64,000 nt of DNA from Hydrolagus affinis (taxonomy: Eukaryota), in NCBI GenBank assembly GCA_012026655.1, contig JAAILG010000810.1, positions 1 to 64,000 on the forward strand, read 5' to 3'. The notes beneath the pieces were generated by a model that searched no databases, was not told where the DNA came from, and saw only the letters and a list, made by a program, of their open reading frames with translations. Shown piece by piece: positions 1 through 64,000 of this stretch; the first letter of the stretch is position 1; each line of letters begins with the position of its first letter. The translations under genes were made by a program, and so were the position numbers.

Positions 1-318
1 TGCTCCAAGCCCCCCGCCCGAACCGCCCCACCATTGGAGGCCGGGCCTTCAGTTTTTCTGCTCCGACCCTATGGAATTCCATCCCCCAATCCCTCCGTCT
101 CGTTTCTTCCCTTTCCTCTTTCAAGGCCGGTTTGAAGACTTTCCTCTTCGACCATGCCTTTTGTTCCACCCTGAATTTTTTGACCTCCCCTACGTGTTTC
201 ACCCCTTCCCGAACACTCCCCTCCCAGCTCGGGTCACACGCCTCCTGTACAGCGCCTTGGGACGTCCTCCCGACGTGAAAGGCGCTCTATAAGTGTAATT
301 TGTTGTTGTTGTTGTTGA
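1..318 (+). mobile_element. L2-clade LINE 3' end
   Basis: RT C-terminal GGRAFS..AP.LWNS motif, C-rich UTR, AGCGCCTTGGGACGTCC...AAAGGCGCT tail and (GTT)n. Confidence 0.85.
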
Positions 319-1654
319 CTTACAATGATGTCTTCTGTAGGATCTCTAATAAAGCATTTTTTTCCTACAATACGCTAATAATAATAATCCTTGCATTTCG
401 ATATAGTGCCTTATCACATCTTCGAGATGTCTCCCAAGCGTTTCACAGAATACAGTATACTGTAAATTCAATTGACTGTATATTTTGTGGGCAGAACCTA
501 ACAAATGTTTTTCCCACAATGGCATAATGACTTCATTAGACAGCAATTACCTGTTAAAGGCTCTGTGATGTTTCAAGCACTGTATCAAATACAATGATCA
601 TTATTATTACTCGATCTGAGTCGTAACAACAAAATTATATGTGTATAGCGCTTTTCACGTCAGGAGGACATCCCAAGGTGCTGGACAGTCACTGTTTCAG
701 ACCCGAGCTGGGGTCGGGGACGGAATAAATGTGGTGAAAGGGTGGATTTGGTGTGACCGATGGGACCGTCGAAGAGGAGGGTCTTGAGGCAGTATTTGAA
801 AGAGGCCATGGAGGGGACGAGGTGACCTGACACCTGCTCCCTGAACACAAATTATTTGCCAAACTTCTCACAAAACCACTGCCATTTATTCTGCTCCAAA
901 TTCCCCTGCCCACTCTAGTTTTTTTTCCCTTTTATTGGGGTATAATTTCATGTATAGTGACCATTATTATAATGGCAGTGAGTGTTGGTGAGGTATTTAA
1001 ATTTTAGCAATGGTTTTGTATATATAGAGGAACATGAGTAGACTATTCTGCCCCTTGAGCATGTTCCGCCATTCTATTAAATCATGGCTGATCTGTACCT
1101 CATCTTCCAATTTAAATGAAATCAATTTACACAGATGGTTAGTCTCTTTTAAATTCAAATTAAACAAAATTAAATTAATTTTCATTTTATATTTTTAATT
1201 ATTTAAATTTGTCTAATTTAATTTTAAATTAAGTCAATTTGCATAGATTAAATTGAAAAGATAGAATAAGCGAAGAGGGAAAAGTCCAGCATCAGAGGAA
1301 ACAATTCATAATTATATAAGATACTACAGTAGCAAGTAACTACAGGATACAGGGCAAAACTGATTCTGACAGATGAAGAGCAAAATTACACTTGTATAAT
1401 GCCTTTCACCTCAAGAGGAGCAGTAAATTTATGGACAGGCTCCCTAGGGAGACAGTGGAAGCAGAAAACATTGTTTGTGTCAAGAATAATTTCTACGAGA
1501 AGATATAATAATCCTTGCATTTGATATAGTGCTTTTCACATCTTCTAGATGTCTCAAAGCACTTCACTGTAACGTGAATTGACTGTATATTTGTGGGCAA
1601 AACACAGCAGCCAATTGCTCACAGCAGTGTCCCACAAACAGGGATTATTATCAA

Positions 1655-2010
1655 CAACAACGACAAAATGACATTTAAACCTTTCACTTTGGGAGGATGT
1701 CCTAAAATCCTGAACACTCAAGGACCTGAGCAAGTTGGAGGGACAGGAAGGGGGGAGGAGAGGTAGAGTGTTAGGAGGGGAGTGAGAGAGTTGGGAGGGC
1801 AACAGCAGGCACGATCAAAGAGGGGGGTCTTGAGACCGGCCTTAAAGGAGGCGAGGGAAGAAGTGAGGCGAAGGGACAGTGGGATGGAGTTCTAGAGCTT
1901 GGGGGCAGAGGTTGAAAGCCCGTCCACTGCTGGTTGGGCGGGGGACATGGAGCAGACTGGAGCCCATTGAACGGAGAGGGCGGACAGGTTCAAAGCGAGG
2001 CAGCAGATCG
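1655..2010 (-). mobile_element. L2 LINE 3' fragment
   Basis: Reverse complement of the same L2 3' end. Confidence 0.75.
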
Positions 2011-2244
2011 GAGAGATGTGTAGAGTAAAGAAACTTTCCCAAGGTTTTGCCCTGCCAGGAATCAAATCCAAGTCTCTCGCTTGTAAAGCGAGGGATCTAA
2101 CCAATGAGCTATGGGACTCTTACAACTAACAATCCCGTTTACTGCTGGTTTAGAGAATCGCGCTCGATAAGCGTATACCATCCACAGGTAGTGAGTTCAG
2201 GTAACTTAAAAACGGAATTATAATGTGGTTACTTTACTCTGCAG

Positions 2245-2378
2245 GCAGTCGATTAAGGAATATCTCCCTAAAACCGTAGCAACAAAGTTGGATGCACAAT
2301 CAATCCAGAATCAGATCGACCATCAACTCAACACAATGCAGAGCCTTACTGCCATCAAAGCCAAGATCCACTTCCTAA
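2245..2378 (+). CDS. MYO15B: MYO15B exon (FERM)
   Basis: ctctgcag|G CAG TCG ATT AAG ... TTC CTA A|gtaag; 134 nt. Confidence 0.85.
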
Positions 2379-5300
2379 GTAAGTGCTTCTGGAATGAAGA
2401 AGCAGGAAAAATGTTATTGCGTTGACATCGTTATGTGAGAATGTTACTCAGTGCAATGCTATGCACATTAACACATTGTTTCATTGAATCCTCTACCAAT
2501 CGGGTAACACTCACCAATATCTTCAAATCTCTTGACAATGTTGTGTTTACTATTGTCTCCAATTCCTCTACAGTACAGCATAACATCAGGTCTGAATCTC
2601 TTGAGAAAGCCCATTTGGCTTTTCCTCTGGTTCTTTCAGTCATGAAAGAGCTACGATTTGTTAACCCCTTGCTAGGTGTAACAAATAATAGCTCTTTCAT
2701 CTTCTGCTTTCTGGAATATTGGTTTGTATTAGCTTCAATTTAAACTATTTGTTGGATACACAGCTTATTTTGTGTAACAGAATCTTATGTGAATTATGTT
2801 TGAATATTAACACTTAAGAGGAGAAAATCCTGTATACTCTACAATTACTCAATGTTATAGCCTTTCAGAATTTGATGAATGCTTATATACTGCCTTTATT
2901 TTGAAGCTAATTTTCTGTTATCCATCCTCAACCAAATTCACCCAATTAAAAAATAATAATAATAATTTGGCTATGATTTTGTTGTTTGTTGGAAGTTCTG
3001 CGAGCATAATGGCTACAAATTTCAGCGCCTTGGGACATCCTCCTGAAGTGAAAGGCACAATGCAAATGTAATTGTTGTTGTTGCAAACAGAATTACTCAG
3101 TCACTTAAAACTATTTACACTCAAGAATTTGAAAGATGTCTTAAAGTGTTAAATAAGGTGCTATGCAAAACAAAATGTAAGTTATTCCTTACTTACCAAT
3201 GCTAACCGTGGTTTATTTGTGTGGTAAGGGTATAGTTAGATAGAAGTTTAATTATCTTTACGTCATGTCTGTTTGTATTGTTTGGGAAAACACTAGAAAG
3301 ATTGACTGACTCAGCTGTTGTATGTCATGGTATTACAGTTTGTGTACAATGTCTGTAATGTGTCTTGAGCCTCTCACTGCCATTGTTTGGCTCAGTAAGA
3401 TGATCCAATAAAGTTTAATTGTGTAAATTAATTTCACGTTTCACCCATAAAATATACAGTCAATAGTCAGTATATACTATGAAGCACTTTGAGATGTCCC
3501 AACGATATGATGAGGCACTAAACCAAACACAAGGATGATTACTATGAATTTGACACTGAATTTAATGCACTGTGAATCAACTATACGGTCAGCAACACGG
3601 ATAAACATTGATGGTCTCAATACATTTATGAATTAAATGCTAACAAAATGCAAAATACTGCAGATGCTGGAAATCTGCAACCAAAACAGAAGTATCTGGG
3701 AACACTCAGCAGGTCAGGCAGCATTTATGCATCACTTTCCTTTCTCCATAGATGCTGCCTAAATTAAATGCTGCAGTTCTGTATTTGCATCTGTATAGTA
3801 TTTTCATTTCCCTGAGGTTTTTCATACATTTTCCTTGTTGCAGCCTCAGTGAACGAGCATGTGACCTGCTCTTAGGACTCTGACAATGGTGTTCTGTAAA
3901 TTACTTCTCAAGGATGCCCAGGAGACTGATATGAATGACTATTGTTTTCTCTCCTGGGTGGAAAGCACTTGGCGTCCACCCAATACATTCTATCAGACTG
4001 GGAATCCATCATGTCAATCATCTCAATCACCAAATGGCAAGTCTCCTTGCTCTTGGAATGGAACCTTAGAAGTGCTGAAATGCCAAGTCAAAGATAGTAT
4101 GAGAGCCGATTGACAATGAATCTAAAATCTATGGGTTACAGCTAATAATAGTTTTTCATTGTCTGGCAGTCCTTGTAGAATCATGGGCTAAGAGGTAGAA
4201 TGATCTACTTAAATTGGGTTTGTGGGATATACCAGGACTGAATGACAGGAGGACATATCTTAAATGATCAGGCCTACAGTATTTCCTATTCAATTATAAG
4301 CTAAATTATATACGATACAAAATTACATTTATATAGTGCCTTTCGTGTCCCCAAGGCACTGGACAGTCAAAGATTTGGACTCATGCAAGGTGGAGATTGG
4401 GATTAGGGAGTGTGGGAAATGTGATTAGGGAGGGTGGTCAAAGTGGAGGACCTTGAGATTAAATTTAATTTACAGCCTCGCAGATCGGGTAGACTAGGCA
4501 GAACACAATGGCTGAGTCAGTGCAGATGGTGCCTAAAGGATGCAGTGTAAGGGGACAGTGTCTTGGACTCCACACAACATTCGGAGTAGTGTCCTGGATA
4601 GGCATTAAGACTTACCTTTTCCTTTTCACCCACTCAGCCGCAGTGAGCAGCATCAGCCTGTTTGGTTACAATATTTTCTCAGTGAAGAAGACCAGTAACC
4701 CTGAATTTTCAGCACCCTGCATTGTGGCCATCAGTGACCAATATCTAATGGTCATAAACAAGGATTCCAAGGTACAGTAACATTAACATAACCAACATCT
4801 CGGCCATCTGTCTCTCTATTAAAGCCTTTCCTATACATCAGGGCGATGATGAGGAGCGGGGTGGGGGTGGGGAATAAGATACCAATGACATAACATATAC
4901 TGCAGTAGCGCTGGCTGTGATCACAAGCAGCGGAAAGGCAGTCACGACACACATGACGACAGATTATGGCCATATTCCAGTACTGCCTATTATAGAGTGA
5001 ATCCAAAGTTGTTTTTATTGATGTTGTTGGTAGTGCGAAACACATTTACACAGATCTGCACAATGTTTTACAGGACCAGATCATCACAATCCCACTGAAA
5101 GAAATCATGACAATGCGTACCTTACGCCCATCAGATTCGTCAAAATTGCCTGGGGTGGAAATTAATTATAGCGTTTCCCGGACACTTTCCTTTGAACTAA
5201 GAAAGGTAGGAACTGGGTTTGTAGCAAAAATAACTCATGTTACGGGAAACATGTACTAACTTGAGATTTTTCTGTATTAATAATATTCTGAGAGTTTTAG

Positions 5301-5913
5301 GGAGTGGGCGTAAGATGGATTGATATGTTGCTTTATTAAATTAACTAAGAACTTAACTCAATCACTGCGGTTTTAGGGAACTGCAGTCAACACAGTGAAG
5401 TTAAGCTGGGCAAGAACATCCACTGTTCATAGTCTTTAATTATCAACGTCAAGTCACTTACTAGTTGACTAAAGCAGTCAGTGGTTTTAAAGAATGTTTG
5501 CCAATTCCCCCCCACCGTCTCCCCCCCCGCCCACCAATATCCGAGCTGACCAGTCCAGACTGGTCCTGAGCTCAATCCACAGTGCTTTGCTTAGTTTGAA
5601 TATCTCAATAAGAACAAGGACAGAGTACAACAATTGATTGTAGCATTTCTGGACTCTTAAGCCAATGTCCAATTGGAAAATCTACTTGCCATCAAAGACA
5701 AAATTGGGTTCGGTTGTGATAAGAGGCAGCACTTGTGGAAGTGTATCCCAGCGTGCACCAGCACATTGGCAATGCAGAGGGAGAAACTGGGAGAAAAGAC
5801 AATTCTGTCCTCGATGTGACCAGTATCATTTTACTTTCTTCATTCAGGCCCGAGAGATGTGTCACACAATTGGGATGATCCTGGACATGAATACATCTCA
5901 CCCAACCATGTGA
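2245..5913 (+). CDS. MYO15B: Unconventional myosin XVB, last four coding exons (C-terminal FERM region); 5' part lies outside the window
   Basis: GT-AG exons 2245-2378, 4638-4771, 5074-5205 and 5848-5913 join in frame (QSIKEYLPK...AKIHFL / AVSSISLFGYNIF...APCIVAI / DQIITIPLKEI...LPGVEINYS...FELRK / AREMCHTIGMILDMNTSHPTM*). This resembles the class XV myosin tail. Position convergent with RECQL5 matches MYO15B synteny. Confidence 0.85.
3642..3761 (-). mobile_element. Short Penelope-terminus insertion with partial inversion
   Basis: TSD AATTAAATGCT at 3631-3641 and 3762-3772; inverted AGGCAGCAT / ATGCTGCCT arms. Confidence 0.7.
4638..4771 (+). CDS. MYO15B: MYO15B exon (FERM)
   Basis: cactcag|CC GCA GTG ... 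TCC AAG|gtacag; encodes LFGYNIF...PCIVAI. Confidence 0.85.
5074..5205 (+). CDS. MYO15B: MYO15B penultimate exon
   Basis: ttttacag|GAC CAG ATC ... AGA AAG|gtagg; 44 codons, no stop. Confidence 0.85.
5848..5913 (+). CDS. MYO15B: MYO15B terminal coding exon
   Basis: cattcag|GCC CGA GAG ATG ... ATG TGA; AATAAA at 6120-6125. Confidence 0.8.
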   Translation, partial: AREMCHTIGMILDMNTSHPTM

Positions 5914-6119
5914 TCACATTCGACACACAGCTCGAAAAAGTGGGGCGTCTCAAAACGTGTCTGTTGCTGAACCGATTGATCCTTGCTTTGCTCAAATCAA
6001 CATGCGATCATGTAGTTACACTGTCCAGTACTGCACGAGTCTGGTTTGATATTAATCTATATATAAGTTTCTAAAATGTAAGCCAGACTCAAGTATTTTT
6101 TTTAAAAAAGTTTATTGCT

Positions 6120-6125
6120 AATAAA
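6120..6125 (+). terminator. Candidate polyadenylation signal of MYO15B
   Basis: First AATAAA about 200 nt after the stop codon. Confidence 0.55.
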
Positions 6126-7574
6126 TGTGTTTGAGAGACATTAGTTATTAAAAGTTTTCAATGAATTTTAGCAGTATCAAACAAAACCCAAGACATTGTT
6201 CCAACTAATGTTACCTGCATCTTCTCAGCTTCATTCAGTGACTTTAATCAATGGTAAGACGTGTGAGATAGTTGAAGAGGCTCTCATTTGTGAACAAGAT
6301 CAGGCGTCTACATCATTGGTGGGCAGGCCTTCAGCCTCTGGAACTCCATGTCATAATCCTTCTGCCTCACCCTTTTCCTTGCCCCCTTTGAGACCAGTCT
6401 CAGGAATCTCTTTGACCGTGCCTCCCCATCTTCCACCCCGCCTAATCCCAACCACCTGCTTGGGTGCTGATGCCTGTATGTCCAGCCCCTCCTGAAGTGA
6501 ATGGCACTATACAAATGTAATTTGTTGTCGTATTGAGAATCAACTGGAATATTGAGCTGTGAACAACGGCTGTGACAAACTCCACTGTAAAATAAACCAA
6601 TAGCTATTAATAAAAGTAGCAGCTGAAGCTGAACACATTGTGGTCTTGCATTTGATTGCTAGAAGTTGATACACAGTCACCATCTATTTTGGAACAGGTT
6701 CATGGTCAAATGTGACTTTCAGATCCCATTTTGCCGGTAATTATGATGAACGGTTCACAGTAAATGGAGAGGGTGCAGGTCTCACCATAATTTCCATCTC
6801 TGGTTCTGGGAACACCCCTTCAGTTTCACCTACCAGCTTTGCCTAAATTACTTTCTTGATTTGGACAAAAAAAGTTTCCTAAAATTTATTAATAGGGCTA
6901 ATCATGGTTAAGGGTGGAGGGCAGGCTTGAGGAAAAGATTAGTGGAACATAGCAGGTCAGGCTGGTGAATTGTGTAGCATTGGCTGATTCAATTCCAGCA
7001 TCGTCCCCAGCTCACTGGGTTCCCCGATGTGTGTGTGAGCGTAGAGCACGCACGAGTGTGTGTGTCCTCCCTGGGAATGTTTTACACCAATCTTCAATAT
7101 CCAGTTTGGCCTTTATAGAGTTTGGAACATTGTACATCCTTATTTTCTAATGTACCAGATGAGTGTAAAGTTCTTCAGTGACAGCAGGGTTACCAGGACA
7201 AGCCGGTGGTGTAATCCTATTCCAGATGTATGGCTCATAATTCCCTCACATTTAAAGCATGAACCAGTGATTTCATCAGATTTCGAAACAACTATTTCAA
7301 GAGAAAATGAAAGATTAGTCGCAGATTCCAGTTGGTCATAGGCTGGCTGCAAATTTTCTTTACATGCTTCCTTACAAATGCTGATGAAATTGCAATGATT
7401 ATTGGCAGGAAGTACTTACCCACACTCGCCAACAATATTGGGAAACGTAAAACAGATGCCAAGACCTTAAGTCAACGCACAAACTTCTGAGAAGGCAAAT
7501 AGGCTTTAGTCCAGCAGCCTTGGAAAGGTCTTACCAAAGAGCAGAAGGCATTGTGACTGGACAATAGTTATAGC

Positions 7575-8127
7575 ACAGAGCTTGGTCTTCCAAAATTCCT
7601 TGGATTCTGGAACGGTTCCCATTGATTGGAAGGTTGCAAACGTAACCTCACTATTTAAGAAGGATAGGAGAGAAAAAATGGGGAACTGGAGAACATTTAG
7701 TCTGACATCAGTGGTAGGGAAAATTCTCAATCTAAAATCAAGGACATTGTTGTGGGGTACATAGAAAATCATAGCACGATTACGTAGTCAACACGGCTTT
7801 AAGAAAAGGGAAATCATATTTAACAAATCTGGTTGGAGAATCTAAAACTAGGGGTCACAGTCTCAAGCCTTTTCGAACAGAATTGAAACACTTCTTCACT
7901 CAGAGGGTAGTGAATTCTCTACCCCAGAAGGCTGTAAATGCTCAAGCCTTCAACATATTCAAGACTGAGATTGATAGATTTCTAAAGGATAGAGGGATTA
8001 AAGGATATGGGAATAAAACGGGTAAATGGATTTAGGTTAGAAGATCAGCCACGATCTTACTAAATGGCGGGGCAGGCTCAAGGGGCTGAACGGCCTACTC
8101 CTGTTCCTCTTTCTTATGTTCTTATGA
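7575..8127 (+). mobile_element. CR1-clade LINE fragment with 3' tail
   Basis: FQNSLDSGTVPIDWKVANVT.LFKK...SLTSVVGK; 3' end GGCTGAACGGCCTACTCCTG and TTCTTATG repeats. Confidence 0.85.
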
Positions 8128-8229
8128 GCCAGGAAAGGGTCACAGTCTCTTGAAGTCTCCTAATCATCCCAAAGAACGCCTTACTCAAGATAATAGCATC
8201 TTATCCAACCAAGCTGTTCAAAAATAAAC

Positions 8230-8235
8230 TTTATT
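8230..8235 (-). terminator. Candidate polyadenylation signal of RECQL5
   Basis: AATAAA on the minus strand about 300 nt past the stop. Confidence 0.5.
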
Positions 8236-8530
8236 TTGGTACAGATTAGCAGCCTCATTACCAAATAATAGGAATAACAATAAGAATAATAACATTGGAC
8301 CTACAAGGACGTACGTCCACTAATACATTGGAGGAGAGCCCTCCGAAGAGAATATGTGGAGAGCAGTTAAAGAGCAATTAAATGGCTTTAGCTGGACTGC
8401 ACAGATCAACCTTGATCCCGACTGTCAGTACCTGAGAATAAGCAGTTTCAAATGAAGGCATTAATTTAACATTCAGACCGTTAACACAAAATACAATTAA
8501 TGAGCTTCCAAACAGCTCCGTGCCTGTTGG

Positions 8531-27944
<19,414 letters not shown>

Positions 27945-28098
27945 ACCGCCGGCCGGGAGGGAGGGAGGGAGGGGCCGCCGCCGCTCCGGGGGCCGGGGCT
28001 TCGGCCTCTCTCACCGGGGAAATGTGGCGCGTTCGTGGCGTCACCCAGCGCATGCGTGCTCGATGCCTCTGACGCCATCGACGTGCGACGGTGGGAAG

Positions 28099-28177
28099 AT
28101 GGCGGCGAAGCGGAACGTCCTGTCCTCGCTCGCCGCGTATGCGGGCGATTCGGAGCCCGATTCGGACGTCGAGCCAG
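28099..28177 (+). CDS. SAP30BP: SAP30BP exon 1
   Basis: [26 protein letters not shown]; donor after 28177 or 28189. Confidence 0.9.
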
Positions 28178-31100
28178 GTAGGGACCGGGGTGAGTGGGGG
28201 GGGGGGGGGTGAGGTGCGGTGTGTTAGGTCGGGTGAGGTGCGGCGGGCGGAAAGAATGACCTCGCGGCTTTTCGGGCCCTACACTCGGCTCCCCGGGGGC
28301 GCCGGGCGAGGCTGTGCTGAGGCGAGGCGAGGCGAGGCTGTGCTGAGGCGAGGCTGTGCTGAGGCGAGGCTGTGCTGAGGCGAGGCTGTGCTGAGGCTCT
28401 GCTGGAAGTTTCGAGTTTGACCGGTTGTGCGTCCGGTTGATTTCTGTTGTAAAATGAAGTTCAATACAGATACAACAACTACAAGGGACAGCGAGTAACA
28501 GGAGGAAGACGGTTGTGGTGCCATGTGCAATCTCAACAGTTGGGGCCCATAAAGGAAAAATGACAGAGTATCTCACTTAGAAATTACTTTTTGCAGAGAT
28601 GAGAAGAAGAAGAATCCCTCTAAAACAATAATAATTTAGTCACTTCAATCTGCGACTCTTTTTGGGACGCTGCTGTGCGCAATTGGCTGCCATGTTTCGC
28701 CCACAAATGTGCAGTTAATTTACAGTATATTCTGTGAAGCGCTTTGAGACGTCTAGAAAAGCGCTACATCAAATGGAAGGATTATTATTATTATTCTGAG
28801 ATCAGATAAGCTTCTTGCACGGCCTAGATAAGTCTGGAGAGCAGTGAGTAGTTCTGTTTTTTGCAGAAGAGAAAGGGGGGCTGGTGTCAGCCGGATATGG
28901 AGAGGATGATATCAGCCGGCTGGAGGAGACGGACGAGGTGGACGAAGACGAGGATGACGACAGCAGCAGCCAACTGGTAAGTGACATGGAATGGTGTGTC
29001 ATAAAGCTGGAAACTGAGCATGTGCATTGTTAACTTTAGACAGTGGGAAACTAAGTCTCACGCCGTCTGCCATTTGTTGGAGAGAGTGGTTCTGATTTGC
29101 AGAATGCAGCAGTCAGGCCATCAACATAAAGTAACCTTATAAAAACTCTTGTCTTATAGGAAGGTGAAGATTCAGAAACTGAGCTGCTGGAAATGGATGG
29201 TGTAAAGGTAACTATTCAAATCTAACACTGTATGATAACGACAGCAAAAAGTTACACTTGTATAACGCCCTTCACATTGAAAAGACATCCCAGACAAAGA
29301 CATTTTTTTGCTGGAAATGAAACCCCAAGGACAAACACGGAACCAATGAGCCATACAAACAGTCCTGAAAGTGCATAATACACACATATTGCACACAAAG
29401 TGGGCAGTTACAATCAATTTTCTTACATCCCTTCCTGTTCTTTTTACAGCTGTAGTGGAAAAGAATGGGAAGCAGTGCATTGTAAAAACATTTTTTAAAT
29501 GTACTCTTTCTGTTCCTAAAGCAGGCGAGTAGATCTTGAGAGAGAATTTTGACCGTCATCTGAGGCAGTACTTCATCACACATTACAACACTGTCCTTAT
29601 AACTTCATTCCAAATGAGTTCAGTATTTGATCTTTTATGCATCTTATGTGTAACATGTAAAGCATATAGTGGAACCATAGGAAAGATCAAACAGGAAGCA
29701 AGTAATTTGTCTTTCTAATAATCCTTGCATTTTCTTGCACTAATCATCAGCAAAATGTGTTTTCCTGTAGATTGGACATGTATATGAGTTGTTTTATTTA
29801 GTCTCTTACATCAAATCCCTGCATTTAACAAGAATGCCAGAATTGTTCAGCTGTTTATTGAGAATCTGGGCAATATTTCAGACTTTTGAACTTCCTGCAA
29901 AGATTGACTCATTCTCTTGAGATTTATTTGTGTTTTGCAAACATTTGGTGTTCCTTCTTAGGCATTGCTAAAGGGACTGGGGTTTAGAAGCTGTGCCAAT
30001 CTTTAGAAAATCCATAATTTTTCAAACCAAGTATTATCTTCAGGTGCTCCAGATATTGAATTACTGTCTTTCTGAGGCTACACTTTTTACATAGATCATT
30101 AACTGCACAAATATACTTAGAACTGTGAGAAAGGTTTATTTAGACAATCACTGAGAGCACACAATCCTAGCATGCAGACACTGGTCAGTTACATGTACTG
30201 TTGACGAACCAGGCTGACTGGTCCATCATCAACAATGTCCTGCAATAGTGTTGACCTGTCTTACTACGGTCAGACTGCCAAGGCTAGAACCAAGGATCGA
30301 TTTGATTCTGATATTCCATTGCCAGATGTATCACCTTGAAGTTAGCTCAATCCCAAAGAGCATGATTTCCTTCCCCACCTCCCCCCAGAGGATTTTTAGA
30401 CATTAATTGGCCATTAAACATCTGACTAGTGCAGATTTGAAATTTACTTTACTCAGAACTACAGTAATTAATATTTGGAATAATTAGCAATGGAAGAGAC
30501 AAAAACAGTTCAAAGCCTATTTACTTGCCACACTGGGAGTTACTGTACTCAAAGGAGTGAAATTGAGTGGGTGGAGTGATCTTTTTGAGCCTAGCTTTTC
30601 TTATATTTTGTTAAATGGGAAAATCATGAGCAGTGAAAAGAAGAATGTTGTATAGTTACAGGTCTCCCCTGATTTACGACAGGGTTGCATTCCTGAAAAA
30701 TGTCACTCAAATTGAAACATCGTAAATCAAAACGCAGTTTCCCACGCGGTCCCACGAAATACACTATGTACTGCGCATGCGCAAAACAGATGCACCAATT
30801 TTTTTTGTTGTTAAAATGAAACCAAATGTTTTATATCGATAAAAAGTTGTTAAGAAATTATGTTTGTTAAATCAAAACAGTGTAAATAGAAATGTTGTAA
30901 ATCGGGGAATAGATGTATGCAGAAAGAGGTAATGGCACATAAATACTTGCAGTGAATGCAGAAACCCTGACTAGCAACTGCGCTAATTTATGCCTGGTTG
31001 GGATTTTATGGACTTAATTACCGTGTTGAACTCCTGATGCCAGTGGACTCTATTTCAGCAGTTTGTTCCAATAGGTGGCAGTGTTCACTGCACCTTTAGA

Positions 31101-34100
31101 AAAGTGTCTGGGCTTCATCCAATCCTTCTGTGTGAAATGGATTGCCAAATCTTTATAGATTCTGGGAGCAGAACTCGTCTATCATTCTACTGTTGATAGT
31201 GGCAGCTCCCACAATCTTATCTAGGATCTTTCACCCTCTCGCTAGTTTGAATTACAATAAACATCTTGCGCCTTTAACCTCAGGAGAGTGGCACAAACTG
31301 CTTCACTAAGTTAAGTAAAGGGTAGAGTGTATTTTGTGGGTGAATGCAGCAGCTGATTAGCGCACAATAATGTCCCAGAAACAGGGAGTGAATGTTTTCT
31401 ACAGTCTTTTTTATGGTATAATGGAGTCTGAATCAATTGATAATCTTTGTACAGAGTGTGCCAGGTGGCTCCAGTATCAGATCCGGTTGCTGGAATGGTG
31501 AATTGTATTGGGAGATACAATTCCCAACTGGTTGGTTGAACGTTCCGGTTGGTTGGGTGCCGGATAACCAAGCTTTTACTGCATTTTGATTTGGATCGTT
31601 GCCACTTTATCATTGTGTCTCAAAACTTTATGGGATTTTCCTGTGAAGAATAGTGTCTGTGTATTGAGATGGCAAATGAGGCAGCCAATTGCGCAAAGTC
31701 CCACAAACAGCCATAAAGTGAGTCACCAGCAAACTACTCCTCAATAGGTATCAGTAAAGTGTGCGACGTTCTCATACAATGGCAACTTGTAAAGTTATAT
31801 AATCTTGCATTTGATTAAGACAGCGCCTTATCACATCAGCGAGAGGTTTTGAAAGTGCTTCACAGAATATACTGCAAAGTGAATTGACTATTTTTGCGGA
31901 CTAGAGTATCCCACAAACAGTTGTGGATTGAGTGACCAAATTATTGTTTTTGGAGGGCTTATTACCCCTGGAAAGCAATCCCTGAATCGATTTACCAACC
32001 AGTTCCCTACGTACTGTTAGGTAAACAGAATTGATTGTATTGATTGTATATTCGCCCACAAATATAGTCAGTTTTCCTACTCTCCTTCATCCTGCCCTGC
32101 CCCGACCCCTCCCCCCCTGCTCTTGTCCTTACCTGATTGTACAGCGCCTTGGGACTTCCTCTCAACATGAAAGGCGCTATATAAATGTAAGTTTTGATTG
32201 ATTGATGATTGAGTGTGTGTGGAGAAACTTGTGAGAGAGAAATACTGTTTGGAACACTGGGATGTTAAGGTGGGAAGAAATGGAAGTGATTAAGAATGAC
32301 TGACAGGATTAATACCGGAAATTGATCTAAGTAGGTTAATAATTTATTAATAGCATTGATTGTATTGTAGGAGATTTTATCATTGTGTTCTTTGAGCTTT
32401 AGAAGTAGTCACCCTCACCTATAAATCCTCCTAGCATCTCCCTATTTCTCTGGTCTTCTGCAACCTCATTCCTCTCTCCAGATAACTTGGGCCGGATTCT
32501 TATGACAGCTGAACTTTCTGAAAGGATTGGTGAAGTCAATAAAAGTTTGATTGAAACATCCCACGTTGATCTCTGAGGCTCCACCCGTGACTGGGGAGAA
32601 ATAGCAATTGCTCTGTGGGAGACCGTGTTCATTTTGCTGCTCTGGAGGCACTGAGGAAACTATTTTCGCTGTTGATTTCACCACCTCTAGAACCACAATG
32701 TTACTTGTTACAGCACAGATAGTACGTCACCAGGCAAGATAGATATAATAATAATAATTCTTGCATTTGATATAGCGCTTTTCACGTCTTCTAGGGGTTT
32801 CAAAGCATTTCACAGACTATAGTATTAGTTTGAAATAAAATATAAAGTGTCTTTGACGAGCAATGAATCTTCAATTAGTGGATGTAACTGCGCATTAAAA
32901 TCCCTTCCCACAGGACAAGAGTCAGTTAGTTCAAATTCACAGTTTCTATACTGTACTGTATGTAAACTTCTTTAAATAACAATCCTTGCTTTTGATAATA
33001 GTATCTACCATGTCAAAAAAAAATCTGGAGAATGTCTTGAAAGAGCTACACAAGATTTACTGCACAGTCTAATGATATTTAAAAAATCTCTTTCCACTGC
33101 AACTAGCGCATGACCAAAATGCACGTAAGTATTTTGTAGGGAACTTTCTTCAGTGAATGTTGTTTGTGTCTATATCTCTAAAAAGTACAGAGTATGATTC
33201 CCTGTGAGCCTCTCCTTGCCTGCCGGACCCATACAAGCTGAAACAAACCTCATTGCCTGCAGCCATGTACTGGAAAATGCTGGAGAATAGTTGCTGTAGG
33301 TGTGGCTGGTAACAGCTGCAATGACTTAGAGGACAGTGTATGTTAGGGCCTAAGTACTGTTGAATCTGATATTTGTGTAGTATTATTTCTCTATCTATTA
33401 GAAAACAACACTTCAAACAGATAATTAGAATGCTCCTTATTAATACGATACTGGTAAAGGAGAGTCAATGGGAGTCACTCTTTNNNNNNNNNNNNNNNNN
33501 NNNNNNNNNNNNNNNNNNNNNNNNNNNNNNNNNNNNNNNNNNNNNNNNNNNNNNNNNNNNNNNNNNNNNNNNNNNNNNNNNNNCTCAAGGACGCCTGTCT
33601 GTTCCCGTGAGAAATGAGTGTTGACCAGACCTTCTTTGAATACCAAGATACTGAGAGTTCTTTTAGTTCAACTAGATCAGTATATGTGTCTGTTTTACTT
33701 TAATGAGGTTAGTAATTATCACAATATTAGTTCTAATTATAATATAGTTTGATCTCACGGGTATATGTTTAATTATACTTCCACAGTACCCAGCACAGTA
33801 TGATTGGAAAAAAGCAAACGATTCACGATTATCAGAAAAGGCTAGTTTGTTCTTTGGTCGGTCATGCACTGGGTCCCGAGTTTATCTCACAAGATCAGAG
33901 AGGTTCAGATGAATATAGCCAATTTGATCTTAATTTCTCCGGAATGCCAACACTATTATCTTTTTCAATATCAAGCTGTTTCTTAAATAACCCCAGTGTC
34001 CCTGTGTTAACCGCTCTTCCTAGAAATCTGTTCTTAACTGCTGATTAATCCTTGTATTTGTAGTGTAGTGTAGCAACCTTTCACTTTGGATGACCTCTGT

Positions 34101-37100
34101 CTGGATGCTTCACAGTATTTACTGTCAGGTCTAATGGCTGAGTATTTTGGAGGTGAATGGAGGGAGTGTGATTCTCTTTGCTTTCAATGGATCCTCCTTC
34201 CAGCAGAGGTCTGAGAAGCAATGAGAGCATTTGTGAATACCATTTGTGCTCCTACTTCAAATTCATAGTTCTTATACTTTATGGAACCTGTGTCAACTTC
34301 TTTTACTAACAATCCTTGTGCTTGATAATATAATAATAATCCTTGCATTTGATATAGCACTTGTTCACGTTCTCGAGACGTCTCAAAGCGCTTCATAGAA
34401 TTTACTCTAAAGTAAATTGACTGTATATTTTGGGGGTGAAACGCGGCAGCCAATTGCGCAGTAGGCAGCAGTGTCCCACAAACAATCGTGGATTGAAATG
34501 ACCAAATTATTATTTTTTTCTTGGGGGGGATCATTATCAGGTATGATGAGTAAGTTAACTTGCCCAAGCATTCATCCTGCCTGGAAATTAACCCAAGTCT
34601 CTCGCTTGCAAGGCTCTAACCACTGAGCTACAGGAATCCACAGTACCTTTGTACCTTTAATGTCGGGGGGGTGGGGGGAGTCCCGACAAGTGACTCAGCC
34701 CCATATTCTAGTGATTCATTGACGAGTGCTAATAATTGAGCCATCTTTCAAATGTTCCCAACTCTAGGAGTTATATCAAATTCAAGGATTATTGGGGTGG
34801 GAGTTAATCTCCTCTCCAATCAGTTTCCCACTTAAAGAGCTTCCTGTTTGATCAGGCTCGTGGTCACCTCCCTGCACTCTCCCCCCCACCTTTGGCTTGT
34901 TGGCAGATTCCCTCAATTGTGAAGCGTTCTGGGACGTTGTTGCTAGTAAGTGCTCACATACTCCCTCGAAGCTGCAGCTTTTCCTATCTGATCCCAGCTG
35001 AATTAAATCTTTTGCCATCTGACTATACGGGACACATCATTCATTCCAACATGGACTTCCAACATGCAACATTTCTTTCCAAAAAGATGCAAGTATTTTG
35101 ATTTTATCAACAGAATGTCTCCCAAATTGTCAGACAGGAATTGGAAGTAACCAGACAGCATAACCCTATGGCCGGACCACAAGGCAGCTGTGTGGTGCTA
35201 GATTGAACACTGAGATGCTGTGCAGTGTTGAAGTGGTTCAGTCATTCCTGTGCTAACATACTGCAGTGCAAGTATTGACCTGCAAGTGAATGCAGGCTTA
35301 CCTCATAAAGTGCTCAAAAGTGAAGTGAAGTCTCCTGTACTGATCGAGCAGGAACGTGTCTTACAATCTGATTAGACAGTATCATGTCTGGGTTTGCCTG
35401 CAAAACCCATGTAGTACAACGTCCATCTCCTACGAACGCCTGCTCCTATAGCTCCTCTGATTGGCACTTAGCTACTGATTCTGGTCAAGCCTCCATATGC
35501 TGTTTTTTTTGGCAAATAATTTTTTGGCTGCAGATAAGTGATTGACGTTCAATTTCCTCCACTGTCTTATTTTGCCTCCGCACTCTGGAACACTGCCCTG
35601 GAGTCCCTCCATCTTATCCCCGACCCACCCTTTATTATCCAAATGAAGAGCACTATAAAAATTATGAGAGGTTATGTTTTGTTTCTGTCACAGTCTTGAT
35701 TTGAGGAACTTCATAATCAACAACACTATTTTGACTGCTTTCATCTATTCCTATATTTGACAAAATGCCATTAGATAGGGCTCTGCTGATGTTCTACTGA
35801 AGTTCCTGTTTCACTGTCATAAGAACATGAGGGGGACCTTCAGCCTACCAACCCTAGTCCACCAGCTTATCAGACCACAACAGATCTTTTAATACATTTT
35901 CCTGACTTTAGTCCAAGCCCTTCATCATCTAAGTAAATCTTTATACATACCATGATTGATATCATGGGCCAATGCATTCAACATTTTCATCACACTTGGT
36001 GCACAGAAATAAAGTTCACTGGTGTGAATGAAATATATGTAAAAGTATATCTAGTTCAGTCAATTGCAAATTCAACAGAATGATTTGTGACCCTTGGGCC
36101 AGGGCTACAAACCAACTAGCTGGAAGCCATTCTAACAAGTTTAGAAATATCACCAGACCTGCAGAAAATATACTTTGGTCCTGTGAAGTAGAGGAGTGTT
36201 TCCTTTTTCTGTCCTCCAGTATTCCTGTTCAGCATCTTGGGACGTCCTGACGATGTGAAAGGCGCTATAATAAATGTAATGTTGTTGTTTATAATGGGTA
36301 ATAAGGTATGTATAAACCATAGAAACAATAAATCAAAAGAAAAATAAAGGAAAAGTATACAATTCCAGATTGTATAACTGGTAATAGTCATACAGGGTTG
36401 TATTAACTGATGTCAAATGACAACCCACCAGGTGACATCAGTCGCAGTTCCTACATGAGGTGACACCACCACAATACGCAGTCCTGTTGAGTACTGTATA
36501 TGTTTTTTGTGCTGCAAGCCTGTGCAGGACTTAGTCAGGATGTTCAACCCATCAATCATCACACACACACACACACAATTGGTAATTTGGTGTCTACCCA
36601 AATTCACAAGTTCAGGGTGCTCAAACGTTACTTTATTTCTTCATCATTTCTTTAAGACTTATTAGATGTTGTAATGGTATCACAACTTTTTGGTCGCCCT
36701 GTACAATTTGGATGTCAGCGTTATCTAATTGCATCTTTGCGAATCTCCTTAACTCCCTGCGGAGTCAAATGTCTAGGTAATTAGCAGTAATGAATTCAAT
36801 ATACAGTTCTCAGGAGGGGAATGAAAGGCATGTCTGCTGAAATTACTCAATGTTTACAAAAGCTATTTCAGTAAGGTGTAAGACACGCACTCTTTAAATA
36901 AAATGAGTTTGGAGGTGGGCCTGATGGATCATCACTTTATACCAGTGCAAACCCTCAGCAGTGGTACGTCCTCCTGAAATGAAAGGCGCTATAGAAATGC
37001 AAATTTGTTGTTGTACATAACCTAAACGATGATAATAATAATAAATTGGTCAGTTCAATCCACGACTGTGGGACACTGGCTATGCAATTGGCTGCCGTGT

Positions 37101-40100
37101 TTCCCCCACAAATTATTTCACTTCATTTCACTTTATAGTATATTCTGTGATGCTCTTTGAGAGCCTTGTTTCAAAGGCGTGAAAAGGCGCTATATCAAAT
37201 GCAAGGATTACTACATTATTATAATAATTATAATTATTATAATATAGTATTATAATGTGACTCATTACCTGTTTCTACATAGCTGTTCAGTGTCGGAGCT
37301 TTGCTCGTCTCCTCTGAAAGCCTTTAGTTTTAAAAATCATAATCATTTTGCATAATGATGTATGTAAAAACTTGTAGCGCACAGGAAAACATCTACAAAT
37401 TTCACACGGGAAAACATCTACAAATCTCATGAGTCTGAGTAGGAGCCTAAACAGTATTGAAGGTGGGAGTGGGAGGTGACAGAAGCAAAGAGGGAGGATG
37501 CACGATAGAGGAATTTAGGGAGAGGAAAGTTTTTGGAAGGAAGCAGAAATAACACTAGAGTTCCAATGTCTCACAATCTTTCAACTGGTCAGATTATAGG
37601 AAAGCGTGAAACGAGAAAACCTCATTGAGCACAGTTGCCAGAATGTAATCCTACCCACCATAGACCCAACCCAAAGCATTTCATCTCCCGAGGAAACTAA
37701 AGATTCTCTTGCCCTCAAATATAAATGGTGCCAAACTACAGAATATCTTGTAACCCTGTATCCTACAACCTCGTTGTGATGTTTTAATGTGTTTCTCAGT
37801 GAGAGTGCTGTCCTCTGATGCACGGTGAAGAAGCCCCAGGCTAGAGGAATCTGAGCCCTCTCCTTGCCTTTGAAATGTCTGGAGTAGCAGTGCGTGGAGT
37901 TTGGGAGCTTGATGAATGGGTTTTGAGGGAAAAGTATTATTTAGAGAGGAAAGTTAATAAATGGGCTGCCAGGTGAAAGCGGCTAAATCCTTTTCACAAA
38001 CCTGCAGTAGTAAATCTTGTTTGGTGGGCAATATAGATAACAGTGGGTTGTGTAATATGCCGCAGACTGGTTTTCAAGATCCAATGATCTTTTGGCACAA
38101 GTACCTGTTTCAAATTTGATCCTTTCTCCCCTGCCCCCCCCCCCCCCACACACACACACACACACAGTGCAGGTGCTGTGTTTTCTGAGTGAATACCTCT
38201 ACTGTTTTGTGACTGGATAAACACTTGTGTCCATTTATTTGTGTGATTATAGTTGTAGTTTTCCTGAATCTCAAACCATTCTGTGCCAGGAAAGTCTTTG
38301 TCTCTATTTCCATCTATAAGTAGCCTCATGGACTTACCTGATTCATGGACATACATACTCTTTTCTTCTCTCTCTCGTTTCCCAAGACCAGAGTTCACAT
38401 TAAAAGCCCTGCTACTATGGTGTCTTAAAATACAGGCGACATTACTTAGTGTATCAGCAAACATGATTTTCGTCTGTTACATTTTCACTCAAGTACTGGA
38501 TACAGTCTATGATAATACAGTACCAATACAATCATACCAGTCATACACTGCTGGATGTATCTGTTCCCCACTGTGTTATGTAGCAATGTTGAATGAAGGG
38601 ACTCCATCCAGTCTGTCCACTGACTGAAGTGTTTTCATTTCTTTCAGGAAGTTCTTGATGTGGAAAAGAAGAATCCCCAGGAGCTAGTTGGTACGTAACA
38701 AATGGCGGGGAAAAGGGGTGGTGGTGGTGGGGGGCACATGGCTGCAACATGCCAAATCAAAGGGAAAATCTTCCTTATTTCGGGAAGAGAATTCCCATTC
38801 TGCACTTGTGTAATCTGCATTTATGATAATAATGCTTGCATTTTGATATAGCGCTTTTCATATCTTCTGGACGTCTCAAAGCGCTTCACACAATATACTG
38901 TAAAGTGAATTGACTGTATATTTGTGGGCGAAACACGGCAGTTGCGCACAACTGGGTCCCACAAACAGTCGTGGATTGAAATGGCCAACTTTTTATTTCA
39001 CTGTTTTTAATAATCTGTGGACGATGGAGTTATGGCAATTAGCCACAGACTGGTGTGCAAGATATGATTCTTCTATTCTGCGTCTATCATAAACAGATTT
39101 AATCAAGGTTCCAAATGAGTCACATGTTTCTAATCACCAAAACCTCAGACAGTTCTTTGCGACATTTCTGCTTTTGAGGGTGTGTTTGTGTGAGACTGTG
39201 CAGCACTTTGTACCTTTCCTTTGTACATTTAAGCTCTGCCCTAAACTTGAATGACCAAGAAGGTGTTACCTTCTACCTTTCTCCGATCACAGCTTCAAGT
39301 GTTTTCAAAAAAATATATATTCAGTGTGTTATCCTCAACTATCCGTTCTTACAACCTGTTATAGTTGGTAATTATCCTCTGAATAAAGAAAAACTTCCTG
39401 GTGAGACCAAGATTGGGCTTTTGTCAACTTGTTCTACAATTTTGGTACATTCTTTACGTATTGTTCTGGTTTTTTTTTAATTTTGTGTAAAATTTGATAT
39501 ACCTCTAGAAGATCCCCTCTGAGACACGTTCTCTCATTATAACAAACCTTGCATTTGATATAGCGTCCTCGAGATGTCCCAAAGCGCTTCACAGAATATT
39601 CTGTAAAGTGAATTGAGTGTATATTTGTGGGCGAAACGCAGCAGCTAATTGCGCATTGCAGTCACCCACAAACAGTCATGGATTGAAGTGACCAAGTTAT
39701 TATTTGTATTTTTTTTCTTGATGGATTATTATCAGGTGTGTGGAGTAAGGAAAGTTGCCCAAGGGTTTTCCCTGCCAGGAATTGAACCCAGGTCTCTCAC
39801 TTCCAAGTGTTCTAACCGCTGAGGTACAGGACTGGTCTATTTGTTGCTCTTAGTTTGTTCTTCTAATACTGACGATCAGATTTGTTGGGCTTCTCTGCCC
39901 CTCTTCTAGGGCCCTTACGTCGCAACCATTAGAACTCTGCCATACTCAAGGTGCAGTCTGACTTGAGCATTACATTGCCTCACTTACATTTGGTAATCTG
40001 AACACAACTGATTTAGCAATCTAGCCAGTGTTTTGTTTGCCAAACAGTGCCAAGTGCATCCGACAATATTCACAATGGGAAGCTACAGAGTTTTAAATGG

Positions 40101-43100
40101 TTAAACTCCAGCAGTAGCCCACCGCACATTCTCGGGGGCTCTTCTTGCTCACCTGACTGCTTATTTTTGCCAGGTTTCATTTGCACGGATTTGTTTTTTT
40201 CCTGAGCCCGTGTATCCTGACGTACTTGGAGTCTATATCAGCAGGATTTTCTGTTACGTTACACTGTCGAATTTGTACCTCGAAGCTTCACATTCTTGTA
40301 ACATGGTGCTGTGTGGCTGCCTGTCGATGACTCAGACTTCTCGCTGTTAGTCGGTCAGGGTGGGGACCCTCAGTAAAAACACTACCTGGGGTTCCATCTC
40401 TTTCACTTGGGTGTGGCAGCTCCCTCCTCTGTGGTTTTGTTGTGTGTGTGTGTTAGACATGCTGATGGCAGGAAGTTGCTAATCTGCTCTGTCACCAGAT
40501 AAATGAATTACTCAGCCTTGTGATACCTCAAAGCTGTTTGAGGTTGAAATCAGCAAGATTGGATGTTGGGATAATGCCAGGGTTAGAGGGTGAGAGCGCC
40601 TGTAATAGTGTTAGTGCGCTGTAGAAAGAAGTGCAAAGCACACAATGTTGCTCTAGCAACCAGTTATGAAAGGCAGGTTTAATCTGCCCAAATACAATTA
40701 TTTACTTTGAGGAATTTGCCTCTGGGTGTGTACACTGTCCGTTTTTGTATTGGCACCAATCCTCCAGAAAATAAAGTTTATAAAGGGCTAAACTGTCTGA
40801 GGAAAGTATTGCAAAACCTACAAGCAGTCACTTGCATACTCGGGAATTCAACCTCAAGTGACTTAAGGTTGATGATTTATTCTCTTGATTGCACACACTT
40901 CTCTAATTAAATGTTTTTAGCTGCTGTTTTTGTCAGGTTTTTTTGCATGATTTACCCACTTAGTGCTGATGGCCTGGTGTGAGCACTGGCTAATGCAAAA
41001 CATTGCTCAGTCCCCCAGCCACTACAGTGACTAAACCACAGGCAATGGACCTGTTTCTTGAAGTCTTGATTAAAACAACCCAAATACTATCTGGATGTCA
41101 TCAGTAATTGAACATATTATTATAATTATTATAAGAATATAAGAATTTGTGAGGCGACAGAAGACCAAAGTCCATCTAGTTCGCCTTCCACCACCCTGAC
41201 AGTCGCTTGACATGTTGCGTCACAAACTATACACTGTACATTCAGGTAATAGTTGTATGATTATTGCGATAGTATTAAAATGATGTTCAAGTAATCTAGC
41301 TATTGCTCAGAAGTCAAGAAGTTAAATGGGGGGAAGGAGGAACATTTGCCTAAACTAAAATAAGGTGTGATCAGGAAGAGACTACATCAACCACGAGTGC
41401 AATATGAGAACATGTTGGTTTGTAGATCAACCATCTTGTGTTGAGAACAAGGTTTTACAAAATTACGGTTATTATTATTATAAAATTGCATTTTGACAGA
41501 GCACAGTAGGGAAAAGAAGCTGTACACTTGTGTGTAACTGAACGTAGGACTTGGTACTGATGCATTCCATCTTTGACATCAGCTTGACTCGTTGTCATTT
41601 TGGAAATCAGAAAGGAGAGTAGGAGGGACAAGGTTCTAGGATGAAACTCCAGTCCGGTGCATTGTTAGATCCTTAGCTGAGATGTTACACAAAGGTCGTG
41701 TCTGCTTGTTCCTCAAGTAGATGTTAAAGATATATTTGGAAAAGAGAATTTAGTTTCTCTCAGTTCTCTAGCCAAGAACTAATTCACCTACAAAAAACAA
41801 GCAATTCCAAAAAATTAGCTGTGCATTGCTTTTGAGTTGTTTTAAGAGTTCTAGCGGCTATATCAAATTTAGAGATCTATAATGCTGTTCACGGATTATT
41901 ATTTATTTGCTATGAAGTACTTTTCAAAATAAAGCGCTATGGACTTGTGAGTTCCTTCATTTTCTGATGTTGCTAGATTGTGAATAAGTTACACCTTAGC
42001 AACCTTGTTGTGTTTGACTCAAGAGAACCCCATTTTAAATTGAGTTTAGAAGTCTCACCATCTGTATGAGGCAAACTAGCACGCGGTATGTTGTTTACAA
42101 ACAGATTCTTGCTCTGAGACGTAGCCAAGAAGGATTCCACAAAGAAAAGGGCTCGGTTGTCTGGCATTATTGGTGTATGAATGTAGTGGGTGAGACAGAG
42201 AGCCCAGTGTTTGACAGGCGTCCACTTGGAATGTCAAGCACTTGTTCCAGTAAAAACTGGTAGCTGAAGCCTACTGGCCAGTGTGACATACCCTTTTTGA
42301 AACGGTATTTGTGTTTTAAAAGCTTGAACCAAAGACCCCAACTAAACCGGAACGTGGCAGTGCAGAGCGTGAGGAACTTGCTTATCCATGCCAGCCATAA
42401 GAGAGTTACATTTTAGTCCCTCCAGAACACACCTGAGTATCCTGTTGTAAATGGGGTGTGAACATGGACCATATGTATTACACTGAGCTTTGGGAATGTG
42501 CTCCTTAATGATGATTTCAGTGTCATTGGCAAAGTACTAACTGATTATGAGCAGCCTCTCCGCTCCTTTCCTAAAAGCAAGAGCTCTTGTCGAAATATTG
42601 TACCATTGGTCTTTATATCAGGCTAGACCATTTCATTTAAGTTCAATCCAATTTCTAGTTAACATAGATGTGAGTATGAACTTTCCAGTAAAGATCACTG
42701 GTTAACAAGGGAGGGCAAAAGTCATGACTGATGGTTTCCTCTTGTAACGGCACTTGTAGTGGACATACTGCAGCTAACTGCAATTAGATAACTCAACACA
42801 GGCCAGGGAAAGCTCCTTACCTTACTTAAGGCCACCTGACTCCTTTGGGGCACAAGGAAGTGAATAAAAGCTGCATATGGTCAGAATGTTTAAGATTGTG
42901 CTTGGATAAATGAGTGTTCCACACATTCATCCTGTGATAACACAGTTTTGTAACCGTGACCTGGAGCCAGGCAGACAGTGCTGACTGCTTCTCGCTGATT
43001 TCTCGTCTGTGTCTATCTCGTCTTCAACCTTCCTGTTGGTGCCTAACTTTGCTGCCTTTCCCAAACTTCTAAAGTTGCTCTAACTGAGTGGAGTCGTCAC

Positions 43101-46100
43101 ATGGTTCCAAATATGTGCATGTACAGCCCCCAACCATTCTACTGGAGATGTGAGTTTTGAGCTTCCAGCAATTTCTGCCGCTTGTGACTTGGCCGCCTGA
43201 ACGAATTGCACTCTGTTTATTGGTGTTATTGCTGTGGGTGAAGGCTGCAAGCTCTGCTGGAATCTGTTGCTGTGTGTGTGTGTCCCCGCGTATATATAAA
43301 CGCAAGAACTTGATGCATTGATGCTCCCTTCAAGCAGGGAACAGCTCTTTATCCCCGTTGTCATGGCAATATAAATGCCAGTCTTTTGTCTGCAACTGTG
43401 CTGATTTTTATTTGGTTCCTTTCAGGGTTTCCTCTATTCAGCCAGTCACTGTTCCTGGCAGAGATCCAATCTCAGTGTACAGTTAGTACAGCTAATTCCC
43501 ACAGTCTGGTGAACACCATGCCTTCCACTCACTCACTGAGGCTGTTCTTATTATACGGTGGGAGTGGGGAGTGGTGAGGGTTGTTGGGGAGAGATGAGAG
43601 TATTTCTGGGTTTGGATGAGTCTGAGTTTGTGTGCAGTGCATCAGGGAGTGGCACTAACCAGAATACCTGACACACAGCAAACCAGTGGAGTCCTGTTTC
43701 CTGCCCACACTAAGATGAGCAACGGAAAGTGTTCTGGTTGATTAGAGATCAATCGCATGACTGTGGTGTGTGAGCATTTCAGTGTCCAAGTGCGCACTGA
43801 TTGCTGATTCAGTTATTATTTACAGTGTAGAGTGTGACTGCAAGGTCCGAGCATTCAGCAGATCAAGTGCTTCAGGCCAACGCACTGAAGCTTTCATTGT
43901 TCTTTGTCCTTTCCCGAAATATGTTGATGATTTAGGTTTTGATTTTGCAGCAAATTTGGATACAGTTTTCAGCCTGGCTTTCTCAGAATTCTCTATTTAA
44001 TCTGCCTTTTCTTCATCTTTACCAGGTCACGCCCCACTGTTCAAAACGTGCCCCTGGGGCGAGATGAAGTGTATTGTGCAGAAGCTCAGACACTGCTTCT
44101 TTGTTGCCTAAACCACACTGAAACTCAACATTTCGGCCTTCTGCTGGAAATGTTCCATTTATATTGAGACAAGGCAGGCTGAGCTGTGTGCTCTATCCAG
44201 CCCACAGTAATATCAAGGCTGGAGCAGGGGTAATGTGACTTTGATCAGCATTGTACTGTGTTGAGTGAATCACTGAGGGATGACGAAAGGCAATCTTTAG
44301 TTGGCTTCCTGTGTGTCATGTTACCTGCTTGCCTCAAAAGATTTAGTGTGTGAGGGGGCCATCGCTGATGGCATTTCATGCAAGACCTCTCCTGTGGAAT
44401 CTACAGTCTATATAGAGGAATCATTGTAGATCCGGGATCTGGCGCAGGCTGTAAAACTGAACAATCCACTATCCTACTCTAGAAAAAACTTTATCTCGGA
44501 AATATGTGTTGAAACGAAGTGAAATAACAAAACCTTTGAATCAAACCTTAATCACCAGCAAGTCATAAACGTGTGAACCACAGGTAGTTTATGAGACTCA
44601 ACTTACACTGATGGTCTTTCACTGATCATAAAGATGTGTAGAATTGGAGAGCACCGAGAATCAATTTCACCAATAAGGATTTGAGAGACACCCACACACA
44701 CAATTTTTTAAGAATGCTCAGATAAGTTCATGTAATTTGCAGATCTGATTCAGCACATTGAGGTGACCTTCAGATTCAAGAATTGTGTTAAAAAATGTTA
44801 CTCAATGTGCGGTCTGTTGAAATAATTTGAGATACGAAGTTATACTTATTGAGTTTCAAGATGTAAAGTTACCCTTGCAGAAATGACTGGTGAAGGTCAG
44901 TGCTAATTCTCAGCTAATTTACAATCACAACAACGGCAAGTTACATTAACATAGAGCACATGATAGTATTCTGAGACGTTAGTCGATATGAAGAACACTT
45001 TATTTTTGCTACATTGTAAGTCGTTGAAAATGTCTATTTATTTCATAAGATATTAGTTTTGTAGACAGCTGATTATTAACTTATTTATAGTTTTAAGTTC
45101 CTGGTCCTCNNNNNNNNNNNNNNNNNNNNNNNNNNNNNNNNNNNNNNNNNNNNNNNNNNNNNNNNNNNNNNNNNNNNNNNNNNNNNNNNNNNNNNNNNNN
45201 NNNNNNNNNCCCCCCCCCCCCCCCCCCCCCTCAGCTCGTGTCTGAAGCAGTGACTGTCCAGCACCTTGGCACGTGCACCTGTCGTGAAAGGTGCTACACA
45301 AATGTCATTTTGTTGTTGTTGTTTTGTTCATCAATGGAATTCATTGAAAATTTTCCATTCTACCCCCTCTTCATTCGTATTTCTTCTGTGTGTATTCCAC
45401 AAAAATAAGAAGGGCTCACAATTTACCACGATCCTTAGGCAAACCAAACCAGTCATAGGATTGATTCACATTAATGACTTACTCCCCCAGGAAATCATGC
45501 GTAGAAGTACAAGGGGAGAATCAAAAGTGCTTCTTCTGATTCTATATTGACACGAATGTGCCAATGGTTTGTGCATGTCAGTAAATTAAGGGTGCTCTTT
45601 CAAAAAATTATTTAATTGCCCAGCGATTCCTCCCAAGGGTATCAGCAATTCATTCACTATTAGCAGAGGATGGGATTTTCATTCAAATCCCATAATTGCC
45701 CAGTGTGGCTCCAGTAATTCCACAACCAAAGATGGGTCATCGTGGAGCCTTGTTCCAGGCGGATGTAGTGACTCGCTCAGCGGGTGGGGGACACGAGAGT
45801 GGGACCATATAAGGAATGTGAGATTCATTTAAACACATCAGATCTGGGTGTGTGTTGGGTTTTTATGCTTGGAGCAGGAGAAGCAGAAAATAATAATCTG
45901 CATTTGATATTGTGTCTTATCACCTCTTCTAGACGTCTCAAAGCAATTCAGAGAATATTCTGTAAAGTGCAGGACTGTTATGTTTTGCAGGCGAAATGAA
46001 GGTACAATAATCCCTCAAAAAAACAATAATAACAAATTGGTCATCTCAATCCATGTTTGTGGGACACTGCTGTGTGCAACTGGCTGCCGCGTTTCATCCT

Positions 46101-49100
46101 CAAAATATACCGTCAGTTCACTTGAGTGCATTCTGTGGAGCGTTTGAGATGTCTAGACGATGTGAAAAGCGCTATAACAAATCCAAGTATTATAATAATT
46201 TTAAAAATTACATTTATATAGCACGTTTCACGTTGGGTGAGGACAGTGATCGGGAGAGGGTAAGTCCCAGGGTTGCTCCTGGGTCAATGTACAGGATGTT
46301 GGGTTTGTTTCTCTGCTGTGTGCCTCCATTGTGTTGATGTACATTTTCTCTTATGTAGCGTCTTTTTCAGAGAAAGTAAGAAACATGTCTCCAGACGACA
46401 TCAAAATCCCTCCAGAGCCTCCGGGGAGATGCTCTAACCATTTGCAGGTACAAGTCACTTTGGCCAGTCCACGGCTGGCATAAGGTGTTGTAAGAGAGGA
46501 TGAGCTCTGTGGCTATCCAACCTACTTCTCCAACGCTTTCTCTCCTTTTACTGCTTGTTTGCATCATCACATGTTTAAAGGCATTAATCTAACCATTGCA
46601 TCTTCCTAATAAGCCTGCATCACCTCCAAGCTTGACTGTTCAAATTACCAAAATGCAAAATACTGCTGGAAATCAGAAGCAAAAACAAGTGATTGGGAAC
46701 ACTCAGCAGGTCAGGCAGCATCTATGGAGAGAGGAAAAGTGAATCAATGTTTCGGGACCGCGATCCTTCGTCAGAACTGAGTGGACCTGAAACATTGGCT
46801 CGCTTTTCCTTTCTCCACAGATGCTGCCTGACCTGCTGAGTTTCCCAGTGACTTTTGTTTTTGTTCAAATTGTCTCCTTTCGGGCTTCTGCAAAGCCACA
46901 ATCCACAAGCTCCAGTTCAGTTTAAACTCAGCCTCAGTTTTAGCCTCACATGCCCTTCACATTCACTGGCTCCCTTTCTCCAGCAGATCGACTGCATGAT
47001 TCTCATCCTCCATTACAAATTAAGGCCTTGCTCTTCTGTCCCTGTTATCTTCTCCAGCCTTATTTTCTTGCTCTCCTCTCCATGTACACGTGGGCATCTT
47101 CCTTGCCTCCTCTGCCCCATCAAGGTGGCCACACATTCAGCCACTGAGCCCCACCCTCTAGAACTCCCTGACTCAACCATTCGTCTCAATACCAATATAT
47201 ATATATAGGAAAGCTGCCTTTTAAATATGAATCTTCAGAACTGTATTCCGCCACCCTACTCAGTATCTGCCGTCTCTTTAAAGTGTAAAGGGCTGTAGGT
47301 AAATGTAAATTGTTTAAGTTAGCTGTAAGTTAGCTGTATGCAGCAATCAATGGATAACAGTTGGGAATGGGAATCATGACTGATTTTTCCATCGCCCATT
47401 GAAGTCCTTCCAGAGAACTGACATCATTGGACTTCACAGTCGACTTCAGATAATTCAGCATAACCTAGGAGTTAACTCTATGCAGTTCAGTGGCAAAAGC
47501 AACATATGAATTTAGATCTTGAGACAAAGGGCAAAGTGCCTACAACTAAATTAAAACATTTATGTTAAAACCAACTTCACAGAAATGAAAAACTTAAAAC
47601 ATAAACAAATTCTTCCATTGATTTTATATGCTGGGTGTTTGCAGTGTAGGTGTGAATAGTCCCCACTCTCCCAAGTAGAACTCCGTTCATTATGAAGTGA
47701 GTGATGCTGCTGTAACAAGTCTAGTGGTTGTGTGCTTCTCCTGCAGTAACACATCCAGTGCCTGAGGCTGCATTATTTATTGTGAGTAATGGATTGGGCA
47801 CTGGTGAGGAATGTGTTAGCCAGGTGTGACTTGTTCATACTGCTACAGACTGTAGAGACACATCCCTACTCACAACACACACCCAATCTGCATGTATCCC
47901 AAAGCAGAAGGAAATACAGAATGATAACCTCTCAATCACTTCCCCACCTTCCAGCCACCTACCTTTTTCATTAATCCCTCCCACCCCTCATCTCAGCTCT
48001 TATCCACACAGTGAGAGCCGGTGAGGTGAGGGATTCACCTATAGAGCTGCAGGGAATGTATATGTTGATTATGTGGGATTACCAAGTACAGACACACCCT
48101 CAAATTTGGCTCTTTGCCAACTCAGCTCACTCAGAGGTTGGGAAGGCTCTGGGGTGTAGCCTCTATTGCAAAAATTAAAGGCATGCTCCAGGATTTCCTG
48201 TGACTAGACCTTCTTTAATGTTGAGCAATTTCTATTTGGTTTTTCTTCTAATATTCAATTTTTTTTTAAAAAAAGAACAAACTATTCCTCACTAGTATGT
48301 GGCTCTGGCTGAGTCGCACAGACCAGGAAAACTCCAGGTTTGATTCCAGATCTTTGACCAGTTAACCGATCTCGGTCTGAGTTACAGCAAATGTCCTGCA
48401 ATTGGCTTCAGTGTCTCTGAGCTAAGAGGAGAGTTATCAGTCAGGGTTTCTATCTCCGAACCAGCGGCCGTTTCAGAAAATGCATGTGTGATCCCTGAAA
48501 AGGATAGAAAGTGCACACCAAATGTGAGGCACACATACCTGCAGAATGATAACAGATTTAGGATTCCCTGCTTGTGTTTTGTCATCCACCAGTAGTATTA
48601 GATCCCTTTGCATGCTCACCTAAGCCTTTCCTCTGTCTCTGTAGGAGAAGATTCAGAAGCTGTATGACCGAAAGCTGCATGAAGGACTTGACATGAATAA
48701 TATCATTCAGCGCAAAAAGGAATTCCGTAATCCCAGGTCTGTACTCTCTGTCTCTGTAGGACTCTAAGGCTCTCTAACTGTTTGGTTATTGGGAGGTGGA
48801 TGGCTGTGTGTGGGGGGGGGGGGGGAGAGAGAAATAGCCCGCTGGTCTCCAGTTTGTGTGAAAGGAGAAGATGTAAAGGGGCAAGGCTGTGTACCTCCTC
48901 TGTGCTGTTGACAGTGTGGTCTGATTTGTATGAGGTGTACGGTTTAACAGCTCACTATTCTCTCTTTCAGCATATATGAAAAACTGATCCAGTTTTGTGG
49001 CATTGATGAACTTGGTACCAATTACCCCAAGGTAAGTGTGGCTTCAACCTCCTCCTTTTCAGTGGAAGGCACTAATGATGCGCTGCGCACCTTGTAGCCA

Positions 49101-51620
49101 ACAAAGTGGAGGCTTTAGCGTAGATCTGATTATGCGGGATTCACTCCAAAATCTCAGCGTGGGTAACGTATTGAAGAATGCCCTCCAGTAAAACTGCTTT
49201 ATATAGAAAATATCACATCCTTCACGGATGGCTAAGGAAATGTACCCAACCACTGCAGCAAAATTTATGACAAATCCTCAGGCCACTGAAACTCTTATTC
49301 ACACCTTCATCACATCCCGGCTCAACTACGCCAACGCCCTGCTTGTCGCTCTTCCCAATTCCTTCCTCCACAAGCTGCAGATCATCCAGAATCTGCGGCC
49401 CGTGTCCTCTACCGCTCCCAAGATCCGCAACCCCATCTCCCCGCCCAACTTCATTGGCTCCCCATCACCCAAAGGATTCAATTCGAGATCCTGGTCCTCA
49501 CATTCAAAGCTTTCCACTGCCTCGTCCCACCTTATATTTCCGACCTCCTAATCCCCTACCAACCTGCCCACTCCCTCCGCTCAGCAGGCTCCAGCCTGCT
49601 CCATGTCCCCCAAACCACTCACCCCACCTCCCCTGTGGAATTCCATCCTGAAGGCCTTCTGTCTCATCTCCTCCCTGGCCTCCTTCAAGTCCCGCCTCAA
49701 GACCCTCCTCTTCGACGGTCCCATTGGCGACCTCAAATACTGTCTTTCCTTCCACCCTCCCCGATCCCGACCCCAGCTCAGGTCTGAAACATTGACTGTT
49801 CAGCGCCTTGGAACAACCTCTCGACTTGAAAGTCGCTATACAAGTGTACTTTTATTATTGTTCAGATATCTTATGTCTTTGGATTTCCCTGCAGGATATG
49901 TTCGACCCACATGGCTGGTCAGAGGATTCCTACTATGAAGCATTAGGTAAACAGTTCATACAGCAGCAGAGCGTACTGACCTGTTTGGTTTCAAGAGCAA
50001 TAATCCTTGCATTTGATATAGCGTCTTATCACATTGTCACAGCGTTTCAAACCGCTTAACACAATTATAAATATATGATCATTATAAATAATGATACACT
50101 GTAAAGTGGATTGCCTATTCATTTTGTTGGGTGAACGTGGCAGACAATTTGCGCACAGCAAAGCCCCACAAACAGCCATGGGGTGAGACTTTCTATCAGT
50201 TTCTGTCTGTCAACAACAACAACTTGGATTTATTTTGCGCCCTCCATGCCGAACAGCGTCTCCGACTCTCTGTCTGTCTGGGTCGGTCGGTCGGTCTGTC
50301 CGCACTATCAGTTTTCAGTCCTTTTTCTCTCTTGTAAATTGTTGATATTTTATTGGTTTGCAGCCAAGGCACAAAAGGTAGAAATGGACAAGATTGAGAA
50401 AGCCAAGAAGGAGAGAACGAAGGTGAGTAAAATTATTGAGCACAACAATAAAACCTGCTCGACACACCCTGGTCAGGTTTAACACCCACTGTAAATGTTT
50501 AAAATAAATATTGATTAATGTTCCTGTGATAGCATTTTGAGATTGCCTGCTTCATCCTCCATGAAAGAAAGGTGTGTGACATATGTGTTTATGTGAAAAG
50601 TAAGTGAAGACGAGTGTGCGTCAAAAATGTGTGTGAGGACATTTCGGACGTGTATGTGTCCGAAAAATGTGCGTGCAGGAGGTGATTTGTGACGATTATT
50701 TTTGTTTTGCGTTTCTATTATTTTATATGTTGAATTTTCTAGATTGAATTTGTGACGAGAACAAAAACTGGTACAAGCACCAACGCTGCCACGGGGACAA
50801 CTAACACAGCGAGCAGCACAGCGACAGGTAAACATCCCCCCGCCCAGAGATTGGGGGTGCCCACTACTCCAGACAGGGAGGTTTAGTCTGCCTTTGAGGA
50901 GGGAATTGCCTTCAAGATTAATAACAATAACAATAATAATAATAATCCTTGCATTTGATATAGCACTTTTCAAGTCTTCTAGACGTCTCAAAGCGCTTCA
51001 CAGTATAGATTGTAAAGTGAATTGACTGTATATTTTGTGGGAGAAACGCGGCAGCCAATTGCGGACAGCAGCGTCCCTACAAACAGTCGTGGATTGAAAT
51101 GGACTGAAATTTCTATTTTTTTTTAGGGATTATTATTAGGCGTGTGGAGTAAGGAAACTTGCTCAAGATTTCACCCTGATTGAGGGTATCACCCACTGTT
51201 AGGGTTTGGAGGGGGAGGGGTGTAGAAGTGGTGTTGCATTTGGTTGCGAGGGTAGCTAGCTGGGGCTTGCAGTCCTATCTTGGAGAAGGTGCTGTATGGA
51301 ATTGAGGGAAAGGAGCTGCCATTGCTTTTCCCTCTGGAAAGAAGTTTCAGTGTCAATGTGAGGTCCAATGGCAGGAGTCCTCGTTGATCTCCCCCTCTCT
51401 CTCTCACTCACTCTCTCTCTCTATGTTCTGTTCTGCAGATAATCAAAAAAGGAAGAGCAAATGGGACTCAGCGGTGCCCGTCACCACAATCGCACAACCG
51501 ACGATCATCACAACCACAGCCACGCTGCCGGGGGTAGTCACGGTAACCACCAGCGCAACGGGGGCCAAAACAACAGTCATCTCTGCCGTTGGTACCATAG
51601 TGAAGAAAGCCAAGCAGTGA
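28099..51620 (+). CDS. SAP30BP: SAP30-binding protein, 11 coding exons, 299 aa (303 aa with the distal exon-1 donor)
   Basis: Exons 28099-28177 (or 28189), 28867-28976, 29160-29207, 38648-38690, 46359-46447, 48645-48736, 48971-49031, 49895-49946, 50364-50422, 50743-50827, 51439-51620, all in frame. Sequence runs [14 protein letters not shown]...KKEFRNPSIYEKLI...[15 protein letters not shown]...KRKSKWDS...GTIVKKAKQ*. Confidence 0.97.
28305..28397. repeat. 16-bp tandem repeat (GGCGAGGCTGTGCTGA) x~5
   Basis: Directly visible in SAP30BP intron 1. Confidence 0.9.
28622..28794 (+). mobile_element. Same SINE family, 3' half
   Basis: Core, tail and (ATT)n. Confidence 0.8.
28867..28976 (+). CDS. SAP30BP: SAP30BP exon 2
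   Basis: [18 protein letters not shown]... Confidence 0.94.
29160..29207 (+). CDS. SAP30BP: SAP30BP exon 3
   Basis: [16 protein letters not shown]; 48 nt. Confidence 0.88.
30659..30915. mobile_element. pogo/Tigger-like MITE
   Basis: TA-flanked; TIRs CAGGTCTCCCCTGATTTACGACA vs (reverse complement) CATCTATTCCCCGATTTACAACA. Confidence 0.7.
33484..33583. other. Assembly gap (100 N)
   Basis: N run. Confidence 1.
34325..34641 (-). mobile_element. Same SINE family, near full length
   Basis: Head, Deu-core and tail all present. Confidence 0.85.
37035..37222 (+). mobile_element. Same SINE family, 3' half
   Basis: Core and tail. Confidence 0.8.
38648..38690 (+). CDS. SAP30BP: SAP30BP exon 4
   Basis: [14 protein letters not shown]; 43 nt. 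Confidence 0.9.
38826..38990 (-). mobile_element. Same SINE family, 3' half
   Basis: Core and tail. Confidence 0.8.
39543..39832 (-). mobile_element. Same SINE family, near full length
   Basis: Head with GGTTCAATTCC B box, core and tail. Confidence 0.85.
45110..45209. other. Assembly gap (100 N)
   Basis: N run. Confidence 1.
46359..46447 (+). CDS. SAP30BP: SAP30BP exon 5
   Basis: [29 protein letters not shown]. Confidence 0.96.
46647..46861 (-). mobile_element. Palindromic Penelope-terminus insertion
   Basis: TSD TGTTCAAATT at 46637-46646 and 46862-46871; long inverted arms around the hammerhead motif. Confidence 0.75.
46740..46780 (-). ncRNA. Second, degenerate hammerhead motif
   Basis: Minus strand reads TCAGTT-CTGACGA-AGGATCGCGGTCCC-GAAA-CATT-GATTCA. 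Confidence 0.5.
48645..48736 (+). CDS. SAP30BP: SAP30BP exon 6
   Basis: [30 protein letters not shown]. Confidence 0.96.
48971..49031 (+). CDS. SAP30BP: SAP30BP exon 7
   Basis: [20 protein letters not shown]. Confidence 0.96.
49275..49860 (+). mobile_element. L2 LINE 3' fragment
   Basis: [21 protein letters not shown]...LQIIQN, typical L2 RT end, plus tail. Confidence 0.85.
49895..49946 (+). CDS. SAP30BP: SAP30BP exon 8
   Basis: [17 protein letters not shown]. Confidence 0.96.
50364..50422 (+). CDS. SAP30BP: SAP30BP exon 9
   Basis: [19 protein letters not shown]. Confidence 0.96.
50743..50827 (+). CDS. SAP30BP: SAP30BP exon 10
   Basis: [18 protein letters not shown]... Confidence 0.93.
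50930..51180 (-). mobile_element. Same SINE family, 5'-truncated
   Basis: Core, tail and (ATT)n. Confidence 0.8.
51439..51620 (+). CDS. SAP30BP: SAP30BP exon 11 (coding part, with ULM-like KRKSKWD)
   Basis: [21 protein letters not shown]...VKKAKQ*. Confidence 0.96.
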
Positions 51621-52130
51621 GCTGGCAAGGAATGGACCGAGCTCTTCAAACCTCAGGAGCACTTTTCATCTTCAGCCATTTCCAACTTCACCCACACACA
51701 CAGCACCCGATCCTAGCTGATGTATGCACAGGGAAGGCAAAGGGACCGAGGCTGCTTCTGAACGCTGTATATTGCCTGGAACAAGAAATATACCGACTCA
51801 CGGAAGAGTTGCTTGTGAAAGGAAAAGGATTGTGGTTGTAGAGGGGGTTTCCAGCACATCACCAGGTCCTGCTCTGAGCTGACATTTATGAAAAGGACAC
51901 ACTGTAAATCTAAGGTGGTTTTGACAGGGAGGGGCTCACTGTCAGGTGGGGGTTACTGAGCTGTGAAAACTGGACCCGTACGTTTGTGTGAATGGTGATT
52001 TCTGTTTGTCTGTTATCGTCATCTAATTGTGATTTGTCTCCTCTGTCACTGTGTTGTCACACATCTGCAACCCAGAAACAGGATAATACTGAACCAATAA
52101 TTTAACCGCTAGTAATCGCTTGTAAGCAGA

Positions 52131-52136
52131 AATAAA
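52131..52136 (+). terminator. Proximal candidate polyA signal of SAP30BP (distal AATAAA at 53137-53142)
   Basis: AATAAA about 510 nt after the stop. Confidence 0.55.
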
Positions 52137-52348
52137 TTATGCTTTTAAAAAAAAATTTTTTAAAAACTTCATTTGCTAGAACTTTGTGGTCAGGGTACAT
52201 AGAATCTAGTGGGAAGCCCAGCATGGCTGAAACCAAATCGTTGCAACTTCTTGTTTATTTTTGTTAGAAAGCCGCCACCTTCCCCTACCCTGTCCAAGAT
52301 GCCGATGTACAGAAAGTACAAAACAAAAGCGATCACAGTACTAAACAG

Positions 52349-52539
52349 AAACGCAAAATACTGCAGGTGCGGGAAATCGGTAGCAAAAACAGAAATCGCT
52401 GGTAACACTCAGTAGGTCAGGCAGCATCTATGGAGAAAGGAAAGTGAAGGGCCGTGAACCTGAAATTCTTAACTCACTTTCCTTTCTCCATAGATGCTGC
52501 CTGACCTGCTGAGTGTTTCCAGCAATTTCAGACTTTGTT
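52349..52539 (-). mobile_element. Palindromic Penelope-terminus insertion
   Basis: TSD ACAGTACTAAACAG at 52335-52348 and 52540-52553; ~56-bp inverted arms. Confidence 0.78.
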
Positions 52540-54559
52540 ACAGTACTAAACAGTATGTGCAATCTCAAGTTTTTTTTTCCCCCACGATATTGTAATTACG
52601 ATCAAATGGAATTTTCTGGCCTCTGCTGTAAATCCCAGAACAATGGAAGCAACTGAAAAATGAACAACAGGGACTTACCTCTCTGATAAAAGAACTCAGC
52701 TTGTCTCGGCTGGGAGTGAGGGAGCCAGGAATCCAAACACAACAGTAGGGGGCCATTGCTCCTAGACCTCCCAAGAGTAGACTGAATGCTGCGACAGTTG
52801 CCCCTTCTCCACTGAGAGACATCCGTCACCAATTTGTACAGTAATTCTGAATTGTATATGTAGAGTAACAGATTTATGCAGGGATTCTGAAGAGTAAATT
52901 CTACGCAGTAATTTCATACAATGTGGCGAGTGTAGGTTGTTCTCATTTAGTAGGTCATCCATTCCTGCAATGCTAAAATGTGAAAGTTAAAGTGTTTTGT
53001 GCCTCTAATTGACTTTGTGAGGCTCCGAACAGCATTGTGTGCCTTCTGACGTGGCCCTGGGCGGAAGAAGGAGCCAGAACATCCTCAGGAGTGATTTTCC
53101 AGCTACTTGTTATTCTACATGTTCACATCAAACTGAAATAAAATATTTCATATCCATTATTTAGCTTGTTTTTACTGAGCCTTCTAACCACTACCTGGGG
53201 GTAGGATGTGATTCCCTTCAACGTGCAGTGATTTACTGTATGTAGCCTGTTGCCAGGTTCCCAACTCATCTACCTACTTACACTGAACGTATAAGTGCAA
53301 AACAAAACTGGATTACAATTGATAGAAAGACTGAAAGAGCTTTTTTATTTGTGGGTCATAATTTATCTTCTTAAATGAAATTGCGCTATATATGGATGGC
53401 TTCCTCAGATGGACTGATATTAGGTGGGGTAGCTTATTGGGGCTCTATAATTGGACTCAACGCTTGGACTCCAGTGTAGGGAGGAAAAAATAAAGCAAGG
53501 CTCACTTCCTGATAGTTATCTTTTGGAAGCTACGAGTGAGGAGAGGATTAGGCCTTATTCTCCTGAGCCTGACAAAACTCTTCAGGAGAGTAAGAGGAAA
53601 GGGGGAGACATTTAGAGGAGGAAACCATATATAGTTTGGGACCCAACATATTAAGTGACTGCCAGGATGGTGGAAGGCAAATTAGATGACCTAGTCTTCG
53701 TTCCCTTAGCACCTAGCAAATTCTTATGTTCTTACTTTGATATCCCTTGACAATGTACAAAAGGTATGTCAGTGTTTAGTGTTGTTTAACATGAGAGAAG
53801 CAAGAAAATGTGGCTACTGTCGGCAAACAGTGAGTTAGAGACTCCCATGCAGAGAGTAGAACAAAAGAGATTTACAGTGAATGATAATGGATAGAAAGAG
53901 GCTGGGAACAGCAGGAAGACAAAATACAGTGACCAAGGAGCAAAAGGACACACAGCCCAGCAAATTAGACATTGGAAACGTGAGAAATATTTACATCAAG
54001 AAATGGTCATGAGTTGGGAGCATTTTCCTTTATTTCCTTTTTCTACGAATATTCTGTCCAACTGTTTGCGGGACGCTGGTCGGCACAATTGGCTGCCGCA
54101 TTTTATTATCTATTTCTCAGATACAAAATAATTTCACAATCTCTGAAACTGGGCACACAATGCTCAGTACAAAACAAACAACCGACCTTCTTATCTGAAT
54201 CTATTGGTCAACATCCTGTCTAAGCTAAAATAATAAGCGCTTATAATAATCCTTGCATTTGATACATTACTTCATCTCTGATCTTGAATGTGACCCTACA
54301 TGGAGGCTGTGCATCACTACTGTCTTTAAGCGCTCTGAGAGGCCGTCTGGCATGGAGGGCACTGTTATAAATCCAGGTTGTTGGTGTTGTACTGAGAAAT
54401 GTTGCATAACTGGCAACTGCAATCATAGGGATGTTAGCCAGATCGCAAAATGCATGGATTCTGGAATTCCTGCATTAAGTTCTCTCAGGAGACAAACAGA
54501 AATCCATCGTTAGGGAAATAGATGATGGAAACTGACTGGGCAAGCAACCTCAATTTGCG

Positions 54560-54950
54560 ATAATTTCAGGCTATAACAGCTCACCTTCCCTTTCTTCTGT
54601 GACCACCTGGTCTGCCCGTTCTCTTGCAGTTTCACCCCTCCTTTGTTTTACATGATTAACATCTCTCCAGTTTTGTTGAAATCCTTTGTTTTAAACCAAT
54701 AACACCTCTTTAAACCCATCATCTCCTGTCCTCTAACCCATTTTCTCATCTTGTCTTCCTTGCCCTGCCTTGCCCCTCTCTGTTAGGCCTCTCCCTCCCA
54801 ACATGACCCAGTGCTGATGAAGGGCCGTGGACCCGAAACGTTGACTGACTTCCCTTCCTCCATAGATGCTGCCTGACCTGCTGAGTGCTCCCAGCAAAGT
54901 TTTGTTTCAGATTTCCAGCATCTGCAGTAGGTATTTTGCGATTTTTGTTT
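54560..54950 (+). mobile_element. Penelope-like element 3' end / pseudo-LTR with hammerhead motif
   Basis: CT-rich tract, then CTGATGAAGGG..CCCGAAACGTTGACTG, then the terminal ATAGATGCTGCCTGACCTGCTGAG...CCAGCATCTGCAGTA segment shared with five other copies in the window. Confidence 0.7.
54809..54847 (+). ncRNA. Minimal (Penelope-type) hammerhead ribozyme motif, slightly degenerate
   Basis: CAGTG-CTGATGA-AGGG(CCGTGGA)CCC-GAAA-CG-TT-GACTG: core boxes, stem II, minimal stem III, stem I CAGT/ACTG. Confidence 0.65.
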
Positions 54951-55635
54951 CCAGGCATTACAACACTGACTGCCCAGAGGTTCGGCATTGAGAGCCACAC
55001 CTGTATCTGAGAGTCAGCTTCATCCTTGTTTCATTTACTCCTGTTCCAGAAACACTAGGACTGTAATCGTTTTAACAGTACCAGCTGCACCACCAACTAG
55101 TAATTTTGTCTTGAATTCCTGGACATCTTGTGTGCATAACCTTACATCTGTGATTCTGTTCCTATAAGAATCTCTCTTGCCAGAAATCTCAAACACTACG
55201 CACCAAAATTACTGAGTTGAAGGAAACGGCTGAAGAAAATTTGTCCCAGGAAAGCATGCGAACACATGAAACCCAAGACATAGCTTGCCAAAACTTCCCT
55301 TTGTACCGGGCACTCCCATATCACGTTAAACAAATCCCCCTCAGCACATGTCTTTGGCTGAAATGATGAGCTTGTATCCGTCTTTGCTGTAACCTATTTT
55401 AAAGATTTGAGAATCTGCATTGAAACATAATAAATCACTGTTTGATTTAGCTGTAAACATCAAAATTGCTCAAGCAATTGCTATCAGGTGTATTAGCTAT
55501 ATTCGTAGGCAAAAATTGTAACCGATTTACACTAGCAACGTACATAATAATAATAATAATCCTTGCGTTTGATATAGGGCTTTTCACATCTTATTGACGT
55601 CTCAAAGCGCTTCACAGAATATACTGTAAAGTGAA

Positions 55636-55679
55636 CAAAACACAAAATACTACAGATGCTGGGAATCTAAAACAATACC
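55636..55679 (-). mobile_element. 44-bp Penelope-terminus fragment inserted into a SINE
   Basis: TSD ATACTGTAAAGTGAA at 55621-55635 and 55680-55694. Confidence 0.75.
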
Positions 55680-56374
55680 ATACTGTAAAGTGAATTGATT
55701 GTATATTTGTGGGCAAAACACGGCAGCCAAGTCTGGGAGGCACTTTCTGAAAGAGTGGTGGAAACAGCTTCAACAGCAACCTGTATTGTGTCTCGGGAGC
55801 ACAGCGCCTAGCGGTGTCAGAGCTCAAATCCAAGCCAGGTCAGAGAGGAAGATCTAACATGACCTGAAAATAGGGAGAGAGGGGACAGGACAAAGGGATT
55901 GAGGGAGAGAGTTCCACAGGTTTGAGACACATTGGCTGAAACTCATCACCATTGATGGTGGAACAGAGGGTCTAGGGATCAAAGAAGAGGCCAGAGCCAG
56001 GAACAAGAACTTTCAATACCAACTTTCAAAAGGGAATTGGGTAGGTACTTGAAAAGGAAAACAACTGCAAGGGTATAGGGAGTGGGACTGACTGCGGAGC
56101 TCCTCCAAAGTCCTGGCACCGTCACAATGGGCCGAATGGCCTCCTCCTGTGCTGTAATACTCCATGCTTCAATGATATTGCTGTTTGTGAGTGATTGGCA
56201 GAGAGAGTTCCAGATTTCCACCACGCTTTGTGTGAAAAAGGCTCAGGGTCACAAAGCCACTGATTCAAAGGCACCGGGGAAACACTACACCATGGTGATG
56301 TCAAGTGAGTCACCAAAACATTGAAGAGTAACACAAAGGGAAGTAATTCTTTTTTTGTCAGCTGGGTACCTCAC

Positions 56375-57385
56375 CAAGCCAGTCAGGAACCTCGGTGTCT
56401 TGTTCGATCCTCAGCTGTCTTTTCTCCCCCAGATCCAAGCCATGACGCGCTCTGCCTTCCTTCACATCTGCAATATTGCCCTTCAGGCCACTGAAACCCT
56501 CATTCATTCACGCCTTCTCCCACAAATATACAGTCAATTTTCCTACTTTCCTTCCCCAACCACGACCCCTCCCCCACCCCGCTCTGGTCCCTACCTCTTC
56601 TCCCCCCTTTCTTCCCTCTTGTCTTCTCCCTCCCTCCCTGCTCTGGTCCCAACCTTGGGACGTTGTTGTATTCTGTGAAGCGTTTTGAGACGTTGATAAG
56701 ATGTGGAAAGCGCTATATAAATGTAAGGATTATTATTAAGGATATTTATGTAAGGATGTAAGGATTGTTACTATTATAACACATCCAGGCTTGACTATAC
56801 CAACACCCTGCTTGTCGGTGTTCCCAATTCCTCCCTCCATAGGCTGTGGATAATCCAGAACTCTCTGTCCTGTGTTCACTACTGCTCCAAGCTCCATGAC
56901 CCCATCTCTCCTATTCTTGCTCCTCTTCATCACCCAGAAGAGTCAATTAAACAAAAACATCCAAATTATTCAAGATCCTGGTCCTCACCTTCAAAGCCCT
57001 CCATGGTCTCGCCACACCCTACCTCTGTAACCTCCTAACTCCCTACCAACCCGCCCACCCCCTCCGCTCAGCAGGCTCCAGCCTGCTCCATGTCCCCCAA
57101 CCCACCTCTCCCCACCATCGGCGGGCGAGCCTTCAGCTACTCTGCCCCAAACCTCGGGAACTCAATCCCACAGTCCCTCCGCCTCGCCCCCTCCCTTGCC
57201 TCCTTCAAGTCCCGCCTCAAAACCCTCCTGTTCGAAGGTCTCCTCGGTCACCCCAAATCCCCCCCACTTTCCCTCCACCGTCCCCGTTCCCGACCCCAGC
57301 TTGGGTCTGAAACATTGACTATCCAAGTATCCAGCCGTCCTCCTGACATGAAAGGCGCTGTCCAAGTGTAATCGTGTTGCTGTTG
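56375..57385 (+). mobile_element. L2 LINE fragment interrupted by SINE/L2 pieces
   Basis: VRNLGVLFD...; PTIGGRAFSYSAP; L2 tail at ~57340-57385. Confidence 0.8.
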
Positions 57386-58789
57386 TATCTGAGACACGCA
57401 GAAACCCATCACTTTGCTTAAGAGTATCCAAGCCAAGCTGAGATGTCCATTCATCCTACCTACACATAGGAATACCAGAGATAGATTGTTGGGATGGAAT
57501 GCCCATTTTCTCCCTGGAGGGACCCATCCTAATTACCTAATTCCAGAACATATTAGGGGCAGGTTGGCAAGAGTGTAACAAAGGCAAGATCACCCACTGA
57601 TCATCTCCCCTGGGTGACTATTGACTATCCATCGGTCCAGGAAACTATGCTTTGGTTAACCATTTATCCTGTTTTCGATTGTGAATTTGCCTCCCCCCCC
57701 CCCCTCCCCCGTGCGGTTACTGGGCAGTGTTTCAGGATTCGTTTTTACATTCTACATTTTCTACATTATCAATGCAGAATCAAATTACCGGTAAATACAT
57801 AAGACTGCATTGACGGGGATGGATTTGTGAAACTTCCCGAACGGAGCAGGTTCACAATCAAACCAATCGACAGATTCACTCATTTCAGGAGCACAGCGAC
57901 CCAACCGTTGTTTTGGTTTGTTAGTTGCTGAGTTGCTTGGGAACATTTTCCTGGGTTAATCGGTTCCAATAAATTTGGCTGTCCCATGATCTGGGTGTGT
58001 TGGGGCGGGGGGAGGGAGGGGGAGAGGGTGGTGGGGGGTGTGGGCGGGGAGGGGCGTAGCTGGCCGGCAGCCGGTCTATTGTGCGAGTTGTGTAATGAGT
58101 GTGATGGTGGGTTGCTTATTTGCTTTCATTGCCAGGGAAGCTGACAAATTACTGAACTGTGATGCTTCTGTTCCACAAGCTGCGCCAGTCGTGTTCGCTT
58201 TGCCTTGCTGCCGCTGCCCGCCGCTGGGTTTGCATTGCAGTGGCGGTGATAAGAAGAACTGGATTTAACGTCGCGCCTCATTTGTGCCGTTGCCTGCATC
58301 TCAAAGGGTTTCGTCCGCAAAATACGCACGGGCAATTCACTTTACGGTATATCCTGGGAGGCGCTCTGGGACGTCCGGAAGACGCGAAAAGCGCTAGATT
58401 CAAATGCAAGGATTGTTATTAATATTAAAGCGCTTCATGGGATACGCTGTCAAGTGAATCAAACTGTACATTTTGGACTGTAAAACTTGTAAAGAGTTCT
58501 GTTAAATTCCACCCTCTATGGCTCTGTTCCTGTCCCTAGCTCGAGGTTGCGTAAAGAAGCTATTGAGTGTTTTGGTTGCATTTTTTTTAGAGAGAGAGAG
58601 ACAGAGACTTACAAGTTTATTGGTTGGTGTTGCACAAATAGCCTAGCCCTGCTCTGAGCTGGGAGAGAGAGAGGGAGGGAGGGAGGGGGTGGGGGGAGGA
58701 GCACTGATGCCAGTCCCTGTCTGTACAGGTAAGGCAGGAATGTGAGAATTACTCACCATGACTAACAGCCGCATCAAACACCTGAGCAG

Positions 58790-58990
58790 CTAAAACTTCC
58801 ACCAGCCTCACAGAAATCACAGTCAGTCTCTGTCCGTCAGCTCTACCATACACAGGGGACTGACTGCTCAACACGAGAGATACACACAGGGAGAGACAAG
58901 GAGCCAGAGAGAGAGAGAGACACAGCAAAAAAACACAAGCTTCTGTTTGATCAGGAGGAACCGACTTTTGGGGCAACTTGAGAGCCACAG
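58790..58990 (+). other. ITGB4: Probable non-coding first exon of ITGB4 (start approximate)
   Basis: Strong donor CACAG|gtaagt after 58990, preceded by a GA/G-rich promoter-like region; synteny. Confidence 0.5.
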
Positions 58991-59784
58991 GTAAGTCAAC
59001 CTCAACCAACTGAGAACCTGCTGGTGTCTGAGCTGCCCTGCCTTGTGTTAAACTTTGCTAACGTGTGGGAGTCAATTGGACAGAGGGAAATCGACTGGAT
59101 CCGAAGGAAGGGCTGGTGTGTCTGGAGGATTGTATCAGTGACTGAGTTCCTGGTTGTTTGCAGTCAGAGGGCAAGACTTGGACTTTGCTTTGGTGTTTAC
59201 AGGTTAGAAACTTGCCTCTTGAGGATTGGTGCAAGTTTTAAACCCCCCCACACACATACTTTTTTCTTCTCTCTCTCCTCCCTCTCTCTCTCCCTCTGGC
59301 TGAGGGGTGAGTAAGTAAATGCTTTTATAAATCAGCTATTCCAGGCTAGTTTTGCATTGAGAGCAACTCTGGGATTGAGAGACTTGGCTTGTTAGTGTTG
59401 GTTTGCTGACCTGTTGTGTTTGGTGGCGTTTCCTCAGGCTGCCAATAGGTACAGTAGTTTGTTCTAAACTTTTCGTGTGTCTTGTGTGTGTGTGTATGTA
59501 CTTGTGTGTTTCTTTTAATGATCCATGATTTGTGACCTTGAACTTCCCTTGTCTTGTAATGGGTTTGCAGCCTTAGACCGCAGGTGCTTGAGAGTTAGGC
59601 ACCTTCAGGCAGTCATTGCCTGTAGTTAACCCTTCCTATTCCTGGGAACTGTGTAGCCACTAAAACACAGAATAACCGCCCCTACCCCCCACCCAAAAAA
59701 AAGTATTTAGTCCAAATTCTTGATAATAACAACAGTACTAATACTCTATTATTGTAATAGTTGATTAATTGTTGGAATATATTT

Positions 59785-60030
59785 GATGTAGCGCTTATCA
59801 CGTCTTCTAGACATCTCAAAGCACTTCACAGAATATACTGTAAAGTGAACTGACTGTATATATGTGTGTGTGGGCGAAACAAGATAGACAGTTAGTTGCG
59901 CACAGCAACTGTTTGCCCCACAAACAGTCGTGGATTGAAATGACCCAATTTATTATCATTTATTTTTGAGGGATTATTATCAGGCGTGTGGAGTAAGGAA
60001 ACTTGCCCCAGGTTTCACCCTGACCTGCCT
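59785..60030 (-). mobile_element. Same SINE family
   Basis: Core, tail and part of the head. Confidence 0.8.
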
Positions 60031-60409
60031 GGAATTAATAATTATTCTTCAGCAACTGGGCATGTGTGAGTCTCTCACTCCCTCACTCGCTCTCTCTCTC
60101 TCTCTGGGTGGCATCTTAATGCGGAAGATTTTTCAGAAGTGCTGAAACGGTTAAGACTTGCTTCACAAGAAAACAAAGTACGTTTGATCTCCATTATTCT
60201 CAACCCCTTACAGAAGCCTCTCAGAAGGTTTGTGCACAGTTAATTGGAGCTGTATGTGTAACACTGCCCTCTCTCAGCTCAGTTCCTCACTCAGGGTGTG
60301 ACTGGATAGGTTTTCAAATTCAACTCCCAACGGAATCTCGAATCAGGTGTTTACAGAATTGAAACTTGGGCCAGTGAACAGAATGAATACTGTGATAACT
60401 CTTGTATTT

Positions 60410-60530
60410 GTGGAGTCCTGTAGCTCAGTGGTTAGAGCACTCGCCTTACAAGTGAGAGACCTGGGTTCGATTTCAGGCAGGGCAAAATCTTGGGCAAGTT
60501 TCCTTACCCACACATCTGATAGTAATCCCT
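60410..60530 (+). mobile_element. SINE tRNA-like head (Pol III A/B boxes)
   Basis: TAGCTCAGTGG ... GGTTCGATTTC followed by SINE body, so not a real tRNA. Confidence 0.8.
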
Positions 60531-61112
60531 AACAAGGGTTAGTAATCCCTAACCCTAACCCAAAATAAATAAGTATATTGGTCATTGAATGTGATAACAA
60601 ATTTGTGTACAGCAAAGTTCCATAAACAGCCATGAAGTGAATGACCAAACTTTTTTTTAATCGGGGAATTGTTGACAGGGACATGAGGAGAATAATAATA
60701 GTAATACTGGACTTGCTATTGAAATAGCGCGTAATCACATCTTCAGGATGTCTCGAAGCCCTTTGGAATATGATGTAAAGTGAATTGATTGTATATCCTG
60801 TGGGCAAAAAAAAGAAACTCCCTTCTCTTTTGCAATAGTTCCACGAAACCTTGAAAGTCTACACATGTAATCCGCCATTCACTTCATGGCTGTTTGTGGG
60901 ACTTTCCTGTACGTAAATTACCTGCCCCATTTTCGTACAAATACAGTCAACTACATAGTAAAATCCTGTGATGCACTTTGAGACATCTCACTGACTAAAT
61001 AAGATACCATATATTTATTATTATTACCGGAACAGACCGATCTGACCTTGGTTTAAAATCTAATTGAAAGGAGGATTTCCCCAGCCCTCCATTGAAGTGC
61101 CAGCGTAGACAG

Positions 61113-61332
61113 TAGTGTCCGGCGATATATCGGTTATATCGGTATAACGTGAACTTTTTCAACTTACCTTGTCGTCGGCATCGCAAACCTCCTAGGCATA
61201 GAGCATGGAATGTGCACGCACCTCCGAATGCGCCCGCATGCACAGGATAAAACAACCCAGCGATATCGGTATATATCGTTATGAGCCCACCGATATATCG
61301 ATATCGGAAAATTTCCATATTGACGGACCCTA
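61113..61332. mobile_element. hAT-like MITE
   Basis: TIRs TAGTGTCCGGCGATAT vs (reverse complement) TAGGGTCCGTCAATAT; imperfect 8-bp TSD GTAGACAG/GTAGAGAC; subterminal ATATCG repeats. Confidence 0.7.
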
Positions 61333-61804
61333 GTAGAGACACGGAGCATGTAGAGCATGTACTGTTTCTAAGTGGACAGAATATTTGAAGGCTGAGTGAA
61401 TGGTTTGCGCATCTCTTGCAGAAACAGCTGAACAGAATTTTGAAACCGTGATTGTTTTAGTCCCAGCATAAATAGCGGAGAAATGTTTTCGTTGTGATGA
61501 GGTAGAAATTCTCTTTCGACCACTGGTCAGACTGATGAGCAGCGGGTAGATCTACTTCAGTTGTTATTGTGTAATTTTGTTGTTGTTGTCCTATTGGATC
61601 TTTCCATATTTCAACTGGAAACTCGAGAGCAGTTAACAAACACCAACTTTGATGAAGTCACTAGAATTAAAGTTTAACCTACTTTCTAGGTAAAACAAAT
61701 TAATTTCTCAGTATTTTAGTAGATTAGATAGAAATTTACCCTCATAAGATAGTCATTACATGTAGTAATAATAATTATTGTAAAGAGCATTGAGATATTT
61801 TGAC

Positions 61805-62700
61805 TATCATAGAACTTTACAGCACAAAAGGAGGCCATTCGGCCCATTGTGTCTGTGCCAGCTTTTTGAAAAGAGCTATTCAAAGTCAATCCCGCTCCCC
61901 AGCCCTCTCCCCATAACCCCAAAAACCCGTCCTCCCCCAATAGCCATCCACCTCTTTTTTAAAGCTTGTTATCGAATCGGCCTCCACCGTCCTTTCAGGC
62001 AATGCATTCCAGAATCGAACAACTCGCTGCATGTAAACATTTTTCCTCACCTCCCCTCTGCTTTTTTTTACAAACTATTTTAAATCTGTGACCTTGAGTC
62101 TCTGACACACCCACCAGTGGAAACAGTTTTTCCCCGTTTACCCTGTCGAATCCCCTCATGATTCTGAAAACCTCTACTAGGTCTCCTCGTCACCTTCTCT
62201 GCCCCAATGAGAATAAACCTAGCCTCTCAGCCTTTCCTCATATCCAAAGTCCCTCATTCCTGATACCATCCTGGTAAATCTCCTCTGCATCCTTTCCAAT
62301 GCCTTAACATCCTTCCTAAAGTGTGGTGACCAGGACTGAACACAGCACACTAGCTGAGGCCAAACCAGTGTTTTATACAGGTTAATCATAACTTCCTGAC
62401 TTTTGTACTCTATGCCACTACTTTTAAAGCCTAGTGTCCCTTATACTTTTTTAACAGCTTTATCTACCAGTCCTGCCACCTTCAAAGATTTAGTTACATG
62501 AACCTCCAAGTCTCTCAGTTCCTTCATCCCACTTGGGACTTCCTCCCGATGTGAAAGGCGCTCTATAAATGTAGTTTTGTTGTTAAGATTGTATTATCTA
62601 GCTTATATTGCCTCTCCTCATTCTTCTTCCCAAAATGCATCACCTCGCATTTCTCCACATTAAACTTTATCTGCCATGTGTCTGCCCATTTTACCATTAT
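61805..62700 (-). mobile_element. CR1-clade LINE 3' fragment (related 3' ends at ~23525-23725 + and ~56000-56165 +)
   Basis: Tail ATCATAGAA...GGAGGCCATTCGGCCCAT and CR1 RT-end sequence. Confidence 0.85.
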
Positions 62701-63702
62701 ATGTGAAATAGGAACTCTTTTAGAGAGTTTAGATGTCTAGCTTTCCTTGCATTATGAAATCATTCTATATTCTGTTTTTTGAGACTGTCTAATGTTCTTA
62801 ATGATGATGACTCACTCTAAGATTGGATGGCTCCAATCTTAGCGCCTCATCTCCAGATGGCAGATGTTGATTGAGGTTTACTTAATGTTTGATTAAGTTA
62901 ACAATCCTTGGATTTTATATGGTGTCTCATCACATTGCTGACGCATCTCAAAGCACTTTACAGGAATTTCTCTAAAGAGGAAATCCTTCCTCTTTTCGAA
63001 TAGTGCCATAAGTTCTTTAATATCCTAGGCAGACGAGATCTTGGATTAAAAACTCGGTTCAAAAAGCACTACATTGCTGCACTAGCACTACATTCAAAAT
63101 AGTTCTAGCTGAGATGAGAGTTTAAAGGTATATTGTGAACCTTGAACAATTCGGATTGTATTTCCAGAACACAATTAACTGTGTTTTCTGTAGATTGTTG
63201 ATTAAGTCTAGAAACTGATTTGCCCTGTGTTTTTATAGTTTCCTAGTTCTATAAACATATTATGTAGATTACCAAACAGCTCCATAGTTTATAGACTCCT
63301 GATTTAATCTGTGTTGATGATTAAACTTTTTGCTTTCTACTGACTTCAAATTTTGCTCTCGCAAAGCACCAGGTTCATTACACCGACTAGCAGTAATGTG
63401 ATTGGCACTGCGAGTTTATGTAATGGGAAGTTCAATTCCCTCCATGTTACAAAACCTAAAAAATGTCATGGCTTGTGAATCTGAGATGTAGCTGCGTTGG
63501 CTGATGTTAATCACGCCCCTCCAGTGAGAGAGTACGCATTCCATTGCAATAAACATCTCTGGAATCTCCATGTATATGTGGGATGCATGGAACTCTGATG
63601 GGTTTCAAACACTCTGGGACGCTACCCTGCATGAGGGGTGCTATATAAACGCTAATTGTTGTTGTTGTTAACCTCAGGTTCTTTCATCTATTAAACCAGG
63701 CA

Positions 63703-63775
63703 ATGGAACGGAGGAGGATATGGTGTTTTGTGGTGATTTTTATCCTGTGGGGAACCGTGTGCCAGGGACAGAGTG
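63703..63775 (+). CDS. ITGB4: First coding exon (signal peptide) of the next gene, probably integrin beta-4
   Basis: aaaccag|GCA ATG G; MERRRIWCFVVIFILWGTVCQGQS G|gtaag has n/h/c signal-peptide regions and ends in phase 1. Gene identity rests on SAP30BP-ITGB4 synteny. Confidence 0.7.
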
Positions 63776-64000
63776 GTAAGATTCTTCATCTTTCTATCTA
63801 TCTGTTCTGTGGTCATTAATCTTTTTAACACCTAACAGGGAAAATGGCTTACCAACAGGCTTTTTATGAGGTTTGTAACATGGACTAAATTTATGCTTTC
63901 GACGTTGGTCCCCACCCACCTCCCCTCCACCTATCTTGAACCCACCCCCAACTTATATGTTCAGCGCCTTGGGACGTCCTTCCAACACGAAAGCCGCTAT

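Follow-up and report, generated by a model that had tools for sequence, protein, structure and literature searches.

A drifted minimal hammerhead motif in the pseudo-LTR of an abundant Penelope-like retrotransposon of Hydrolagus affinis

The motif at positions 54809-54847 of the Hydrolagus affinis DNA analysed here (a stretch of 64 kb, the window) is most probably a drifted, likely inactive minimal type I hammerhead carried by the pseudo-LTR of a Penelope-like retrotransposon that is abundant in the genome and likely of the Neptune/Nematis type. It is considered genuine because of the evidence from its family and not because of the letters of a single copy; in fact, the single stub that carries it (54553-54951) is one damaged copy among thousands and is of no importance by itself. 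The motif class, its position, and its abundance are already described (PMC4209133; review PMC6155905); the fresher point is that nearly half of the sampled family copies begin at the first bases of the motif and not at its cut site.

The motif and the damaged stub

All the letters of the hammerhead claimed in the original prediction are found on the plus strand exactly as given (Table 1). The copy shows the CUGANGA and GAAA boxes, a UH triplet, the unpaired base, a G10.1-C11.1 pair closing stem II (G54822-C54834), and self-complementary positions 15.2-16.2, which are features of minimal hammerheads, and it lacks a helix I of 4-5 bp closed at positions 1.1-2.1, where stem I ends next to the core in the mismatch G54813·G54843.

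Table 1. Features of the stub, of its hammerhead motif, and of the other family arms in the window
Feature	Position	Strand	Basis or detail
5'-truncated Penelope-like element, about 400 bp: ORF end, 3' UTR, hammerhead, tail	54553..54951	+	homology to L015, L022, and L025 from 54553
Last five ORF codons and stop (DNFRL-stop)	54559..54576 (stop 54574-54576)	+	translations of the stub, L005, L012, and L015
Pyrimidine-rich 3' UTR / upstream part of the pseudo-LTR	54577..54808	+	alignment with family copies
Stem I, 5' strand, CAGTG	54809-54813	+	sequence
Core box CTGATGA (CUGAUGA)	54814-54820	+	sequence
Unpaired extra A between positions 9 and 10.1	54821	+	sequence
Stem II	54822-54834	+	GGG 54822-54824 with CCC 54832-54834
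Core box GAAA	54835-54838	+	sequence
CG-T-T	54839-54842	+	sequence
Self-complementary ACGU, would form stem III between two copies	54838-54841	+	sequence
GUU cleavage triplet; predicted cut 54842/54843	within 54835-54842	+	numbering by analogy with PMC4209133
Stem I, 3' strand, GACTG	54843-54847	+	sequence
Conserved downstream part of the pseudo-LTR and optional tail of about 35 bases (about 54911-54951)	54848..54951	+	3'-end clusters of the family
Head-to-head pair	46657..46871	.	its minus arm, from 46781, is besides the stub the sole one in the window to keep both core boxes
Head-to-head pair, both arms cut into the motif	52354..52560	.	profile search
Head-to-head pair	26996..27181	.	plus arm with A-U closing pair of stem II (subfamily C), without CUGA box
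Head-to-head pair without ribozyme part	3651..3762	.	profile search
Tail-only fragment	55643..55682	-	profile search

The two core boxes taken alone are within chance in the window: the pattern CTGATGA-N3-30-GAAA matches four times, two of these matches overlapping each other, where 1.93 would be expected, and four matches are reached in 16 of 100 shuffled sequences. The fold of the 39-mer (-6.3 kcal/mol, z 0.31) is no better than that of shuffles. The Rfam search proposed together with the prediction returned no hammerhead family for the window (E<=5), for a 101-base stretch around the motif (E<=10), or for a well-preserved relative; the library is therefore blind to a motif of this kind.

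The stub is 77% identical to a related locus (L022) over the aligned positions 54562-54929, and its 3' end (about 54951) coincides with the second T-rich end cluster of the family. No target-site duplication was seen by eye around 54553-54951. Its reading frame ends in DNFRL-stop versus NFRP-stop or HFRP-stop in relatives, and no other ORF remnant is found in the 64-kb window by tblastn (best E 0.44).

The weakening by drift that had been suspected is borne out by the substitutions seen against 29 other aligned copies, which hit the cut-site pair and stem II. In particular, stem I loses its closing pair, at the predicted cut site, through T>G at 54813 (T in 28 of the 29 copies), and T>C at 54825 generates a C·A mismatch in stem II, where three pairs and one C-G pair remain versus five pairs in the family, the hairpin energy being -1.7 kcal/mol in the stub and -5.8 in the subfamily majority. 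A third change, C>G at 54847, happens to give stem I a fifth pair (C in 24 of the 29). The 3-bp stem II and the stem I mismatch described in the prediction are thus present in the stub but do not belong to the family design, in whose majority stem II has 5 bp and a 3-base loop and stem I has 4 bp; judged from the aligned sequences, both are damage and not design.

The copy at 54809-54847 is likely inactive because of the G·G mismatch at the cut site and because no intact hammerhead partner on the same strand exists within the 64-kb window; the nearest same-strand family piece lies 2.4 kb from the stub and has no CUGA box. With the stem I pair at the cut site gone and stem II reduced to about one-third of its stability, the stub would most likely do nothing. 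In trans hammerheads, a mismatch just 3' of the cut site slows cleavage at least 500-fold, and the fastest triplets are GUC and GUA, not GUU (review PMC3138052); in the minimal hammerhead of Schistosoma, a lone copy is not cleaved and dimers are cleaved at a low level (PMC4209133).

The six family copies initially counted in the 64 kb correspond to six insertion sites in a repeat profile search of the window, but these comprise ten arms in total: four head-to-head pairs, the single arm at 54553-54951, and a tail fragment. Both core boxes are kept in two of the ten arms, namely the stub (+) and the arm at 46781 (-). The Rfam miRNA matches in the window are false, being head-to-head pairs of the hammerhead family (e.g., 52354-52560). 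This same pair, with arms of 68 bases, lies about 220 bases past the AATAAA at 52131 and would form a long hairpin in read-through RNA. Other repeat families are denser in the window, with up to 22 copies (e.g., 13801-13925, 38823-38998, and 55544-55757), some of them with a tRNA-like part on the opposite strand, and a tRNA-like stretch lies at 60414-60485; these denser families are probably SINEs. The window also holds a RecQ5-type helicase gene (Pfam RecQ5, DEAD) at 11830-12474 and 26333-26962 on the minus strand, head to head around 27800-28100 with a plus-strand gene for an HCNGP-domain protein (about 28100-51620), which we take to be SAP30BP; RECQL5 and SAP30BP presumably stand head to head in human as well.

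The retroelement family

In the 1.11-Gb assembly, whose contig C810 begins with the window, the hammerhead core pattern has 2,520 exact matches versus none for the reversed control, and two 28-mers from the downstream part have 2,716 and 3,972, all these exact counts being lower bounds. Membership in a Penelope-like element, as proposed, is sustained by the pseudo-LTRs, the tail, and the ORF ends: a zinc-finger or GIY-YIG-like end lies upstream of the motif in six of the eight translated loci (L005, L008, L012, L015, L022, and L024), with broken frames in all six, while the remaining two are a mere piece (L009) and the stub itself (L001). The description of the motif as an element terminus holds for the stub, but most family copies are short pieces starting at the 5' edge of the ribozyme.

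The upstream ORF expected of such a family is recovered as well, with a reverse transcriptase (RT) and a GIY-YIG-like end. A search with an RT-thumb remnant as query gave 150 scored matches among 1,174 candidates, and the terminal repeat lies within 1.5 kb in 25 of 30 loci taken from this protein search. RVT_1 is matched by L049 (487 aa, E 1.5e-6, with YIDD) and L041 (E 3.1e-6), with scores just under the curated cut-off (28.6 bits for L049 versus 29.6). Pfam GIY-YIG has no match on the ORF remnants of the family itself, four short remnants giving nothing usable; L043 is 59% identical over 404 aa to a protein (P0001) across the GIY-YIG match of the latter, which passes the Pfam cut-off, and the motif YCIRC..LLYIGET of GIY-YIG type is present in the family ORF end. 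Between RT and endonuclease, the linker CQRRRCNTC (C-x4-C-x2-C) is found in all three proteins checked. A CX2-5CxxC linker marks Neptune and Nematis and is absent from Penelope/Poseidon (PMC8557442); the element is likely of the Neptune/Nematis type, a label given by this one linker motif and not by an RT tree. Among the eight protein relatives recovered, five are assigned to cartilaginous fishes. Two database proteins that match the family ORF bear other names, a kinase-domain isoform (P0004) and a receptor-transporting protein (P0005); these names are probably annotation errors since P0004 reads as a Penelope-like ORF throughout. Identical matches in opposite orientation occur at both ends of two contigs (L051/L052 on C7797 and L058/L059 on C4288), possibly as an assembly artefact.

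The order of the unit is hammerhead, tail, 5' UTR, ORF, 3' UTR, hammerhead, and tail (L091, L134-L136, L140, L141, and L143), with at least about 300 bases of tail and 5' UTR between the hammerhead motif and the long reading frame. The upstream repeat of L091 comprises the 3' part only, and L136, L140, and L143 keep the upstream motif, with the ORF jumped out of; no complete element with both motifs was found among the family stretches examined.

Three subfamilies are set apart by loop II (56 of 60 loci classed, four being "other"), and each of their majorities pairs fully in stem I (4/4) and stem II (5/5), so that the family consensus with intact stems anticipated by the prediction does exist. 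In the family alignment of 61 sequences (58 distinct), 88.3% of the cells are paired (helix I 84%, helix II 92%), a value reached by none of 500 shuffles and compared with 10-46% in slid controls, although this alignment (A1) is biased towards structure because it was picked on the core and two pairs of stem II, including the closing one. The genome-wide counts of the stem II closing pair are free of this selection bias: GC 2,520, GT 612, AC 93, and AT 122, with 22.6 AT expected (odds ratio 5.4). The AT class mostly has its own loop and therefore counts as a single compensatory event within a single master lineage. Pairs changed on both sides are no more numerous than in shuffles (329 of 500), and the other changes between subfamilies are one-sided with pairing kept (C-G to U-G and U-G to U-A); the covariation read from these sequences thus appears modest, namely one two-sided change fixed between subfamilies together with one-sided ones. 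Subfamily C (L304-L333; 27094 in the window), in which A-U replaces the conserved G10.1-C11.1 and U-A closes stem I, looks more decayed than subfamilies A and B. A search for other hammerhead families with a longer stem II gave 51 matches versus 38 in the control, mostly indel variants of the present family.

In all the subfamily majorities, the most stable predicted fold is not the catalytic one but one in which the core pairs with itself; the energy gap between the catalytic dimer and the dimer minimum is 11-14 kcal/mol in the majorities and 17 kcal/mol in the stub. These modelled energies would fit a motif that is off by default. The core, ACGU, and both stems are kept together in 19 of the 224 sampled copies described below.

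Ends of the genomic copies and the start of the RNA

The ends of family copies were mapped in 160 stretches at places listed by the two downstream 28-mers (60 loci and 100 stretches for 140 further places). These contain 225 copies, 172 with the exact anchor and 53 with up to four mismatches, of which 224 were aligned; copies near the ends of stretches were skipped and are uncounted. Sampling is independent of how far upstream a copy reaches because the anchor lies about 45 bases downstream of the core, whereas the two arms of a head-to-head pair were counted separately and hence are not independent.

Counted from C3, 99 of the 224 5' ends (44%, interval 38-51%) fall at -6..0, the 5' edge of stem I; the others lie at +1..+25 (56), at +26..+32 (13), later (8), at -59..-7 (28), and at -60 or beyond (20). 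The stop rate per base is 0.096 at -6..0 versus 0.003-0.028 in all the other bins, with the cut-site bin (0.009) resembling its neighbours. An inverted arm is present upstream in 123 of the 204 copies that stop short of -60, and the peak at -6..0 persists in copies without it (37 of 81). Of the 118 sampled copies extending to the 5' edge, 53 keep an intact core.

Only two of the 224 copies begin at +28/+29, where the cut is predicted (95% interval up to 3.2%). Genome-wide, a pattern test for breaks at +29 to +31 gives 29 of 71 matches with GA versus 42% expected under equal break rates at the three places (p 0.62), and the removal of 15 likely short internal deletions gives 29 of 56 (p 0.09), with no significant excess at the cut site. 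A rough upper figure for a cleavage footprint is 2.8%, and a footprint of 1-2% could still exist because, among the 30 of these 71 matches that were examined as loci, many are deletions or inverted-arm joints with microhomology. Since copies start at stem I and rarely at the cut site, they would be mostly copied from uncut RNA, and it is likely on these sequences that the family is propagated in this way. Indirectly, the genomic ends support in vivo what was found in vitro, namely that uncut RNA serves as the template (PMC11167929).

The same ends name an exact start site: the family RNA likely starts at the first bases of stem I, with A54810 as its likely first base, a start deduced from DNA ends alone. 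The boundary sequence CCAGTTC presumably fits the initiator consensus. In Drosophila, Penelope has an internal promoter with an initiator (PMC2377424). At -5, a possible cap-derived G accounts for 7 of the 14 bases other than C. Stalling of RT at the hairpin was rejected by reasoning as the cause of the 5' boundary, since a stalled RT would stop on the 3' side of stem I and not on the 5' side.

The 221 3' ends form two clusters, at +94..+106 and +125..+139 from C3; in the anole element, the tail pattern is tied to two internal start sites of reverse transcription (PMC11167929). The stub is one of the 20 of 224 copies that reach beyond -60, and such a reach implies a template running from the 3' UTR into the motif; either a circle or, in a full transcript, the downstream repeat would provide it. 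The place of the donor varies among six ORF-to-motif junctions, GT follows in none, and 0-13 unmatched bases lie between; these junctions look like template jumps from the RNA 5' end and not splice joints. In L136, L139, L140, L143, L133, and L055, a 5' element piece is joined at varying places to a second copy starting at stem I, with few unmatched bases and with the two motifs 440-1,120 bases apart on one strand.

In the mechanism proposed here, transcription would start at the first bases of stem I, so that the full transcript would carry one hammerhead at each end. Two U-rich sites, located some 95-135 bases downstream of each hammerhead, would serve as alternative starts of reverse transcription, which would usually run through the uncut motif: a start behind the first hammerhead would generate the common short copies beginning at stem I, and a start behind the second one would generate copies reaching the 3' UTR, among which the stub would have broken off at the ORF stop codon. 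As papers on other elements suggest, cutting by an intact motif would require two copies paired through ACGU and would be either slow or assisted by an element protein. The role of the hammerhead in Penelope-like elements is stated as unclear (PMC8557442), and a further proposal is offered tentatively, as one possibility that we rate below even chance: the hammerhead might mark the RNA start and stay mainly uncut, with the 5' and 3' motifs pairing via ACGU to hold the ends for template jumps, and with a rare, protein-gated cut that regulates the RNA instead of making template. If true, cutting would remove a capped piece of 33 bases, and the RNA start would be recorded, as in a fossil map, by thousands of copies in the genome.

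The boundary at stem I could alternatively be a 3' splice site, or a preferred nick of the endonuclease in the element's own repeat, and not the start of transcription. A pyrimidine tract and CAG do precede the core, and in Penelope of Drosophila virilis an intron terminates where helix I begins (PMC4209133), but the six junctions, with their variable donor, missing GT, and unmatched bases, are at odds with splicing. Nor is there a constant upstream exon in the 31 copies that lack an inverted arm, which show mixed bases at -10..-6 and keep C at -5, A at -4, and G at -3 in 17, 20, and 25 cases, respectively. The nick form recalls the anole endonuclease, which nicks close to the junction of its own ORF and pLTR (PMC11167929). 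Overall, this explanation is considered unlikely, and a start of transcription at stem I is preferred.

The two other alternatives concern the motif itself, and both are far less probable. That the stub still cleaves or is kept by the host, cutting read-through RNA and helping termination, is suggested by its place behind the plus-strand HCNGP gene (exons at 48630-49088), which it follows in sense orientation at a distance of about 3.2 kb from the stop codon (51618) and 2.7 kb from the first AATAAA (52131), by its intact core boxes, ACGU, and triplet, by the chance fifth pair, which strengthens outer stem I (-4.5 versus -1.1 kcal/mol), and by the distribution of its differences, 2 in 37 ribozyme columns versus 20 in 116 elsewhere, the 20 including alignment noise at the 3' end. 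This is nevertheless very unlikely, since the two changes hit precisely the cut-site pair and stem II, no intact same-strand partner is present in the window, and an intact core is common by chance, as the 53 of 118 copies indicate. Still less credible, to the point of being nearly dismissed, is a chance arrangement of hammerhead-like letters in a repeat end never selected as RNA structure: the empty Rfam search, the folds of stub and majorities, and the lack of any cleavage footprint found among genomic copies would agree with it, but all the listed features of minimal hammerheads occur in order at the place where Penelope-like elements carry them, and the changes among the three subfamilies (G-C to A-U, C-G to U-G, and U-G to U-A) keep both stems paired. 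A drifted hammerhead of a Penelope-like family thus remains the favoured reading.

Comparison with known systems

A search for a paper on this family, or on a 5' boundary at stem I, found none, most subscription journals, Repbase, and supplements (which may hold shark or chimaera entries) lying outside its scope. The closest class is that of the minimal hammerheads of metazoans (Cervera and De la Pena 2014, PMC4209133), with which the family shares the core boxes, the unpaired base between 9 and 10.1 (a conserved feature of that class), a helix I of 4-5 bp, the lack of helix III with self-complementary positions 15.2-16.2, the location in the terminal repeat of an element with RT and GIY-YIG domains, and the occurrence as thousands of dispersed single copies and opposite-strand pairs. 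The differences are a helix II of 5 bp versus 7-8 bp in Schistosoma and, in one subfamily, A-U in place of the conserved G10.1-C11.1 (PMC4209133). The hosts named in the portions of that paper considered here are fishes, coelacanth, frog, and reptiles, with cartilaginous fish not among them.

The element PAc of Anolis carolinensis, a Poseidon (Frangieh et al. 2024, PMC11167929), is similar in its two 3' ends about 35 bases apart (the tail) and in copies made from uncut RNA, with no ends at the cut site reported in the parts of that work used here. In vitro, uncut RNA is the main substrate of PAc and cleavage occurs only with added protein; in the same parts, no RNA reads end at the cut site (PMC11167929). 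In contrast to the Hydrolagus affinis family, in which at least about 300 bases lie between hammerhead and reading frame, the ORF of PAc starts inside stem II and its tail lies within the ORF; moreover, PAc belongs to Penelope/Poseidon and has no linker zinc finger, whereas the family has the linker, and the PAc report, as far as it is drawn on here, maps no 5' boundary at stem I (PMC11167929).

The family resembles Neptune/Nematis elements (Craig et al. 2021, PMC8557442) in the GIY-YIG-like C-terminus, the CX2-5CxxC linker (CQRRRCNTC), and the DKG motif, as well as in 5' truncation, partial tandems, inverted 5' copies, and the optional tail; head-to-head pairs and tails are described in Penelope-like elements (PMC3846280, PMC8557442). 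Non-LTR retrozymes, reported in one cartilaginous fish (Li et al. 2026, 10.64898/2026.07.22.740005), are likewise type I hammerhead units with short non-coding copies derived from Penelope-like pseudo-LTRs. They form tandem arrays with the motif in at least two consecutive units, whereas the stub is a single arm joined to a 3' UTR and an ORF end.
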